Source: Candidatus Babeliales bacterium | Lineage (GTDB): Bacteria; Babelota; Babeliae; Babelales; Chromulinivoraceae | Reading direction: 5' to 3' | DNA length: 64,000 bases | Assembly (NCBI GenBank): GCA_041660205.1 | Contig: JBAZWT010000003.1 | Location: 7,948-71,947 of the forward strand | Part shown: in pieces, positions 1-64,000 of the stretch | Layout: every line of letters starts with the position of its first letter | How positions within the stretch are numbered: position 1 is the first letter of the stretch | Notes under the pieces: model-generated | Database searches by the model: none | Told to the model about the DNA's origin: nothing | The model's input: only the letters and a program-made list of their open reading frames with translations | Program-made: the position numbers and the translations under genes

Positions 1-1242
1 AGACTGAATTAATGCATCACAACTTTTTTCAAAAATTCTAGCTTCTTCTGTTTGCTGTTTTGCTTTTAGACGTAACTTCGCTGGATTAGATAAACTTTCA
101 TCTATTTCTTCATTAGTTGGCGTATAGCTAAGATTTATTTTTTGTGCAATCTTATTTACTTTTGCTTGTACTTCTTTTAAAAACGCTTCTTTTTGTGGCA
201 ATGTTAATGTATTTAAATCTTTCTGAGCTTCTTTTTTAAACCATTCTTCTTTGCTTGTTAACAATCTTCTACTGTCTAAATCACCACCCTTAGCTTGCTT
301 AAGCACCGTATCAAAATACGCGTCTTCAGAACTGGTCAATTTTTTAAATGAACGAACAAGCCGATTCCATGTTGATTTAGAATATGATTTTTCAGCATCA
401 GCATATGCAGAACTAATAATGTCTGACATGTCAGGACGACTTTTTTCAGAATCTTTAGCAAACCGATCGATATTTTTTACAAATATTTCTTGTCGCTCGG
501 GTTTTAATTTTGCATATCGCGTATTGATATTGTTTATATCTTCATCTGTTAATTTTTCAGTAAACGCTAAGTCTAATTTTATAGCCGTATTTAATTTTGA
601 CTTTGGAGCTTGAGGCTTAGCAACTGGCTCAAAATCACTAGCGGACACAACGTCAAAAGAACTCAAAGTTTTTTCTGAGAGTAAAAATTTTCGAGCAGAT
701 TTAAGCCTTGTATCTATGATGTCAATCACAGATGGATTATTTTCTAACGTTTTAAAAGCTTTTAATTTTGCTTCGTATGCAGCATTAATAGTTGCTTCAG
801 ATGGATCACCTGACAAACCAAGTACATTTTTTGCTTTAAATAGTTTTGCTTCGCCCTTTGCTTGATCAAATTCAAACCATGCATCATTGATTGTTTTTTC
901 CATGTGACCACGTTGCGTTGTCGGCTCATTCGGTTGTACGCCTTCATCATCATCACCTTCATCACTGAAATCAAACGCTGGAGCACCTTTTTTTATTGCA
1001 GTTTGTACTGCAGCCTCTCTAGCCTTTGCAGCAGCTTCTCGTGCAATCGTTTCATACTGCTCTCTATTTTTTTGCGTTACGGCTTCTTGCTCGCGCTGTT
1101 TTTTCGCTGCAATTTCTTCTGGTATTTCTACTTTAGAACTATAATCAACGCCATCATCACCACTAAAATCAAAAGGCGCTTGCAAAGACGCTGAGGCCAA
1201 GAAACTGCACAAAAATAAAACTTTTAATACTTGCTTCTTCAT
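1..1242 (-). CDS. Exported hypothetical protein, first 414 codons (3' end runs off the window start)
   Basis: I checked this minus frame triplet by triplet from 1242 to 1 and found no stop. ATG at 1242. The N-terminus MKKQVLKVLFLCSFLASASLQA looks like a signal peptide. It is missing from the ORF track because it is open at the window edge. Lys/Glu/Ala-rich. Confidence 0.6.
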   Translation of the reverse strand, partial: MKKQVLKVLFLCSFLASASLQAPFDFSGDDGVDYSSKVEIPEEIAAKKQREQEAVTQKNREQYETIAREAAAKAREAAVQTAIKKGAPAFDFSDEGDDDEGVQPNEPTTQRGHMEKTINDAWFEFDQAKGEAKLFKAKNVLGLSGDPSEATINAAYEAKLKAFKTLENNPSVIDIIDTRLKSARKFLLSEKTLSSFDVVSASDFEPVAKPQAPKSKLNTAIKLDLAFTEKLTDEDINNINTRYAKLKPERQEIFVKNIDRFAKDSEKSRPDMSDIISSAYADAEKSYSKSTWNRLVRSFKKLTSSEDAYFDTVLKQAKGGDLDSRRLLTSKEEWFKKEAQKDLNTLTLPQKEAFLKEVQAKVNKIAQKINLSYTPTNEEIDESLSNPAKLRLKAKQQTEEARIFEKSCDALIQS

Positions 1243-1277
1243 TTTTCATCTCTCTTTTAAAGATTAAGTTTTAATAG

Positions 1278-2438
1278 TTACCAACTAGGGTCGAAATATT
1301 GATCTGATTCTGGTTCTGACGCTTGATCTTGTTCTTGTTTTTTTGGCTCTAAAGAACTCTTCAAACGATTACCAACTGTTTGAATGTTTTTTCTTTCTGC
1401 AGGAGTTTTAGCCTTTTTTAATCGTTCATCAGTAATATTTCCTACTTCCTGTTGTATTTTTATTGCAATTTCAGGTTCAGATTTTGCCACTACTTGAAAT
1501 TTTTCTTCTACTATTTTTGTTCTTAATGCTGCTTCATTTTTACTGCTATCAAATACTGGTGAAAGTACATTTGAAAGTGCTTTCTTTGACTCTTTTTGGT
1601 TGTCATTTTTACGAAAAAGTGAAACCACTTTATCTATCAAATCGTTAATTAATTTCTTAAACTGAGAAATCACGCCTTTTTTCTCACCAGATTTGCCAAC
1701 GTCATCAGGCTTAGCTTTTAATACTTCAAAAGAATCTTTCGTGATTTCATAAGATTTTTTTGACTTTAAACGATCAATTAAAATTTTTCGAGCTTCCACA
1801 ATTCTTTTTTCAAATTGCTCAATAACTAAATCTTCTTTTTCATATTTTCTAAACTCGTTCATTTTTGCAAAAGAAGATTTCATAATTTGTGTTTCTGTTA
1901 AATTTACGTCATCTGGTAAGCCTAATAATGTTTTTGCAAAAGATTCTTTTTTATCACCCTTTGCTTTAAAAAAATCATTACTTTCATCTACTAAACGATC
2001 ACTTATACTTTTTACAGAAACTTTATCTTCTACAGGTTCAACAGCCTTAACACCGGTAGAATAAAGTTGGTCCGCAGTTGGAGTTGGAGCTGGTTCATTT
2101 GTTTGCACAGGCGCATCATGCCCCTCAGGGAAAAGTGTTTTATCTGTTATTTGCTCTAGAGCTTGTCGAGCTTTTAATTGTTTTTCTTTTTCTAGAGCGT
2201 CTTGTCGAGCAGCTTCTTCTTCTTTTCTTTGTTTTAAATCAGCTTCTTGTTTTACTCTAGCAGCTTCTTGCTCACGATTTACACGTGCTGTATTTTGTTC
2301 TTTTTCTGTAGGTGACCCTCTTTGGGAAAAATCTCTCTTTACAAGCCCGCCTGACCGTTCACCACCCTCATATGCCTGCAAAGACACGGTCGCCAAAATA
2401 CCGCAAAGTAAAAGGATACTGCTTGTTTGTTTATTCAT
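1278..2438 (-). CDS. Exported hypothetical protein, charged and coiled-coil-like; shares a domain with the ORF at 1-1242
   Basis: 386-aa ORF. Signal-peptide-like N-terminus MNKQTSSILLLCGILATVSLQA. The segment FFKAKGDKKESFAKTLLGLPDD...ARKILI aligns by eye with FDQAKGEAKLFKAKNVLGLSGD...ARKFLL in the neighbouring ORF. Confidence 0.6.
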   Translation of the reverse strand: MNKQTSSILLLCGILATVSLQAYEGGERSGGLVKRDFSQRGSPTEKEQNTARVNREQEAARVKQEADLKQRKEEEAARQDALEKEKQLKARQALEQITDKTLFPEGHDAPVQTNEPAPTPTADQLYSTGVKAVEPVEDKVSVKSISDRLVDESNDFFKAKGDKKESFAKTLLGLPDDVNLTETQIMKSSFAKMNEFRKYEKEDLVIEQFEKRIVEARKILIDRLKSKKSYEITKDSFEVLKAKPDDVGKSGEKKGVISQFKKLINDLIDKVVSLFRKNDNQKESKKALSNVLSPVFDSSKNEAALRTKIVEEKFQVVAKSEPEIAIKIQQEVGNITDERLKKAKTPAERKNIQTVGNRLKSSLEPKKQEQDQASEPESDQYFDPSW

Positions 2439-2489
2439 TTTTTTCTCTTTCAGAATTATGTGCCAACATCTATTTTTCTTATTTTTATC

Positions 2490-2996
2490 TTATTTTAAAG
2501 GACGCACTAAACCCAAACTAACCAAATACTTCATCACCTTTTCAGCATCTGCTTTTGATTTTTCTGCTGCGGTAGGAGAAGTTGACGATGATGTTGAAGA
2601 TTTGCCAGATTTATCTTGTTTATTTGATTCTTGAATCTCATGTAAAAACTTCACAGGGCGCTGCTCATACGGATCAAAGTGATAGGACAATGAAGTTGCT
2701 GAAGAATATAAAACATGATTAATGTAAGATTGTGCTTGCAGCAATAATTTATTGTATGAAAAGGTGCTACCCTTTTCTGTAGAAAGTAGCCGTGTAACGT
2801 AATCTAAAATTCCGGAAAGATCGGTATACAAATGTCGCGTGCAAGCAACATTAGGATTGCAAATATCAGCTCCAGACATGTACAAACAACATGACCTATC
2901 TGCGCCGCTTCGATACTCCCATAAATAAGCCCCTGCCTGCAAATGATGAGCTACAACTCCAAAAACAAAAATAATCATGAATTTGATAAGCTTCAT
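2490..2996 (-). CDS. Exported hypothetical protein
   Basis: I moved the ORF start to ATG 2996 (MKLIKFMIIFVFGVVAHHLQA), which has an AGGGG Shine-Dalgarno about 7 nt upstream. Several Cys residues and a Ser/Thr-rich C-terminus. No family recognised. Confidence 0.5.
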   Translation of the reverse strand: MKLIKFMIIFVFGVVAHHLQAGAYLWEYRSGADRSCCLYMSGADICNPNVACTRHLYTDLSGILDYVTRLLSTEKGSTFSYNKLLLQAQSYINHVLYSSATSLSYHFDPYEQRPVKFLHEIQESNKQDKSGKSSTSSSTSPTAAEKSKADAEKVMKYLVSLGLVRPLK

Positions 2997-3101
2997 ACAC
3001 ATGCCCCTACGCAAGAATATAAAATATTTGGTCTCCAACGTTATCAGAATGTATCAAACTGATTTATCTAAAAGCAATAAATCAAACCCTGACGAGCTAT
3101 T

Positions 3102-3659
3102 TTACTCTTTCGGCTCTGATAAACTCAAGGAGTATGAACCTTTTGTACCTTGAATGGTTAAATCAAGCGTAATCATTGGCTCGTTTGGCTCAGTATCATG
3201 TGGATAGAAAGCTTTTGCGATAGGAGTTGCATCGATTCTATCAGAGAAAAGATTCATCCAAACACGTGCACAATAAGAACCATCGGTTACCTTACATCCA
3301 GAATTATAAGACATTGTTGTAATTGCCTGAGTTTTTGCTCTTTTCGACTCTAAAGCATAAGTCGAATGACCTTCAAAGAAAATGTCATATTTTTGTGTGC
3401 CACCTATAGCCAAAATCGATATAGTCCCCAATTTTTGAGAAATATGATAATTTATAGCAACAATCCTTTGATGTGGCAACGCATCATTTAAAGCTTTTGT
3501 AACTACATAAATAGGATTTTTCTTTTGCTTGCTTTTATGCCTTCTAGCTGAATCGAACTTAAGATCTGAATCATTATAAATTTTGCCAAGCTTCCAATCC
3601 GAAAAAACCGTTTGCTCACTACTCAAAAGCAAACTCATCATCAACAACATACGCTTCAT
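3102..3659 (-). CDS. Exported hypothetical protein
   Basis: 185-aa ORF with signal-like N-terminus MKRMLLMMSLLLSSEQ. No family recognised. Confidence 0.5.
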   Translation of the reverse strand: MKRMLLMMSLLLSSEQTVFSDWKLGKIYNDSDLKFDSARRHKSKQKKNPIYVVTKALNDALPHQRIVAINYHISQKLGTISILAIGGTQKYDIFFEGHSTYALESKRAKTQAITTMSYNSGCKVTDGSYCARVWMNLFSDRIDATPIAKAFYPHDTEPNEPMITLDLTIQGTKGSYSLSLSEPKE

Positions 3660-3688
3660 ATCTAATCCTTTTTTTTAGATTGCATCAC

Positions 3689-5242
3689 TTATTTTTCTGA
3701 AAAACCGATCGCCTGAAAAACCTCAAATGTCGTTTTTGTATCTTTCCATACATTTTTATCTAACTCTGCTTTTTCACTCAGTGATGATAAAGTTTGCTCC
3801 AAATTCCAACCCTGCTCTGTTGCAACATTTGGCAAATAAACAGCCTGTGCGTTTTCATATTTTAAAATAATGCCATCAGTACCCAGCACAATATCATGAT
3901 ACGAGCTGACTTGGTAAGGCTGCGTTAAAACAGAAACTGCAATCGAAATATGTGGAATTTCACTTAGCTTCACGGGAGAAAATCGCGTGTCACGCAATAC
4001 TGCTGACTCAGTCATGCTTGCAACCACGTCGTACAGTGGTTGTGATGAAGTGATAGATCCAATGCAACCACGCAATTTTTTATGGTCTAAAATAGACTCT
4101 TGTTTATACAATGTTACAAACGCACCCTGTGCTTTTTTTAAAGACTTGGTCAGCATGCCTGGGATTTCTAAGGAAGAGTTGGGGGATGAGCTAACAGCAT
4201 TTAAAAGTTGTTGACGGGCCAGCTTCAATAAAAGATTTTTTTCATAACCCGTTAACTGCTCTTGCAATGGTAAATCTGATGGCAGCTGCGTGGTAAAAAC
4301 TATCGATACGTAACTCACGCTATGGGCAGGATTTTTTTGACCTGATGCGGACGTGTCGTAACCAACCACGTATGACGAAATGTCTCCAAAAGCTTTTTGC
4401 TGTAAAAGATTGAGTAAAATTTTAATGGCAGACGCTCCACACACAGTTGCCTGCGTTTTTTGCAGTAACTGTGAAAACCCAGAAAGATCAAAATCTTGAA
4501 TTTTTTCTACTAATGAACTATCGAGCTTAAAAATATTTTGAGTTATATCTTTTTTAAACGGTTCATACCTAAATTGTTTTCCATAGTGAGTAAAGTCTGA
4601 GCTTATGACCAGCAACGTTTTTTCATCTAAAAATGGCTGCAAAATATCAGCAATGCTTTTTATATCATCATCCGAAACAGAACCAATCAAAAGTGGCACG
4701 ATTTTACAGTCACCGCAGTATGTTGCAGTAAATGGAATTTGAACTTCGATAGAATGTTCCAGTTCATGCGCCTGCTGACGATGGGCAAACAAAGGTGAAC
4801 TCTTTTTTAATTTTTTAATCATATCCACATCAAGAGGCACGAAGCCCAAGGGATTTTTATAAAAATCATACTCAGCGCCAGGCAGGCTAACTCCTGAAAA
4901 ATCATTTTGATGAGACGGAGCAAGGATCACAACGCGCTTAAAAATTCCAGGCTTTAACAATTGATATGCACTGCTTGCCACAGCTCCCGAATAATCGTAA
5001 CCAGCATGAGGACAAATAATTGCCCGAATAGATGAAGGCTTTAATGTCATTGGATATTTTTTTTGAGCAATCGTTTGTAGACCTTGAATCTTTACACTCA
5101 GCAATTTTCCTTTGACAGGGTACCATGCGTCACTTAAATGATTTTTATACGTTTCTGCAAAAAGTATGCCTGAAAAAAATGTCGCAAGAATGAAAGCTGC
5201 CAAGAGAGTGTGAAGCTTTTTTTTCAACAAATAATTCATCAA
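3689..5242 (-). CDS. Memo-like (AmmeMemoRadiSam system protein B) fused to an AMMECR1 domain, with a hydrophobic N-terminus
   Basis: Memo hallmarks CPHAGYDYSG, EHSIEVQIPF and SSDFTHYG in the N-terminal two thirds. AMMECR1 hallmarks GAFVTLYK and LRGCIGS in the C-terminal part. N-terminus LLAAFILATFFSGILFA. Confidence 0.8.
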   Translation of the reverse strand: MMNYLLKKKLHTLLAAFILATFFSGILFAETYKNHLSDAWYPVKGKLLSVKIQGLQTIAQKKYPMTLKPSSIRAIICPHAGYDYSGAVASSAYQLLKPGIFKRVVILAPSHQNDFSGVSLPGAEYDFYKNPLGFVPLDVDMIKKLKKSSPLFAHRQQAHELEHSIEVQIPFTATYCGDCKIVPLLIGSVSDDDIKSIADILQPFLDEKTLLVISSDFTHYGKQFRYEPFKKDITQNIFKLDSSLVEKIQDFDLSGFSQLLQKTQATVCGASAIKILLNLLQQKAFGDISSYVVGYDTSASGQKNPAHSVSYVSIVFTTQLPSDLPLQEQLTGYEKNLLLKLARQQLLNAVSSSPNSSLEIPGMLTKSLKKAQGAFVTLYKQESILDHKKLRGCIGSITSSQPLYDVVASMTESAVLRDTRFSPVKLSEIPHISIAVSVLTQPYQVSSYHDIVLGTDGIILKYENAQAVYLPNVATEQGWNLEQTLSSLSEKAELDKNVWKDTKTTFEVFQAIGFSEK

Positions 5243-5267
5243 CTTATGTCCTCAAAAAATATCATTT

Positions 5268-5362
5268 CAGGTGCCTCGGCGTAGTCTAGGCGTAGCTGAA
5301 AGCGACTGCGTCCGCCATAGCCAGCGGCGACGGCCGGAAGCCTGACGAAGCCGGGTCTCCTA
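5268..5362. repeat. GC-rich intergenic island built from short direct repeats (GGCGTAG x2, GAAGCC x2)
   Basis: About 95 nt of clearly elevated GC between divergent genes in an AT-rich context. It shares the GGCTTCGTC-type motif (as its reverse complement) with the elements at 40737-40769 and 55720-55750. Confidence 0.5.
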
Positions 5363-5481
5363 TCAAAACATAAATTTAAGCTCTTTTGCAAGAACAAGCG
5401 TAATAAAAATATTAAAACTCTTTACCCACCAGATAAAAAATTGATACATTGCTTAAGATCATTTAAAAAAAGGATAAAAAT

Positions 5482-6546
5482 ATGAAAAAAATATTAGTTA
5501 TTGTAAGCGTTATGTACTTTATTCTGTTCAATTATGGAATCAATGAAGGATCTCAAACAGGTCAAGCAGCACATATGTGGCGAGGCAAAACCACAAGAAC
5601 CTCAGGCCAAACAGGCCAACAAAGCCCTGCAGCAGTATCCTGTCCCCCATGCGCACAAAGCGATGAAACAACAGCAACTGCTATGCCAGCAATAACCGTT
5701 GTGCTGCAAGATATAAATGGAAATCCTTTAAACTCAACGTCGTACACGTTTGCAAATACTAGTTTTAGCTACAACAATGCACTGCTCACTGTTCACATTT
5801 TTCCACCATCAAATGGAGTAGGCAGTACCTCAGACTCTACTTACTACGTCGTCTATACACTCAAATCTTTAGATGGAATTACTCTACAAAAACAAATTCT
5901 ACCAACTCTCGCTTTTAACACCTTTCCAGGCTCTGTTGTAGTTTCTTCTTCAGAGAGCACCCCGGTTACCTCAACATTCTTACCAAAAAATGCGCCGCAG
6001 CAACTTTTTAATGCTATCTGCCCTCAATCTCAAAAGTTTTTAATTACACAAAATTCTGGAACTGTAACAGCAGTAACGAGTCTTTCAGGAGTATTTGAAA
6101 CGAGCAATGATACAATAACAATAGCTTCTGCCTCAGCAACAATAGGTGGTGGAACGCAACCAATCACTGTGCAAATTAACAGCCAACCATCAATCACATT
6201 TCCAGTATCATCATTTAATTCAGCTGATCTTAAAAAAGGTTTATCATTAACGGTAAATATTTTTCCACCATCAACAAGTAATAGTTCTGGTTCCTACTTC
6301 ATAGTTGCAACTCTTAAGACTCTTGATGGCCTTAAGCTACAAAAACAAGTTCTACCAAGCGCTTCTATAGCATTTACACACCTGCCATCATCGATTACTA
6401 TTTCATATGGAACTACTACCCTTACATCAAGTTTTTTTAGCACAGGCATAAGCAGCACAGCGCAAACAGCAACTCCTGCATTTAATTTGGTAAGCCCGAT
6501 TAGCCTTAAGTATTTACTGCAGACTTCAGCTATTTCAATGCTGTAG
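5482..6546 (+). CDS. Exported Ser/Thr-rich protein with an internal two-fold domain duplication
   Basis: Signal-like N-terminus. Repeat 1 is LTVHIFPPSNGVGSTSDSTYYVVYTLKSLDGITLQKQILPT and repeat 2 is LTVNIFPPSTSNSSGSYFIVATLKTLDGLKLQKQVLPS. Confidence 0.6.
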   Translation: MKKILVIVSVMYFILFNYGINEGSQTGQAAHMWRGKTTRTSGQTGQQSPAAVSCPPCAQSDETTATAMPAITVVLQDINGNPLNSTSYTFANTSFSYNNALLTVHIFPPSNGVGSTSDSTYYVVYTLKSLDGITLQKQILPTLAFNTFPGSVVVSSSESTPVTSTFLPKNAPQQLFNAICPQSQKFLITQNSGTVTAVTSLSGVFETSNDTITIASASATIGGGTQPITVQINSQPSITFPVSSFNSADLKKGLSLTVNIFPPSTSNSSGSYFIVATLKTLDGLKLQKQVLPSASIAFTHLPSSITISYGTTTLTSSFFSTGISSTAQTATPAFNLVSPISLKYLLQTSAISML

Positions 6547-6679
6547 GGGATTAATACCTATCTCTTTTAAATTAGTAAATACCACCAAACCATGGGCTGG
6601 TGATTTAATCATAAATGTAGTAAACTAAACGAGAATAAAAATATCGTTTCACTCAATTTCGCTTAAAAAAATTAAAATT

Positions 6680-7783
6680 ATGAATATAAAAGTTGGTCTT
6701 GTCGGTTTGCCCAATGTTGGAAAATCAACGTTATTTAATGCGCTCACAAACTCATCAGTCCCTGCAGAAAATTATCCTTTCTGTACCATTGATCCTCACG
6801 TTGCAATCACTCACGTGCCTGATAAACGCATGGATAAATTGCAAGAAGTGTTCAACTCAAAAAAACAAATTCCCGCAAGTATCTCATTTGTCGACATCGC
6901 AGGACTTGTAAAAGGTGCTGCAGAAGGACAAGGACTTGGTAACCAATTTTTAAGCAATATCCGTGAAGTAAATTTAATTTTACACGTGCTGCGTTGCTTT
7001 GAAGATCTACGAATCATTCGCGACCAAGGTCCCATCAATCCGGTTGACGATTATGAAACAATTTTAAATGAACTCATGCTTAAAGATTTAGAAAGCATAG
7101 AAAAACGACTTGAAAAAATTCCATCTTTGCTCAAACATCAAGGCACTCCTCCTCAAGAAAAAAAAGATCTTATTGAAGAGCAAGAACTTTTAAAACAAAT
7201 TACAGCCGCAATCGATCAGCTCGATGCGCCAAAAATACGATCTTTGGTACTAAATTCAAAAATTGAAACAGTGCCACTGCTGAGTGCTAAAAACTTTATG
7301 ATCGTTGCAAACGTTTCTGAAAACGATGTAGAATTTCCTGAAAAAAATGATCACGTACAAAAATTATTCGCTACGTTCGGAAAAGATCGCGTTGTTCCGG
7401 TATGCATCAAAATCGAATCAGAACTTTCAGCACTTGAAGGCGATGAGCGAAAAGAAATGATGGATATGCTTGGCATGAAAACCCCAACGCTTGACACCGT
7501 CATTGAAAAAAGTTTTGAAAATCTCGGACTGATTACATTTTTCACCTGTGGGCCACAAGAAATTCATTCATGGCCTATTTTAAAAGGCACCAACATTCGT
7601 GCTGCGGCTGGAGAAATTCACTCCGACTTGCAACGCGGATTTATCTGTGCAGAAGTCTTTAACTATCAAGACATTGTAAACACACCTCTTTCAAAGCTTA
7701 AAGAAGTTGGTAAAGTTCGCACAGAAGGAAAAGAGTACACTGTCCAAAATGGTGACGTTATCGTGGTGAAATTTAACGTTTAA
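6680..7783 (+). CDS. ychF: Ribosome-binding ATPase YchF (Obg-like GTPase family)
   Basis: P-loop GLVGLPNVGKSTLFNALT, then DIAGLVKGAAEGQGLGNQFL. C-terminal TGS-like EYTVQNGDVIVVKFNV. 367 aa is a typical length. Confidence 0.9.
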   Translation: MNIKVGLVGLPNVGKSTLFNALTNSSVPAENYPFCTIDPHVAITHVPDKRMDKLQEVFNSKKQIPASISFVDIAGLVKGAAEGQGLGNQFLSNIREVNLILHVLRCFEDLRIIRDQGPINPVDDYETILNELMLKDLESIEKRLEKIPSLLKHQGTPPQEKKDLIEEQELLKQITAAIDQLDAPKIRSLVLNSKIETVPLLSAKNFMIVANVSENDVEFPEKNDHVQKLFATFGKDRVVPVCIKIESELSALEGDERKEMMDMLGMKTPTLDTVIEKSFENLGLITFFTCGPQEIHSWPILKGTNIRAAAGEIHSDLQRGFICAEVFNYQDIVNTPLSKLKEVGKVRTEGKEYTVQNGDVIVVKFNV

Positions 7784-7806
7784 GAAAAAAAGAAAGATTA
7801 ATAATT

Positions 7807-8328
7807 ATGATCGTTATGATACAAAAAATGGTGGATAAACTTCCACCTTTTATCATTCCCCTTATCTCAAAGCTCTGCATCGTTTTGGCAGTTTTTATTG
7901 CAACTCGCATGCTTATCAGAAAAGTCAGTCCTTTAGTTCAGGATCTTTGTAGAAAAAACGAAGTTGATTCTCATTCATGCTACATTTTAAATAAAATAGT
8001 TCGATATATTTTCACTATTCTAGGTGTCACTATCGCCCTTCAAAATATCGGCTTTGAAGTATACGCCGTTTTTATGACAGCGTTTGGTATTACCGGTATC
8101 GTTTTAAGCTATGGCATGAAAGATATCGTAGCAAATTTGATTGCGGGCGTTTTGATTCTGGGTTATAAACATGTCAAAATAAATGACTACATAAAAGTAG
8201 CAGGATTTCAAGGTAAGGTAATCGACATTAATTTGCGTTACACAACGCTGCAAGACGAAGGTCAAACGGTCTTGGTTCCTAACATTGTTTTATATACAAC
8301 GACTGTCGGAATTATACTTAACAAATAA
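7807..8328 (+). CDS. Small-conductance mechanosensitive channel family protein (short MscS-like)
   Basis: TM helices followed by an MscS-type pore/beta-domain sequence: DIVANLIAGVLILGYKHVKINDYIKVAGFQGKVIDINLRYTTLQDEGQTVLVPN. At 173 aa it is shorter than canonical MscS. Confidence 0.65.
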   Translation: MIVMIQKMVDKLPPFIIPLISKLCIVLAVFIATRMLIRKVSPLVQDLCRKNEVDSHSCYILNKIVRYIFTILGVTIALQNIGFEVYAVFMTAFGITGIVLSYGMKDIVANLIAGVLILGYKHVKINDYIKVAGFQGKVIDINLRYTTLQDEGQTVLVPNIVLYTTTVGIILNK

Positions 8329-8334
8329 GAATCT

Positions 8335-8997
8335 TCAACTAGCTGACACCAAGGTCAACAATTCTTTCAGCATAGTCGTATCATCACACTCCGCGATGGC
8401 AGACTGCACAGAGCTTTTAAAACAAGCTTCAAGACGGTCTGGCCATTGCTCTGTTTTTTTAAGCAACTGCGCAAGGCCCTCAATATCATGCTCTTTAACC
8501 ATATCTTTAAAGTCACCGTCAGCTTCATCTAAACATTTTTTCATTTCCGCCAACTGATACGGCGACTGAATAGTTTTTTCGGAAAATTTTAAATATGGTT
8601 TAAGACTTTCATGGTTCAATTTATCAAACATTTGCTGCGCTGCAAAAACAGTATTTTTAACCGATTTTTCAATTATTGCACGATTGCAGTCATCAACAAA
8701 TGCGATACGAGACTGCTGAGCTTTAATTCGCGACTGCCGTTCTTTACGCAAATCTAACACGTAGGCCGCGTCTAAAGATTTATAAAAATCGTCTTGCTGC
8801 ACAGGAACTCGATCAATGCAAAATTCATGAATAACCACCCCTTTATCTGACGCTACCGTGTGAGAAAATTCTTTACCGTCTATGAGTTCAACATCGGTTG
8901 AGACAAGTTTATGGGACACGTAGCGAACCGCTTGAACAGGAATGATTACTGATAGCAGTGAAAAAAATAAAGACACTTTTAAAAAATGTGTGTTCAC
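8335..8997 (-). CDS. Exported hypothetical protein
   Basis: 220-aa ORF with signal-like N-terminus LKVSLFFSLLSVIIPVQA. No family recognised. Confidence 0.5.
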   Translation of the reverse strand: MNTHFLKVSLFFSLLSVIIPVQAVRYVSHKLVSTDVELIDGKEFSHTVASDKGVVIHEFCIDRVPVQQDDFYKSLDAAYVLDLRKERQSRIKAQQSRIAFVDDCNRAIIEKSVKNTVFAAQQMFDKLNHESLKPYLKFSEKTIQSPYQLAEMKKCLDEADGDFKDMVKEHDIEGLAQLLKKTEQWPDRLEACFKSSVQSAIAECDDTTMLKELLTLVSAS

Positions 8998-9106
8998 AAA
9001 ATTCCTTTCAGATCAAATTTTGAAAAAAATTACTTTAAGCACGAATTACTCTAGCAAAAACTACTAAAAATGGTAAGACTTCAACCATAGATTAACCCTG
9101 AAAGTG

Positions 9107-9115
9107 TGTTATAAT
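9107..9115 (+). promoter_or_regulatory. Candidate extended -10 promoter (TGtTATAAT) for the MerR/HspR-like gene
   Basis: tgtTATAAT lies about 45 nt upstream of the ATG at 9159. An inverted repeat TTACC-N2-GGTAA at 9135-9146 lies between it and the start codon. No good -35 box. Confidence 0.3.
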
Positions 9116-9158
9116 AAAACAGTAATGGACTAGTTACCTTGGTAAGCGGAATAAAAAT

Positions 9159-9635
9159 ATGTCAGAAACAAGAATAAAACGCGGAAAAGCATTTTTTTCA
9201 ATATCAGCAGTTTCTAAAATGTTTTCAGTACATCAACAAACCGTCAGGCTCTATGAAAAAGAAGGTCTGATCCAACCAAAACGGTCTGATGGAAATACGA
9301 GAATGTTTTCAGAAGAAGATATTGAAAAATTAGAAGAAATTATTCATCTTACACATCAACTCGGCATCAATTTAGCCGGTGTCGAAATGATTCTACAGCT
9401 ACAAAAAAAGATGAAAAAGATGCAAACCGATATGAATAAAATGTTTGCAACAACACAACATGAACTTACAGCTGAAACAAATAATCGTAAAATTTTAATT
9501 AAAAATTATTCTCAACAATTGCATGCTAAAAAAGATGTGGCTCCAGAATTTAGCCAAGATTTAAACAAACAAAAATCAGCACCAAAGCCTGGCAACCCTT
9601 CATTTAAAGATTGGGATATAGACTACGAAGAATAA
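9159..9635 (+). CDS. MerR-family transcriptional regulator, HspR-like
   Basis: N-terminal MerR helix-turn-helix: FSISAVSKMFSVHQQTVRLYEKEGLIQPKRSDGNTRMFSEEDIEKLEEI. Then INLAGVEMILQL, as in heat-shock HspR-type MerR proteins. Confidence 0.75.
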   Translation: MSETRIKRGKAFFSISAVSKMFSVHQQTVRLYEKEGLIQPKRSDGNTRMFSEEDIEKLEEIIHLTHQLGINLAGVEMILQLQKKMKKMQTDMNKMFATTQHELTAETNNRKILIKNYSQQLHAKKDVAPEFSQDLNKQKSAPKPGNPSFKDWDIDYEE

Positions 9636-9713
9636 ATTGCTATACAGTACTACCAATAAAAATATACTTCTATGCTTACACGTATGTCTAACTAATTTAG
9701 AAAGGAAGCTCTC

Positions 9714-10187
9714 ATGAAACATGATACATTTTTTGAAGACGATCAATTTGTCATTTCATACGAACTGCTTCACGTTCTTCATTGGCTCTTGAAATATGAA
9801 GAAGAAGAAATGTCAAAGCTTGTGACACAGGCTTTCATTAAAGGCTTTGAAGGCAAAATGAAAGAACCTGATATGTATGCAAAAATACAACATTCTGATG
9901 AATTACAAAACAGCGTTGTACACTTTTTTAATTTCTTAGAACATCACACGGCAGCTCTTGCAAACACTGAAGGCAGCAAAAAAATTATGGATCATAACAT
10001 AATCAAAACGCTTGATCACATTGATCCAAAACGTTTCGACTATGAGACTATTAAGTCAACAGTACTTGCAACAGCTGATAAAATTAAACCGAAAAATCAG
10101 ACACGTGCAAAAGAACTTTTTTTAAAGGAACTTTTGCGTCAGTGGAATCCTAAAAAAGAAAAATCTAACAACACTATTTCAAATTAA
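9714..10187 (+). CDS. Hypothetical cytoplasmic protein, probably co-transcribed with the HspR-like gene
   Basis: 157-aa ORF 78 nt downstream on the same strand, followed by a strong terminator. No signal peptide and no family recognised. Confidence 0.5.
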   Translation: MKHDTFFEDDQFVISYELLHVLHWLLKYEEEEMSKLVTQAFIKGFEGKMKEPDMYAKIQHSDELQNSVVHFFNFLEHHTAALANTEGSKKIMDHNIIKTLDHIDPKRFDYETIKSTVLATADKIKPKNQTRAKELFLKELLRQWNPKKEKSNNTISN

Positions 10188-10200
10188 AATCTAAAATAAA

Positions 10201-10241
10201 AAAGAGCCTGCGATTTATTTTTAATCGCAGGCTCTTTTTTA
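10201..10241 (+). terminator. Rho-independent terminator
   Basis: Perfect stem aaagagcctgcgatt / aatcgcaggctcttt followed by a T-run. Confidence 0.8.
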
Positions 10242-10383
10242 TTAACACACACTTTAATATAAAAAACATACCATTGTAAAAAGAACCCAAAAGGCCTATC
10301 TTTATTGCCTTTTTGTCAAAAAAGGGCAATCTAAGTAAGATAATCGATTCTATTCAGCATCTCTAAAATTTAATATTAAAAAA

Positions 10384-11856
10384 ATGAAAATCAACTACAT
10401 ACTCATCACAGCATTCATGTTTACAACTATTTCAGCTAGTCAAAGTGACATACTAAAAGAGATACATTCTGCTATAACATCAAACGAAATTAAAAAGGCT
10501 AAAAATCTTTTAAAAACTGTTGATATTGACAGTTCGTTAACTGTTGATGGAGATACAGCTCTTCATGAAGCTGCAAACGCAAATAAATTAGATTTTGCTA
10601 TCTGGTTACTTGCCCAAGGAGCTAATCCAAACATACAAGATAATCATGGCATGACACCTCTTCATTCTGCTGTATTAAAAAACTATCTTCCGATAGTACA
10701 ACGTTTAATTGCAATGCAGGCCAACCCCAACATTCCTGAAACGTTTAATGGAAATACGCCTTTTCATATGGCAATAGCATGGCGCCATATTAATATTGCA
10801 AAATATTTGCTAGAGCATAACGCAGATCCTAATAAACAAAACAAAAAAGGCGAAAGCGCTCTTTATTGGTCATTTTTAGCATCCGAAAAATGTTACAATC
10901 CTGAAGAAGCAAGAAGTTTTTTTGATAAAAAAATACAATCAATAAAGATTTTACTAGAAAATCCAAACACTGACATCAATTTACAAGATACGAATGGCGA
11001 TTCTATTCTTTTAATGCTTCCTCAAGGCTATCAATGCTTCTATGAAGTAAATCTCTTTAGTGAAAAACAAATAATTCAGCTACTTACTATGTTAATTGAA
11101 CATAAAAAAATAAATCTGGAAATTAGAAATAAACAAAATGAAACTATTTTTGATATTGTTTCATGTATGCAATCTAAAACTTCAAAACGAGAATCCTTTT
11201 TACATAATTTATTAGAAAAAACAATTGTTACCATATCAAATCCAAAAAAACCAAAAGAATTACGTGAAAAACTTAAGACGCTCAAAGAATTAGAAGAAGA
11301 TTTTACAGAAATACACAGTAACTTAGCAAAAATAGAAACAGAAAGTTTTAAATTTATTCAAGATGAATTTAATTTAAAAAGAAATGAATTTTTACAACAG
11401 CACAAAACAATATTGGCTCATGATAGAAAAGATTTCATAGAAGCAGAAGAATCTCAACGCCAAAAATTCTTAACCCAACACGATGAGTTTATTTCGCAAC
11501 TAAGATCATCACGGCAACAAAATGAAAGTCGCTTACTATCTTTGTTAAAACAAAAAGCAGATCATCTCATTGAAGAATCAAAAAGACTGTCAGCAGTAGA
11601 ACTTTCTGAGCGCAACAACGTAAAGGATACTCAAAGAAAAGAGATTAATTTTTATTTTTCTATGTTAAAAACAGCTCAATTACAATCTCAAGAATATGTT
11701 GTACGAAATACAATTGTAGATAAAGCAAACAAAGAGCTTGAAGTTGCGCAGTCAGAATTTAATAATTCTATTGTTTCTCCGACAAAAAACCAAAGGCATC
11801 AATGTTCCTGCGGAAACAAACCCTTGGTCTGTGCTTTTTTATGCCATCATTCTTAA
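10384..11856 (+). CDS. Ankyrin-repeat protein with signal-like N-terminus and a C-terminal coiled-coil region
   Basis: Ankyrin repeats GDTALHEAANANKLDFAIWLLAQGANPNIQDNHGMTPLHSAVLKNYLPIVQRLIAMQANPN and NGNTPFHMAIAWRHINIAKYLLEHNADPN. The C-terminal half is charged and helical. Confidence 0.85.
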   Translation: MKINYILITAFMFTTISASQSDILKEIHSAITSNEIKKAKNLLKTVDIDSSLTVDGDTALHEAANANKLDFAIWLLAQGANPNIQDNHGMTPLHSAVLKNYLPIVQRLIAMQANPNIPETFNGNTPFHMAIAWRHINIAKYLLEHNADPNKQNKKGESALYWSFLASEKCYNPEEARSFFDKKIQSIKILLENPNTDINLQDTNGDSILLMLPQGYQCFYEVNLFSEKQIIQLLTMLIEHKKINLEIRNKQNETIFDIVSCMQSKTSKRESFLHNLLEKTIVTISNPKKPKELREKLKTLKELEEDFTEIHSNLAKIETESFKFIQDEFNLKRNEFLQQHKTILAHDRKDFIEAEESQRQKFLTQHDEFISQLRSSRQQNESRLLSLLKQKADHLIEESKRLSAVELSERNNVKDTQRKEINFYFSMLKTAQLQSQEYVVRNTIVDKANKELEVAQSEFNNSIVSPTKNQRHQCSCGNKPLVCAFLCHHS

Positions 11857-11980
11857 GAGTTACATAGTAATCAACAAGACTCTGCCTTGTCTGTACTCAT
11901 GAAAAACAAGAATTACTGACCAACTCTCGTATTTTTAATAATCATTTTCATAAGCTCTTTTGAAACAAGGAGGCTCGTGT

Positions 11981-12823
11981 ATGATTAAAATTTGGCTTAC
12001 AAAACCTAAAAATTTCATATGTTTTGCCATGATTGCTACGTTTGCAACTGCTACAAGCATGACATCAAACAAGCAAACGTCACCTCTGACTTCGCCAATT
12101 ATTTCATCACTTTTTTTGCAATATCGCGCAAAATCAACCACGAATTATTCACTGAGCGAGTTGCGCAAAATTCATAAAAAAAAGCAGCTAAAGCTATCAG
12201 ACTTCATGGCTACCAATTTAAATTCGACTGCTCACCCAGATAAAAAGCTCATCACGGCTAGTCTTAAATTACAAAAAAATCTAAATCTTTATCGAGTTAC
12301 GCCACTTTTTTATTGCCACGACACTATTTCAGCTAAAGCTGTTTACTACTACGAGATCAAAGCCATTGCCACGTTTACATATTTCCATCTATCATCCTTA
12401 TCGCAACAAATGGGTACATTGCTACATGAATTTCGACACGTTATGCAATACAGCAATGCCAACTTTCAATTCCCGTGCGATATTTTGGAGCATAAGAAAG
12501 AATATAGGCTAACCAAAAACCAACTCCAAGAACTTGATGCAGATTTATTTACAGCAAAAACTATGAAATGCCCTACATGCCTACAAATGTATCAACTCTC
12601 ACTACAAACTAGACGAGGTCGTGATGGATATGGGACTAAAAAAGATTTCGAACCATTCGTGCAAAGTGCTACAACGTACTGTAAAGCTCACGCTCATCAA
12701 GATTTAACCAAGCTTAACAAAGCTATTGCAAGTGACAATCTCGTCAAAGCCGTCAAACTCGACGACCAAATGGGAACCCTTATAGATCGTATGCCACCTT
12801 TTCACTCAAATGATAATAAATAA
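11981..12823 (+). CDS. Exported HExxH metallopeptidase-like protein (M48-like)
   Basis: I moved the start to ATG 11981, 7 nt after an AAGGAGG Shine-Dalgarno. HEFRH zinc motif (LLHEFRHVMQ) and a downstream ELDADLFTA, which resembles the M48 E-x-x-A-D motif. Confidence 0.55.
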   Translation: MIKIWLTKPKNFICFAMIATFATATSMTSNKQTSPLTSPIISSLFLQYRAKSTTNYSLSELRKIHKKKQLKLSDFMATNLNSTAHPDKKLITASLKLQKNLNLYRVTPLFYCHDTISAKAVYYYEIKAIATFTYFHLSSLSQQMGTLLHEFRHVMQYSNANFQFPCDILEHKKEYRLTKNQLQELDADLFTAKTMKCPTCLQMYQLSLQTRRGRDGYGTKKDFEPFVQSATTYCKAHAHQDLTKLNKAIASDNLVKAVKLDDQMGTLIDRMPPFHSNDNK

Positions 12824-12830
12824 TGTTTTT

Positions 12831-13442
12831 TTAAAATGCGTAAAATTTTAATTCGTACAATGCTTCACGAAGCTTATACATCGGCATACCCAAAATGGCT
12901 GAATAACAACCGTTTACTTCTTTAACAAATTGCTCGCCAAACCCTTCAATGGTAATTCCGCCGCTCACTTGAGTAAATGGAATTCTATCAAGGTAAAAAT
13001 CTATGAAAACATCTGGCACATCAATAACGCACCATGCTTGATCGTAACCAATTATTTGTTGTTGCACATGCCAAGTACCATTTTGAAATATTTTTTTCTG
13101 CAAACAAAACGCTGTTCCAATGAGCGCACCATTACGACACGAGACCAACATGTTTTTTGCATCTTGTCTGTCAACTGGCTTGCCATGTAATCGATTGTAA
13201 GAATCAAGCGTCATAGTATCTGCGGTCAAAGTAAATGCGACTTGTCCTTCAACACCATCAGGAATAGATACATGGTTCATTTTTAAAAGAGTAATCTGCG
13301 TAACTAAACTTTCTAGAGGTTGATCTAAACTACATGATAATTCATCAGCTGTGTGCTCTGTTACTTGAAAAGGTATTCCGGCAGCCATGAGCATGCCCCT
13401 GCGCGATGATGACCCTGAAGCTAGATATAAAATATATTCCAT
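12831..13442 (-). CDS. maf: Maf-like nucleoside triphosphate pyrophosphatase
   Basis: LYLASGSSSRRGMLMAAGIPF at the N-terminus and the C-terminal GAYGIQ-like region ITIEGFGEQFVKEVNGCYSAILGMP. 203 aa. Confidence 0.85.
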   Translation of the reverse strand: MEYILYLASGSSSRRGMLMAAGIPFQVTEHTADELSCSLDQPLESLVTQITLLKMNHVSIPDGVEGQVAFTLTADTMTLDSYNRLHGKPVDRQDAKNMLVSCRNGALIGTAFCLQKKIFQNGTWHVQQQIIGYDQAWCVIDVPDVFIDFYLDRIPFTQVSGGITIEGFGEQFVKEVNGCYSAILGMPMYKLREALYELKFYAF

Positions 13443-13587
13443 AAAAAAACTTTCATTAAAATTAATTTTTAAAAAATAAGTTTACAAAAAAATGAAAAGC
13501 ACAGTCAAATTTTCATTGACTGTGCTTTTCATGGTTTTTTGGATAATCGTTTTTTAATTACTACATTTAAAAACGACTGCCAAAATT

Positions 13588-13662
13588 TGGTTGGAGCGGG
13601 AGGATTCGAACCTCCGCGTGCCTGCACCAAAAACAGGTGCCTTACCACTTGGCGACGCTCCA
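13588..13662 (-). tRNA. tRNA-Gln (anticodon UUG), CCA encoded
   Basis: Hand-folded cloverleaf. Acceptor TGGAGCG/CGCTCCA, anticodon stem CCTGT/GCAGG with loop TTTTGGT, T arm GGAGG-TTCGAAT-CCTCC. 75 nt. Confidence 0.9.
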
Positions 13663-13672
13663 ACAGAATTTT

Positions 13673-13933
13673 TTATGCTTCGACAACCGTTTTTTTAAAT
13701 TCTTCAACGATTGTATCTTCTACCAATTTTCTAGTGTCCGCATTCAGAGGATGGACTATATCACGAAACCCATCTTTTCTTCTACGAGATGGCATTGAAA
13801 CAAACAGACCGTTGTCGCCTTCGATTACTTTTAAATCTCTAACGATGAAACAGTCATCAAATACCATGGTCGCATATGCTTTCAATCTACCGCTTTCTAC
13901 TACGGGATAGACTTTTACTTCTGTAATTTTCAT
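13673..13933 (-). CDS. spoVG: SpoVG family protein
   Basis: MKITEVKVYPVVESGRLKAYATMVFDDCFIVRDLKVIEGDNGLFVSMPSRR is a near-canonical SpoVG sequence. Its stop lies 10 nt from the tRNA-Gln 5' end. Confidence 0.9.
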   Translation of the reverse strand: MKITEVKVYPVVESGRLKAYATMVFDDCFIVRDLKVIEGDNGLFVSMPSRRRKDGFRDIVHPLNADTRKLVEDTIVEEFKKTVVEA

Positions 13934-14063
13934 CTACCAAGTCCTTATATTAAAATGTCGTAAACCCTTTTATGAGTCATATCCTTTTTTAATCCTCCGT
14001 TGCCTTTTTAAAGAGCTCTATTACTACCCCTTTAATGTAGCTTTCTAAACAACTTTTGTCAAA

Positions 14064-15005
14064 TCAAATTCTAAGGATTCCGGCTCGTAGTCTGGCTGAA
14101 CGAGAAGATCTGTTTCTTGCAATTTCTTCCTCGGTTGCCATGCAAGCACCTTTTGTAGCTAAATCAAAATAACGAGTTACAGCACTCTTGCTTCCATGGT
14201 CCTTAAAAAATTGCTTAACCATGCGATCTTCAAGGGAATGAAAGCTAATGCAAACAAGTCTTGCCCCATCTGCTAAAACGAGGGTCGAATTTTGCAAAAA
14301 GGACTGAATACTTTCCAACTCTTTATTGATAAAAATACGTAAGGCTTGAAAAACCTTAGTCGCTGGATGAATTTTATGATAATTGCCAGGTGTTAAATCT
14401 TTGATGAATTGTGCCAACTCGCCCGTTGTTTTAAAATGTTTTTGCTTACGTCTTTCAACGATATATCGTGCAATTTTTCTCGAATTTGTTTCTTGAGCAA
14501 AGTCAAAAAAGATATCTGCTAATGCTTTTTCGTCAGTATAATTTACGACTTGATATGCCGTAACTTTAAACAAGCTAGAAGAAAACCGCATGTCTAAAAA
14601 CGTATCATTGTAGATAGAAAAACCTGGTTTAGTTTTAATTTGAATTTGAGAGGTTCCAAAATCAGCTAAAATTCCATGAACTTTTGAAAATCCTGCAGAT
14701 GCAACCAGCTTATGAACCTTAGAAAAATTTCCCCAAACTGGAAAGAATCGGCCTGGAAATTCTTGCGCAAGCTCCTGCCCGGTTGTTTCTATAACCGTCT
14801 TATCCCAATCAAGTCCAATCACTTTACATGTTGGCTCTTTGGTTAAAATTGCTCGAGTATGTCCTCCTCCACCAAGAGTAGCGTCAACGTAGACTTCTCC
14901 TGGCTTAGGGTCTAGATACAACAGAACTTCTTCCATTAAAACTGGTATGTGACCTGAAACCTGTTCTGGTTTTTGGTCTGGCATATTATCTTGCGGATTA
15001 TCCAT
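14064..15005 (-). CDS. rsmH: 16S rRNA (cytosine1402-N4)-methyltransferase RsmH/MraW
   Basis: HIPVLMEEVL, VDATLGGGGHT, SFHSLEDRMVK and RSARLRA motifs. Confidence 0.9.
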   Translation of the reverse strand: MDNPQDNMPDQKPEQVSGHIPVLMEEVLLYLDPKPGEVYVDATLGGGGHTRAILTKEPTCKVIGLDWDKTVIETTGQELAQEFPGRFFPVWGNFSKVHKLVASAGFSKVHGILADFGTSQIQIKTKPGFSIYNDTFLDMRFSSSLFKVTAYQVVNYTDEKALADIFFDFAQETNSRKIARYIVERRKQKHFKTTGELAQFIKDLTPGNYHKIHPATKVFQALRIFINKELESIQSFLQNSTLVLADGARLVCISFHSLEDRMVKQFFKDHGSKSAVTRYFDLATKGACMATEEEIARNRSSRSARLRAGILRI

Positions 15006-15017
15006 GAATTTTTTTGT

Positions 15018-16472
15018 TTAGACCTCTTGTAATTTTTTAATAAGATCGGAAAGCTTAACCGAGTTTGATGCTTTAAATAAGAATACCTTATCTTTTTGCA
15101 AAAGCATACTTTTTAAGAGCTCAAAAGCTTCATCCGCCGTTGCAAACACTGATGATTTCATACCAATTGGCAACGTTTTTTTCGTCCATTCAATCTGTTT
15201 GCCGATTAAAACAACATGAGACAGGTCCGTTATATGATGCAAAAGCCGTCCAAGCTGACGATGCCAAAATGGACTTTCAATTCCAAGCTCAAGCATATCA
15301 CCTAAAACAACTATCTTTTTTAGCTTATCGGCTTGATAATTTTCAAAAGCAATCAGCGAAGCTTTTGCGCTGTCTGGGTTTGAGTTGTAGCCATCATGAA
15401 TAATCATACACCCGCTATGATGTGGCAACAGTTGAAACCGACCAGCTACCACAACTGGCTGCTCAACACCTTTAATCAAAGTTTCGTTTGGAATGTTAAG
15501 CAAATAGCCGATAGACATAGCTGCAAGTGCATTCATCACACGAGCTTGATTGCATGTTGGCAGAACAACAGGATATTTTTGATTATAAATTTTTACATTA
15601 AAGCTGATTGTATTGTTTTCACACACTATCTTGCGAGCTTGAATTTGATTTGATGTTTTTTTACCAAAACGGATAACTGGATGAATGTAAGAAACATTAG
15701 CAATTTCTGCCTGATCACCATTTATCACCCCAATGTCACGATCAGTAAAACAAGAAAATATTTCACGTTTTTCACGGGCAACACTGTCTAAATCGCCAAG
15801 CCCTTCCATGTGACCATGGCCGATAGCAGTGATTAAACTATACGTTGGACGTAAAAGCTCAACTAATTTTTTCATGCTGCCGCGATTGGCAATTCCTAAT
15901 TCAAAAACTGCTGCCTGATGATCGTAGCGCATTTTTAAAATATTCATCGAAACACCAATGAGCGTATTTTGATTACCAGACGACACGATGTATTTTCGAT
16001 CAGTTAATTTTAAAATATTACGAACCATTTCTTTCGTTGTAGTTTTTCCTACTGATCCGGTAATGGCAACGACTGGATAGGTAAATTGCGAGCGCCATGC
16101 AGACGCTAAATCTATGAGTGCTTGGTACGTATCTGACACAAAAAGGATCGTCTTATTTTCAAATTCTTTTTTATATGTTTGCAGTAGTTCAGCTTTTTTA
16201 CTCAGCGATAAAATAAAACCTGAGGCACCAGCATGCAACGCTTGGGAAATAAAATCATGCCCATCAACACGCTCTCCAGGCAATGCTACAAAGATATCGC
16301 CTTTGATAACGTTGCGAGAATCAACTACAAATGAGCTATCAGGTGAAAACGGACCACCCTGCAACTGCGCATTTGGTAAAACTTTAGAAAAAAAATCAGC
16401 ATCCATGCGCTGTAATTGATTGTGCATTAATTGATCCTGCAATAATTGGTCGTGCGTTACTTTGTCGAGCAT
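15018..16472 (-). CDS. murF: UDP-N-acetylmuramoyl-tripeptide--D-alanyl-D-alanine ligase MurF
   Basis: Mur ligase P-loop AITGSVGKTTTKEM, DGYNSNPDSAKASL, and a fold-typical 484-aa length. It sits directly upstream of rsmH. Confidence 0.85.
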   Translation of the reverse strand: MLDKVTHDQLLQDQLMHNQLQRMDADFFSKVLPNAQLQGGPFSPDSSFVVDSRNVIKGDIFVALPGERVDGHDFISQALHAGASGFILSLSKKAELLQTYKKEFENKTILFVSDTYQALIDLASAWRSQFTYPVVAITGSVGKTTTKEMVRNILKLTDRKYIVSSGNQNTLIGVSMNILKMRYDHQAAVFELGIANRGSMKKLVELLRPTYSLITAIGHGHMEGLGDLDSVAREKREIFSCFTDRDIGVINGDQAEIANVSYIHPVIRFGKKTSNQIQARKIVCENNTISFNVKIYNQKYPVVLPTCNQARVMNALAAMSIGYLLNIPNETLIKGVEQPVVVAGRFQLLPHHSGCMIIHDGYNSNPDSAKASLIAFENYQADKLKKIVVLGDMLELGIESPFWHRQLGRLLHHITDLSHVVLIGKQIEWTKKTLPIGMKSSVFATADEAFELLKSMLLQKDKVFLFKASNSVKLSDLIKKLQEV

Positions 16473-16582
16473 TAATGTATCCGCCTTGCAAACGTTTTTG
16501 ATTTTATACTTATTTAAAGATTATATCGAAAAAATGTCGTTTTTTAAAGATTTTGTCAAGAATAACGCAACAGAGCTCAACA

Positions 16583-16661
16583 TTAATCTTTTATAACTCT
16601 ACGCATTTTTCCGCCATCACTTGGCATAATTAAACCTCGTGCTTCAAGCGTTTCAACAATT
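16583..16661 (-). pseudogene. Detached duplicate of the ftsK 3' end (last 25 codons plus stop)
   Basis: 72/79 nt identical to 18069-18147. It translates to IVETLEARGLIMPSDGGKMRRVIKD*, identical to the FtsK C-terminus. It has no upstream coding continuation. Confidence 0.85.
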
Positions 16662-16664
16662 ACT

Positions 16665-17051
16665 TTAAATAATTTTACTTTCAATCAGTTCAATAATTTG
16701 TTTGCTATAATTCAATAATTCTTCTGCTTCTTCATATGTCAAATGAGAACAAACATCATCTGGGTAGCAAGTTTGAACAGAAAATGGATTTAGACGATCT
16801 GCTTGAATTCGAATATTTTTAAAATCAGCATCTAATATTTCGCACTGCTCGAGCAACACATTAAGATTGTGGGATTTAGGAATCAGTTGTCCACGCAATA
16901 CTAAAAAACCCTTCAATCCTTTTTCTGCCGATTGTTGACAATGATAGGCAACAATCCCTGCATATCTATCCCTAAATGTTATGAGTGTGGCTTGTCCCAC
17001 TTCAAAATCATCTTTTGCAAACTTCAACCATTTAAGACTTTTTTCTTTCAT
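16665..17051 (-). CDS. HEPN domain protein (toxin partner of the MNT nucleotidyltransferase)
   Basis: 128 aa. WLKFAKDDFEVG...AYHCQQSAEKGLKGFL...PKSHNLNVLLEQ matches the classical HEPN pattern. It overlaps the upstream MNT gene by 20 nt. Confidence 0.8.
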   Translation of the reverse strand: MKEKSLKWLKFAKDDFEVGQATLITFRDRYAGIVAYHCQQSAEKGLKGFLVLRGQLIPKSHNLNVLLEQCEILDADFKNIRIQADRLNPFSVQTCYPDDVCSHLTYEEAEELLNYSKQIIELIESKII

Positions 17052-17400
17052 ACAACAACTTCCCTGTTTTTAAAATCGTATGACAAAAGCTTGTTGAATC
17101 TTTTTTACATTCTTCAAACTTACTGAGATCGTAGACTAATAAATCAATGGGCATCTGTATTCCGTGCAACTCACCATAACCTCGAGCTATAACTCTCCAA
17201 GGCTTATCATCATACTCATCAATCACCGTCATAACATCAAAATCACTTTCATCGTCATATTTGCCACTTGCGTATGATCCAAAAGCATAAATACTAATAG
17301 GATTGTACGTAGCAACCAGCTTATGAACTACTTGGGCAACTTTTTCAGGGGTAACTTTAAACATTTCCTGAAATTGCTCTGGTGACATATTTTTTTTCAT
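17032..17400 (-). CDS. Minimal nucleotidyltransferase (MNT, Pol-beta superfamily), antitoxin partner of HEPN
   Basis: IYAFGSYASGKYDDESDFDVMTV matches the GS-x-G...D-x-D NTase signature. 122 aa. Overlaps the HEPN gene. Confidence 0.8.
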   Translation of the reverse strand: MKKNMSPEQFQEMFKVTPEKVAQVVHKLVATYNPISIYAFGSYASGKYDDESDFDVMTVIDEYDDKPWRVIARGYGELHGIQMPIDLLVYDLSKFEECKKDSTSFCHTILKTGKLLYERKKS

Positions 17401-17429
17401 ATTTTCTATCCGATAAAGTTTTTTAATTT

Positions 17430-17789
17430 CTAATGCAACACTGACCCGATAACACGAATTCCATTATCGCTAGCAACAACAAAATTATTTGCCAGCTCAT
17501 TTTGACACTGATCAAGAACTTTAATCAAAAAACTTATAATTTTATCAAACTTCATATTTGTCATTCGCAGCAATATAATACCATAATGTCTCTGTTGATC
17601 TTTAAAAACAAGCGTGCCAAAATCAGTATCACAAGTTATTAAAATTCTATGTTCATCATAAGCTTTTTTCAACACAGCTGCATCATCAATTCCGGAAAAG
17701 TCTGTCCCTATGCAGACAACATCATGTCCTTGCTGACGTAACCATTTCGAAATCGAAGAACCAAGATTTTCATCTACAAGAAACTTCAT
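17430..17789 (-). CDS. DUF5615-type PIN-like/Mut7-C-like putative toxin
   Basis: MKFLVDENLGSSISKWLRQQGHDVV...RILITCDTDFG...YGIILLR is the typical DUF5615 pattern. I placed the start at ATG 17789, after an AAGGGTGG Shine-Dalgarno. Confidence 0.7.
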   Translation of the reverse strand: MKFLVDENLGSSISKWLRQQGHDVVCIGTDFSGIDDAAVLKKAYDEHRILITCDTDFGTLVFKDQQRHYGIILLRMTNMKFDKIISFLIKVLDQCQNELANNFVVASDNGIRVIGSVLH

Positions 17790-17802
17790 AGCCACCCTTT
17801 TT

Positions 17803-18042
17803 TTATTTAAACATAGGCATAAAAGTTACATTACCAATAGCCTGTTGCGCAAACAAGAGACATGCAAAAATATCTTCTTTGCTTAACCTTGGATATTCTT
17901 GTAAAAGTTTTTCAATCGTTTCGCCCTGTCCAAGCAACCCCAAAATAAGCTCTACGGTTAACCGAGTACCTTTAATAACCGGCTTACCAACCATAATATT
18001 TGGATCAATAATAATTCTTTGTAAGATATTATTTGTTGCCAT
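17803..18042 (-). CDS. DUF433 protein (putative antitoxin partner of DUF5615)
   Basis: IDPNIMVGKPVIKGTRLTVELILGLLGQGETIEKLLQEYPRLSKEDIFACL is the typical DUF433 pattern. I placed the start at ATG 18042, with a GAGGTG Shine-Dalgarno upstream. Confidence 0.7.
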   Translation of the reverse strand: MATNNILQRIIIDPNIMVGKPVIKGTRLTVELILGLLGQGETIEKLLQEYPRLSKEDIFACLLFAQQAIGNVTFMPMFK

Positions 18043-18068
18043 AATTTTAAACACCTCAATTTTATTTT

Positions 18069-20408
<2,340 letters not shown>

Positions 20409-20417
20409 CAAACACCT

Positions 20418-21254
20418 TTACAAAATTAAACTTAAAATGATTGGAATCATCATGTAAAAAGCAAAATAATACAATTTATTTTTTTGTATCAAACTACCAA
20501 CCAGGCACAACAATCCGTAACTTAACAAACTTGCAATCACCATAACAAGAAGAGCTTTGAAAGAAAATAGTTTTATCATAAGTTCTGGATATTTTTGCAC
20601 AGCAATCAGACCTTTTATAAAACCAGCACCAATTAAAGGAAGCTGAATTAAAAATGATAGAGCAAACGATGTCGAAGCGTCATACCTACACAAAAGTCTT
20701 CCAGCGCCATACGTTGACGCAAATCGAGAAATTCCGGGCAGCAAACTTATGGCTTGCGCGCATCCTATTATAACTGCATCTTTAAAGGACCAATTCACAG
20801 ATCTTGTCACAGACGCTCGTGAGGAGCTGTATAAAATAATTGCAGTGAACATAAACCCAACTGGTAAAAAATAATGTGTTATAAAAAAAGACTGAGCAAT
20901 TCCTGACCACCAAAAAATAACGGTGATAAAATCAGCAATACCAATAAAGATTAAAGGAGCAGCCAAAGATTGCCACGTACTCTTTTGTAAAAATATTTTG
21001 AAATCGATAGATCTTTGGCCAAATACCATTTTCCACCATGGCTTAAAAAAATAAACTAGTAAAATCACCATGGTTGGGCCATGAAGTATAAAATCAATCA
21101 CCCAAGATTGCGTAAAAGTGTCTGGGCTGTAGCCATATTTTTCAAATATTTTTTGCACTAAGGTAACATGGCTAGAACTACTTACTGGCAAACTTTCAAT
21201 CATGATTTGCATCAAAATCCACACATAAAGCAACACGGCAAAACCTTTTTTCAC
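20418..21254 (-). CDS. uppP: Undecaprenyl-diphosphatase UppP/BacA
   Basis: Polytopic membrane protein with LPVSSSSHV (PxSSSxH motif) and SLLPGISRFAST (PGxSRSG-like motif). GTG start. Its stop is 9 nt (6 nt if the ftsK TTG at 20411 is used) before the ftsK start. Confidence 0.8.
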   Translation of the reverse strand: MKKGFAVLLYVWILMQIMIESLPVSSSSHVTLVQKIFEKYGYSPDTFTQSWVIDFILHGPTMVILLVYFFKPWWKMVFGQRSIDFKIFLQKSTWQSLAAPLIFIGIADFITVIFWWSGIAQSFFITHYFLPVGFMFTAIILYSSSRASVTRSVNWSFKDAVIIGCAQAISLLPGISRFASTYGAGRLLCRYDASTSFALSFLIQLPLIGAGFIKGLIAVQKYPELMIKLFSFKALLVMVIASLLSYGLLCLVGSLIQKNKLYYFAFYMMIPIILSLIL

Positions 21255-21347
21255 ACAAACGTTTTATTTATTTTATCAGATAAAAAAAGATAACAATTTT
21301 TAGATGCTGAGTACATGAAATGATAAAAATAATCATAACCAAATGCT

Positions 21348-21376
21348 TTGCACCTTTAATTTTCAAGTGCTATGAT
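21348..21376 (+). promoter_or_regulatory. Candidate sigma70-type promoter of OMP paralog 1 (TTGCAC-N17-TATGAT)
   Basis: It lies inside a block of about 45 nt that is conserved upstream of both OMP paralogs (tttcaagtgYtatgatRgWgccga). Confidence 0.5.
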
Positions 21377-21414
21377 AGAGCCGATTTATGTAACCAACAA
21401 TAAAAAGGATTCAT

Positions 21415-23070
21415 ATGAAGCAAAACTTAAAGCGATTTTTAATTCTATCCGGATTACTGTGTTCAATACTAACTGAACCAAAAGAAAAACCATGCGACAC
21501 ACCATGTCCAACGGGTTGCACTCAAAGTCAAAACCTTTTGCAACCTCACGCATTTGGTACCAGCATGTCACGCGAAACTATTTTAGAAAAACAAGCTTGG
21601 GCTTCTGCTGATTACCGAGAAGACTGGTTTGGTACGTTTGGCGTTGGTGTTGATTTTCAAACAAATAGAAGTGGCAAAAACTGTTCGTGCGAGCCTGTAG
21701 CGTGTTGTAAAAGTTTAGGGTCTATGCCTTTCTGGGCATCACAAAATGGTGAACCATTTTTCAGCAATCAAATGACTCTTGGTAGCAACAAAAGTGGAAG
21801 CGACCTAGACGTATACCAAATGGGTATGGGTCCTGTCACAACAACTGGTACCATTACACTTAACCCTGTTATCTATCAAGCCGGCGCAGACTTTTTACTG
21901 TACCTCGGGAGTCAACGTGATGAGCGTGGTTGGTGGATGAAACTGAAAGCACCAATTGGTGTCACAGCTCTTAATCCACTGCTTTCATACGCTACATCTT
22001 TAGAGTCAGTAGCGTATCCAATTGGTACTCTTGCTGCAACCACAGAAACAGCTGCTCCATTTGCTAACATTGCAGATGCTTTTGCAAGTGACACATCGAC
22101 AGGATTTTTACAACAAATGGTCTTCGGTCGCATCGATTGCAAACGTATTTCTCAGGCTCACTTTGGAGATTTGGAATTTGCTTTTGGTTACAATGTCATA
22201 GCTGATGAAAAAAAACATCTTGGTATCGGCGCGCGAGTATGCTTTCCAACTGGAAACAAAGCTGATGGTATTGATATCCTTCAGCCAATTTTTGGCCGCA
22301 ATGGTCATGGTGGTATTGGCGGAGAATTGATTGGTCATTGGGATTTTTGGCAGTGTGACACTGATGACACGTACGCTGCCCTGTGGTTTGACGGTATGGC
22401 AATGCACCTTTTCAAATCAAATCATATTCGTTCATTTGATTTAACCGCAAACGGACTTGGTTCTAAATATCTACTCGTTGCTAAATATTCAGGAAACGTT
22501 TTTCAAAACTCAATTCAAAACGCAGTAAACATTACCACCATTGAAATAGGTTCAACGTTTGCTGTTGAAGGAAACTTTGCACTTGGCTTTGATTTCCATC
22601 ACAGAAACTGGAGCTTTATGGTTGGCTATGAAGGCTGGGGCAGATCGTGTGAAAAATTAAGCATTGATTGCACAATTCCAGGAGCAATTGATTATAATCA
22701 ATATGCAGTTTTAGGTCGCCAATCTCCATACACATCACTTGGTGCAACGCTTGATCTTTGCGAGCCTTTAGCAAAAATTGGCAAATCTCTAGACCGAGTA
22801 GAGGTCGTGCCAGCACCATCAACAGGAATTGTTCTCGCAACAAATGCATCAAATCGATTACCTCAAGACGGCAATGATGTTTTAAACATAGACGCTCAAC
22901 GTGCCCATGCTGCTTACACAAGCAAACCCTTTGGACAAATTCAATATACATGGAAAGATTATTGCTACATTCCATACGTTGGAGTTTCCGGTGGGTATGA
23001 ATTCACCCATCTGAAAAATTCAGCTGTCAATCTCTGGAATATTAGCGTTCAAGGCGGAATTACCTTCTAA
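21415..23070 (+). CDS. Cys-rich outer-membrane beta-barrel protein candidate (porin/MOMP-like), paralog 1
   Basis: Signal peptide, an N-terminal Cys cluster (CPTGCT, CSCEPVACCKSLGS), and a C-terminal beta-signal ending GGITF. Clear paralog of 24542-26263. Confidence 0.65.
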   Translation: MKQNLKRFLILSGLLCSILTEPKEKPCDTPCPTGCTQSQNLLQPHAFGTSMSRETILEKQAWASADYREDWFGTFGVGVDFQTNRSGKNCSCEPVACCKSLGSMPFWASQNGEPFFSNQMTLGSNKSGSDLDVYQMGMGPVTTTGTITLNPVIYQAGADFLLYLGSQRDERGWWMKLKAPIGVTALNPLLSYATSLESVAYPIGTLAATTETAAPFANIADAFASDTSTGFLQQMVFGRIDCKRISQAHFGDLEFAFGYNVIADEKKHLGIGARVCFPTGNKADGIDILQPIFGRNGHGGIGGELIGHWDFWQCDTDDTYAALWFDGMAMHLFKSNHIRSFDLTANGLGSKYLLVAKYSGNVFQNSIQNAVNITTIEIGSTFAVEGNFALGFDFHHRNWSFMVGYEGWGRSCEKLSIDCTIPGAIDYNQYAVLGRQSPYTSLGATLDLCEPLAKIGKSLDRVEVVPAPSTGIVLATNASNRLPQDGNDVLNIDAQRAHAAYTSKPFGQIQYTWKDYCYIPYVGVSGGYEFTHLKNSAVNLWNISVQGGITF

Positions 23071-23087
23071 AAAATAGATTTTTATGC

Positions 23088-23126
23088 AAAAAGGATTCTT
23101 GTTTTTAAACAAGAATCCTTTTTTGT
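23088..23126. terminator. Bidirectional rho-independent terminator
   Basis: Stem aaggattcttg / caagaatcctt flanked by an A-run and a T-run, between convergent genes. Confidence 0.75.
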
Positions 23127-23151
23127 GTTTTTTAGTTCTTTAAGCCATAGG

Positions 23152-23649
23152 TCATACATTTGATGATCTTGAACCAAGCGGGCAGTGTGGTAACTGTGTA
23201 TGGTTATCATATTCCCAAGGAACCCTGTCAGGTAGTGAGTTTGATGAAACTTTTTTTTCTATAACTTTTTGCTCTGCCTTACGTTTTTGCTCTGCCTTAC
23301 GTTCTTGCTCTGCTTTATGTTCTTGCTCAGCTTTACGTTCTTTTTGCATCAATGAAAGTTCTTCTTGCACTTTTAGTAAACTAGCTTTCGTTAATTTAAT
23401 TTCTTCTTGAACTTCACGCATTTCTTGTTGAGAGACACTAGGTTCTTGCTGAGTTTCTAAAGTATTTTTTTGCACTTCTGCGTTATCTTCTTTAATCCAT
23501 TCTATTAAAGGCAATTCTTTTGAACGCTTAGGAGGTTCATCTTTGCAGCAACTAAAAAATGGCATAAGTAGTTGGCTACTTGAAATGCAAAAAAACAGAC
23601 TAAGTATTATATGTTTTTTTACAATTTCAGTTTTAAAAAAAGAATTCAT
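23152..23649 (-). CDS. Exported/anchored hypothetical protein with a KAEQ(E/K)(R/H) repeat tract
   Basis: I placed the start at ATG 23649, 7 nt after GGAGGG. Hydrophobic N-terminus. Repeat tract ERKAEQEHKAEQERKAEQKRKAEQ. Confidence 0.5.
   Translation of the reverse strand: MNSFFKTEIVKKHIILSLFFCISSSQLLMPFFSCCKDEPPKRSKELPLIEWIKEDNAEVQKNTLETQQEPSVSQQEMREVQEEIKLTKASLLKVQEELSLMQKERKAEQEHKAEQERKAEQKRKAEQKVIEKKVSSNSLPDRVPWEYDNHTQLPHCPLGSRSSNV
23269..23340. repeat. Four tandem 18-bp units inside the CDS (ttgctctgccttacgttY and variants)
   Basis: I counted the units directly: 23269-86, 23287-304, 23305-22 and 23323-40. Confidence 0.85.
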
Positions 23650-23818
23650 ACCCATACCCTCCAGCATTATTTCCACAAAAACTCAAATCTTTAGTTTAAG
23701 CTTAAACTTTCTATTGGGTTAAAATCAATGGTTGCATAATCTATTGTTTTTAGGCATACCTAAAAAATAATCTGTATACGACGTAAATTTGATACGATTT
23801 AAAAAATAATAGAAAAAA

Positions 23819-24088
23819 ATGAAAGAAAAATTTTTGCTTTATTACAAACACTATATGTACGTAATAGGCTTTGTAGGGCAGTTAGTTTTTGTATTTCAAG
23901 CAAATAGAATTTGGCAAACAGGATGCAGCTCTGACGTTTCACTTTTAGGTTTTTTAAGTGCTTTTATTTCAACATGTAGCTGGTCTTTTTATGGATATTT
24001 AATTGGAAATCCAATTTTAATGAGAGCCAATGCATTTGGTGCCATTGCCGGATCAGTGTGCTTAGCAATGATATTTATCTATAGCTAA
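23819..24088 (+). CDS. SemiSWEET-like (PQ-loop/MtN3 half-transporter) three-TM membrane protein
   Basis: 89 aa with three hydrophobic helices. VFQANRIW, then SLLGF..AFISTCSWSFYGYLIGNP and NAFGAIAG, match the SemiSWEET pattern. Confidence 0.55.
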   Translation: MKEKFLLYYKHYMYVIGFVGQLVFVFQANRIWQTGCSSDVSLLGFLSAFISTCSWSFYGYLIGNPILMRANAFGAIAGSVCLAMIFIYS

Positions 24089-24110
24089 AATACCTATAAA
24101 AACATTAATA

Positions 24111-24154
24111 AAAACGGCCTTTTTAGAATTTTTTTCTAAAAAGGCCGTTTTTTC
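24111..24154 (+). terminator. Rho-independent terminator
   Basis: 18-bp stem aaaacggcctttttagaa / ttctaaaaaggccgtttt with a T-run. Confidence 0.8.
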
Positions 24155-24335
24155 GTGCACCAAATACCCAAGTTATAAACTTATCAAACAGACCGAAACG
24201 CAGATGCATTCAAAATCCGTCTCTTGTTTTTCTAAAAAAATCTTTTTTAACAAATTTATAAAAATAAAAAAGCCTATTAATACACACTTTATAAAGCAAA
24301 ATATCATCGATCATCAGGCCAGATCGACAAAGTAC

Positions 24336-24365
24336 TTTACAAGTTTAAATTTCAAGTGTTATGAT
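24336..24365 (+). promoter_or_regulatory. Candidate promoter of OMP paralog 2 (TTTACA-N18-TATGAT), about 175 nt upstream of the ATG
   Basis: Same conserved block as at 21348-21376. It implies a long 5' leader for paralog 2. Confidence 0.45.
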
Positions 24366-24541
24366 GGTGCCGAATTTAAAGTCAAAAAAAATAAACTTGA
24401 AAATTCACTAAAAAAGTTAAAGAAGAAGTAGATGAAAGGAGGATTTCGGAGAGTAAATAAAGAATACATGCTTTAAATCTCACAACAAAGAGTCTCAAAA
24501 AAAGTATTTCAAAAATATTTTTATATCATTAAAGGAGTCCT

Positions 24542-26263
24542 ATGAATCAAAACTTAAAGCGGTTTTTTTCAATTGCCGCATTACTTTGTTCAGTAACAAT
24601 CGCGGCACAAGAAACATCAACAGCTATCACTTGTAACAGAGTTGATAACTCTGAATGCCAAGGTTGTCCTACTGGCTGCACAAACAGCCAAAACCTTTGG
24701 CAGCCTCATGCTTTCTCAGTAAGCGCTGCTCGTAACATTATGCTTGAAAAAAATGCTTGGGCGCCTATGGATGACGAAGAAAGCTGGCATGGTACATTCG
24801 GTGTTGGTTTCGAATATCAATCAAACCAAAGCCGTAACAACTGTTGTGCCGAAGTTTCTTCTTGCTGCAAAAGCTTAGGTTCTGTACCTTTCTGGTCATC
24901 GCAGCACATTGTAGCTTCAGGTGATATCGCAGCAAACACTGACGCAACATACAGCAACCAAATGACACTTGGTGATAACAGCGGTTCTTATGACCTTGAC
25001 GTATACCAAATGGGTATGGGTCCTGTCACAACAAACGGAACTGTTCAACTTGATCCACGAGTGTACCAAACAGGTGCTGATTTCTTAGTATACTTTGGAG
25101 CTCATCGCTCAGAACGTGGTTTCTGGTTAAGAGCGCATGCACCAGTTGGTGTTATCAGCATTAACCCAGTTTTAACATATTCTAATGAAGATTTAACTTC
25201 AGTAGATTATCCTGCTGGTGCCTTAGGAACTATTGCTGCTGGTGATATCGCTGCTCCATACGAAAACATTGCACAAGCTTTTAATGGTCAAGAAGAAGCT
25301 GGATTCTTGAAAAAGATGCAAAAAGGTCGTATCGGAGATTGCGCACGTACATCGTCTGCACAATTCGGTGACTTAGAAGCTTCTTTTGGTTACAACGTTT
25401 ATGCTGATGAGTGCAAACACCTTGGCATAGCTGTTACTTTCAGTGCTCCAACAGGAAACAAAGCTGATGGTACTTATGTTCTAGAACCAATCTTTGGCCG
25501 TAACGGTCACTGGGGTGCTGGGGGATCTATCCTTGGTCACTGGAGAGCATGGGAATCAGACACAGATGAAAAACATTTTGATCTATGGTTAGATGGTACA
25601 GCAATGCACCTTTTCAGATCTAAACATTGCCGTTCATTTGACTTAGCAAACGGAGCTGGTTCTAAATACCTACTCGTTGCTAAATATGCAGGAACGACTT
25701 TCCAAAACTCAATCCAAAACGCAGTTAATATCACTACAATTGGAATAGAATCAACTTTTGCAGTTGAAGGAAACTTCGCTCTTGGTTTTGATTTCCACTG
25801 GTGTAACTGGAGCTTTATGGTTGGTTATGAAGGCTGGGGCAGATCATGTGAAAAAATATGCCTTGATTGCTCATGCCCAGGATCAACAGACTTTAGTGAA
25901 TATGCTGTTCTAGGTCGTCAAACACCGTATAGCCTTCAAGGATCACTCATAAACCTTGCAGAGCCATGTGCAACAATTGGTAAATCTTTACCTAGAGCTG
26001 AGCGTGCAAATGATACAACAATTGTTGACGCGACAAACGTATCAAATCGTCTTCCTGAAGATGCACTTGATGCGTTGAACATACAAGGTCAACGTGCTCA
26101 TGCTGATTACACAAGCAAACCATTTGCACAAGTTCAACACACTTGGACAGATTCAGACTACAGCCCATATCTAGCAATTTCAGGCGGTTATGAATTTACA
26201 CATTTGAAAAATTCAGCTGTAAACCTCTGGAATGTTGGTCTTCAAGGCGGAATTGCATTCTAA
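24542..26263 (+). CDS. Cys-rich outer-membrane beta-barrel protein candidate (porin/MOMP-like), paralog 2
   Basis: Signal peptide, Cys cluster (CQGCPTGCT, NNCCAEVSSCCKSLGS), and a C-terminal GGIAF. It shares long identical runs with paralog 1 (DLDVYQMGMGPVTT, FQNSIQNAVNITTI, NWSFMVGYEGWGRSCEK, GGYEFTHLKNSAVNLWN). Confidence 0.65.
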   Translation: MNQNLKRFFSIAALLCSVTIAAQETSTAITCNRVDNSECQGCPTGCTNSQNLWQPHAFSVSAARNIMLEKNAWAPMDDEESWHGTFGVGFEYQSNQSRNNCCAEVSSCCKSLGSVPFWSSQHIVASGDIAANTDATYSNQMTLGDNSGSYDLDVYQMGMGPVTTNGTVQLDPRVYQTGADFLVYFGAHRSERGFWLRAHAPVGVISINPVLTYSNEDLTSVDYPAGALGTIAAGDIAAPYENIAQAFNGQEEAGFLKKMQKGRIGDCARTSSAQFGDLEASFGYNVYADECKHLGIAVTFSAPTGNKADGTYVLEPIFGRNGHWGAGGSILGHWRAWESDTDEKHFDLWLDGTAMHLFRSKHCRSFDLANGAGSKYLLVAKYAGTTFQNSIQNAVNITTIGIESTFAVEGNFALGFDFHWCNWSFMVGYEGWGRSCEKICLDCSCPGSTDFSEYAVLGRQTPYSLQGSLINLAEPCATIGKSLPRAERANDTTIVDATNVSNRLPEDALDALNIQGQRAHADYTSKPFAQVQHTWTDSDYSPYLAISGGYEFTHLKNSAVNLWNVGLQGGIAF

Positions 26264-26332
26264 TACATGCTTTCTAGTCTCATATTAGTTGTTTAAATAA
26301 TAAAATTAAACGCTAAGAGTTAAAACAAGTAC

Positions 26333-26371
26333 CACCCGTCAGAAATTTTTTTCTGACGGGTGATTTTTTTT
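26333..26371 (+). terminator. Rho-independent terminator
   Basis: Stem cacccgtcagaa / ttctgacgggtg followed by a T-run. Confidence 0.8.
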
Positions 26372-26393
26372 ACATACGTTTTTTATTGATACT

Positions 26394-26993
26394 TTATGAT
26401 TTTTTATCTATTGCAAATTGTGTAGCTGCAACCGCAGAACATACAATTGGCATTGTCATAATTGGTGATACCATAATTGGAGTTTTCATAGATTCTTGAA
26501 AACGAGGAGTTGGTACCGGTACTGCTGTACCTGATCTTGATTGCGGAAAAGAATTATTTTTTGATGATTCCGCTATACCAGAAGGAGAAGCATTTCTACT
26601 TTGAGAAGATACTGCGACTTGATTTATATTTTTTTGCTCTTCATTTTTAAGCCATATTGCATCAAGATCCGTACGCTTTCTTAACTGAGCAAAGCGTAAA
26701 AGGTCCCATTCAGCTGCTGTTCTCTCAACTGTAGGTACATCCATATCGGAACCATCAGTATCAGAGCCATCAATATCAATCTCATCAACATCAGAACCAT
26801 CAATGTCGGAACCATCTTCTACTTTTATAAAATTTTCTAATTTAAATGGTGCTTCCGCTGTTTTCTTAGGATCTAAATCAAACAAAGCACAACTCGAACG
26901 TGTCCTTTTCAGTCTACCAAACTGATCATCTAATGAACTTAGTACAATCGAATCGTAGGCACATAATAAAAATATGGCTATAAGCTTTTTCAT
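26394..26993 (-). CDS. Exported hypothetical protein with an acidic GSD(I/V/T/M)D repeat tract
   Basis: Signal-like N-terminus. Tract DGSDIDGSDVDEIDIDGSDTDGSDMD. Hydrophobic C-terminus. Confidence 0.5.
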   Translation of the reverse strand: MKKLIAIFLLCAYDSIVLSSLDDQFGRLKRTRSSCALFDLDPKKTAEAPFKLENFIKVEDGSDIDGSDVDEIDIDGSDTDGSDMDVPTVERTAAEWDLLRFAQLRKRTDLDAIWLKNEEQKNINQVAVSSQSRNASPSGIAESSKNNSFPQSRSGTAVPVPTPRFQESMKTPIMVSPIMTMPIVCSAVAATQFAIDKKS

Positions 26994-27101
26994 AAAGTGA
27001 CCCTTTGTTTTTGTTGAAACATATATATTTTAGATTAACGTATCTTATAAAAATGTCACATGAAACATAAAGTTTTATATGAAAAAAGTCAGCTTAAAAG
27101 C

Positions 27102-27135
27102 AAAAAATGCACCTTTATTCAAAGGCGCATTTTTT
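27102..27135. terminator. Rho-independent terminator downstream of htrA (symmetrical A/T flanks)
   Basis: Stem tgcaccttt / aaaggcgca with one mismatch, flanked by an A-run and a T-run. Confidence 0.55.
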
Positions 27136-27168
27136 GAAAATCAATATAATTTTTCACACAGAGACGAG

Positions 27169-28803
27169 TTATTTTTTAGCCTTCTCTTCTTCCTTTTTCA
27201 TTAACTGCTCCATGCCTGATGTCACAGGGTAACCAAACGTTTGCGAAAGATTACGTTCAGCTTTTAATACTTTCTCTTTTGACAAAGCAATTAAAAGATT
27301 ATCAGTTGTTTCAATCGTAATTATATCGCCAGATTTCAATAATGCATTTCTGAGATCTTGCAAAGTTTTAACATCTTGACCGTTTACTTTTTTCAGCACT
27401 GAACCAACAATGCGCAGTCGTGCTCGATGTGCTGGAGAATCAGGCATCACGTGCGTCACCACTAAAACAGATTCGCCCTGCATTTTATCTTCACCGTATT
27501 TTGCAAGCGTTGGCATCACCGGAAGTAAATGAGGCAAATGATTTAAAATCAACGGCATAACCACATAGCCACCAAAAGCTTCATAGGGCAACTCTTCATA
27601 CGCTGTAAACACTTGTCGAATCGGTATTAATTTTTTGCGATCAAGTGTGCATGAAAAATTCTTTTTTGTACCTTTGCGATACACAACCAGAGAAACTTTA
27701 TGGCCAACCGGCAGACGAGCAACATACTCTGCTGTTGAAACCTTATCTTCACTCCACGGCACAACCATCTCACCATACAAATCAACCGGTACACCATTAA
27801 TTTCATAGATCATATCGCCAGGCTTGAGTTGTCCATACAAAGGACTATCCGTTAACACATCAACAATGTACGTACCACCAGGAAGTGGATTTCCTAAAGC
27901 TTTTAACAAATCCTCTGTAGCCATAGATTGATACACGCCAATGTATGGTTTGCGGACTAACCCGCCTGCTCGTAAGTCTTTTAAGAAAATTTTGACGTCC
28001 TTAATAGGAATAATGTACCCAACGTTTTGCGCCGTAACGATACCAGCAGTGTTAATCCCTATCACATGCCCAAAGCAATCAAGTGATGGACCACCAGAGC
28101 TTCCAGGGTTGATAGGAGCACTCATTTGAATCATTCCAGATTCACGACCACTTATCACCCCTGTTGTACTTTTAAGTGATTGCTGACCTAACGGATATCC
28201 AAGTGCTATAATTTCTTGAGAACGCATGACATTATCAGAATCGCCCAACGCCAAACAAGGCACTTTCCCTAGAGTGGTTTTAATTAATTCTATGTCATCC
28301 GGTCGTAATTTTACGAGAGCAAAATCTTTTTCAGGCATGATTCCAACAAAATCTACTTCGAATTGATGTTTTCCAAACGCAGGCATTTGCACCATGATAG
28401 ACGTTGCACCGTTGACCACATGTGCATTGGTAATAATTTCACCCTCTTCACTCATTATAAACCCAGATCCGCTGCATTGACCCGGCTGAGGAACTTTATA
28501 CGGTTGCAATACGTTCTGCTCAGCATTGGTCACCATAAGCTGAACAACAGTGTTTTGTACACCTTTTTGAAGCTTTAACCACAGCTGAGAAGAAGCTGCA
28601 GTTTTACATGCATCATTTAAAGAATTTGTAGTTGAATTTTCTGGATTTTTTACCAAACCATCTTGAGCATTGATTGTTTCTTGAAGCGAATTGATCGACT
28701 TTTCAATATGGGCAAAATGTACGTATGTTGTATGGAAAAAATATCCAATGATACAACACAGCACGATCATGCTAAGACTTAAAATACCATCTAACACCTT
28801 CAT
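27169..28803 (-). CDS. htrA: HtrA/DegP-family serine protease with two PDZ-like domains and an N-terminal membrane anchor
   Basis: Catalytic triad contexts ITNAHVV, DFALVKL and NPGSSGGPSL. The long C-terminal part is consistent with PDZ domains. Confidence 0.85.
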   Translation of the reverse strand: MKVLDGILSLSMIVLCCIIGYFFHTTYVHFAHIEKSINSLQETINAQDGLVKNPENSTTNSLNDACKTAASSQLWLKLQKGVQNTVVQLMVTNAEQNVLQPYKVPQPGQCSGSGFIMSEEGEIITNAHVVNGATSIMVQMPAFGKHQFEVDFVGIMPEKDFALVKLRPDDIELIKTTLGKVPCLALGDSDNVMRSQEIIALGYPLGQQSLKSTTGVISGRESGMIQMSAPINPGSSGGPSLDCFGHVIGINTAGIVTAQNVGYIIPIKDVKIFLKDLRAGGLVRKPYIGVYQSMATEDLLKALGNPLPGGTYIVDVLTDSPLYGQLKPGDMIYEINGVPVDLYGEMVVPWSEDKVSTAEYVARLPVGHKVSLVVYRKGTKKNFSCTLDRKKLIPIRQVFTAYEELPYEAFGGYVVMPLILNHLPHLLPVMPTLAKYGEDKMQGESVLVVTHVMPDSPAHRARLRIVGSVLKKVNGQDVKTLQDLRNALLKSGDIITIETTDNLLIALSKEKVLKAERNLSQTFGYPVTSGMEQLMKKEEEKAKK

Positions 28804-28992
28804 ACGATTTCTCCTGTTTTTTCATATGTTTATGATACTTATTTATAGAAGCTGAGTCTAAATAAAACCAAAAAAATAACCAGTGAATTTATCACTGGTT
28901 ATTTCAATCAATTCATCACATTGATATATCAATAATTATATCGATATACCATTACTATGAAGCTTACCACCATGTCAACAATGCTTTCTTCG

Positions 28993-29778
28993 CTAAGTTG
29001 TCCAAATTGGTTTTGAATCATTCTCTTTAATAATTCTCCTGACTCCTCCTGTTGGCGCTGGCCCTTGCTGCTTCAATTGTTTTTTTAATTCTTCATCTTT
29101 CATTTCTTGTGCTACTTTTTGTTGTACTTTTTTATATGCCTTAACAGAATTTTGCTCCGATGCTTCCCAAAATTTAGCCATTTCTTCTTCTGTCATGTTT
29201 TCTTCTTTTTGCTGCTGAAATTGTCGTCGTTTTTTAGCTTGCTCATTCATTTTTTTACGTTTTGCAAGCCTAGCATCTAAATCAATCTCTGAAATTTGTC
29301 TTTTACTTAATTCTTCATCGCTGTAAGGCGTTGCTTTATGAATTGGACTAAAAGACAGATAATTATCTTGCGCAGCTTTTTGTGGATCCTCAAAGACTCC
29401 CGGCGAAGCAACAGATTTTGCTGCAGATTGTTCATCAGACTCTACAAACGTTGTTGAACTATCATCAAAGTTTACAAATTTTTTATCTTTAAGCCGAACT
29501 CGTTCTTCTTGAGATTTTAAAGCAATAGGAAGATGTTTTACATTCATCCTTTTCATTGATTCTTCGGCAACTATCTGAGCAGGGTCTTGCCATATTCTAC
29601 GAGAATCAACAGTATGATTAAGCCATCTATTCCTTCTTTTTGATTGACGTGTTGCATCAAAAGAAACGATTTTTTCTGGTTGCTCATTTTCAGGATCTAC
29701 GATATCTCCTGGCGCAAACATTACTATTGAGTACATGCTTACAGCAATTCCTAAAAAATAATTAATTCTAGTTTTCAT
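28993..29778 (-). CDS. Exported Lys/Glu-rich hypothetical protein
   Basis: Start at ATG 29778 after an AAGGGG Shine-Dalgarno. Signal-like N-terminus. No family recognised. Confidence 0.5.
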   Translation of the reverse strand: MKTRINYFLGIAVSMYSIVMFAPGDIVDPENEQPEKIVSFDATRQSKRRNRWLNHTVDSRRIWQDPAQIVAEESMKRMNVKHLPIALKSQEERVRLKDKKFVNFDDSSTTFVESDEQSAAKSVASPGVFEDPQKAAQDNYLSFSPIHKATPYSDEELSKRQISEIDLDARLAKRKKMNEQAKKRRQFQQQKEENMTEEEMAKFWEASEQNSVKAYKKVQQKVAQEMKDEELKKQLKQQGPAPTGGVRRIIKENDSKPIWTT

Positions 29779-29955
29779 TTTCACCCCTTTTATAAAAAGA
29801 AATCGATTAAAATCAGTAAACCAAAGTCACAGTACAAATAACAAGAGTCATACTTAAAAAGTATCACAGCCAACAAGATCGATCAATGCACTCATAATAT
29901 AAAGTTTTGGAGAGGTGTTTATTAATGTAAGTAAAAGCAAAATATTTTGAAAACA

Positions 29956-29983
29956 TTTACAAATCGGTTGCTCATGCTACGAT
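29956..29983 (+). promoter_or_regulatory. Candidate promoter of glyQS (TTTACA-N16-TACGAT)
   Basis: Hexamers and spacing read directly from the sequence. Only a moderate match. Confidence 0.3.
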
Positions 29984-30024
29984 ATGAAAATACGATCTAC
30001 GTAGTATTTAAAGGTAAAATAGAT

Positions 30025-31362
30025 ATGTCACATTCTCCTGTCACTCTTGAAAAACCAGTTACTCTTGAAAAGATTGTCTCTTTGTGCAAAAGAAAAGGCT
30101 TTGTATTCCCCGCAGCTGATATTTATGGCGGGATCAATGGTATCTATGATTTTGGACACCTTGGGTACTTGATGAAAGAAAACATCAAAAATGCCTGGAA
30201 AAAATCTATTCAAAATGAACTTGGTGACATATTTTTCTTAGATGGTTCACTCATTGGACCACAAGCAATGTGGATCGCTTCAGGTCACGTAGAAAACTTT
30301 CATGATCCAATGATTGACTGCATGAATTGTAAAAAAAGATTTCGTACCGACGATGATCAAATCGATACCAACAAACCGTGTCCTTCATGTGGAATAAAAT
30401 CCTGGACTGACATTCGAGATTTCAATTTAATGTTTCAAACTCAGCTTGGCGCTCTGCAAGACGACAGCGCAAAAGCTTACCTACGACCTGAAACAGCACA
30501 GACTATATTTGTACAATTTAAAAATGTTTTAACAACCAATCGCGCTAAAATACCTTTTGGTATTGCTCAAATCGGTAAATCATTCCGAAATGAAATTACT
30601 CCAAAGCAGTTTCTATTCCGTATGAGAGAATTTGAACAAATGGAACTTGAATGGTTCTGCAAAGACGCAACCAGCATGGAAACGTTTGAATTTTGGGTTG
30701 AAAAACGCAAAGCTTTTTACAGCTCAATCGGTCTAGATATGAACAAAATAAGAATGTATCAACACCCTATAGAAAAACTTTCTCATTACAGCAAATGTAC
30801 CATTGACGTTGAATATGAATTTCCTTTTGGATTTAAAGAACTTGAAGGGATTGCTCATCGTGGCACCTTTGATTTAACACAACACTCCAAACACTCAGGT
30901 AAAGATTTAGCAATCTTTGATCAAGAAACTGGGCTAAGCGAAATTCCAACAGTGGTTGAAACATCTGTAGGCGTTGACCGATTATTTTTAACTTTGCTTT
31001 TTGATGCGTACACCGAAGATGAGATGGATGGAGAAACTCGAGTTCTTTTAAAATTGCATCCAACAATAGCTCCTATCAAAGCTGCAGTTTTGCCACTCAC
31101 TAAAAAAATATCTGAAAACGCAGAGCCGCTGTATAAAACTTTGAAAAAACAGTTCACCAATATTGATTTTGACGATAGTGGTTCTATTGGAAAAAGGTAT
31201 CGTCGTCAAGATGAAATCGGAACACCAATTTGTTTCACATTCGACTTCCAAAGTCTTGAAGACAACATGGTTACCGTGCGGCACAGAGATAGCGGAAAAC
31301 AAGAACGCATAGCAATAGACCAAGCTGCCCAGTATCTTGAAAATATATTAAAACCATCTTGA
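30025..31362 (+). CDS. glyQS: Glycine--tRNA ligase (class II, homodimeric GlyQS type)
   Basis: KRKGFVFPAADIYGGINGIYDFGHLG, YLRPETAQTIF and GIAQIGKSFRNEITP motifs. I placed the start at ATG 30025. The N-terminus contains an 18-bp tandem duplication encoding PVTLEK twice. Confidence 0.9.
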   Translation: MSHSPVTLEKPVTLEKIVSLCKRKGFVFPAADIYGGINGIYDFGHLGYLMKENIKNAWKKSIQNELGDIFFLDGSLIGPQAMWIASGHVENFHDPMIDCMNCKKRFRTDDDQIDTNKPCPSCGIKSWTDIRDFNLMFQTQLGALQDDSAKAYLRPETAQTIFVQFKNVLTTNRAKIPFGIAQIGKSFRNEITPKQFLFRMREFEQMELEWFCKDATSMETFEFWVEKRKAFYSSIGLDMNKIRMYQHPIEKLSHYSKCTIDVEYEFPFGFKELEGIAHRGTFDLTQHSKHSGKDLAIFDQETGLSEIPTVVETSVGVDRLFLTLLFDAYTEDEMDGETRVLLKLHPTIAPIKAAVLPLTKKISENAEPLYKTLKKQFTNIDFDDSGSIGKRYRRQDEIGTPICFTFDFQSLEDNMVTVRHRDSGKQERIAIDQAAQYLENILKPS

Positions 31363-31470
31363 AAACCTTCTGCTTTCATAAACACAAAAAGCACTAAGAC
31401 CTGTAAGGGATTGACTCATAAAGTCAGGAATCATTATGATACATACATTATTTTTTAAAAAAGGAATTTA

Positions 31471-32811
31471 ATGATAGCGACCAAAGGCAGATATTTTCTG
31501 AAATATTATCCACAACATATGATTCTTTTATCACTCATTATCTCGATAGGACTGGGAACGCTACTGCTCGCACTGCCAATATCGCGCGTAGAGTCTGTTC
31601 CACTTATCGATTTATTTTTCACCTCTGCGTCACTGACTACAGTGACAGGACTTATGACCGTTCCGATAGAACATTTTACCAATTTTGGACATGTTGTAAT
31701 GCTCTGTCTGATGCAGCTAGGTGGCCTAGGGCTCATGACATTGAGCCTTGTTTTTATCTACACCTTTAGCAATTTGGGGATTTATACCCAAGTAATTGCA
31801 AGTGAAGTTTTATCACTAAAAAGTTTTAAAGATACAAAGCATACGCTGTTTTTCATCATAAAACTTACTGCAATAACTGAACTTTTAGGCGCAATCATTA
31901 TATTTCCAACGATGTATCAAACCTATCCTTTCAAAAAAGCCGTCTTTCTTTCTGTTTTTCATTCGGTTGCATCGTTTTGTAACGCAGGGTTTAGTTTATT
32001 TCCTGATAAAATGCTGGAATATAACCACAATCCACTCATGATTTTTACCACGATGATTTTAATGATTATTGGTGGTCTCGGATTTGTAACGTGGCATGAA
32101 CTAAGCAAAAAATTTATTTCACGCAACTCATCACCAGTATACATTAGCTGGCATACGAAATTAGTACTGCGCATGTATCTTTTTACCAGCGTTACGATAT
32201 CAATTCTTTTCTGGATGATTGAAAGAAATCATACTCTCGCTCATATGCCATTTTTCCAAAAGTTGTACGTCGTCATGTTTACGGGTATAGCTATGAAAAG
32301 TACTGGATTTGCCCTCATTTCGTTTACCACGGTACACCTAGCTACTTTAGTTTTATCCATGGTTTCAATGTTTATCGGATCAGCGCCACTGTCTACAGGA
32401 AGTGGTATTAAAACAAGTGTCTTTGCTATTTATCTTGGAGTCATCAAAGCTGCAGTTCAAGGAAAAAGACATGCACTACTTTATGGACGTCATATCGTTG
32501 ATGATCAGGTGTATAAAGCTATGGCCATTATCGCACTTAGTTTATCTTGGATTGTCATCATCACCTTTTGCCTGCTGATCACAGAGCCAAAGTGGGAATT
32601 TATCGATATTTTATTTGGAACTGTTGCAGCATTTTCTAACAACGGTACTTTTATTGGAGCAATTGAACTCCTGACTTCTCTTGGAAAATGCTTTATAATT
32701 CTTTCTATGATTATTGGTAGAATTGGTGCGCTTGCACTCATCTTAAGCATGAAACGTATTAGCGAACAGCGAGAAATTTCGTATCCAAAAGAACATGTTA
32801 TTTTAGGGTAA
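31471..32811 (+). CDS. TrkH/KtrB-family potassium transporter membrane subunit
   Basis: 446-aa polytopic protein with repeated pore-like segments (TVTGL, QLGGLG, NAGFS, STGSG), typical of the Trk/Ktr/HKT superfamily. Confidence 0.8.
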   Translation: MIATKGRYFLKYYPQHMILLSLIISIGLGTLLLALPISRVESVPLIDLFFTSASLTTVTGLMTVPIEHFTNFGHVVMLCLMQLGGLGLMTLSLVFIYTFSNLGIYTQVIASEVLSLKSFKDTKHTLFFIIKLTAITELLGAIIIFPTMYQTYPFKKAVFLSVFHSVASFCNAGFSLFPDKMLEYNHNPLMIFTTMILMIIGGLGFVTWHELSKKFISRNSSPVYISWHTKLVLRMYLFTSVTISILFWMIERNHTLAHMPFFQKLYVVMFTGIAMKSTGFALISFTTVHLATLVLSMVSMFIGSAPLSTGSGIKTSVFAIYLGVIKAAVQGKRHALLYGRHIVDDQVYKAMAIIALSLSWIVIITFCLLITEPKWEFIDILFGTVAAFSNNGTFIGAIELLTSLGKCFIILSMIIGRIGALALILSMKRISEQREISYPKEHVILG

Positions 32812-32890
32812 ATTTCCTAACCGTTTTTTTTCTGCTACAGTAAACATCACTCTTAAAAAATACTTATTATTTCTTAAAAAGGTTTTATGT

Positions 32891-33535
32891 ATGAAATTTT
32901 GTATTATTGGACTTGGAAGATTTGGACAACAGCTTGCTCGCAGTCTAGCAGAGCATGAAGCTGAAGTTCTTGCAATCGATGCTGACGAACATGAAATTGC
33001 TGCGGTACAAAACTATGTCACGCAGGCTATTTGTACTGAAATTGTAGATGCTGCTTCACTTGAAGCTATTGGCATTGAAGAAATTGACATTGTCGTTATT
33101 GCAATCGGTGAAAACATTGCTCAATCAATTTTAATTGCTGCAATCATCAAAAAAAGATTCAAACATATTAAAGTGGTAGCTCGGGCAACCTCTCAAACTC
33201 AAGAAGAAATCTTAAATCTTTTAAAAGTTGATCAAGTTATCAGACCAGAAGAAGAAGCTGCTATCGACTTAGCTGATACTTTAAGCTCTCCTTTCCACAA
33301 CCTTGCTCGACTCAGCAAAACGTTTTCTGTTGGCTTAATTCAAGTACCAGAACATTTCATAAGCAAAACAGTAAAAGATTTTGATTTGTACAACTCGTAC
33401 CGACTGAACTGCATTGCGGTAAAACGCGATACAGAATTTGTATCAATCAATGAAAATTATACACTTCTTGATTATGATGAATTGGTCGTTTCTGGAAGAA
33501 ATGAAGATATCGTTGCTTTTGATAAAGAAAAATGA
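32891..33535 (+). CDS. TrkA/KtrA-type RCK (NAD-binding) regulatory subunit
   Basis: Rossmann motif IIGLGRFGQQLARSL followed by a TrkA-C-like C-terminal domain. Adjacent to the TrkH/KtrB gene. Confidence 0.8.
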   Translation: MKFCIIGLGRFGQQLARSLAEHEAEVLAIDADEHEIAAVQNYVTQAICTEIVDAASLEAIGIEEIDIVVIAIGENIAQSILIAAIIKKRFKHIKVVARATSQTQEEILNLLKVDQVIRPEEEAAIDLADTLSSPFHNLARLSKTFSVGLIQVPEHFISKTVKDFDLYNSYRLNCIAVKRDTEFVSINENYTLLDYDELVVSGRNEDIVAFDKEK

Positions 33536-33546
33536 AGAGGTTTAAA

Positions 33547-33580
33547 CCTCTTCATCCTCGTGCTTGACACGGGGATCCAC
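33547..33580. repeat. GC-rich intergenic repeat, short family member (…CCTCGTGCTTGACACGGGGATCC…)
   Basis: Aligns by eye with 40707-40779 and with the reverse complement of 63331-63370. A perfect hairpin gaagagg-tttaaa-cctcttc (33534-33553) precedes it. Confidence 0.6.
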
Positions 33581-33604
33581 TATCCTTAAAAAAGGAGTTC
33601 TCAC

Positions 33605-34588
33605 ATGTTGAATTTATCATATTTGTTAGTCGGCAATGCAATGCTCCTGCTGACTTGGTACTTTTTGCTTCTCAACCAAGTCTCAAAGCATATTTTGATG
33701 ATCTATTTTTGGATCCATATGTGGACCTATGGAGCCATTACCGCTTTATTTATATTTGAAGATACATTAATCAAATTTGATACCAATCCGCTTAAAACGA
33801 TTATTTTTGATTTTACGTACACAAATTTTCCCCTGTATTTTATTTCTTCAGCTTGTTTAATTGGTAGCTATATTTTATTTGACTACCTATCGCAACGTCA
33901 TGACATTGCCAAAATTATAGCACTCAGCCAAATCAGCATCATCATTTCTACCGTTGGGTATCATTTTTTAGGCGATAAAATGAGTTTAATATCGTCTATC
34001 TGCATGGGTATCATTGTGATTGGAGCACTCATTTCAGGATTGACCAGGTTATCTTTCAGGCACCCGATTGCATCACTCAGGGTGTATGACCGCCATTTAA
34101 TTTCATGGTCTCTGCTCAACGCTATTTTTATAGCAACTCCAGAACTTATCACTTTTTTATGCAGCGAGCACTATGATCCAACGACACGCGAAATCTTAAA
34201 ACTACTTACCAAGCATGCACATGGCATCCCTTTTGTCACTGTTATTCCTTTGTACATGAACATTGGAGTACAATGGTTTAATATCATGCTGCTGTACTTC
34301 TGGATACGCCGCTACTCACATGAACGCATTGATTTAATAACCACACTTCAACAACATAAAAAACTACTGTTTACGCTTGCAGTACTTCATACTGGATATA
34401 TTTATTGCTATTACACTGCTTTTAGCATGATCGAAAATAAAAATATTATTTCTGGAATTATGCAGCTGTACTTACCATTGACTATGGTTGGTGGAGTAGC
34501 ATTACTGCATCAACGTTACAATAAGTTTGAAGCTGTTGGCATGGGTATTATTGCTTTTGGATGTTTAATGTCGGTGTTTACATTATAA
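33605..34588 (+). CDS. Polytopic membrane protein (about 10 TM, possibly DMT/EamA-like)
   Basis: 327 aa and hydrophobic throughout. AAAGGAG Shine-Dalgarno upstream. Family not established. Confidence 0.5.
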   Translation: MLNLSYLLVGNAMLLLTWYFLLLNQVSKHILMIYFWIHMWTYGAITALFIFEDTLIKFDTNPLKTIIFDFTYTNFPLYFISSACLIGSYILFDYLSQRHDIAKIIALSQISIIISTVGYHFLGDKMSLISSICMGIIVIGALISGLTRLSFRHPIASLRVYDRHLISWSLLNAIFIATPELITFLCSEHYDPTTREILKLLTKHAHGIPFVTVIPLYMNIGVQWFNIMLLYFWIRRYSHERIDLITTLQQHKKLLFTLAVLHTGYIYCYYTAFSMIENKNIISGIMQLYLPLTMVGGVALLHQRYNKFEAVGMGIIAFGCLMSVFTL

Positions 34589-34612
34589 AACAGCTTATTC
34601 TTAAAAATTGAC

Positions 34613-34652
34613 GTAAAAAAAGTGAGCCTTTTTCAAAGCTCACTTTTTTTAA
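34613..34652. terminator. Bidirectional rho-independent terminator
   Basis: Stem agtgagc / gctcact flanked by an A-run and a T-run, between convergent genes. Confidence 0.7.
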
Positions 34653-34673
34653 TTTTGTCTAAAACTACTATTT

Positions 34674-35030
34674 CTAGAAAGATTCGACACGAATAATTGT
34701 TTGCGGTTGACGATGTCCTTTTTTCACCCGGCTTTTTTTACGACGTTTAAATCGGAAAATGATGATTTTAGGACCCTTCATTTGTTTAACAATAGTTGCT
34801 TTTAAGCTACCACTAACAAATGGTTGGCCAACTTCAACTGTTTCATTATCTTTTTTTAGTAAAACTTCTTTGAATTCTACTGAGTCTCCAGCTTCACCAT
34901 CGATTTTTTCAATCGATACTGTTTTGCCTTCGATCCCTTGATATTGCTTCGTGCCAATCTGAAAGATTGCATATTTTGTAAATGAGTCTTGTCGTTCCAT
35001 GAACTTAACCTTTTGATCGAGTGATTTCAT
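34674..35030 (-). CDS. rplU: 50S ribosomal protein L21
   Basis: YAIFQIGTKQYQ...KGPKIIIFRFKRRKKSRVKKGHRQ is a canonical L21 core. The start is ambiguous (ATG 35030 or 35000). Confidence 0.85.
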   Translation of the reverse strand: MKSLDQKVKFMERQDSFTKYAIFQIGTKQYQGIEGKTVSIEKIDGEAGDSVEFKEVLLKKDNETVEVGQPFVSGSLKATIVKQMKGPKIIIFRFKRRKKSRVKKGHRQPQTIIRVESF

Positions 35031-35190
35031 TTGATAATTTTTCTATAGGAAGTAATCATAATTTTAACACAGTTTATTCCCCCTGTAAAGAATCCATTTT
35101 AAAGCAGACTAAAGAAATCGTTGCAGATCGAAATTCAAACTTGTTACAATACTAAAAAGGGCTTAAAAGTAACAAAAGGGGGAGTTTACC

Positions 35191-35592
35191 ATGAGAGCTA
35201 TAAAATATTTGTTAGTTTCGCTACTCGCCGTCTCCATCGTTAAAAAGACACGCGCGCAGGATAATCCAGCACCCTTAATCCAAGCAGCACAGGTCGCTGC
35301 TACCACTGCCAAAAAATCACGCGTAACAAAAGGATCTACATTTATCGGTCATCATTTACCAAACAAAAAAATTGTCCAAACGAAAGCTGGCGACACATTG
35401 TTTGTGGACGTTGTTGAAGAAAAACAGGGTAATTATAAACAAACTGGATATGACGCTGCTACATTAGCAGTAACAACACCACATGGTACGCAAGTTTTAG
35501 AAAACATTGGAACAGTTTATCATCCACGACTTTCAACAAAAGGAACTCTTTATGGTGTACCTTTCGCAAAATCAATAATTCATACAACGTAA
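35191..35592 (+). CDS. Exported hypothetical protein
   Basis: 133 aa with signal-like N-terminus and a GGGGGAG Shine-Dalgarno. Confidence 0.5.
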   Translation: MRAIKYLLVSLLAVSIVKKTRAQDNPAPLIQAAQVAATTAKKSRVTKGSTFIGHHLPNKKIVQTKAGDTLFVDVVEEKQGNYKQTGYDAATLAVTTPHGTQVLENIGTVYHPRLSTKGTLYGVPFAKSIIHTT

Positions 35593-35604
35593 TCCAGGTT
35601 TTCT

Positions 35605-37104
35605 TTACGGTATAAATCGAACATTTTTAGCAGACGCTGCAACTTGTACAAGGGCAGCAGTTAATGTCGCAGCAATCGATGAATTTGCTACAACAGACGA
35701 TGCCTGCAGATCTATCGATGAACTACCCAAAGCTGGTCGTTGAGCGATAAAATCTTGAATTGCATTTTCAATTCCATCAACTTCTGTACTCGCAGTAGTA
35801 CAAATCGACAAATCAATTGTTTCATCTGCACAGGGAGCAACTATCGATAATGGAGCGTTTTTTAAATTTGAAGCAGTATCAAATAGAACTTTACCCAACC
35901 AATTCTTAAATCTTTGCGACATTGATGGAGTCGCTTTTGCAGCTTGAGCTAGTTGCTCTTGAGCTGATTGCTCTTGAGCTGGTTGCTCTTGCTCAGTCGG
36001 CAATACTTCTTGTGCAGCTACATCTTCTGCAGGCTGCTCAATGATATCTACAACCTCTACATGGTCTACCTTGGTAGCATCAACAGTTTCTTCTACTGCA
36101 GATAGCTCTTCTATTACTTCATCCAAATTACTTTGAGAAATTACAGGCAATACCGTCTCTACCATTTCAGGCTCTGGCAATGATACATTTGGTGATAGTT
36201 CTATCGGTGATAGTTCTATTGGTTGCGATTGAACAAAAGGTGCCTCTGCTGGCATACTAAAGGCAAAGAGTTGCTCTGCCCCGTCATGAGAAATTGGATC
36301 ATCCACAGCAACATTCAACTCATGGGGAGCAATACTTACATCAATATCTTGCTCAATTTTTTCAAACACAGCTTCGCCAGCCAAATATGAAGCTAGAGGT
36401 GGAAGGCCCAGAACAGCTAACTGCCATGGAAAATTCGAGTTATCTGATTGTGGCAATGCTGGAGCAACTTCTTGATTTGTTACAACTGGTGAAGCTGTAA
36501 CAGGTGCTGCTTGATATCTTTCAGCTGGATTTGATCCATCAAAAGAAGAATTTGTCGGCATAGTTACTTCTTGCCCGACATCGGTCGTCTCTAAATCTTT
36601 ATTTTCAGTTGCTTTATTTTTAATTGATTGACACGGCGCACCCTGAGGTGAGCTGTCTTGAGATGGCAAATTTTGAGGGAAAGCAGGATTTCTGCCAGAT
36701 TGTCCAGGGCCATAATTTGTGTCATAGCTGAAATCAGGATAATAATATGGCTCATAGTCCTGCTCATGACCATAAGAAGGCGTTTGACTGTCTTGGTATG
36801 AAGAGATTGGATACGGCACATGAGAAGAAGTATCAGGTGTTATATTTTTTACACTGTCTACGTACTGAGCTGATGCTCTGTGATGAGCAGGAACGTTGGC
36901 AGACCCTTGAACTCTTGGAATATGAAACCACTCAGACTGAACATCTGTTGGCAAATCACGTCTTTTACGCGTTAATTTTTTAATTGGATCAGCAGCATGA
37001 AATGATGGCTGCATTATTTGATTTTGCGACATTGATTGATGTGCGCAGTCAAATAGAACGATCACCGTAAAAAGAACTACATTCTTAAGTAATTTTTTCA
37101 TCAT
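35605..37104 (-). CDS. Exported Pro/Gln/Ser-rich low-complexity protein with short tandem repeats
   Basis: I placed the start at ATG 37104 (MMKKLLKNVVLFTVIVLF). 15-bp repeats at 35951-35995 (x3, EQPAQEQSAQEQLAQ) and 36191-36220 (x2, IELSPIELSP). Confidence 0.5.
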   Translation of the reverse strand: MMKKLLKNVVLFTVIVLFDCAHQSMSQNQIMQPSFHAADPIKKLTRKRRDLPTDVQSEWFHIPRVQGSANVPAHHRASAQYVDSVKNITPDTSSHVPYPISSYQDSQTPSYGHEQDYEPYYYPDFSYDTNYGPGQSGRNPAFPQNLPSQDSSPQGAPCQSIKNKATENKDLETTDVGQEVTMPTNSSFDGSNPAERYQAAPVTASPVVTNQEVAPALPQSDNSNFPWQLAVLGLPPLASYLAGEAVFEKIEQDIDVSIAPHELNVAVDDPISHDGAEQLFAFSMPAEAPFVQSQPIELSPIELSPNVSLPEPEMVETVLPVISQSNLDEVIEELSAVEETVDATKVDHVEVVDIIEQPAEDVAAQEVLPTEQEQPAQEQSAQEQLAQAAKATPSMSQRFKNWLGKVLFDTASNLKNAPLSIVAPCADETIDLSICTTASTEVDGIENAIQDFIAQRPALGSSSIDLQASSVVANSSIAATLTAALVQVAASAKNVRFIP

Positions 37105-37223
37105 AATCCCTATTAAAATCATCACCTGAATACTCATTTTATATACTAAGAATACGATTTTTTGGGACTTTGCGCAAAAGCCCCCCTCTCTTTTTTATAG
37201 CCTATTTGTATACAAATGGACGT

Positions 37224-37256
37224 AAAAAAAGCCAGTCGCAAAACTGGCCTTTTTTT
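37224..37256. terminator. Bidirectional-looking terminator hairpin
   Basis: Stem gccagt / actggc flanked by an A-run and a T-run. Confidence 0.55.
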
Positions 37257-37273
37257 GTATTTTAAAATAATTA

Positions 37274-37972
37274 TTATTTTTGTTCAGCTTTTACCAAGAA
37301 TGCAAATTCTGGATAAGTATCTAAGAATTTCTGTTGAATTTCTTGGCTACTATGATTAAATGCTACACAAAGCCCAGGAATACGATGTTTCACGTTATGA
37401 TCTGAGAGCCACGAATTTTCTTCATTTATATTTTCAATGCAATCTATATCAATATCTTCATGATCAATATTGTTTTTTTCATATTCAATATTTGTTTTTG
37501 CGTCATCAACAGATAGAGCAAAGCCTTTTGCAGCTATCATTAAGACTGGATTTTCTATTGAATTTATATGAGCGCCATGTCTGATCAATGTTAATAACAA
37601 TTGAGCATCAAAAAAAGATGCTACTGCTGCTAATGACATTCTTTCTGGGAACATCGCCAATTCATCTTCATCCATTTCTTCATCCGCGTCAACGTCATAA
37701 CCATAAATCAATGTCTTAAGCACTGCTAAGCCACTAATTGTTTGATTTATATCACCACCACGCTTCACAAAAGATTCAACAGCTTTATCGCGCAATACTA
37801 AACCCTTTTCAGGACCAAGGTCAGCATTAATTTTTGCAACATCTATAATCAAATTTAAAGCAGCAGCTTCTTTGGCAGTATTTGTAGTTTGATAACTTTC
37901 CTGACCTGCATTCATTGATATTGATATTGTATTTAGTGCAAATAAAGCACTCATCATTATTAATTTTTTCAT
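37274..37972 (-). CDS. Exported hypothetical protein, possibly with degenerate ankyrin-like repeats
   Basis: Signal-like N-terminus. LLLTLIRHGAHINSIENPVLMIAAKG resembles an ankyrin repeat. Weak call. Confidence 0.4.
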   Translation of the reverse strand: MKKLIMMSALFALNTISISMNAGQESYQTTNTAKEAAALNLIIDVAKINADLGPEKGLVLRDKAVESFVKRGGDINQTISGLAVLKTLIYGYDVDADEEMDEDELAMFPERMSLAAVASFFDAQLLLTLIRHGAHINSIENPVLMIAAKGFALSVDDAKTNIEYEKNNIDHEDIDIDCIENINEENSWLSDHNVKHRIPGLCVAFNHSSQEIQQKFLDTYPEFAFLVKAEQK

Positions 37973-38091
37973 AGTAAATTCCTTTTTTACGGTTTAACCA
38001 TTAAAAATAGGATAGCAGACCCAAGAATATGGGCAAAAGGGTGACCTCGTTTTACACCAATGATACCAAAAACTGTAACTTTTCAGCTTTT

Positions 38092-40701
38092 TTACGGCAT
38101 CAAATCTTTAAGCTCCCACAGCAAATCAAAAGCTTTTTTAGGTGAAAGATTATCGAAATCGACTTCTTTGAGACGCCCAATAATTAAATTTTCGATTAAA
38201 TTCGCCCTAGAATCAATCGGCCGAGATTGGACCTTGTCAATTATGGCCAGGCTGCCATCGCTTTCGTCCTGGGTCAAATTTGCGCTATTTTCATGCAGTC
38301 CCATGAGTATCTGCCGAGCCCTTTCAACGACCTCTTCAGGGATATAGGCAAGCTTGGCAACTTCAAGTCCAAAGCTTCCATCGGCCTTTCCAGCTACTAT
38401 TTTGTGCAAAAACACAATACCTGCCTCTGTGCGTACACTGTCGGCATAGTAACTAACTATTCCTGGGTAATGACGCTGCAGATCGGTTAATTCATGATAG
38501 TGAGTTGCAAAAAGGCACCGAGCCCCTATTTTCTGGAAAATGTATTCAACTATCGCCTGAGCCAGAGCCAGCCCATCATAGGTACTGGTTCCTCGCCCTA
38601 CCTCATCTAAAATCACTAAACTAGACTTAGTTGCTTGCTGTAAAATCTGAGCCGTTTCTTCCATCTCAACTAAAAAAGTACTTTTACCCTGAGCAAGAAA
38701 ATCTCCAGCCCCAATTCTGGTAAAAATACGATCAAGAATCGGTAGCTGTGCACGACGAGCAGGCACAAATGAACCTGTCTGCGCAAGCAAACAAATGAGC
38801 GCAACCTGACGCAAATACGTCGATTTACCGCCCATGTTTGGACCAGTTACAATCCACAAACTTTGCTCATCGGTGAGTGTAGTATCGTTAGCAATAAATT
38901 TATCGAGTAACGCTGATGCAACCACTGGATGCTTACCGCTCTGGATAATGATATCTCGATCAGAATGAAATTCAGGCTTTACCCATCCCCACTCATGGGC
39001 AACTTTAGCAAAACCCACCAACCCATCCACGATTGCAACCGATTGGCTTGCAGCTCGAAGGTCATAAACGTAATCTTTTACTTGAGCTTTTACTGACTCA
39101 AAAATCTCTTTTTCAAGCCCAGTAAGCTTATGCTGCGCTTGTAGTATCTCAAGCTGTAGAGCCTGCAAAGCTTTCATCGTAAACCGTTTTCGACCCACCA
39201 AGCTTTGCTGCTCAATGTAATCATCGGGAACAATATCTAAGTGCGTTTTGGTAATTTCAATGTAATAACCCTGAAGGTTATTATGACGAATTTTAAGTGA
39301 CGAGATGCCCGTTCTTTCTACTTCTTGCTGCTCAAGCTCTAAAATTTTGCTACTACTATTTTGAACCAAATCGCGCATACGATCTAATGACTCATGGAAC
39401 CCTGCTTTAATGATTCCTTCAACGTTTGCATCATCATTGCAAGACGTCTCTAGCAACATTTGAAGCTCAGAAAAATCTTTCATCGTCATGGCAATCGACC
39501 GCAAAAACTCACTGCGTGCGCTAAGCAATTCTTTTTGTAGCTCTGGAATTTTTGAAAGTATTGAACCTAGGCTGGCATAATCTCGAACTGATGCCCTATC
39601 TAAAGCTATACGACCAACGATTCGTTGCATATCGCCACAACCTGAAAGTAAATCTTGAACTTTTTTAAGCAAACTCCCTTCAGAAAGAAATTCTTTAACC
39701 ACGTTTTGGCGAGCTTGAATAATATCTTTTTCCATAAGTGGTGACAATAGCCACCGTTTGATCATACGCGAACCCATCGGGGTTACTGCTTTATCAACAA
39801 GTGAAAACAGCGTATGAGACCGTGAGCCGTCAAAGCTATTTTTAACAATATCTAAATTCTTCTGAGTTGCCCCATCAAGCATTAAAAATGCTTCTGGTTC
39901 ATACATCGTTATCGAGCGAAATCCTTCAAGTGCTTTTTGTTGATTTTTTTGCACATACTTTTTCCACAAAATAGTGGCATACAAAAGAGAACTTTGCTCC
40001 TGAAGTGTTTTAAATGAATGTTGGTCAAATTGCTGCGCTAGCCATGTAGTTTCTTGATCAATTAAAGCAGTATCAAAATTAAGTCCGTATGATGTTGTAA
40101 AAAAACCACGTTGCTTAAAAAACGATTCATACGATTGCATCGATCTATTTTGAAGCAAAAGTACTTCATCTGGCAAAAAGCGAAATAGTTCAGCTTCAAG
40201 CTGCCGTGATGATCCATACGGAAGCACTGTTGCGTGAAGTTGTGAAGTTAAAAGTTCTGAAAATAAAAGTCCATAACCAGCTTTGGTTGGGAAAAAAGAA
40301 AAGAGGTATGAATTTGATTTAGCATCTAAAAGATTTTCAGACACAAGCATGCCAGGAGTTAAAACATTGGTTACGCCACGCGCTACCATTTTTCCAGTGA
40401 CTGCTGTTTCAAGCTGATCGCACAAAGCAATTTTAAAACCACCTTTAACAAGTCTTGGAATATAATGATCTACAGCATGTACAGGAAATCCGCACAGTGG
40501 AATCGGCTGTCCGTTTAATTCACCGCGTTTGGTCAGCGTGATCCCTAAAAAATCTGATACTTTTTTAGCATCATCAAAAAATAGTTCGTAAAAATCACCA
40601 ACCTGGAAAAGAAGGATGGCGTCTGGATGCTCGCATTTAATGGTTGCATATTGCTTCATGACTGGAGTCAGTCCAGACAAATTCTGTGCATCAAACAACA
40701 C
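38092..40701 (-). CDS. mutS: DNA mismatch repair protein MutS
   Basis: N-terminal TPVMKQY and FYELFFDDA. Walker A GPNMGGKSTYLRQ, DEVGRGTSTYDG and THYHEL. GTG start preceded by GGGGGAGGG. Confidence 0.9.
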   Translation of the reverse strand: MLFDAQNLSGLTPVMKQYATIKCEHPDAILLFQVGDFYELFFDDAKKVSDFLGITLTKRGELNGQPIPLCGFPVHAVDHYIPRLVKGGFKIALCDQLETAVTGKMVARGVTNVLTPGMLVSENLLDAKSNSYLFSFFPTKAGYGLLFSELLTSQLHATVLPYGSSRQLEAELFRFLPDEVLLLQNRSMQSYESFFKQRGFFTTSYGLNFDTALIDQETTWLAQQFDQHSFKTLQEQSSLLYATILWKKYVQKNQQKALEGFRSITMYEPEAFLMLDGATQKNLDIVKNSFDGSRSHTLFSLVDKAVTPMGSRMIKRWLLSPLMEKDIIQARQNVVKEFLSEGSLLKKVQDLLSGCGDMQRIVGRIALDRASVRDYASLGSILSKIPELQKELLSARSEFLRSIAMTMKDFSELQMLLETSCNDDANVEGIIKAGFHESLDRMRDLVQNSSSKILELEQQEVERTGISSLKIRHNNLQGYYIEITKTHLDIVPDDYIEQQSLVGRKRFTMKALQALQLEILQAQHKLTGLEKEIFESVKAQVKDYVYDLRAASQSVAIVDGLVGFAKVAHEWGWVKPEFHSDRDIIIQSGKHPVVASALLDKFIANDTTLTDEQSLWIVTGPNMGGKSTYLRQVALICLLAQTGSFVPARRAQLPILDRIFTRIGAGDFLAQGKSTFLVEMEETAQILQQATKSSLVILDEVGRGTSTYDGLALAQAIVEYIFQKIGARCLFATHYHELTDLQRHYPGIVSYYADSVRTEAGIVFLHKIVAGKADGSFGLEVAKLAYIPEEVVERARQILMGLHENSANLTQDESDGSLAIIDKVQSRPIDSRANLIENLIIGRLKEVDFDNLSPKKAFDLLWELKDLMP

Positions 40702-40706
40702 TGCTA

Positions 40707-40779
40707 ATCCCTCCCCCTTCGTCCTCGGGCTTGACTCCAGACTTCGCCAAGGCTTCGTCGGACTTGCGCCGGGGATCCA
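40707..40779. repeat. GC-rich intergenic repeat, long member carrying a nested insert of about 31 nt
   Basis: ATCCCTCCCCCTTCGTCCTCGGGCTTGAC[tccagacttcgccaaggcttcgtcggacttgcg]CCGGGGATCCA. The outer parts match the reverse complement of 63331-63370. Confidence 0.65.
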
Positions 40780-40802
40780 GTTTTTATAAATCTAAACAAT
40801 TT

Positions 40803-41975
40803 TTAATCTACCAATCTGCAATAACGATGCATGTACCCAACTTGTTGATTAAACACTCGTTCATATTCATAGCTGCAGGTAAACATGCCACGGTCAGCCT
40901 TGCTCAGCTCTGCCAATTTTTCAGGTGATGCATTCAAAAGATCTTCCATAGATGCAATGTAGACGTTGCATGAATCAATCAACTGCTGAACTCTGTCAGA
41001 TGTCTTTGCAAAGCGAATGTGCATAAATGCTGTTAATTTTTCAACATCACGCGCAAGCTGCTCACATAAATCAGCAATGTCTTTGCGACGGTTTATATCC
41101 AGAACAAAAAGCTCTTCAGTCTTTCCTTGAACTTGAGCTCTATGACGCTTTGCAACAGTCGGAACAACGTACGCTTGCAGAGCCTCAAGCTCACTACCCT
41201 GGCGCATATATTTTTTCTTTACTTCAACAAGCAAGAAGTCAAAATAATTATCATCCTGAAAACCATTTCCTACTGCGTTATAATCCTTCGTCGTTTTCAC
41301 CAAATCTTTTACAAAAGCACGCATGTGCGTTTGAGCATCTTGATTAAAAACTTCTGCAGAAAGAAGCGTTGCATACAAGTCATATTCAACAGCATTAGTT
41401 TTTAAATCACTAAAAATTTGGTTAATTTTGGTGTGCTCAGCAATGTACCACAGGACTGTCTCATCTTGATGCACCTGAGAAAGCTTTTGCTGCATGTAAT
41501 TGGATGCACCGTTGAGCACCATGCCCGATGCAAGCATAGTAGCACTGTTTGCCACAAATTCAGAGCTATCACGCGCAAAACTTTTTACACTACCCGTTAG
41601 CCACCACAAAGGAGTTAAAAAAGACATCTGAACAGGAAGCTTTGGAGTTGGTACAACCTGCATATCAGCTTTATTTACTACCGTAGTTTCAGATTTATAT
41701 TCTGCTCTCTTACGTTCTTTTTCAGATTCTCGAAATTCATACGCTACAATCAATACGATTGCCGCACTCACAGCAACCCCTACAGTAACTGCATATTTGG
41801 TAACCGTACGATTAAAAATATCTTGTTGCTCTTTTTCCAGCATCGCTTGCGCAGGAGCTTGTACTCGTTGCAACTGAAATGATGCTACAGGCACTTGCTG
41901 TGCTGATTGAATGGTAAAAACTGAAAAACAAATAAGAAATGAACATATTTGACGAAATTTTATTTGAAAATGCAT
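40803..41975 (-). CDS. Hypothetical membrane-associated protein
   Basis: Long ORF. The start is uncertain (ATG 41975 gives MHFQIKFRQICSFLICFSVFTIQSAQQ; the ORF extends to 42044). There is an internal TM segment VTVGVAVSAAIVLIVAY. Confidence 0.5.
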   Translation of the reverse strand: MHFQIKFRQICSFLICFSVFTIQSAQQVPVASFQLQRVQAPAQAMLEKEQQDIFNRTVTKYAVTVGVAVSAAIVLIVAYEFRESEKERKRAEYKSETTVVNKADMQVVPTPKLPVQMSFLTPLWWLTGSVKSFARDSSEFVANSATMLASGMVLNGASNYMQQKLSQVHQDETVLWYIAEHTKINQIFSDLKTNAVEYDLYATLLSAEVFNQDAQTHMRAFVKDLVKTTKDYNAVGNGFQDDNYFDFLLVEVKKKYMRQGSELEALQAYVVPTVAKRHRAQVQGKTEELFVLDINRRKDIADLCEQLARDVEKLTAFMHIRFAKTSDRVQQLIDSCNVYIASMEDLLNASPEKLAELSKADRGMFTCSYEYERVFNQQVGYMHRYCRLVD

Positions 41976-42261
41976 ACAAGAAAGTCCTTTGTAAAAAGAA
42001 TTGTTTGGCCTTTCCCAGTGTAGCAACATCTCATTTATTTTCAAACTTGAGCCATTTTACAAAGCTCATCGGAATGAAACACAATTCTTGAACAGCTCTT
42101 GAGGAAGAAGTGCTATGTATTAGGTCTTTTTTTTGGCATACTATATAAGTATTTTATTTTTCCTTTAAGACTTTCTAAATTACAAAAAAATAAATCTCAT
42201 TAAAACCAGTCGTAGTCTTGAAGCAGAGACAAACATACCACATTTTTCATTAGGGACAATT

Positions 42262-42981
42262 ATGAATTCAATAAAACTATGTGCTTATCTAGCAATCTTT
42301 TCAGCTTTTGGCCAAACTTCATGTATGGGTTACGTTAAAGATTATTACCACTGGCAGTTTTCTACAACGTTTGGATTTAAAGAAATCTCTGGAAAACATT
42401 ATCCTAAAACCGTGGATTTTTTAGAAAAACTGCGAACCAAATATCCTAAAGCACTAAATGGTATCAGCATCGTTATTTCTCAATATCCAGGCCCTGTATC
42501 TTCAACGAAAAGCATTGCATTCCCAATTACTTGGATTGATGAATTGGAAAAAGAACTGCTGCAAACTCAGCTCGTTACTGAATGGATTATTTTACACGAA
42601 GCTGGACATATTTATCATAGCCATATCGTTAAATCGTACACTACGCAATGGGCTGCCACAGCTGTTGCATTAGCTTCTTATATCGCAATTTCAAAAAATG
42701 ATCCTGAGTTTTCGACAACAACTATGCAAAAAGTAGGTTTATATTTCGCAAACAACATAACATGCATGATAGGACATTTAATGTATTCTCGATACATTAT
42801 GGAACCACAAGCTGATGATTTTGCAAATGAATTATGTGAAAACCCAGAAGCATTTATAGAAACAGTAAAATGGTTTGAGAAAATCGCTTTCGACGGTATG
42901 ACTCATCCATCATGCGCTTCTCGAATTGCAAAAATGGAACAAACATTACTAGATAAATTTGGTATCGCTACGGTAGCGTAA
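42262..42981 (+). CDS. Exported M48-family-like zinc metallopeptidase
   Basis: HEAGH (ILHEAGHIYHSH), a downstream EPQADDFA and THPSCASRI, which are M48-type motifs. Signal-like N-terminus. Confidence 0.65.
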   Translation: MNSIKLCAYLAIFSAFGQTSCMGYVKDYYHWQFSTTFGFKEISGKHYPKTVDFLEKLRTKYPKALNGISIVISQYPGPVSSTKSIAFPITWIDELEKELLQTQLVTEWIILHEAGHIYHSHIVKSYTTQWAATAVALASYIAISKNDPEFSTTTMQKVGLYFANNITCMIGHLMYSRYIMEPQADDFANELCENPEAFIETVKWFEKIAFDGMTHPSCASRIAKMEQTLLDKFGIATVA

Positions 42982-43004
42982 TCTAAAATAGCTTTTCAAG
43001 CTTA

Positions 43005-43050
43005 AAAAGGGTGGATGTTGGTTTATCATCAACATCCACCCCTTTTTTTT
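43005..43050. terminator. Rho-independent terminator
   Basis: 12-bp stem gggtggatgttg / caacatccaccc followed by a T-run. Confidence 0.8.
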
Positions 43051-43112
43051 CATAATTTCATAAAGGTTTTTTATGTTCAAAAAAATAATATTTTTGAGTG
43101 ACTATACGCTCA

Positions 43113-44282
43113 CTAAACAATCATTTTCAATTTTGCAATAAGTTCTTGAGCGCTGACAAATGTTATAGTTAAGTCTTTATACTTTCTGGTAAAAGACGTA
43201 CTTACATTGTATGCAACTACAAGATTTTCTCCGATAGGATACAATGCACGAAAAGCTTCAAAGTTTTTGCCAAGATTGCCGACCAAAGCATCATCAACAG
43301 AGCTGCTAAATTTACATTCGATAGCTGTAAGAATATTTTCAGCTCTGTTTTTCACAATAAAATCAATTTCTCTGTCTCCTTTATCGCGCCAGTAGTTGAT
43401 AGATTGTTTTTGTAGATGAGCATGCATTTCATTCAAAACACAATGCTCCCACATAAATCCCAAGTCTTCTGCACGTAGTTCACTTCTGCCTTTTGCATAG
43501 TTCACAAATCCAGTATCAAAACCATAAACTTTTGGAGCTTTTACAATTTCTGTTTGCTTGTGCGTTGAATATGGTCTAACAACATGAACTACGAATGTTT
43601 CCTCCAAGACCGCAAGATAATTAGCTATCGTTGGGCGGCTTACTTCGCAAGGTATGGTGAATTTAGTTGCTTCAAACATTCCACCACTGTTTGCAAGAAG
43701 TAACTCAACAAATTTTTGAAAGGAACTTCTTTTGGACACAGAAAAAAAATCTTGAATGTCTTTTGCCCAATAAGCTTCAATCCATTCCTGAAAATCAACA
43801 TCAGGCAACCGTTTTTGCACAAATAAAGAAGGCAGTCCGCCAAACAAAAATCTATGCCTGATATCACAGTTACCAAAAATATCCATTTCGTGCAGCAACA
43901 TTGGAGTTAGCCAAAGTTCTCGTTTTCGACCAGTAAGCGTATCGGTAAATTTTGCACTTGCTCCCAATGTTGAAGAACCAGTTGCAATGATTTTAACATC
44001 AGGATAATGATCTGCTGCTATTTTTAATAATTCAGAAGGATTGTCGAGTCTATGAATTTCATCTAAGGCAACCCTATTGCCACGCTGTCCTTGCAGAAAA
44101 TTTTCAGGGTCGGATAGCATAGACCTTACACTTGGAATCTCGCAATCAAAATAGTTAACATTGTCAATATTGAGGCATAAACTGGTTTTTCCAACCCTTC
44201 TAATTCCCATCAGCCAAATAATACTTTTTTGAGCCCAAGCATCTTCTATCAATTTTTTCCAAAACGGCCTCTGTATCAACAT
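43113..44282 (-). CDS. AAA+ ATPase fused to a DUF4143-type restriction-endonuclease-like (PD-(D/E)xK) domain
   Basis: Walker A GIRRVGKTS and Walker B-like RVALDEIH. The C-terminal REIDFIVKN...LTAIECKFS fits a D...E-x-K nuclease-fold motif. Confidence 0.7.
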   Translation of the reverse strand: MLIQRPFWKKLIEDAWAQKSIIWLMGIRRVGKTSLCLNIDNVNYFDCEIPSVRSMLSDPENFLQGQRGNRVALDEIHRLDNPSELLKIAADHYPDVKIIATGSSTLGASAKFTDTLTGRKRELWLTPMLLHEMDIFGNCDIRHRFLFGGLPSLFVQKRLPDVDFQEWIEAYWAKDIQDFFSVSKRSSFQKFVELLLANSGGMFEATKFTIPCEVSRPTIANYLAVLEETFVVHVVRPYSTHKQTEIVKAPKVYGFDTGFVNYAKGRSELRAEDLGFMWEHCVLNEMHAHLQKQSINYWRDKGDREIDFIVKNRAENILTAIECKFSSSVDDALVGNLGKNFEAFRALYPIGENLVVAYNVSTSFTRKYKDLTITFVSAQELIAKLKMIV

Positions 44283-44308
44283 TTCGACTCCTTAATTGGG
44301 CTAAGCGG

Positions 44309-44381
44309 TTTACTCTATGTGTAAAGTCAATTTTACATATAGAGTATCTAAAAGTAAAGTAGACTTTACACATAGAGTAAA
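44309..44381. repeat. Perfect 20-bp inverted repeat (tttactctatgtgtaaagtc / gactttacacatagagtaaa) with a third direct half-copy between the arms
   Basis: Arms at 44309-44328 and 44362-44381. Extra copy ttttacatatagagta at 44331-44346. It lies 27 nt upstream of the AAA+ ATPase start codon. Confidence 0.8.
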
Positions 44382-44504
44382 AATCCCTAACAACATGGAT
44401 TATTTACTCTTTGAAAGGCTTAGAAAATTGAGAGGCGTGAAGAATGTTTATACTTTAAATTTTATACGTAAAACAGTGCCGCCCTTTGTAAAGTCACAGC
44501 AGCC

Positions 44505-44597
44505 ATGATATCATTAGATGATGTTAAAAACACTTTGCGCAAACAAAAATTAGAACTTTTTCAGCAATATTGTTATTATATTTGCATAACAATCTAA
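44505..44597 (+). pseudogene. Probable truncated N-terminus of an MNT-type nucleotidyltransferase gene
   Basis: The 30-codon ORF MISLDDVKNTLRKQKLELFQQY... resembles the N-terminal helix of MNT antitoxins but ends before the GS-x-G/D-x-D core. Its ATG overlaps (ATGA) the stop of a 37-codon ORF at 44395-44508. Confidence 0.35.
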
Positions 44598-44614
44598 AAA
44601 GAAAGATTATTTAT

Positions 44615-44818
44615 ATGAAAAAATACTCAATTGCATTTTTAATATGCTCTGTTTCTTTTCAGCTTATGAGCTCACAGCCACAAAGACCTGGTACTCCTCC
44701 TGCACAAGTACAAAAATCAGCATTAACACCAGCTCAACTACAAAAATTTTATTCTCCTAAGACATCTCAGCAAGATCGATCAGCGTTGATCACAAAGCAA
44801 AACGAAACTAAAAACTAA
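44615..44818 (+). CDS. Small exported protein
   Basis: Start at ATG 44615 (MKKYSIAFLICSVSFQLMSS). 67 aa, Pro/Gln-rich. Confidence 0.45.
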   Translation: MKKYSIAFLICSVSFQLMSSQPQRPGTPPAQVQKSALTPAQLQKFYSPKTSQQDRSALITKQNETKN

Positions 44819-44855
44819 TAAAGTAAATTTTAACCACATACCAAAAAGGTACACA

Positions 44856-45164
44856 ATGAAACTATTTATTCTTACTGCTACATTATTTTTCGGTGCGCAA
44901 GCATATGCTGGTCAAGTACAACCACATACTCCAACAACTCAAATTAGCGGCGCAGGAGCATTTCCAACAATTACTCCACCAATTCAAGCTATCTTGAATA
45001 TATGTGCAGCTGATGTAACTCCTACTCAAATACAGATTCTTCGCTTGGCATTGACACAACATCCTTCTGATTCAAACGAATATGAAACGATTCTATTTCA
45101 CGCTGTTGAAGCAAACCGAATTGCAAATTATAGAGCAGAAAAAAATCCAGCGAACCGTCCTTAA
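44856..45164 (+). CDS. Small exported protein
   Basis: 102 aa with signal peptide MKLFILTATLFFGAQAYA. Confidence 0.5.
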   Translation: MKLFILTATLFFGAQAYAGQVQPHTPTTQISGAGAFPTITPPIQAILNICAADVTPTQIQILRLALTQHPSDSNEYETILFHAVEANRIANYRAEKNPANRP

Positions 45165-45187
45165 TTTTAAGCTTCAATAAAAATTAA

Positions 45188-45228
45188 TAAAAAAGCCTTT
45201 GCGTTATTTTGACGCAGAGGCTTTTTTA
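45188..45228. terminator. Bidirectional rho-independent terminator
   Basis: Stem gcctttgcgt / acgcagaggc with one mismatch, flanked by an A-run and a T-run, between convergent genes. Confidence 0.7.
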
Positions 45229-45249
45229 TTTTTAAAGTTGTTTTTTAAA

Positions 45250-47822
45250 CTACGTAAGTTTCATATATTTTTTTAAATATTGGCCAGTATAACTTCCCTG
45301 CACTTGGGCCACATATTCAGGCGTTCCTTGAGCAACAATAGTTCCACCCTCAGATCCACCATCTGGACCCATATCGATAATAAAATCAGCAACTTTAAGC
45401 ACATCAAGGTTATGTTCAATAACAATAATTGAATTACCTTTATCGATTAATCGATTAAGGACTGTAAGCAATTTCACAATATCATGCGTATGCAGACCAG
45501 TTGTAGGTTCATCTAAAACGTAGAGCGTATTTTGACCACGCTTTGCAAGTTCATTAACTAATTTTATTCGCTGAGCTTCGCCGCCCGAAAGAGTGGTAGC
45601 GCATTGGCCTAATTTTACATAATCAAGACCAACATCGCACAAAAGCTGCAAGCGTTTGGCTAGTAAGCTATGCGCCTTAAAAAACTCTAAAGCTTCAAGC
45701 GCTGTCATATCAAGCACATCGGCAATATTTTTTCCTTTGTACAAAATCTGCAACGTTTCAGTGCTATAACGTCTTCCGTGGCAAACTTTACAAGTCATGA
45801 CAACGTCAGGTAGAAAATGCATGGAAACGGTTATAATTCCATCACCATGACATTTATAGCAGCGACCTTTGTTGACGTTAAAACTAAACTGTCCGACGTC
45901 GTAGCCGCGAATTTTGCTGTCTGGCAAACTTGCAAAAAGTTCTCGGATTCCATTGAAAATTCCAATGTAGGTTGCAGGATTTGAACGCGATGTTCTTCCG
46001 ATCGGACTTTGATCAATTTGCACCATATGCTCAAGATGCTCAATACCATCAATGCGTTGCTTATCAAAGATTTTCCATTTTAAATAAGAGTCTAATTCTT
46101 TATGCAGCGTTGGAACTAACTCTTCAAAAATAAGTGAACTTTTTCCTGATCCTGACACTCCAGAAACTGCACAAAGCACATGTAACGGAAATGAAACACT
46201 GACATCTTGTAAGTTATTTTTGGTTGCATGTTTTAATGTTAGAAATTTTTCAGTTGTTCGACGTTTAGTCGGAACTTTAATTTCAAGCTTTCCAGAAAGA
46301 TATTTTCCCGTCAGTGATGCTGAATTATTTTCCAATTCTTGCGGAGTTCCTACAGCAGTAACCATACCACCATGCACACCAGCTGCTGGACCCATATCGA
46401 TAACGTAGTCGGCAATGCGAATGGTATCAAGATCATGCTCAACAACGACAACCGTATTTCCCAAATCTTTTAAGGATTTTAATGTCTCAATCAATCGATC
46501 GTTATCACGTTGATGTAGTCCGATGCTTGGCTCATCAAGAATGTACAAGACACCACTTAAAGCACAGCCCACTTGCTTGGCCAAACGAATTCTCTGCCCT
46601 TCTCCACCTGAAAGCGTACGCGCAGTACGATTAAGCGAAAGGTACGACAAGCCAACATTGACCAAAAACTGTAAACGCTGACATGATTCGAGTAAAATAG
46701 TATGAGCAATTTCTGACTCAAATTCTGATAATTTTAAATTTTGCAAAAAAGATACTGCCTGATCAATAGACAGCTCACCAATTTCAAAAATATTTTTTCC
46801 ACCGATAGTTACCGACAATGCTTGTTTTGAAAGACGCTGTCCTTGACATAGATGACACGGTTTAACCTGGCGACCCATGTATAAATAATAGCCTTCATCT
46901 TCTTGCTCATGCTCAACACCAAGACCGTCACATGCACTGCATGCACCGATCGGAGAGTTAAATGAGAAAAAGCGTGGTTCAAGTTCAGGAAAAGCAACTT
47001 GGCAACCTAAGCACATCCGCTTTGATGAATACAGCGTACTCTGTCCATCCACTTGAAGTTTGCACAAACCATCAGCAAAATCGAAACTTTTCTGAACTGC
47101 TTCTTGGATGCGAGACAAACAATCATCATCTTGATCAATGGTAATACTATCAAGAAGAACATCGATTGAATGTTTATAACTTTTTTTCAGACCTAGCTCT
47201 TCGATTTGATCAACATGAGAAATTTTATGCAATTGACCGTCAATGACAAAACGATAAAAACCTTTTGCTAAAAAGTCTGCTAACTCATGCTTAAATTCAC
47301 CTTTGCGTTCTTGAACAACAGGAGCAACGATGGTAACAACTTTTTGCCCGTACGCCTCAAGAGCGTACTGTGCGATTTGACTTGCACTATAAGCTCTAAT
47401 TTCTTTAAAACACTCAGTACAATGCGGGATACCGATGCGAGCATACAAAATGCGCAAATAATCATAGAGCTCAGTAATCGTTCCTACTGTTGAGCGAGGA
47501 TTGTGACCTACTGTTTTTTGTTCTATTGCAATAGCTGACACAAACCATCAATGCGGTCAAAATCTGGTTTTTTTGCAATTCCTAAAAATTGACGGGCATA
47601 GGATGAAAGAGATTCCATGTATCGGCGCTTACCTTCAACAAATAAAACATCGAGAGCAAGCGAGCTTTTACCAGATCCAGAAGGACCTGTAATAACGACT
47701 AAAGAATCTTTAGGAATGGAAACATTAATATTTTTTAAATTGTGCTCACGAGCACCTATAACACGAATTTCACTTTTCAAGACTAGCCCTTCTAAGAATA
47801 TATACTTCATAAAAGCAAGCAT
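45250..47822 (-). pseudogene. uvrA: Excinuclease ABC subunit UvrA, split by a 1-nt frameshift near 47537 (or a sequencing error)
   Basis: The 99-aa ORF ([34 protein letters not shown]...DRIDGL) and the 763-aa ORF ([20 protein letters not shown]...) are contiguous UvrA sequence in different frames. Adding one C to tgtcagct would give GLCPAIAIEQK. The likely true start is TTG 47780 or ATG 47810. Confidence 0.85.
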
Positions 47823-47873
47823 ACCACATGTTACAAAAATATTGTCTCAACTAAAACGATGTAGCTAAACTAG

Positions 47874-48872
47874 CTATCTCCGAGGTAACGACCATGAAGG
47901 AAGAGGCAAAGGGCTACTGAGGTCAGATGTCGTCGAATTTTTCGACAAAACTAAACTTGATGATGCTGAATTTGATGATGAATCTTCTAAATGTAATGGA
48001 TCAACTTGAGGAACGTTCCTCCACGTAAGCTCACAAAACAACAAATCGAGACTTGGTACCTTTACAACGCTTAAATGACCATCTTTACGCGCTCCTTCAA
48101 GAGGTACGTGAATATTTACCATGTTGATATTATCGTAAGAGCTTGATGGTATTTTATCAAATAAATTCAAATCAGAACCAATCCAATCTCTTAAAGTCAT
48201 GATAAAACGTAATTCTGCATGCTTATTATGTCTATCTACCACCAAGACTCCACCTTTTTTTATAAAATCATCTACATGATCAGCTACGAATTTTCCCAAA
48301 GGTGGTTCGTTTAATGACACTAATGAAAAACGGCCATTTTTATTACCTGCAACATCAAAAAATCCATGTATACCATTTTCTCTAAAGGGCCTATTTCTAT
48401 CTAAAAAAGCATTCATTGTTCCATCTAGATTTCTTAATTTATCAAAATCTTTTTGCTCCTCACGCTGTACAAAAACTCTTGCATAATTTATCTCTCCTAC
48501 CAACTTTTCCATTTCAACTTTTGCTTGATATTCTCTTCGATTTTGCTCATCTCTTGCTAAGTGTTCTTGCCTTCTAATAGCTATTATTCGTCTTTTTCTT
48601 TCTGCAACTGCTTGTCGTTTTTGGGCTTCATTCATCATTTCTTGATTAATTTCTTCATCAGCAATTAGGTCAATATGATTTTGTTTTGCCACTGCACCAC
48701 CTTGATTTGCTTTTTTAGCAAAATCACGTTCCATTTTTTCAACAATAGCATCTCCAACAGGATCTACAGTATTTGGACTATAATATCGCTGGGTGGATGA
48801 AGCTCGCAAACAAATAGTTGTCACAGCCAACAAAGCAACAAAGTTTATATACCTACATGTATCAATTTTCAC
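47874..48872 (-). CDS. Exported hypothetical protein with a coiled-coil N-terminal half
   Basis: GTG start 5 nt after GGAGG. Signal-like N-terminus. No family recognised. Confidence 0.5.
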   Translation of the reverse strand: MKIDTCRYINFVALLAVTTICLRASSTQRYYSPNTVDPVGDAIVEKMERDFAKKANQGGAVAKQNHIDLIADEEINQEMMNEAQKRQAVAERKRRIIAIRRQEHLARDEQNRREYQAKVEMEKLVGEINYARVFVQREEQKDFDKLRNLDGTMNAFLDRNRPFRENGIHGFFDVAGNKNGRFSLVSLNEPPLGKFVADHVDDFIKKGGVLVVDRHNKHAELRFIMTLRDWIGSDLNLFDKIPSSSYDNINMVNIHVPLEGARKDGHLSVVKVPSLDLLFCELTWRNVPQVDPLHLEDSSSNSASSSLVLSKNSTTSDLSSPLPLPSWSLPRR

Positions 48873-49264
48873 AAAAACCTCCTAAAAACAATGATTTAAA
48901 AACCATTTCACCCTAAAGTAATTTATTAATTCTTATGAGCAAACGTTAGCAAATATTCAAGCTAAATATCTAGAGAATCTAAAAATATTAAAAACACCCG
49001 TAAAATTTTAATAAAATCTTACAGCCAAGCTTGATAGAACTCCTAATGCAACCCCACGTTTCATCTACAACAAAGATATCAAAAAAATCGCCTACTAGCA
49101 ACGCTTTTTAGCCCAAAGCAAGCGCCCAGAAAAAATAAACCGCTCATTGTAAAATCCATGTAAAATCCATTTTACAGATAAAAAATAAGCACTCTAGAAC
49201 GATCTTTTTATAAAAGCTCGCTAGATTTTTTCGCAAATATGCGTATACTTCTTACTGTTATTGT

Positions 49265-49341
<77 letters not shown>

Positions 49342-49443
49342 AAAATTCAAAAATCTTTGATAAGTCATTAAAAAATCAACCTAAGACAATGTCAAAGTTG
49401 TCAATAGGAAACACAAAATCGCATCTACAGCGATTTTGCATGT

Positions 49444-49519
49444 CGGGGCGTAGCGCAATTGGTAGCGCACTCGCTTTGGGAGCGAGGGGTTGTGAGTTCA
49501 AGTCTCGCCGCCCCGACCA
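49444..49519 (+). tRNA. tRNA-Pro (anticodon UGG), copy 1, CCA encoded
   Basis: Hand-folded. Acceptor CGGGGCG/CGCCCCG, anticodon stem CTCGC/GCGAG with loop TTTGGGA, T arm GTGAG-TTCAAGT-CTCGC. 76 nt. Confidence 0.9.
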
Positions 49520-49608
49520 CTTGTTTCAGCATGAAGCAAGTGGTCGGTAAACCGATTTTTCAAAATGATTCAAATGGTCGGAAGCACTTATACTCTAAGA
49601 GATAACAA

Positions 49609-50436
49609 ATGTTTGCTTTTACCAAATTAACCAACCATGGATCATCGCATCCTATCCAAGCACGAATAGCTATTTTTTTATATGAACTCATACAAAAAAC
49701 AGACCTCACAACTATACAAAAAGATAGCCTCTCCAAGCTTTCGTATGATTTAGCCCAAGATTTAATTGAAGCAGAAAAGTACGGCTTAAACTTACTGAAC
49801 GATATAAAAAGAATCAATCATGACTGGCTAGAGAAAAATAATGATTTTCTCAAAAATCAACCTCTTACTTCATATCAATCTCTAACCTCTCCCAAAGACA
49901 TTCTAATTTTTTTAAAGAATGCAAAATCATCATTAAGAAAAGTTGGAACAATTATCGGCATAATTTTTGAAAAGGACCGAGAGGCTGCTCTTGATAAAAA
50001 GACAACCAACAAACACCCTTGGTATCAAGCCTACAAAAAGGGTAACTTTCAAGAGATTCTAAATGATCTCAAAAAACAATTAAAAGCAGACCTAAATCAC
50101 CCATTGCCTAAAATAATTCAAGATTATAGCAATTGGTTAGAATTCATTAGTTTTTTTCGTGATGAAGATGAACATCCAAAGACTTTCGACGATTTCATCC
50201 AAAATTATAAAATAACGCGTTCAAATGATTTCTATACGCTCGCAAAACCGCAATTTCAAGATGGAACAGATGTCGAATTGTTTTTAGAAAAATCACTACG
50301 GTACTTGCTCTTGTTTTCAGAAGAAATATGTATACTCTCTCTTTTAGAAAAAACTGATAGCCTATACCAATTATTGGAAATCGCAGAAAACGATCGCGAC
50401 AAGGCGTGTCCAAAAAAATTTAAATTTGCTATCTAA
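49609..50436 (+). CDS. Hypothetical all-helical cytoplasmic protein with an R-x4-H motif (candidate HEPN/Abi-like)
   Basis: 275 aa with no signal peptide. FISFFRDEDEHPKTF contains RDEDEH. No other motif recognised. Confidence 0.4.
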   Translation: MFAFTKLTNHGSSHPIQARIAIFLYELIQKTDLTTIQKDSLSKLSYDLAQDLIEAEKYGLNLLNDIKRINHDWLEKNNDFLKNQPLTSYQSLTSPKDILIFLKNAKSSLRKVGTIIGIIFEKDREAALDKKTTNKHPWYQAYKKGNFQEILNDLKKQLKADLNHPLPKIIQDYSNWLEFISFFRDEDEHPKTFDDFIQNYKITRSNDFYTLAKPQFQDGTDVELFLEKSLRYLLLFSEEICILSLLEKTDSLYQLLEIAENDRDKACPKKFKFAI

Positions 50437-50446
50437 AATACGCAAA

Positions 50447-50719
50447 TTAACTCATAATTCCCTTTTTCAATAAATCCGCAAAACAAGCCCTAAACCAGGC
50501 TGCCACTTTTGTGACTATTGAGTAAGAACTATTCATGCGTTTGCGATATGTGATTTTTAATGCTCCCGAAACAGGCTCCGCCATTATACCCAAAGGCTCT
50601 ACCCTAAAAAACCGCCCTTGCTTGTTTTTGTATAACTCAAAAGAATCTATAGATTGCAGATTTGAACATAATTTTCTTGAAACATGCTGCTTTTTCTCCC
50701 AATAAACAGACCAATTCAT
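50447..50719 (-). CDS. Small hypothetical protein
   Basis: Start at ATG 50719, 4 nt after GGAGGG. 90 aa. Convergent with 49609-50436. No family recognised. Confidence 0.35.
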   Translation of the reverse strand: MNWSVYWEKKQHVSRKLCSNLQSIDSFELYKNKQGRFFRVEPLGIMAEPVSGALKITYRKRMNSSYSIVTKVAAWFRACFADLLKKGIMS

Positions 50720-51067
50720 AGAGCCCTCCATAACAATCGAAATAGATAAACAAATCGCTCCCAAGACATAGCGTCCAATCTTATATTACAATAATATATT
50801 TATTTTTTATAAAACAGCTCTCTCTGCAGAGTCTTAATTAAATGATTGGGGGGCTGTTGCACGAAGTTCTTCATGAATTAATATAATAGTGGGGATTAGT
50901 AGTTACTTATTGCCTATTTAAAGAGATTTTGATTTATTATGTTTAAAAAATTTTTCAAATTTGTGTTATGGATGCACGGCATCGCATTTCCGCCATATGC
51001 TTTGTATTGGTTACTATACAGAAAGTAAATTATCAATATGTCCTGTAGGGGGACTTTAGGAGGCATT

Positions 51068-51385
51068 ATGAAAAAAGTATCATCCAATGATTCAAAAAAC
51101 ATGTTGTATATTGCGGCATCGATAGGGATCATCATTTTTGCTGGCTCAAAATTTTTGAATGAGTATTCAAGTTTTCAAAAAAAACGAACCATGGATAATG
51201 ATTATAGGCAAAAATTAAAATGGCAGCATGAATGTGCAAAGGAACATAAAACCGATGTTATGTGGGAATATACCCAACGGCAAATCAAGGAAATAAGGTC
51301 AAAAATGCTTCATGATGGATATAGTCATTCTGCTATAGATAAATTAGACACAGACACGTTTCTAGGAGTTCATAATTGTATTTAG
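51068..51385 (+). CDS. Small single-pass membrane protein, array member 1
   Basis: Start at ATG 51068 after TAGGAGG. TM segment MLYIAASIGIIIFAG. C-terminal motif KMLHDGYSHSAIDKL is shared with members 2 and 3. Confidence 0.55.
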   Translation: MKKVSSNDSKNMLYIAASIGIIIFAGSKFLNEYSSFQKKRTMDNDYRQKLKWQHECAKEHKTDVMWEYTQRQIKEIRSKMLHDGYSHSAIDKLDTDTFLGVHNCI

Positions 51386-51424
51386 CAAAGTCATAACTTA
51401 GTATCATCGCACAGGAGGTTTCAC

Positions 51425-51832
51425 ATGGAACAACGATCAATCACTAAACCAAAAAACATACTATACATAGCTATTGCCTTAGGCATAGGCACATTAATTT
51501 GCATAAAATTATATAAAACATTCGAAGAGATAAAGCTCCATAAGAATAAAGTCCGCGATAGAATCGGAATGGATTTATTTTATGAGAATAAAATAGAATA
51601 TTTTTATTTACTAGGGAAGGAGCATCCTGATATCACTTATGATAATTTACAAGTTCCCATCAACGAATGGAAATCAAGAATGCTTTCTGATGGGTATAAA
51701 TACTATGAAATTGACAAAATAGCTCAATCCGCTCGAGAAAATGCTTCAATAAGATATAAAGAAAAAAAACAATTTCATCAAACTTGTGACGCCTTAGTAA
51801 CTTATTTAGAAAAACTAGACAATGAAGAATAA
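51425..51832 (+). CDS. Small single-pass membrane protein, array member 2
   Basis: AGGAGG Shine-Dalgarno. MEQRSITKPKNILYIAIALGIGTLICIKLYKT. Motif RMLSDGYKYYEIDKI. Confidence 0.6.
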   Translation: MEQRSITKPKNILYIAIALGIGTLICIKLYKTFEEIKLHKNKVRDRIGMDLFYENKIEYFYLLGKEHPDITYDNLQVPINEWKSRMLSDGYKYYEIDKIAQSARENASIRYKEKKQFHQTCDALVTYLEKLDNEE

Positions 51833-51856
51833 ACTATAATCTATAGGGGGTTTCAC

Positions 51857-52282
51857 ATGGAACAAAAATCATACAATCAACCAAAAAAGATATTATATCT
51901 ATCTATTTCTTTGGCAATAGTCACTTTCTCTGGCATAAAGCTATATAAAACATGGCAAGAAATACAAACGAAAAAAGAAGTAGATCAAAAAAGAAAATAT
52001 GCTCATTCAGCATATGAACATAAAAAACAACAACAGGAAAATAAAAATCGAATGGACAATTTCTATCTAAACGAATTCAAAAAAAAGAGCGAAAACTTTT
52101 GGATAGCTACATGCATGAATCCTGATTATGCACCTACTTATCTAAGAGAAATAGAGGCTGATGAAGCAAAGATTGAAAATAAAATGTATCAAGACGGTTA
52201 TTCTAATATGGATATTGGAATAATTAAAAACAAAGCTAGACAATTGGCTACAGAAGTTTTGAAGAATTTTAAAAAAACATAA
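51857..52282 (+). CDS. Small single-pass membrane protein, array member 3
   Basis: GGGGG Shine-Dalgarno. MEQKSYNQPKKILYLSISLAIVTFSGIKLYKT. Motif KMYQDGYSNMDIGII. Confidence 0.6.
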   Translation: MEQKSYNQPKKILYLSISLAIVTFSGIKLYKTWQEIQTKKEVDQKRKYAHSAYEHKKQQQENKNRMDNFYLNEFKKKSENFWIATCMNPDYAPTYLREIEADEAKIENKMYQDGYSNMDIGIIKNKARQLATEVLKNFKKT

Positions 52283-52312
52283 TAAAAAATACTTAATCAA
52301 AAGGGATCAAAA

Positions 52313-52588
52313 ATGAATAGAGCAACAATCTACTCATTCATAGTTCTTTTATTAGGGCTACAATTTCAGGCATTAGACGCTAAAAAGAAAAGCTTAAGCT
52401 TTAATCAACCATCAAAGCCAGTAAAAACAACAAAGAAAAAACCTTATGTAAAAAAAACTATCCACGAAGGCTTAGGCAAAAGAAGTAAAAAAAATGGAAT
52501 GATAAAAACCAAAAGTGTTTCAAGCCATTTTAAACGCAGCTCTAAAGGAGGAAACACACTGGTCAATGCTTATTCCAGAAGTAAATAA
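52313..52588 (+). CDS. Small exported, extremely basic (Lys-rich) protein inside the array
   Basis: Signal peptide MNRATIYSFIVLLLGLQFQALDA followed by a Lys/Ser-rich region of about 68 aa. Confidence 0.5.
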   Translation: MNRATIYSFIVLLLGLQFQALDAKKKSLSFNQPSKPVKTTKKKPYVKKTIHEGLGKRSKKNGMIKTKSVSSHFKRSSKGGNTLVNAYSRSK

Positions 52589-52610
52589 AATATAATCCAT
52601 AGGAGCCTTC

Positions 52611-53123
52611 ATGGAACAAAAATCATATCAACAACCAAATCAAAAAATGATTAAACAATTTTTATTTATTTTAACAATTTTATCATTCCATGGTGCTTTT
52701 CATGCTTTTCATGAGATATTGCACGATAAATCGATTAAGACTACAAAAGCTTATATTAGTAGTTATACACTAGGCACAAGTTTTACTAATTCACCTATCA
52801 CCCGTAGATGGATGAATAGAAATATACTAAAAACAATGAAGCGTAGAGCCATAAAAGGTCTATTATGGCAAGGCGACAAAGTAATAGTACGCTTTTATAA
52901 CAATCCAACCCAAGAAGAGTATGACATTTATGTTAAATGCCTTAGCACTCAATTATCAGGGATTATGGAGTATAAAATTACATTCACGGATTATATTCTT
53001 ATTAGCTTGAAACATGGGTCTTTTACGCGCGATCAGTTTCAAATTTTTTTAGATAAAATTAACGCATCGATTGAAGATAATGGCGATAAAGAATTAAATG
53101 TTCTAAATCAAGAACATTTTTAA
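52611..53123 (+). CDS. Single-pass membrane protein, array member 4 (shared N-terminus, different C-terminal domain)
   Basis: AGGAG Shine-Dalgarno. MEQKSYQQPNQKMIKQFLFILTILSF. The start region is conserved at the DNA level with members 2 and 3. Confidence 0.55.
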   Translation: MEQKSYQQPNQKMIKQFLFILTILSFHGAFHAFHEILHDKSIKTTKAYISSYTLGTSFTNSPITRRWMNRNILKTMKRRAIKGLLWQGDKVIVRFYNNPTQEEYDIYVKCLSTQLSGIMEYKITFTDYILISLKHGSFTRDQFQIFLDKINASIEDNGDKELNVLNQEHF

Positions 53124-53443
53124 AATAACCCTTATTGCCTTCATAACAAAAACATCGTATTATCAATATAAATCCACAACTTTTTTGGAATATTAACATA
53201 TTTGCAACTTAGACCGCAGTATTTGTGTTAATTGCTCTTTTAATTTTTTCCACTGAAAAGTTCGAAGTGCACACATTGACTGCGACCATTTTTAAAAGAC
53301 TTTTCTTTAACAAGTGCCTTCTTGTCCTGTGCATAGGTGAATACGGTGATTCACTATCCAGGCTGGCACAAAATACCAGACAAAATAATTCTAATCTTAA
53401 CAATTTAAAGTCCATCTATCTCTGCACATGAAAGGGAACTCTC

Positions 53444-53911
53444 ATGACACATATTTGGTTCATCCTAGCCCTATTCTGGCTCTTTTTAGAAATGGGCAAT
53501 CCAGGATTGTTTTATTTTCTTTCCATCGCATTTGGATCTTTTATGGCTTTTGTAGCAAGTCTATACAACCTTGATATTGCAGCACAATGCACCATTTGTC
53601 TTACAGGATCTCTAGGGATGCTTTTTTTATTGCAGACCTATGTGAAAAAAAGTCAAAAAAATAAATCATCCAAAATGTATCAATCAAACATGTACCAACT
53701 CATAGGCAAAACTATAGAAATTACAGAAATAACATCTGCAACTTCTGGTTACGGAAAAATTAACGGAGAAACATGGTCCGTTAAATCACAAGGCAATAAA
53801 AGCTTAACCGTAGGGATGCTTGCAATAATTACAGGCGTTCAAGGTTGTCATTTGCAAATCAATAGTTTAGCAAACGATAGTTTATCAAACGATAGTTTAA
53901 TCAACGATTAA
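53444..53911 (+). CDS. NfeD-family membrane protein
   Basis: N-terminal TM helices plus a C-terminal OB-like LIGKTIEITEITSATSGYGKINGETWSVKS. Directly upstream of the SPFH gene, the classical NfeD-SPFH operon arrangement. Confidence 0.75.
   Translation: MTHIWFILALFWLFLEMGNPGLFYFLSIAFGSFMAFVASLYNLDIAAQCTICLTGSLGMLFLLQTYVKKSQKNKSSKMYQSNMYQLIGKTIEITEITSATSGYGKINGETWSVKSQGNKSLTVGMLAIITGVQGCHLQINSLANDSLSNDSLIND
53861..53908. repeat. Three tandem 15-bp units at the 3' end of the nfeD-like gene
   Basis: aatagtttagcaaac / gatagtttatcaaac / gatagtttaatcaac, encoding NSLAN-DSLSN-DSLIN-D*. Confidence 0.8.
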
Positions 53912-53931
53912 TCCAAGAAAGGGATTTTATT

Positions 53932-54918
53932 ATGTTGTTATTTGAAATTGGAATATTTTTTATTCTACCACTCATAGTGCTCGCAGCACTTATTGCAAAA
54001 AGCACAATACTTGTCAAACAAGCAGAAACCGTGATTATTGAACGACTGGGTAAATTCGATCGAATTTTAACTCCAGGACTTCATTTCATTGTTCCTTTTA
54101 TAGAACAACCCCGTTACTGCCTATGGACGTTTCTTTATTTTTCACCCCATAAACGATATGAAACGTTTTCTAGATATTTTTATCGCATTGATTTAAGAGA
54201 ATCAGTCTATGAATTCCCAAAGCAAAACGTGATCACAAAAGATAACGTTATGATGGAAATTAATGCACTTTTATACTATCAAATCACTGACGTTAAAGCT
54301 GCTGTGTATGAAGTATCAAACCTACCAGAAGCAATTGAAAAAATAACTCAAACGACACTACGTAACGTTATCGGTTCTTTAGACCTTGATGAATCACTTA
54401 TCTCTCGTGATCAAATTAACACGAAACTTCGCATCATCCTTGATGAAGCAACTGATAAATGGGGCGTGAAAATTAACCGCGTTGAGCTGCAAGAAGTAAA
54501 TCCACCGCGCGACATTCAAATTGCCATGGAAAAACAAATGCGCGCAGAAAGGGATCGTCGAGCAATTATTTTAGAAGCTGAAGGCGCAAAACGTTCTGCT
54601 ATTTTAAATGCTGAAGGTGAAAAAGAATCAGAAATTTTAACAGCTCAAGGTCAGGCAGAAGCAAAAATTATTGCAGCCGAAGCTGAAGCATGGTCTCGAT
54701 TAAAATTTGCTGAAGCTGAAGCAAAATCACTTGAAGTCATGAAAGCAGCAATTCCTGGTATAGATCCTGTGCAATATTTAACTGCATTAAAATATATCCA
54801 AGCTTTGCCAGAAATGACAAAAGGCGCGAATAATAAATTGATTATAGTTCCTTACGAAGCTTCAGGACTTGCAAACTCTGTAGCATCAATTAAAAAAATA
54901 TTTGAAGAAGTAAAATAA
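53932..54918 (+). CDS. SPFH/band-7 (stomatin/prohibitin-like) protein
   Basis: N-terminal TM, then ILVKQAETVIIERLGKF, NVITKDNVMMEINALLYYQITD and WGVKINRVELQEVNPP, followed by an Ala/Glu-rich coiled coil. Confidence 0.85.
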   Translation: MLLFEIGIFFILPLIVLAALIAKSTILVKQAETVIIERLGKFDRILTPGLHFIVPFIEQPRYCLWTFLYFSPHKRYETFSRYFYRIDLRESVYEFPKQNVITKDNVMMEINALLYYQITDVKAAVYEVSNLPEAIEKITQTTLRNVIGSLDLDESLISRDQINTKLRIILDEATDKWGVKINRVELQEVNPPRDIQIAMEKQMRAERDRRAIILEAEGAKRSAILNAEGEKESEILTAQGQAEAKIIAAEAEAWSRLKFAEAEAKSLEVMKAAIPGIDPVQYLTALKYIQALPEMTKGANNKLIIVPYEASGLANSVASIKKIFEEVK

Positions 54919-55093
54919 CTTTTCAATATAAAACTCAAAAAACATATGGCTGCCAAAAATGGTGGCCATTTGTTTTTATGCCTATGCACGAGAACAATTC
55001 ACCAAAATTATTCATATATATTTACACTGAAAAATGTTTTGATTAAATTGATTTTCTATACCCAAAATCACAACTCAACCAAAAGGATCTACC

Positions 55094-55567
55094 TTGAAAC
55101 ATTTTTCTACTCTCTGTACAGCGCTACTTTTTTTTGCAACACAGATCAACGCTATCGATTATTCAAAAGAAATAAAAAAAGAATTTGACGAAACAGCAAC
55201 GACTATTGTTGGTAAATTTGAAAAAAACTCTTACACACTTTCAAAAGATTTTGAACAATGCAACAACGCAATAATTCCTCTATTGTGCTACAAAAAAGTT
55301 CTTGCCGATATTGAAGCTGAACAAACAAAAAACTCTAAAGCTTTACGAGACTGTTTTTTGGCAACTATAGGAATTTATACAATAAAAACTATAACAATTT
55401 CTATCGCATCAGCATTGTTACCTCAACGCGGAACAAACACTGTCAGTGACACAATGAACGCAACGCAAACTCCTGTTACATTAAGCCTTTCTGCTTTAAC
55501 AGTAGACCAATGTGCTTTATACTTTTTAGCCTCTAATGTCCGCGAAAAGCTTTCAGTCATACGTTAA
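55094..55567 (+). CDS. Exported hypothetical protein
   Basis: TTG start 7 nt after AAAGGA. Signal peptide MKHFSTLCTALLFFATQINA. Confidence 0.45.
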   Translation: MKHFSTLCTALLFFATQINAIDYSKEIKKEFDETATTIVGKFEKNSYTLSKDFEQCNNAIIPLLCYKKVLADIEAEQTKNSKALRDCFLATIGIYTIKTITISIASALLPQRGTNTVSDTMNATQTPVTLSLSALTVDQCALYFLASNVREKLSVIR

Positions 55568-55643
55568 AAACGTAATCATAAAAAAAGAGCTCTTGAAAAG
55601 ATCGAAAAAATCGGTAGATTGCTAATGTTCACACTTTAAATGT

Positions 55644-55719
55644 CGGGGCGTAGCGCAATTGGTAGCGCACTCGCTTTGGGAGCGAGGGGTTGTGAGTTCA
55701 AGTCTCGCCGCCCCGACCA
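55644..55719 (+). tRNA. tRNA-Pro (anticodon UGG), copy 2, identical to copy 1
   Basis: 76/76 identical to 49444-49519. Confidence 0.9.
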
Positions 55720-55863
55720 GCTTTCGCCAAGGCTTCAGCTGGCACGGCCATCACCGAATGAATTCAAAACTTTAATCAAAAAAATAAATTAAATCTTACA
55801 AGCGAAAGCTGCCCGCCAAAGCTTTAGCGGCGGCTGGGCAATAAAAATAAAAAGTCATTAAGT

Positions 55864-56106
55864 ATGTATTACGTTTATCTTCTTAGATCAATTAATTTTC
55901 CAGACAAAAAATATATCGGATTTACTGATAATTTTTCAGAACGATTACTAACTCATAATTCAGGCAACTCTCCTCATACCAAATTACATAAACCCTGGAA
56001 AACAGAATTGTTAATTGGTTTTGACGATAAAATGAAAGCTGCTGCTTTTGAAAAATATTTAAAATCTGGCGCAGGTCGAGCATTTGCAAAAAAAAGATTT
56101 TGGTAA
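55864..56106 (+). CDS. Stand-alone GIY-YIG nuclease-domain protein (UPF0213/YhbQ-like)
   Basis: MYYVYLLRSINFPDKKYIGFTDNFSERLLTHNSG...PW...AAAFEKYLKSGAGRAF gives the GIY...YIG...R...H/N...E pattern. 80 aa. Confidence 0.8.
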   Translation: MYYVYLLRSINFPDKKYIGFTDNFSERLLTHNSGNSPHTKLHKPWKTELLIGFDDKMKAAAFEKYLKSGAGRAFAKKRFW

Positions 56107-56315
56107 AGCTTTCCTTCAGCATGAAACAAGTGGTCGACAGGCCGACCTTTCAAAATGATTTTTCTTTAATCAGTGCTATTCGCACAAAATATTAAAACTT
56201 AGCTCCATAAACAAATCCTTAAAATAAAACCCCCTACCCCTTTTGCAAAGGGCAATTTTAACAATTAAAATGTTATAGTCTCATATTTTTAATGTTTTGT
56301 TTCTTAGGGGGAACT

Positions 56316-56939
56316 GTGAACAAATTGTATATTTTCACATCTGCGCTATTGTTACTCAATGGATCAACGGCCCATTCAATCGATATTTTTCATGAAATTT
56401 CTCAAGGAAATCTATCTAGAAACACTCAAAGCTGGTTAAAGAGTCCTGAAAGTAAAACTATGGTAAATGACTATGGACAGACCATTTTACATCAAGCGGT
56501 GTTGACAGGAAACATGCGTGTCATAAAACAAATAGCAATCTCTAACGTTGATATTAACGCTCTGGATAAAGATGGAAAAACCGCTTTAGATTATGCTGTT
56601 GATTATGGCTATAAAAGTGCCATCCACTATTTGCTCAAAAAAAATGCTTCTGTTACCACACAGGAAAACGCTTTTTTCATTAAAAAACTGCTCCAGCCAA
56701 TATCAATTATCAATAAAGTAATAAAAACAATATTTATTATAGGGGCAGTTGCCTTCACTTTTGGGATCACACTCCTACTTCTTAGCATCCCGCTAGCATC
56801 ATTAGGAGGCTTATTGGCATTTATACAAGTCGGTCTTCCAGGGCTAGGTATCATAGCGATAAGCGCTCCTTTCCTATCATTGACTAATTATGCCAATATA
56901 CCAATGAACAAATACTACACAATGAAAATTACTGCATAA
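56316..56939 (+). CDS. Ankyrin-repeat protein with signal-like N-terminus and C-terminal TM helices
   Basis: GTG 56316 after GGGGGA. GQTILHQAVLTGNMRVIKQIAISNVDINALDKDGKTALDYAVDYGYKSAIHYLLKKNASV. Two hydrophobic C-terminal segments. Confidence 0.75.
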   Translation: MNKLYIFTSALLLLNGSTAHSIDIFHEISQGNLSRNTQSWLKSPESKTMVNDYGQTILHQAVLTGNMRVIKQIAISNVDINALDKDGKTALDYAVDYGYKSAIHYLLKKNASVTTQENAFFIKKLLQPISIINKVIKTIFIIGAVAFTFGITLLLLSIPLASLGGLLAFIQVGLPGLGIIAISAPFLSLTNYANIPMNKYYTMKITA

Positions 56940-56991
56940 AACGCTTAACAAGTGACTGTTCCAGATAAACTTAATTTTATATTTCAAGATC

Positions 56992-57032
56992 AAAAAAGCT
57001 GGTTGTTATTATTTAACAACCAGCTTTTTTGT
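56992..57032. terminator. Bidirectional rho-independent terminator
   Basis: Stem aaaagctggttgtta / taacaaccagctttt, between convergent genes. Confidence 0.8.
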
Positions 57033-57073
57033 TGAGCTCTTTTTTACACAAACCAAATGGACGCTGTAATCAT

Positions 57074-57604
57074 CTAGGGCAAAGTTGTAACGTAAACATC
57101 GCAAATACGTTCTGTTTTATCGACTTCCATCTTATCAAAATCATCAAAACCAGGATCTCCTGGTTCAAAAAACTTTATTTCTTCTATGCCTATGGTGCAT
57201 TCTCTAACAGCTGCACGTTGAGCAGCGTCAAGAAAATTTTGCAAAATGGGATCCATTGATTTTAAAATGTTTAACTTACAGTTACGAAACGGCAATTTAA
57301 TATTACTGCCTGATAAAATATCAAAGCATAACTGTAATGACATATCCTCAACCCAAATGTATAACGTAACAGGTCCTTTATATTTATTTTTTTTCAATTG
57401 CATAGATTTATAATGCTTGAGTTCTGCAAAAAAGTTTTGCAAATCTTGCAAGGTAACTTTTGCAACAAAGTCATAGTCGAACATAATACCCCAGGTATTA
57501 TAATCAAGTTCTTCCTTTTGCCTAGAAGCTTTTCCAGTTATCAATATATCTTCTTCTAAAAGCTCTTTAAAATCTGAGTGTTTTGTAATTTTTATATAGT
57601 TCAT
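57074..57604 (-). CDS. Hypothetical cytoplasmic protein
   Basis: 176 aa with no signal peptide. Its ATG overlaps (ATGA) the stop of a start-less 44-codon upstream frame. Confidence 0.5.
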   Translation of the reverse strand: MNYIKITKHSDFKELLEEDILITGKASRQKEELDYNTWGIMFDYDFVAKVTLQDLQNFFAELKHYKSMQLKKNKYKGPVTLYIWVEDMSLQLCFDILSGSNIKLPFRNCKLNILKSMDPILQNFLDAAQRAAVRECTIGIEEIKFFEPGDPGFDDFDKMEVDKTERICDVYVTTLP

Positions 57605-57928
57605 GATAAAAATTTAATCTCCGAATATGGTATAAATTTGCCAACTGAACCTTTGTGTTTACCAAGAATTTTTTGTCCTAAAGTATCAGCATCAAAAGTC
57701 CATTCAAATCCTTTTGAAAAATAAGTATTTCTACTTCAAATCATAACAAACCCACTAAAATATCACCACAGATTCCTAACAGGTTTCTATTATTTTCAAA
57801 GTAAGATGATTAAAAAAACTAGATATACTTATTTTTAATTTTTTGCAGATTGCACTTTGCAGAACTTTGGCAAGATGGTACTCTAGACTTCTATAGAGTA
57901 GTTTTTCATAGCACAATCAACGATACCA

Positions 57929-58363
57929 ATGACGCAAAAAAATCAATCTTCTTTTACAATTTCCGACCTTGTTTCACTCGCAACAACCATGCAACAGAGC
58001 GCTATTGCTACCTACAGTAATTTTAAAGTTGGCGCGTCACTTCGCAGCTCAGATGGAACTTTTATTGGTGGTTTTAATATCGAATCTGTTTCATACGGTC
58101 TGACTATGTGTGCTGAACGTGTTGCCATTTTTTCAGCGCTGACAGCAGGACACAACACATTTACCCATCTTGCACTTGTTACCGATATTGGCGTTTTTCC
58201 TTGCGGAGCGTGCCGACAAATGATATATGAATTTTGTAGCGACGCGATCATCATTATTGCAACACCGCAGAGAGTCATTGCAACAACAACAATTAAAGAA
58301 CTTATGCCTCATGCATTTTGCGATAACGATCTTGAACAATCTAAAAAAAGGTTAATTTCATGA
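57929..58363 (+). CDS. cdd: Cytidine deaminase
   Basis: Zinc-binding motifs CAERVAIFSA and PCGACRQMIYEF. 144 aa. Confidence 0.85.
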   Translation: MTQKNQSSFTISDLVSLATTMQQSAIATYSNFKVGASLRSSDGTFIGGFNIESVSYGLTMCAERVAIFSALTAGHNTFTHLALVTDIGVFPCGACRQMIYEFCSDAIIIIATPQRVIATTTIKELMPHAFCDNDLEQSKKRLIS

Positions 58364-59211
58364 AGCTTGTATTCAATCTTTGGCTTATCATCGCACTGTG
58401 CACAGCAACATCTTCATATTTACTTTCATCAAAAAGAGAACTCTGCACCGCTTTTCAATGCACAGCACATGAATGGAAAACAGCTCATATCGATACGCTT
58501 TCAAACACGCAGCACATAGAAACTTTGATCGATATAATTCTACTCAGTTATTTAGTCACAAAAGAATCATGTCATATGATCAGAGCTAAGCTTACGATTC
58601 AAGAAGAGCTTCTCAAGATTCAAACACCATCGATTAATGATTCATGGCAAACAAACATGAAAATCGGCAACAATGATACAACTAATTTAGAGCAAGCAAT
58701 CGACTCTATTAAACAATCACAAATCATTTTTCAAGAAATTTTTAGCAAGCTACAAAATCTTGGGCCACATCTGATACGAATCAATCCTCAACCAACCAAA
58801 ACATTAATCACTGATTTAAAAACTGCTCTTATTGCATGGGGTAAACAACAACATGAAATCACTGCACAATTAGGTCTCATTCAAAGTGAATTTACTTCAG
58901 CCATTGCTACTATTTCAGATATTAAAGTATTGTTTGAAATAGCATTTCACACATCAGACTTAAAACATGCGCACCTTAAAAAAGCTGCTGGCTATGTTAC
59001 AAAAACGTACAGAGACATTGAAGGTGTTATCGATCATTTAACAAAAGTTCGCAAAGATAGTATCGATAAACTTCAAATATTTTTTTCATTATTTTTTAAA
59101 ACTTATTATAGCGCAATCTACCTGTCGCTGAACTCTGAGCAAAAAGAATATTTTGTCACACAAGCTACCGAGGACGGAAAACTACCCCTACCAGATGCGT
59201 TTTTCATCTAA
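58360..59211 (+). CDS. Exported hypothetical protein, translationally coupled to cdd (ATGA overlap)
   Basis: 283 aa with signal-like N-terminus. No family recognised. Confidence 0.5.
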   Translation: MKLVFNLWLIIALCTATSSYLLSSKRELCTAFQCTAHEWKTAHIDTLSNTQHIETLIDIILLSYLVTKESCHMIRAKLTIQEELLKIQTPSINDSWQTNMKIGNNDTTNLEQAIDSIKQSQIIFQEIFSKLQNLGPHLIRINPQPTKTLITDLKTALIAWGKQQHEITAQLGLIQSEFTSAIATISDIKVLFEIAFHTSDLKHAHLKKAAGYVTKTYRDIEGVIDHLTKVRKDSIDKLQIFFSLFFKTYYSAIYLSLNSEQKEYFVTQATEDGKLPLPDAFFI

Positions 59212-59264
59212 AAACGTATACTGTTTTATAGGTTATAAAAACACGGTAATTTATGGGGGTTTTC

Positions 59265-60821
59265 ATGAAAAATAAGATATTTTCATTTCTTCAATTATTG
59301 CTGCTCGTCGGCATTATCCATGTCAATGGCTTAGTATTTGCTAAGGAAAAATTCCCACAGGGTAAAAATACCTATCAGGCGCTTAATGCTGATGAAAATG
59401 ACCCTTTTGTAATCAGTTTTGGTACTTCTATGTCCCAAACCCATCAAACCTCAAATACCGTCAATCCCGAGCACATTCGCTCAACTTTACAAACTATTGC
59501 ACAGCAGCAAGCTGATCCTCAATCTTGGCTTGAAAGCAAAGAGCGTATTTGGTACGTACTTAGATCGTTGCCAAAAGTTGCATGTAGTCACTGTTCAACT
59601 GTTTTTGACCCAAGCAGCTTAAACCCTGAAAAAAATAAATTATTAATAAAAAAGCTCATAAAAGACTTAGCGTCTAATCACTCAGCCAACAAACTTACTA
59701 TGAAGCGTTGTTTAAAATGCTCTCATAAAAACTCTTTAATCGAGCAACCAAAATCACCATCAACTTTAACACCTGCGCACCTACAAGCAATGATTGCACA
59801 AATAGATCATTTAAACATTAACAAACAAGTTGGCTGCAAAAAATGCGCCTTGCCAAATTATCGAATTTCCCTTGAAGCCTGTGATGTCTTAAAAGACGAT
59901 TCTATCGAAATTGATCAAGATAAGCTGCAAGCACAAGCTCAATGGTTAAAACAAATTGGCAATCCTATGCTTTTTTTACACCACTATGCAAATCCTTCAT
60001 GCATTCCAAATCTTTTTGAAAAACCTCAGCACGCAGAGTGGTTTGCAGATTATTGCTCTCAAGTCGTTGCATCATCACCACAAATCACACACGTTTGCCC
60101 GATCAGTCAATTAGTTGCTTTTGGCTTTAGGGTCAAACGACAAACTCTTCCTCCTTTTCAAAGCTCTTTAGACCAGGATGCGTATTTTAATAATATTGTT
60201 CAAGCGCATGTTCAAGCATCTAAAAAAATAAAAGCTCTCAATCCCAAAATTCAAGTGCTTATCTCGCATCAATGGAAACCTATGAAACCAAAACATGGTG
60301 TCGGTGATCCACGAAGACTTTTAGAAATGTTTATTTGTAGCATTGCAAGCAGAATGTACAACGGAAAATTTGTTAGCCTTATGCAAACCCATACGCAGCA
60401 TTTTGACGGTATAGCTCTCAGCTTGTACCCCGCAATACATTTTAACCTCTGGGTAGCAGAAGGCGATAACTGCTCTGGTAAAATTGACGCAGAGTCAGCA
60501 CTCGAAAGCATCATCGAAACACATAAAGCATTTCCTGGCAAAGATATTTACATCGCTGAAACAGGATGTAACACGCCAGACGAGCAAACGAAAAAAGATT
60601 TTATTGATATGACGCTACATGTATGCAAACTTGCGCGAGATAAAGGAATTCCGGTCAAAGGTATTTATTTCTGGGGGCATACCAACGATCCAGAATTTTA
60701 CTCAGAATGGAACTCAGCTCCTGGCAGTTGTCATTTTGGTCCATTTGAAAAACTTGATCCTGAGCATCCGTGTGCATCAATGAACGCGGCAGGTAAACAT
60801 ATACAAGAAATTTTAAGCTAA
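59265..60821 (+). CDS. Exported, divergent glycoside hydrolase family 1-like protein with a Cys-rich insert
   Basis: Start at ATG 59265 after GGGGG. GH1-like C-terminus IYIAETGCN...GIPVKGIYFWGHTNDPEFYSEW...HFGPFEKLD. N-terminal FGTSMSQTHQ. Three CxxC pairs (CSHC, CLKC, CKKC). Confidence 0.5.
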   Translation: MKNKIFSFLQLLLLVGIIHVNGLVFAKEKFPQGKNTYQALNADENDPFVISFGTSMSQTHQTSNTVNPEHIRSTLQTIAQQQADPQSWLESKERIWYVLRSLPKVACSHCSTVFDPSSLNPEKNKLLIKKLIKDLASNHSANKLTMKRCLKCSHKNSLIEQPKSPSTLTPAHLQAMIAQIDHLNINKQVGCKKCALPNYRISLEACDVLKDDSIEIDQDKLQAQAQWLKQIGNPMLFLHHYANPSCIPNLFEKPQHAEWFADYCSQVVASSPQITHVCPISQLVAFGFRVKRQTLPPFQSSLDQDAYFNNIVQAHVQASKKIKALNPKIQVLISHQWKPMKPKHGVGDPRRLLEMFICSIASRMYNGKFVSLMQTHTQHFDGIALSLYPAIHFNLWVAEGDNCSGKIDAESALESIIETHKAFPGKDIYIAETGCNTPDEQTKKDFIDMTLHVCKLARDKGIPVKGIYFWGHTNDPEFYSEWNSAPGSCHFGPFEKLDPEHPCASMNAAGKHIQEILS

Positions 60822-60933
60822 CATTCAGATTAAAGTTACCTAAATCAAAGCAGATAAGCATTTCATAGCTTTGTTTTGTGGTATACTAAAGTCAAACATT
60901 ATGAAATGACATTACAACTTATAAGGATTATGT

Positions 60934-61488
60934 ATGAGAAAATCAGAATTATTAAATGCAAGTGAAGAGCAAGTAATTTTAAAGTATGAATCAGCTACGG
61001 GTAAAGCATGCTTTGTAGAATTTTTAATGCGTTATTTAGTAGATGAATTTATGAAAATACAAAAAATTCCATTACTAAATGGTACTATTAAAAGAAGTAC
61101 AGGCGTAATAAAACCTTTTATCATTAGAAATGCTTGGGATAAGAATTGTAAATTAGAAGAAATCCAAGAACAAATAATTGATACCTTTCGTTTGTCTGAA
61201 ATAGATAAAAAGAATTTGATTCTATCAAGAGAAGTTCGAAATAGATTATTTCATGGAGATTTTTTTGGACTTGCTACATTACTGAGCCTGAACTTAAAGT
61301 GTGAAGATCTTTCTTCTACAGGACAACTAAATACTGATGATCGTATAAAATGTCTTATGGCTTTAGATAAAGCTCCAAATCAATATATTTTATCAAAGTG
61401 TGAAGCTCTATTTAATGAGAATAAAAAAATGCTCATTGATCTGCAAGATCACCCATTAGTTCAAAAAAAAATAATTTTAAATGATTAA
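60934..61488 (+). CDS. Orphan helical protein with an RNxxxH motif (candidate HEPN-fold RNase)
   Basis: 184 aa with no signal peptide. LSREVRNRLFHGDFF matches the R-N-x3-H-G signature of several HEPN families. Confidence 0.45.
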   Translation: MRKSELLNASEEQVILKYESATGKACFVEFLMRYLVDEFMKIQKIPLLNGTIKRSTGVIKPFIIRNAWDKNCKLEEIQEQIIDTFRLSEIDKKNLILSREVRNRLFHGDFFGLATLLSLNLKCEDLSSTGQLNTDDRIKCLMALDKAPNQYILSKCEALFNENKKMLIDLQDHPLVQKKIILND

Positions 61489-61502
61489 TTTTTAATTTTA
61501 AT

Positions 61503-61545
61503 AAAACAAAAGGCTCGCACTCATTGCGAGCCTTTTGTTTTATTA
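61503..61545 (+). terminator. Rho-independent terminator
   Basis: 17-bp stem aaaacaaaaggctcgca / tgcgagccttttgtttt. Confidence 0.8.
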
Positions 61546-61650
61546 AAACCTCATATCGAATGTATTTAAAAACTAAACGTGTACAAAAACATTGCTTAAC
61601 GTATAATTTTTTTTGCTGCAAAATCCTAAAAATCACAACACAAAAAAACT

Positions 61651-62754
61651 ATGTTATTCGTTAATCGAAGATATTTATGTTACTTTGACTGGATCAGTCT
61701 TTTCCTGGTGTTAATACTTTCAAGCATTAGCCTTTGTTTTGTGTTCAGCACAACATGCAAAGATGGTGCTTTTTCTTTGTTTTTCAAAAAACAAATCCTT
61801 GGAATCCTTTCAGGAATTCTCATCTACTTTTTTTGTAGCTTTATAGATTATCGCACCATTTGTCGTACTGGTTATTGGCTCTATATTTTGACCATCGGTC
61901 TTTTACTTTTCACACTCATCAAAGGTTCTGTAGGAATGGGAGCGCAACGTTGGATCAATCTAGGATTCGTCAAATTTCAATCCTCAGAGCTTGCTAAGCT
62001 TTTTTTCCCTATGTTCATCACCTACTATTTTTTGCACGATACAGAGCAAACTGAGCCCAAGCCAATCACGTATGGCATTCCACTTGCTGTCATTTGTCTC
62101 AGCTTTGTTTTAGTTCTCAAGCAACCTGATTTAGGAACCGCACTCGTCATCTTATTTTCTGGATCACTCATGCTCTGGTTTACTGGCCTTCAAACAAAAT
62201 TTTTTATGATGGCTGGCCTTTGTATACTTGTTACGGCACCCATTTCATGGCACTTTTTAAAGCCTTATCAAAAACAACGTATTTTAGTTTTTTTAGGTGA
62301 AGGTGATCGTAACAAAGAGCGTTATCAAATCGAACAATCAAAAATAGCTGTTGGCTCTGGTGGACTTATTGGAAAAGGAATTGGAAAAGGAACTCAGAAC
62401 AAAATGTGTTTCTTGCCAGAAAGTAGAACAGATTTTATTTTTTCTGTCATCTGTGAAGAAACAGGATTTGTCGGCGCAATTATCGTTTTAGCGTTGTATA
62501 TTTTACTCTTTTTTCAGCTACTCGGGATGATACTGACCATCACCTCATTTTTTCCAAAACTGATGTGCTTTGGCCTTCTGGCGCCCATAGTGTTTTCAAC
62601 AATGATTAATATTGGCATGGTGCTTGATTTAATGCCCATTGTTGGAATCCCCCTACCCTTCATGAGCTATGGAATCACGCACATCTGGACTAGTTTTGCA
62701 AGCCTTGGATGTATCAATAGCGTAACCTGCCAAAGATATGCTCAGGATATGTAG
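61651..62754 (+). CDS. rodA: SEDS-family peptidoglycan glycosyltransferase (RodA/FtsW-like, RodA-sized)
   Basis: QSSELAKLFFP, KQPDLGTALV, LPESRTDFIFSVICEETGFVGA and PIVGIPLPFMSYG. 367 aa. Confidence 0.8.
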   Translation: MLFVNRRYLCYFDWISLFLVLILSSISLCFVFSTTCKDGAFSLFFKKQILGILSGILIYFFCSFIDYRTICRTGYWLYILTIGLLLFTLIKGSVGMGAQRWINLGFVKFQSSELAKLFFPMFITYYFLHDTEQTEPKPITYGIPLAVICLSFVLVLKQPDLGTALVILFSGSLMLWFTGLQTKFFMMAGLCILVTAPISWHFLKPYQKQRILVFLGEGDRNKERYQIEQSKIAVGSGGLIGKGIGKGTQNKMCFLPESRTDFIFSVICEETGFVGAIIVLALYILLFFQLLGMILTITSFFPKLMCFGLLAPIVFSTMINIGMVLDLMPIVGIPLPFMSYGITHIWTSFASLGCINSVTCQRYAQDM

Positions 62755-62774
62755 CTGTATAAATGTTATTGTTT

Positions 62775-63047
62775 TTACAAAGATCGAACCACATCAGGAT
62801 ATTTGTCTGCTAGTTCTCTTTTGCGTAACTTAAAGTCATCTTCAGCTTTAATGAGGCCATCTTCTTCTCTGGTTTGCAAGACTCGTTCTAATTCTTTCAC
62901 ATAGCCGCATCTTACAGCTTCATATGCTTGGTTGTAAGCATTTAAACGCTGCGCCATAGATACTTCTTCAATCTCTTTTGGTGGAGCTATAAGTAACGCA
63001 CTACTTACAAAGAAACAACTTATTAAAATAATTTTTGCACTTTTCAT
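62775..63047 (-). CDS. Small exported protein
   Basis: 90 aa with signal peptide MKSAKIILISCFFVSSALLIA. Confidence 0.45.
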   Translation of the reverse strand: MKSAKIILISCFFVSSALLIAPPKEIEEVSMAQRLNAYNQAYEAVRCGYVKELERVLQTREEDGLIKAEDDFKLRKRELADKYPDVVRSL

Positions 63048-63330
63048 AAAACGATCCTTTTTTGTTTGTATAAAAATATTTACTATGCATATACCCTTTT
63101 TTATTGATTTTGAAAATGAATTTATTGGAAGCTAAAGCTAACGGCAAAGCAAAACACCTTCAATGGAAAAATAGAATTAACTTATTAAAAAGAAGATCAA
63201 ATGTTATGACAAAGCGTTATATTTCTTATCTTCTTTTTTTACTACCCGCAAAATCTCTCATACACAAGTTCCAAAATTTTAGGTACACTAAAAAAACTTA
63301 CATTACTTAAGGTTAAGTATCTACTGCACA

Positions 63331-63370
63331 TGGATCCCCGGGTCAAGCCCGAGGACGAGGAGAAGGGGAT
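63331..63370. repeat. GC-rich intergenic repeat, compact member (TGGATCCCCGGGTCAAGCCCGAGGACGAGGAGAAGGGGAT)
   Basis: It is the reverse complement of the outer parts of 40707-40779. It contains a 7-bp hairpin CCCCGGG-tcaag-CCCGAGG (one G-U pair). It lies 70 nt upstream of dnaE. Confidence 0.65.
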
Positions 63371-63440
63371 AAAATTTCTTGTCATCGTTTGCGCAGAACT
63401 AGACAAATTTCAATAAAAAACTTAAAAAATATTATTTTGT

Positions 63441-64000
63441 ATGACAAAACATTTTACTCATCTACATCTTCATACAGAATATTCACTACTTGATGGTGCA
63501 ATCACCCTTCCTAAATTAGTTGATCATGCAAAAGAGCAAGGACTAAAATCACTCGCTATAACGGATCATGGAAATATTTTTGGTGCAGTAAAGTTTTTTC
63601 AACTGTGTAAAAAAGCTGGCATCAAGCCGATTCTCGGTATGGAAGCATACATCACTGAAGACGTGGATCAACGTTCGGTTGATAAAAAATATTATCATTT
63701 AATTTTACTTGTCGAAAATGAAATCGGGTATAAAAACCTCTGCAAACTTATCGCATTTTCATATCAAAAAGGTTTTTACTTCAAGCCACGTATCGATTAC
63801 AACATACTTGCAGAGCACTGCGAAGGACTCATTGCTACCAGCGCATGCTTGGGTGGTCACATTCCGCAACTTTTAAAAAATGATCGAGAGCAAGAAGCTT
63901 TAAAACAAATCGATTGGTTTGTGAAGCATTTTGGCAAAGATCGTTTTTATTTTGAAGTGCAGCCTGAAGACCAAGCAGAACAAGTGGTGATGAATAAAAA
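63441..64000 (+). CDS. dnaE: DNA polymerase III alpha subunit DnaE, N-terminal PHP domain (runs off the window end)
   Basis: FTHLHLHTEYSLLDGAITL, LAITDHGNIFGAVKF and PILGMEAY motifs. Confidence 0.9.
   Translation, partial: MTKHFTHLHLHTEYSLLDGAITLPKLVDHAKEQGLKSLAITDHGNIFGAVKFFQLCKKAGIKPILGMEAYITEDVDQRSVDKKYYHLILLVENEIGYKNLCKLIAFSYQKGFYFKPRIDYNILAEHCEGLIATSACLGGHIPQLLKNDREQEALKQIDWFVKHFGKDRFYFEVQPEDQAEQVVMNK

Follow-up and report, generated by a model that had tools for sequence, protein, structure and literature searches.

Organization of the tRNA-Pro locus

The window analyzed here, a 64,000-nt stretch of contig JBAZWT010000003.1 (C3; assembly GCA_041660205.1), belongs to a Dependentiae/Babeliales metagenome-assembled genome (MAG) of approximately 1 Mb in 17 contigs. 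Among the 33 tRNA genes of this genome, tRNA-Pro(UGG) is the sole proline tRNA and also the sole duplicated isoacceptor. According to ARAGORN and Rfam, the first copy (Pro1; 49444–49519, + strand) follows tRNA-His(GUG) (49266–49341, +), the first gene of a His-Pro locus kept family-wide, and the second copy (Pro2) lies at 55644–55719 (+). A preliminary description of the locus had reported an identity of 79 nt including three leader bases; the copies are indeed identical, but the exact match is 80 nt long (49440–49519 = 55640–55719) and comprises the entire tRNA gene plus four leader bases. A leader hairpin (49411–49441, +) separates tRNA-His and Pro1. Pro2 is preceded at a distance of 23 nt by a promoter-like site of its own (TTGAAA-16-TAGATT; 55593–55620, +), which is found here and in the nearest relatives; the 60 nt around it are 95% identical in the genome G008.

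Behind Pro1 lies a trailer block (49520–49570, +). Together with the 3′ end of the tRNA it can form a 16-bp hairpin (49513–49547; −28.4 kcal/mol, z −5.2), downstream of which are a U-run and a TTTCAAAATGATT box. As had been noted before, the stretch 49525–49570 recurs at 56115–56160, with 85% identity (39/46). This second block (56115–56176, +) is the displaced trailer of Pro2, parted from its tRNA by an insert of 395 nt (55720–56114). A third, degenerate trailer copy without an adjoining tRNA (53253–53318, +; alignment score 44 versus 18.6 ± 3.9 for shuffled sequences) marks the right edge of an AT-rich segment inside the Pro1 trailer (segment A, see below).

The gene content listed in the preliminary description is correct. 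Between the two tRNA-Pro copies, segment A is followed by nfeD (53444–53911, +), which encodes an NfeD C-terminal domain (PF01957, E 1.7e-8), a gene for an SPFH/Band-7 protein (53932–54918, +; PF01145, E 2.2e-40), and a gene for a fast-evolving 157-aa protein with a hydrophobic N-terminus (55094–55567, +). Pfam confirmed the nfeD and SPFH assignments. In NCBIfam the SPFH protein matched HflK/HflC models below their cut-offs, and no match was obtained for NfeD, the 157-aa protein, the 275-aa protein of segment A or the GIY-YIG protein encoded just outside the bracket. NfeD-SPFH (stomatin/HflK-like) membrane operons commonly show the same adjacent order, NfeD C-terminal domain and then Band_7, and the sole oddity of the present operon is its genomic position between two tRNA-Pro genes.

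Conservation and relocation of the nfeD-SPFH operon

Six of nine same-genus genomes, all of them MAGs like every genome compared here, share the arrangement His-Pro...Pro, with the copies 2.4–8.0 kb apart and a full nfeD-SPFH operon between them. In the closest relative, G008 (UvrA 97% identical), the layout is Pro1-nfeD-SPFH-orphan-Pro2-cdd. The fragmented G003 assembly, with 4% contamination, has two tRNA-Pro copies with just an SPFH fragment between them. The 157-aa protein occupies the same position in G008, G002 and G003 (28–52% identity). The single-Pro genomes G004 and G009 contain no SPFH gene at all, and G007 only a 98-aa remnant. The single-Pro clade is nested within the genus with moderate support (87/92).

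Other Babeliales encode nfeD-SPFH without any tRNA within 8 kb, in a block syntenic with contig C2 of our genome (C2:107710–93442). The corresponding site in C2 (approximately C2:101311–101790) is empty, and a tblastn search for an nfeD-SPFH remnant at this ancestral site matched only the C3 copy. The SPFH gene is single-copy in 24 of the 25 Babeliales genomes with a match, and the SPFH copies of the genus group as one clade (95/96), with a branching order that agrees with the UvrA tree. The composition of this right-hand part of the interval (segment B) is ordinary (GC content at the 12.9th and tetranucleotide distance at the 31.7th percentile of the genome). The SPFH gene is native to the Babeliales and has moved to its present locus, probably in the ancestor of the genus. 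Because the SPFH and UvrA trees agree, a single capture in the genus ancestor is the simplest history; a single gain after the single-Pro clade had branched off fits equally well. Conserved synteny and the congruent cargo phylogeny likewise point to one origin of the tRNA-Pro duplication. The suggestion of a duplication-mediated capture, which the preliminary description had offered as its second reading, suits this core of the interval, an operon relocated from another site.

Concerted evolution of the tRNA-Pro copies

In all seven genomes with two copies, the tRNA-Pro pair is identical within the genome, whereas the orthologs differ between genomes. G9A and G57A occur in both copies of G000, G002 and G008, and G7A, T47C and C66T in both copies of G005. 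Five derived substitutions shared by both copies of a 76-nt gene argue for gene conversion, and we infer that the copies are kept identical by this process within each genome. The length of the repeat varies by genome, from 80 nt to approximately 260 nt including flanks in G008 and G003. These two genomes carry a copy of the leader hairpin upstream of Pro2 as well, which is consistent with a longer conversion tract; in G008 the Pro1-type leader has been copied ahead of Pro2, behind the latter's own promoter region.

Concerted evolution via gene conversion is known between the rRNA operons of E. coli (PMC8022953) and within tRNA gene families (PMC4981973). As in these cases, the paralogs are identical within and different between genomes, the tracts vary in length, and direct repeats such as these can also delete the interval. 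Unlike them, the present case concerns the sole proline tRNA of a reduced 1-Mb genome, with no more than two copies placed around a relocated protein operon. The tRNA-Pro pair is a clear small example of concerted evolution, affecting the only proline tRNA of a 1-Mb genome.

An AT-rich insertion in the Pro1 trailer

Segment A (approximately 49571–53252, 3.7 kb) is particular to this genome and absent at this locus from all nine congeners. Its composition is deviant: the GC content of 32.0% over 49520–53443 lies at the 0.7th and the tetranucleotide distance at the 93.5th percentile. A search for paralogs of its genes yielded none in the rest of the genome or at the compared loci of relatives. 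The boundaries rest on short AT-rich similarities, the strongest with a z of about 6.5. Since the alignment of the G008 Pro1 trailer with 53200–53443 falls within the range of shuffled sequences, they were placed by the trailer match within our own genome instead. The preliminary description had regarded the entire 6.1 kb between the tRNA-Pro copies as lineage-specific and proposed to examine its synteny and composition. On both counts this holds for the left 3.7 kb, and does not hold for the right third (53444–55567), which lies between the same tRNA-Pro genes in congeners, is ordinary in composition and has a phylogeny in step with the species tree.

The first gene of segment A (49609–50436, +) encodes a protein of 275 aa with a patchy distribution, occurring in 2 of 31 Babeliales, namely this genome and one of another genus. 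A word-index search retrieved only the protein itself, but a full phmmer scan yielded 73 relatives, and its classification as an ORFan was rejected. An R-x4-6-H motif is conserved (invariant R184-x4-H189): all 38 aligned family members have H189, and at least 90% have R184 (consensus RNxxEHP). The 275-aa protein has no Pfam match and no significant match to a curated HEPN profile; three of the 38 relatives weakly match PF18739 (HEPN_Apea; best E 7.6e-4). AlphaFold gave a useless model from the single sequence (pLDDT 38) and a confident one from the alignment (pLDDT 91.3). Foldseek found no PDB match to this model at E ≤ 0.001 (best TM-score 0.27), and a profile search of PDB sequences returned nothing. 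The motif and the weak profile matches make the protein a candidate HEPN (Apea-like) protein.

Downstream follow a convergent, putatively coding ORF of 105 aa without a family match (50447–50764, −) and an array of five genes for small proteins with hydrophobic N-termini (115, 135, 141, 91 and 170 aa; 51038–53123, +). The array contains local tandem paralogs with 32–36% identity, namely the proteins of 115, 135 and 141 aa and, at a weak level, the one of 170 aa; none of these has a copy elsewhere in the genome. A word-index search with the 141-aa protein found only the query; as this method also missed the relatives of the 275-aa protein, such a result is no proof of an orphan.

The CCA-abutting GIY-YIG element behind Pro2

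Pro2 is followed by approximately 2.1 kb of genome-specific DNA, the first part of which is a 395-bp GIY-YIG cassette that extends exactly from the CCA end to the displaced trailer (55720–56114). It consists of a structured, GC-rich element (55720–55841, +), which begins at the first base past the CCA, and a gene for an 80-aa protein comprising only a GIY-YIG domain (55864–56106, +; PF01541, E 2.2e-13). The remainder (56177–57832) contains genes for an ankyrin-repeat membrane protein (56292–56939, +) and a 176-aa orphan (57074–57604, −). Homology with G008 resumes at 57833, and the first backbone gene past the hotspot encodes a cytidine deaminase (57929–58363, +), which in G008 lies directly after Pro2.

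The element is one of 17 model matches in the genome, ten of which abut a tRNA gene (10/33 tRNA genes) and another tmRNA. Relatives have 32 matches, 21 of them next to tRNA or tmRNA without a gap. The predicted fold comprises a closing helix of 8 bp, a hairpin inside it and a further hairpin at the 3′ side, with compensatory changes in 7 of 23 predicted pairs. In seven of ten genus genomes the element or a remnant abuts a tRNA-Pro copy, either Pro1 or Pro2, and both in G003. Three of the five GIY-YIG gene copies in our genome are located at most 200 nt from a tRNA 3′ end (Pro2, Phe and Ser-UGA). The distribution of the gene is patchy, with occasional pseudogenes, and many element copies lack it. 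At tRNA-Ser(UGA), copies of the final 19 nt of the tRNA together with the trailer stand on both sides of the GIY-YIG gene, and cassettes on contig C15, located 8.9 and 10.2 kb downstream of tRNA-Glu, contain a remnant of the 3′ end of this tRNA.

Theta ribozymes are reportedly minimal HDV-like ribozymes located directly behind phage tRNA genes, and the element resembles them in that a structured RNA begins straight after the tRNA 3′ end. As judged by inspection alone, its helix order is at odds with such a fold, however: the 8-bp helix encloses the inner hairpin and an AU-rich linker, and the 3′ hairpin stands apart from it, unlike the nested pseudoknot of HDV-like ribozymes. On this basis, both an HDV-like and a theta-ribozyme fold were rejected. 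An Rfam search with the CCA-abutting leader gave no family match at E ≤ 1, ribozymes included.

The phage T4 SegB gene encodes a free-standing GIY-YIG homing endonuclease within a tRNA gene cluster (PMC2330249), and co-conversion of flanks is a known consequence of such enzymes. The genes described here are similarly small, lie among tRNA genes, and are patchy and multi-copy with some pseudogenes. In contrast to SegB, however, the predicted nuclease consists of a catalytic domain of approximately 80 aa only, lacks a DNA-binding domain, and is accompanied by a structured element of about 120–170 nt fused to the tRNA CCA end.

Origin of the bracket

We consider it likely that the bracket is an old, vertically inherited tRNA-Pro duplication with accessory insertions behind each copy, and that the two tRNA genes are not the ends of a recent island. 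In the ancestor of the genus, the native nfeD-SPFH operon would have left its ancestral, tRNA-free site and landed behind tRNA-His-tRNA-Pro along with a second complete tRNA-Pro gene. The copies would then have been homogenized by intragenomic gene conversion in tracts of about 80 to 260 nt, depending on the genome, and one subclade probably lost the interval again via recombination between the direct repeats. The short trailers 3′ of each copy serve as insertion sites for accessory DNA, and the DNA behind each tRNA-Pro copy differs in every genome; in G005, ORFs of the insert resemble, as judged by eye, IS5- and IS30-type transposases. In the present genome, about 3.7 kb of AT-rich DNA with the candidate HEPN gene and the small membrane-protein array entered the Pro1 trailer, and about 2.1 kb, headed by the tRNA-end GIY-YIG cassette exactly at the CCA, were added behind Pro2. 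The preliminary description had itself named a tRNA pair shared with relatives, with conserved housekeeping content in between and no compositional deviation, as the sign of an old, stable duplication, and most of this is borne out by the right third of the interval.

A rather improbable alternative traces both the duplication and the hotspot behavior back to the tRNA-end GIY-YIG elements. Strand breaks induced by the nuclease at the 3′ ends of tRNA genes, if mended with an ectopic or sister copy as template, may copy adjacent tRNA sequence, capture foreign or relocated DNA and homogenize the tRNA-Pro genes. The frequent contact between element and tRNA-Pro copies in the genus would fit such a process, as would the repeats of tRNA end and trailer around the tRNA-Ser(UGA) cassette, the tRNA-Glu remnants in the C15 cassettes and the trailer copies that bracket segment A itself. 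All of this is association, however, and since the element abuts ten of the 33 tRNA genes, its co-occurrence with tRNA-Pro is weak evidence. Moreover, the flanks in G008 have been homogenized although neither copy carries the element, and ordinary RecA-dependent conversion explains the identity of the copies equally well.

The initial interpretation of the locus as a tRNA-targeted island that has lost its integrase is very unlikely. The att sites used by integrase islands lie toward the 3′ end of a tRNA or tmRNA gene, and recombinase-mediated integration into tRNA-Pro would have regenerated a tRNA copy before the integrase was lost. The direct repeats at a tRNA gene, the accessory-looking cargo and the low GC content of the left part agree with this scenario, and 3′-end duplications around inserted DNA are also seen at tRNA-Ser(UGA) and tRNA-Glu. 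As in tRNA-linked islands, variable accessory DNA lies directly 3′ of a tRNA gene, the newest insert is deviant in composition, and inserts are flanked by repeats of tRNA-end or trailer sequence. However, the integrase pseudogene that the preliminary description proposed to search for left no trace on contig C3 in a six-frame search with PF00589 at E ≤ 1, which in the whole genome matched only C7 and C9 (above the cut-off) and, weakly, C4; Pfam identified no recombinase among the ORFs of the interval. In addition, the repeat is not limited to the 3′ part of the tRNA but spans the gene from the 5′ end on, and a conserved promoter-like site of its own precedes Pro2. Absence from relatives combined with foreign composition applies to 49571–53252, a separate nested insertion lacking in the closest relative, but not to nfeD-SPFH and the 157-aa gene, which are of ordinary composition and conserved in congeners; nfeD-SPFH itself is a native, housekeeping-type core kept between the tRNA-Pro copies genus-wide. 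Synteny largely refutes the island reading of the whole 6.1 kb.

Also very unlikely is an assembly artefact or chimeric contig in which Pro2 or segment A was joined at short repeats. The assembly is a MAG in 17 contigs and segment A is unique to it, but seven separate MAG assemblies show two tRNA-Pro copies, and four or more of these come from different sampling projects. The exact repeat measures just 80 nt, and, as a true insertion would predict, the flanks of segment A pass into trailer and nfeD sequence with homology to relatives.

Implications for tRNA-linked gene flux in Dependentiae

The result is mainly corrective, as an apparently decayed island turns out to be a duplication that dates back to the origin of the genus and surrounds a native operon moved in from elsewhere; the insertions nested in it are younger. 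The locus is an ordinary tRNA-linked insertion hotspot, and the CCA-abutting element is an interesting by-product of its analysis. Transfer RNA trailers emerge as sites of gene flux in Dependentiae without a visible integrase. It is conceivable, though rather improbable, that in these reduced genomes the 3′ ends of tRNA genes owe a recombinogenic character to the CCA-abutting element and its optional mini GIY-YIG nuclease. At the CCA junction, breaks or RNA-linked events would then duplicate tRNA ends over lengths from 9–19 nt (tRNA-Glu, tRNA-Ser) to the whole gene (tRNA-Pro), trap DNA between the resulting repeats and also homogenize the copies. If this were true, the tRNA-Pro bracket would be the largest surviving product of an undescribed, integrase-free insertion mechanism. 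The wider interest lies in the ten of 33 tRNA genes and the tmRNA gene that carry a CCA-fused structured element, sometimes with a minimal GIY-YIG gene, and in the end-duplications around inserted DNA at several tRNAs; a causal link between these observations would suggest that DNA can be inserted at tRNA genes by an integrase-free route.

Duplication of tRNA-Pro and its distribution in the genus

The window corresponds to C3:7948–71947 of an assembly (1.02 Mb in 17 contigs; like every genome compared, a MAG) with 33 tRNA genes, of which tRNA-Pro(UGG) is the sole proline tRNA and the sole duplicated isoacceptor. The first copy, Pro1 (49444–49519), follows tRNA-His (49266–49341), and the second, Pro2 (55644–55719), lies approximately 6.1 kb downstream; all three genes were called by ARAGORN and Rfam. 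Identity between the copies spans 80 nt (49440–49519 and 55640–55719), and the trailer block behind Pro1 (49525–49570) is repeated at 56115–56160 with 85% identity, which confirms the identical tRNAs and repeated terminator of the preliminary description. The 3' bases of the Pro1 tRNA and the trailer block form a 16-bp hairpin (−28.4 kcal/mol, z −5.2) followed by a U-run. Pro2 and its own trailer block are 395 nt apart. A degenerate third trailer copy (53253–53318; score 44, shuffles 18.6 ± 3.9) lies a short way ahead of nfeD; it has no adjoining tRNA, and its 3' half is closer to the trailer of tRNA-Ser(UGA) than to the Pro trailers. A box, TTTAAATGACTTNTCTTTAA, together with a terminator hairpin is found again behind several tRNA genes.

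According to a DNA search of 30 relatives, six of the nine congeners possess two tRNA-Pro copies, 2.4–8.0 kb apart, and the other genera have a single copy throughout. Gene maps identified nfeD-SPFH as the core common to the inter-copy intervals; a homolog of p157, the 157-aa protein encoded after these genes, is additionally present in the subclade nearest to our genome. In the closest relative, G008 (UvrA 97% identical), the gene order is uvrA-...-His-Pro1-nfeD-SPFH-orf155-Pro2-cdd-283aa-518aa, and G002 has the same minimal interval of 2.4 kb. G003 contains both tRNA-Pro copies with an SPFH fragment alone between them. In G001 the nfeD-SPFH operon is inverted between two directly oriented tRNA-Pro genes (locus L016, 6890–8523), and the rearrangement therefore took place inside the interval, with no part played by the tRNA repeats. 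Upstream, uvrA of the window (45250–47822, minus strand) is represented by a 99-aa and a 763-aa ORF that overlap; the G005 ortholog likewise comprises two ORFs, and the remaining relatives have a single ORF of ~840–880 aa.

Relocation and probable loss of the nfeD-SPFH operon

SPFH is a single-copy gene in 24 of the 25 Babeliales genomes with a match, and no tRNA was found within 8 kb of nfeD-SPFH in other genera. At two outgroup loci the neighbors of the operon on both sides match C2:107710–93442 of our genome, where the corresponding site (~C2:101311–101790) is empty. The SPFH copies of the genus form one clade (95/96), the inner topology of which agrees with the UvrA tree. Outgroup synteny, the empty site on C2, and this agreement together indicate that the operon is native to the lineage, and that its transfer to the tRNA-Pro locus would have been a single event followed by vertical inheritance.

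Among the congeners with a single tRNA-Pro, G004 and G009 lack SPFH altogether, and in G007 it is reduced to a 98-aa remnant on a contig other than that of the His-Pro locus (L082, C34, 180–470). The ~98-aa SPFH ORFs of G007 (L082) and G003 (L015) both retain a hydrophobic N-terminal segment, which is joined to the final ~70 residues of the protein. In the UvrA tree G004, G007, and G009 group together as the sister clade of G001, G005, and G006 (support 87/92). A single gain at a later date, instead of a loss in the single-Pro subclade, is possible; the nested position of this clade favors one later loss of the interval in its ancestry, and such a loss is the expected result of recombination between direct repeats.

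Concerted evolution of the tRNA-Pro copies

Within each two-copy genome, Pro1 and Pro2 are identical. Our genome, G002, and G008 have G9A and G57A in common, in both copies each, and three substitutions unique to G005 (G7A, T47C, and C66T) are likewise present in Pro1 and Pro2; among these, positions 7 and 66 constitute a compensatory pair. Repeat length varies from 80 nt in our genome and G006 and 99 nt in G005 to roughly 260 nt in both G008 (82%) and G003 (93%). Because the copies are identical, share new substitutions, and are embedded in repeats of variable length, this pattern indicates gene conversion between Pro1 and Pro2 with tracts of varying length. Purifying selection by itself would not yield identical new substitutions in both copies.

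The promoter region of Pro2 (TTGAAA-16-TAGATT) is 95% identical over 60 nt between our genome and G008, and in the latter two tandem copies of the Pro1-leader hairpin lie between this region and Pro2. Also in G008 (L014, 6290–6390 and 8793–8890), a stretch of ~49 nt flanked by the inverted repeats TTCAGTTTTTTC and GAAAAAACTGAA has opposite orientations behind Pro1 and Pro2, an inversion inside a hairpin loop that differs between the two repeat copies.

Genome-specific insertions and their cargo

In G008 a trailer of ~160 nt separates Pro1 from nfeD. Our genome has the first portion of this trailer behind Pro1 (49520–49570) and the degenerate third trailer copy at 53253–53318, and ~3.7 kb (49571–53252) were therefore inserted into the Pro1 trailer. 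On the right side, homology to G008 picks up again at 57833, and thus 55720–57832 is likewise specific to our genome; besides a GIY-YIG cassette (see below) and the displaced trailer, it encodes an ankyrin-repeat membrane protein and an orphan of 176 aa. Compared with other windows of equal length, 49520–53443 is at the 0.7th percentile for GC content (32.0%) and at the 93.5th for tetranucleotide distance; nfeD-SPFH-p157 is ordinary (12.9th and 31.7th percentiles, respectively). The 6.1 kb had been described as lineage-specific as a whole. This holds for 49571–53252, which is absent from G008, but not for nfeD-SPFH-p157, which congeners also have between their two tRNA-Pro genes; an accessory islet is nevertheless present.

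The gene next to Pro1, previously noted as a HEPN-like candidate, encodes a 275-aa protein. A word-index search gave an ORFan-like result, and a full phmmer scan retrieved 73 relatives, all comparable in length. When 38 members were aligned, H189 proved invariant and at least 90% of the sequences shared R184 (consensus RNxxEHP); three family members weakly match Pfam HEPN_Apea. The alignment-based model, although confident (pLDDT 91.3), has no fold match in the PDB. The family is encoded in two of 31 Babeliales genomes, ours and one of another genus. Based on the motif, the weak profile matches, and this occurrence, the gene is a patchily distributed candidate HEPN, in support of the preliminary suggestion. 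Some of the five small proteins of the left insertion are tandem paralogs of one another (32–36% identity), and none of the five has a further copy in our genome.

Each genome has different DNA downstream of the two tRNA-Pro copies. Cargo across genomes includes membrane or secreted proteins with an HExxH motif and, in G003, a DnaJ-ankyrin protein. Between Pro1 and nfeD of G005 (L018), HExxH-motif membrane proteins occur among the ORFs, along with others that by eye we take to be IS5-type (two-ORF) and IS30-type transposases. Judged from these sequences, the tRNA-Pro locus is an insertion hotspot.

A structured element at tRNA CCA ends

The 395-bp insert between Pro2 and its trailer opens with a GC-rich structured element (55720–55841) that starts on the base after the Pro2 CCA, followed by an 80-aa GIY-YIG gene. 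A covariance model built from ten copies of the element has compensatory changes at seven of 23 pairs and finds 17 matches of ~120–170 nt in our genome (besides 55720–55841, among others C3:76387, C1:37650, C4:46706–46874, C4:69318, C6:16126–16259, C2:32440–32559, C4:47826, C4:47563, and C4:69072). Nine tRNA genes, namely Phe, Leu(CAA), Leu(UAA), Leu(GAG), Pro2, Tyr, Arg(ACG), Ser(GCU), and Cys(GCA), are followed by a match with zero gap after CCA; a tenth tRNA-linked match lies at +19 behind tRNA-Arg(UCG), and one directly behind the tmRNA gene (confirmed by Rfam). Most other matches are still preceded by CCA. Two sequence subtypes exist, GCTTTCGCC... and GTCTTCG....

Of the 31 Babeliales genomes, 20 carry the element. 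Among 32 matches in relatives, 21 abut a tRNA or tmRNA, 24 are preceded by CCA, and 14 have the GIY-YIG gene downstream. This gene, with five copies in our genome, was also detected in 20/31 Babeliales, where its distribution is patchy and partly pseudogenized. The element matched no Rfam family at E ≤ 1, and we found no description of such a CCA-abutting element/GIY-YIG class in the literature on Dependentiae.

Similar patterns exist at other tRNAs outside the window. At tRNA-Ser(UGA) (C4:39860–40428, minus strand), a GIY-YIG gene without leader is flanked on either side by the final 19 nt of the tRNA together with a hairpin/trailer block, a small-scale counterpart of the tRNA-Pro bracket. 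Two element copies on C15 (1339–1500 and 6–130, minus strand), one with the GIY-YIG gene, each stand behind a hairpin ending in GGGACGCCA, which matches the 3' end of tRNA-Glu located on the same strand 8.9 and 10.2 kb upstream of them. These end-duplications motivate, short of proof, a speculative reading in which the elements would be the cause of tRNA-end insertions.

Origin of the bracket

The preliminary description offered a decayed, integrase-type island or a duplication-mediated capture. The former finds no support for the 6.1 kb taken as one unit, since nfeD-SPFH is common to congeners and PF00589 has no match on the window contig at E ≤ 1; the latter is supported. The best explanation for the bracket is an ancient duplication of tRNA-Pro enclosing a native operon that came from another site, in which gene conversion would have held Pro1 and Pro2 identical and young nested insertions would have entered the trailers behind both copies.

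What the first reader, a model, noticed from the sequence alone, without database searches (positions are those of the whole stretch)
50765..53123. Tightly packed operon-like array of diverged small single-pass membrane protein paralogs with a conserved start region and a DGY motif
Five same-strand ORFs (51068, 51425, 51857, 52313, 52611) are separated by only 39, 24, 30 and 22 nt. Each has a strong Shine-Dalgarno. Three of them share nearly the same ribosome-binding and start DNA (AGGrGs-TTCAC-ATGGAACAAmrATCA), giving MEQ(K/R)S..(Q/K)P(K/N). All four paralogs have one TM helix about 12 residues in. Members 1-3 share a C-terminal motif (K/R)M(L/Y)xDGY(S/K)xxxID. Member 4 keeps the N-terminus but carries an unrelated C-terminal domain. 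A secreted, extremely Lys-rich 91-aa protein interrupts the array. I recognise no family. A conserved N-terminal module joined to diversified C-terminal parts is the pattern seen in polymorphic immunity, exclusion or effector cassettes. This one sits in the tRNA-Pro-bracketed segment next to a candidate HEPN protein.
Basis: partly seen in the sequence, partly recalled or inferred. Interest (0 to 1): 0.6.

Follow-up and report, generated by a model that had tools for sequence, protein, structure and literature searches.

The report
Mobile-element membrane protein triplet with partner peptide
Three tandem genes for an undescribed small membrane-anchored protein family sit beside their usual partner gene, a lysine-rich exported peptide, in the integrase-less wreck of a mobile element in an intracellular Dependentiae bacterium; the pair recurs on related elements but its function is unknown.

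Summary
The sequence observation holds. Five same-strand ORFs lie 22-39 nt apart, each with a Shine-Dalgarno, and three share start-region DNA.

Members 1-3 belong to a real protein family absent from Pfam, NCBIfam, PHROGs and PADLOC. An exhaustive HMMER search found about 29 relatives. The family has an N-terminal membrane anchor and the motifs MDxFY and M..DGY. AlphaFold gives a confident three-helix model (pLDDT 95) with no structural match.

Member 4 is not a paralog. It is an ORFan that shares only about 25 nt of leader and its first 9 codons with member 3.

The Lys-rich protein does not interrupt the array. It belongs to a second family, found in 17 of 261 Dependentiae genomes. A DGY gene lies immediately next to it in six independent loci.

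Both families ride on small elements with a large serine integrase whose gene end overlaps a tRNA 3' end. The window holds a 3.9-kb integrase-less remnant of such an element, inserted right after tRNA-Pro. The closest relative lacks the insert. The tRNA-Pro bracket itself is ancestral.

I found no link between the array and the 275-aa "HEPN" neighbour.

Function is unproven. My best guess is an exported, envelope-level two-component accessory module, immunity- or exclusion-like. A role in host interaction is the main rival.

The parts
49444..49519 (+). tRNA-Pro(UGG) copy 1. Its 3' end is the left boundary of the variable segment.
   Evidence: ARAGORN and Rfam. Homology to relative L009 stops at 49519.
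49520..53432 (.). 3.9-kb segment absent from the closest relative (150 bp there). It is an integrase-less remnant of a mobile element.
   Evidence: blastn against L009. GC is 0.30-0.31 against about 0.36 for the window. No serine-recombinase remnant was found.
49609..50436 (+). It is a neighbour and shows no linkage to the array.
   Evidence: No Pfam or PHROG hit. It has one homolog in 261 genomes (G010, 34% identity) in an unrelated context.
50447..50764 (-). Truncated N-terminal remnant of a ~200-aa zinc-ribbon protein that is a core gene of the serine-integrase elements.
   Evidence: It matches residues 3-55 of the ~200-aa proteins of L100, L110, L106, L103, L111, L123 and L142 and lacks their CxxC...CxxC part.
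50765..51067 (+). Non-coding leader of the array, with one sigma-70-like site at 50763-50792.
   Evidence: Consensus scan only, and the region has fewer such sites than its shuffles. No Rfam match.
51068..51385 (+). DGY-family member 1 (105 aa), the most diverged.
   Evidence: HMM E = 1e-23; alignments.
51425..51832 (+). DGY-family member 2 (135 aa): membrane anchor, MDLFY, MLSDGY.
   Evidence: AlphaFold2 pLDDT 94.9 with helices 9-66, 72-88 and 93-134.
51857..52282 (+). DGY-family member 3 (141 aa). Its closest relative is the metagenomic protein P0016.
   Evidence: tree support 99/84.
52313..52588 (+). Lys-rich exported protein (91 aa), the conserved partner of DGY genes and a core gene of the elements.
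   Evidence: Found in 17 of 261 Dependentiae genomes and 22 metagenome loci. Conserved C-terminal motif GxGKxSKxNGxIKTKxxxGYFKPSNGYKFVNPYARSK. It lies next to DGY genes and serine recombinases.
52611..53123 (+). 170-aa ORFan ('member 4'). It shares only the leader and first 9 codons with member 3.
   Evidence: No homolog in the 5.8-billion-protein collection or in 261 genomes. hhalign probability 0.13%; shuffling test.
53444..54918 (+). NfeD and SPFH genes, the ancestral right flank. Not part of the element.
   Evidence: Pfam NfeD. They are syntenic and 82-94% identical in L009 and also present in L010-L012.

Best explanation
The array is accessory cargo of a decayed mobile element in a ~1-Mb Dependentiae (Babeliales) genome.

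Members 1-3 are three anciently diverged paralogs of an undescribed family of ~100-140-aa proteins. Each has a signal-anchor-like N-terminus followed by a compact three-helix domain. That domain is held together by the MDxFY and M..DGY motifs, and it most likely faces the periplasm.

The gene downstream of member 3 encodes the family's recurrent partner. This is a small, extremely basic peptide with a Sec-type signal and a conserved Gly/Tyr/Lys C-terminal motif.

Together they form a two-gene envelope module. The module normally sits at the integrase-proximal end of small integrative elements. Those elements carry a large serine integrase that overlaps a tRNA 3' end, an RHH protein, a DnaG-like primase, a D5-type helicase and a zinc-ribbon protein.

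In this window an integrase-less 3.9-kb remnant lies directly 3' of tRNA-Pro. It holds a zinc-ribbon gene fragment, three DGY genes, the Lys-rich gene and two orphans.

The leader and first nine codons have been homogenised among members 2, 3 and the unrelated 170-aa gene.

Shown: the family exists, the gene pairing recurs, the context is a mobile element, and the segment is an insertion.

Inferred: both products are exported, and they act together.

Guess (about 30%): the membrane-anchored DGY protein protects the carrier cell from the cationic peptide or otherwise handles it. That would be an immunity- or exclusion-type function, and three paralogs would broaden its specificity.
For: Family:
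- Exhaustive HMMER found 35 hits, about 29 of them true relatives of 100-185 aa.
- In the 31-sequence alignment M, D and G are invariant and two Y are nearly so.
- AlphaFold2 gives pLDDT 94.9 and pTM 0.75.
- No match in Pfam, NCBIfam, PADLOC, PHROGs, PDB sequences, or Foldseek against PDB and BFVD.

Pairing:
- A DGY gene lies immediately upstream of the Lys-rich gene in the window (30 nt), L125 (13 nt), L137 (43 nt) and L132 (28 nt).
- In L145 a Sel1-like anchored protein with a DGY-like tail overlaps the Lys-rich gene.
- In L111 the Lys-rich gene is followed after 9 nt by a short DGY gene.
- In L119 and L080 the two genes lie within 1 kb.

Element:
- The Lys-rich gene sits 0-2 genes from a large serine recombinase (Resolvase + Recombinase + Zn_ribbon_recom).
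- That recombinase gene overlaps a convergent tRNA 3' end by 12-15 nt in most of the roughly 11 loci and by more in two.
- The elements also carry a primase and a D5-like helicase.

Export:
- Lipobox variants occur in both families: G188 DGY has LSGC, and L111 Lys-rich has ISGC.
- Family N-termini are short, with AxA-type ends.

Insertion:
- L009, with 94% identical SPFH, has 150 bp where the window has 3.9 kb.
- The zinc-ribbon gene is truncated.

Old paralogs:
- Members 1-3 are not a clade. M3 groups with P0016 at 99/84 support.
Against: - There are no expression or activity data.
- Topology is not settled. Basic residues are more frequent after the anchor than before it (103 against 56). 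The Lys-rich mature end starts with K/R, which disfavours Sec export in model bacteria.
- DGY soluble domains are about neutral (mean net charge +1.3), so nothing suggests simple electrostatic binding of a polycation.
- Five DGY loci (L077, L079, L122, L123, L124) have no Lys-rich gene nearby, and most Lys-rich loci have no DGY gene. The partnership is therefore frequent, not obligate.
- Elsewhere the family is usually single copy, so the triplet has no precedent to explain it.
- The remnant lacks an integrase. Its origin by integration at tRNA-Pro is inferred, not shown.
Confidence: 0.6

Rival explanations
1. Host-interaction module. The pair belongs to an integrase-proximal 'eukaryotic association' region. 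The Lys-rich peptide, with its NLS-like K runs, would be an effector aimed at the protist host. The DGY protein would be its envelope anchor or export helper.
For: The organism belongs to Dependentiae/Babeliales, known from the literature as intracellular parasites of protists (my own knowledge). DGY and Lys-rich genes neighbour ankyrin-repeat proteins (L077, L079, L111, L112, L123). They also neighbour an IBR/RING E3-ligase-like protein directly after the pair in L125, and an SP-RING-like protein near P0028.
Against: No secretion route beyond Sec is evident. The Lys-rich C-terminal motif matches no known effector family or structure. The AlphaFold2 model is largely extended (pTM 0.26). Ankyrin genes are common throughout these genomes, so proximity is weak evidence.
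Confidence: 0.22
2. Spanin-like trans-envelope pair. DGY would act like an i-spanin (inner-membrane anchor plus helical periplasmic domain). The small exported peptide would act like an o-spanin, used for envelope disruption or fusion when the element leaves or enters cells.
For: The gene order is anchored helical protein followed by a small exported protein, with 9-43 nt gaps or an overlap. One Lys-rich homolog carries a lipobox. One DGY context includes a terminase-small-subunit-like GP3_package gene.
Against: The window's peptide and nearly all its homologs have no Cys and so cannot be lipoproteins. No holin, endolysin or capsid genes appear in any locus. The Lys-rich family is absent from IMG/VR. 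The model is a compact bundle, not an extended coiled coil.
Confidence: 0.06
3. Decaying junk. The array consists of non-functional relics of a dead element, kept only because deletion has not yet removed them.
For: The integrase is missing, the zinc-ribbon gene is truncated, and two neighbouring ORFs are orphans.
Against: All three DGY genes and the Lys-rich gene are intact. They keep every invariant family residue and have strong ribosome-binding sites. This is a 1-Mb streamlined genome.
Confidence: 0.12

Closest known systems
Prophage and plasmid accessory ('moron') envelope proteins that mediate superinfection or entry exclusion (e.g. T4 Imm/Sp, P22 SieA, T5 Llp, phi80 Cor, F TraS/TraT); from my own knowledge
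   Same: They are small, fast-evolving, membrane-anchored or lipoprotein products. They are encoded near the integrase or attachment end of a mobile element and have no homologs in core genomes.
   Different: No sequence or fold relationship was found. The conserved pairing with a polycationic exported peptide is not a feature of those systems. No exclusion phenotype is known here.
Sec-dependent class II bacteriocins with adjacent membrane-associated immunity proteins; from my own knowledge
   Same: A signal peptide precedes a small, strongly cationic, Gly-rich mature peptide. Next to it lie genes for small helical membrane-associated proteins, here in several copies.
   Different: The host is a diderm intracellular bacterium. 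There is no YGNGV or other known bacteriocin motif and no EntA_Immun-type hit. The peptide is more conserved than its putative immunity partner. No activity has been tested.
Two-component spanins (lambda Rz/Rz1)
   Same: The gene order and architecture match: an N-terminally anchored helical periplasmic protein followed by a small exported protein.
   Different: The partner has no lipobox Cys in nearly all members, there is no lysis cassette, and the predicted fold is compact.
Integrative elements with large serine recombinases (SCC/Ccr elements, phage LSR integrases; Wolbachia phage WO with its integrase-adjacent eukaryotic association module)
   Same: A large serine recombinase sits at one end, and variable accessory genes, including ankyrin proteins, lie next to it.
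   Different: In these Dependentiae elements the integrase gene overlaps a tRNA 3' end, and the element carries a primase and helicase but no capsid or conjugation genes. The window's copy has lost the integrase.

Membership tests
DGY family (unnamed, defined here by alignment A4) | N-terminal hydrophobic anchor within the first ~30 residues | tested here: met
   Kyte-Doolittle maxima of 1.7-2.25 at residues 11-14 in members 1-3.
DGY family (unnamed, defined here by alignment A4) | The motifs (K/R)xxMDxFY and ExxMxxDGYxxxEI, in that order | tested here: met
   Members 1-3 score E = 1e-23 to 1e-31 against the family HMM. Invariant M/D/G are retained. Member 4 fails: hhalign probability 0.13%.
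   The C-terminal DGY region is the most conserved part across 31 sequences. Only member 4 differs, and it shares just 9 codons.
   No consistent Pfam, NCBIfam or PADLOC hits for any array protein.
Two-component spanin | i-spanin: N-terminal transmembrane domain plus helical periplasmic domain | tested here: inconclusive
   The architecture fits, but the model is a compact three-helix bundle and the topology is inferred only.
Two-component spanin | o-spanin: outer-membrane lipoprotein with a lipobox Cys | tested here: not met
   The window's Lys-rich protein has no Cys. Only the L111 homolog has a lipobox.
Two-component spanin | Location in a lysis cassette with holin and endolysin | tested here: not met
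   None was seen in any of the roughly 40 loci examined.
Sec-dependent bacteriocin plus immunity pair | Small cationic peptide with a cleavable signal | tested here: met
   The N-terminus is signal-like and ends in ALDA. The mature 68 aa hold 21 K/R and 1 D/E. The xA|K/R junction is conserved in homologs. This rests on sequence only.
Sec-dependent bacteriocin plus immunity pair | Membership of a known bacteriocin or immunity family | tested here: not met
   No Pfam hits for either family.
Sec-dependent bacteriocin plus immunity pair | Killing activity and cognate protection | not testable with these tools
   This needs expression assays.
tRNA-targeting large-serine-integrase elements of Dependentiae | Large serine recombinase gene whose 3' end overlaps a tRNA 3' end | tested here: not met
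   This is met in relatives' loci. No recombinase or remnant lies in window 49520-53446, so I file the window's segment as a remnant, not an intact member.
tRNA-targeting large-serine-integrase elements of Dependentiae | Core accessory genes (Lys-rich protein, ~200-aa zinc-ribbon protein) and a position directly 3' of a tRNA | tested here: met
   The Lys-rich gene is intact and the zinc-ribbon gene is present as an N-terminal fragment. The segment starts at the last base of tRNA-Pro.

The most novel reading that the evidence does not exclude
The DGY / Lys-rich pair is a previously unrecognised peptide toxin-immunity (or exclusion) system. Small serine-integrase elements of intracellular Dependentiae would use it to compete inside a shared host cell. 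The window's three diverged DGY genes would be a stack of immunity specificities kept after the element died.
Probability: 0.2. Interest if true: 0.65.

Novelty: new variant of a known kind. Interest (0 to 1): 0.42.

Why it matters
Dependentiae are uncultured or barely cultured intracellular parasites of protists, and most of their accessory genes are unannotated. This work turns an orphan gene cluster into two defined protein families with profiles. It gives a confident fold for one of them and a reproducible gene pairing tied to a specific class of mobile element. That yields a concrete two-gene module that can be tested in E. coli for topology, interaction, toxicity and protection. It also gives markers (the Lys-rich motif and the DGY profile) for finding these elements and their remnants in metagenomes. 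If the module proves to be a competition or exclusion system, it would show how mobile elements fight inside bacteria that themselves live inside cells.

Tried and rejected
- The word-indexed homolog searches found almost nothing beyond the window's own proteins. Only the exhaustive HMMER search revealed the family.
- Its hits P0013, P0017 and P0032 are insect-type repeat proteins that match only 'DDGYRYK'. I rejected them as chance.
- POTRA_2 hits in 3 of 31 members (best E = 1.7e-4) are a local helix-GY motif resemblance in an all-helical protein. Rejected.
- Foldseek against PDB and BFVD gave no significant match.
- A search for a partial tRNA-Pro repeat as an att site inside the segment found only the two full genes.
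- No serine-recombinase relic lies in the segment.
- The idea that the tRNA-Pro pair bounds an island was rejected, because relatives share the pair with NfeD-SPFH between them.
- A functional link to NfeD/SPFH was rejected because the array is an insertion upstream of an ancestral operon.
- A link to the 275-aa protein was rejected.
- Electrostatic complementarity between DGY and the peptide was not found.
- Literature searches found no description of these families or elements.
Full report
**1. What is in the sequence**

They lie at 51068-51385, 51425-51832, 51857-52282, 52313-52588 and 52611-53123, all on the + strand, separated by 39, 24, 30 and 22 nt. Each has a purine-rich Shine-Dalgarno 5-9 nt before the ATG.

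The repeat finder recovers a 30-nt block around the start codon in four genes, at 70-90% identity. It also finds a 120-nt block shared by members 2 and 3 at 76%. Members 3 and 4 additionally share about 20 nt of leader (ATAATCnATAGG...), as one search shows.

No intrinsic terminator separates the genes, and no Rfam family other than the tRNAs is present. GC is 0.30-0.31 here against about 0.36 for the window.

**2. Three paralogs, not four**

Members 1-3 align with 29-39% identity. They share an anchor at residues about 11-30, then (K/R)..MDxFY and (K/R)M.xDGY.

Member 4 is different. Its similarity to member 3 is highly significant only when the first nine residues are included. Residues 10-45 give z = 1.9, and the C-terminal 125 residues give none. 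A profile comparison with the family gives probability 0.13%. It has no homolog in the 5.8-billion-protein collection or in 261 Dependentiae genomes.

Member 4 is therefore an ORFan that shares its translation-initiation region with the paralogs. The MEQ(K/R)S start is not found in the closest outside relatives: P0004 starts MNQLLF and P0016 starts MKIKEI. This sharing is thus a local event, either gene conversion or duplication of the 5' end within this array.

**3. The DGY family is real and undescribed**

Word-indexed searches found only the window's own proteins. An exhaustive HMMER search of 1.84 billion representatives found 35 hits. Three of these are insect repeat proteins that match only DDGYRYK, and I discarded them. 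The other 29, besides the window's own three, are 100-185-aa proteins with the same layout.

In the 31-sequence alignment, M, D and G of M..DGY are invariant. The Y of FY and the Y of DGY are nearly so.

AlphaFold2 with this alignment gives pLDDT 94.9 and pTM 0.75. A long helix (9-66) spans the anchor and a stalk. It is followed by helix 72-88, the DGY turn at 89-91, and helix 93-134. The conserved residues are therefore probably structural.

Nothing matches in any of these:
- Pfam, NCBIfam, PADLOC and PHROGs
- PDB sequences
- Foldseek against PDB (best E 0.95)
- Foldseek against BFVD (best E 0.14)

A tree shows that members 1-3 are not each other's closest relatives. M3 pairs with P0016 at 99/84 support, and M2 sits near P0004 and P0005. 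The three are therefore old lineages, not a recent local amplification.

**4. Organism and locus history**

The SPFH gene downstream finds Candidatus Dependentiae / Babeliales MAGs. The genome is 1.02 Mb in 17 contigs.

In the closest relative (L009, 94% SPFH identity) the gene order is:
- uvrA
- a secreted protein
- tRNA-His
- tRNA-Pro
- 150-180 bp of spacer
- NfeD
- SPFH
- a 155-aa protein
- tRNA-Pro

L010, L011 and L012 also have two tRNA-Pro copies around NfeD-SPFH. The tRNA-Pro bracket is therefore ancestral.

Homology with L009 stops at 49519 and resumes at about 53433. The 3.9 kb between those points is extra. The same site holds IS elements and other genes in L010, and a repeat protein in L011. 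It is thus a hot spot for insertions.

**5. The Lys-rich protein is the key to the context**

It belongs to a family present in 17 of 261 Dependentiae genomes and in 22 metagenome loci. The family has a signal-like N-terminus ending in xA, followed by K/R. Its strongly conserved C-terminal motif is GxGKxSKxNGxIKTKxxxGYFKPSNGYKFVNPYARSK. Its AlphaFold2 model is mostly extended, with one beta hairpin (pLDDT 75, pTM 0.26).

In locus after locus it lies 0-2 genes from a large serine recombinase (Resolvase + Recombinase + Zn_ribbon_recom). That recombinase gene's 3' end overlaps the 3' end of a convergent tRNA gene, by 12-15 nt in most loci and by more in L111 and L142. The loci are L080, L101-L104, L109-L112, L132 and L142.

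The same elements carry an RHH-like 60-aa protein, a DnaG-like primase, a DUF5906/D5-type helicase and a ~200-aa zinc-ribbon protein. No capsid, lysis or conjugation genes were seen, and the family is absent from IMG/VR.

The minus-strand ORF at 50447-50764 is the N-terminal fragment of that zinc-ribbon protein. The segment contains no recombinase relic. The genome has recombinase copies on other contigs, but they carry neither DGY nor Lys-rich genes.

I conclude that 49520-53432 is an integrase-less remnant of such an element. That it arrived by integration at tRNA-Pro is an inference. In G006, a species of the same genus, an intact element at tRNA-Glu has the same relative orientation: tRNA (+), recombinase (-), and further on the Lys-rich gene (+) followed by a small gene.

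**6. DGY and the Lys-rich gene form a recurrent pair**

Loci where the two genes are adjacent or close:

| Locus | Arrangement | Gap |
|---|---|---|
| Window | M3, then Lys-rich | 30 nt |
| L125 | Double-domain DGY, then Lys-rich | 13 nt |
| L137 | DGY, then Lys-rich | 43 nt |
| L132 | DGY, then Lys-rich | 28 nt |
| L145 | Anchored Sel1-like protein with a DGY-like tail (MPKDEYSSSEIELLGRQARSQA), then Lys-rich | overlaps |
| L111 | Lys-rich, then a short DGY gene | 9 nt |
| L119 and L080 | Both genes present | within 1 kb |

Five other DGY loci have no Lys-rich gene nearby, and most Lys-rich loci lack DGY. The link is therefore frequent but not obligate. Given how rare both families are, I judge this adjacency far beyond chance, though I did not compute an expected frequency.

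**7. Where the proteins probably act**

Both families have members with textbook lipoprotein signals:
- G188 DGY: MKRLLLFILPSLLILSGC|SS
- L111 Lys-rich: ...LLGISGC|AD

Many other members end their hydrophobic stretch with AxA-type sites. This points to export of both C-terminal parts.

There are counter-indications. Basic residues after the DGY anchor outnumber those before it. The Lys-rich mature end also starts with K/R. I put export of both at about 65-70%.

**8. Function**

Nothing tested here shows a function. The module is integrase-proximal cargo, surrounded by other envelope proteins and by eukaryote-like proteins: ankyrin, IBR/RING and SP-RING.

My preferred reading is an envelope-level two-component accessory module in which the anchored DGY protein handles or neutralises the cationic peptide. 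That would be an immunity- or exclusion-type role, at about 30% for this specific mechanism. A host-interaction role is the main rival, at about 22%.

The spanin analogy fails on the lipobox and on the lysis context. DGY domains are not acidic, so simple charge sequestration is not supported.

The 275-aa neighbour has a single homolog, in G010. That homolog keeps an Rx4H motif but lies in a locus without DGY or Lys-rich genes. No toxin-protection link to the array is indicated.

**9. Limits**

The taxonomic range outside Dependentiae was not measured. Notes from earlier agents of this scan on tRNA-targeting serine-integrase elements in Dependentiae and Patescibacteria agree with what I saw. 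Here I verified only the recombinase/tRNA overlap and the domain content.

**10. Verdict**

This is a new, well-defined but functionally uncharacterised gene pair on a poorly known class of mobile elements, present here as a remnant with an unusual triple set of the anchored partner. Interest is moderate.

Noticed in passing
L080, L101-L104, L109-L112, L132, L142 (e.g. L110 5553-7084): Large serine recombinase genes end 12-15 nt inside the 3' end of a convergent tRNA gene in most of these loci, and further inside in L111 and L142. The tRNAs are Asp, Ala, Glu, Arg and Asn. This is a consistent tRNA-end-targeting element design in Dependentiae.
   Followed up: partly
window 45250-47822 (-): uvrA is split into overlapping 763-aa and 99-aa ORFs near 47523-47541. 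The relative L009 has one intact 843-aa gene. This is either a frameshift or an assembly error.
   Followed up: partly
window 49609-50436: The 275-aa orphan has one homolog in 261 genomes (G010, 34% identity). Its R-x4-H motif (RDEDEH against RNEIEH) is conserved. The fold was not tested.
   Followed up: partly
window 55720-57833: A second variable site lies directly 3' of tRNA-Pro copy 2. The window has about 2.1 kb there, including a GIY-YIG gene at 55864-56106, against about 150 bp in L009. Similar small GIY-YIG genes sit next to tRNAs or recombinase remnants in L080, L100, L123 and L124.
   Followed up: no
L010 1258-7499; L011 6280-7523: The same tRNA-Pro to NfeD gap holds different cargo in relatives. 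L010 has IS-type transposases and HExxH-like membrane proteins. L011 has a repeat-rich secreted 231-aa protein.
   Followed up: no
L132 2547-2705 and 4029-4205: A DGY gene appears split. An anchor-only N-terminal ORF and a C-terminal DGY ORF lie 1.3 kb apart with other ORFs between them.
   Followed up: no
L125 2093-2749 (P0035): One family member carries two DGY domains in tandem behind a single anchor. It is followed by the Lys-rich gene and an IBR/RING E3-ligase-like gene. The contig also has ParA and a tyrosine integrase.
   Followed up: no
L077 9104-9718, L079 5039-5695, L133 3390-3992, L140 47-580, L146 1894-2487: A ~200-aa lipoprotein family (LGGC-type lipobox with a later hydrophobic segment) recurs next to DGY or Lys-rich genes and has no Pfam match.
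   Followed up: no
window 49404-49519 vs L009 9739-9854: The 40 nt upstream of the window's tRNA-Pro copy 1 matches the upstream of L009's copy 2 (99% over 116 nt), not its copy 1. This suggests exchange between the two tRNA-Pro copies.
   Followed up: no
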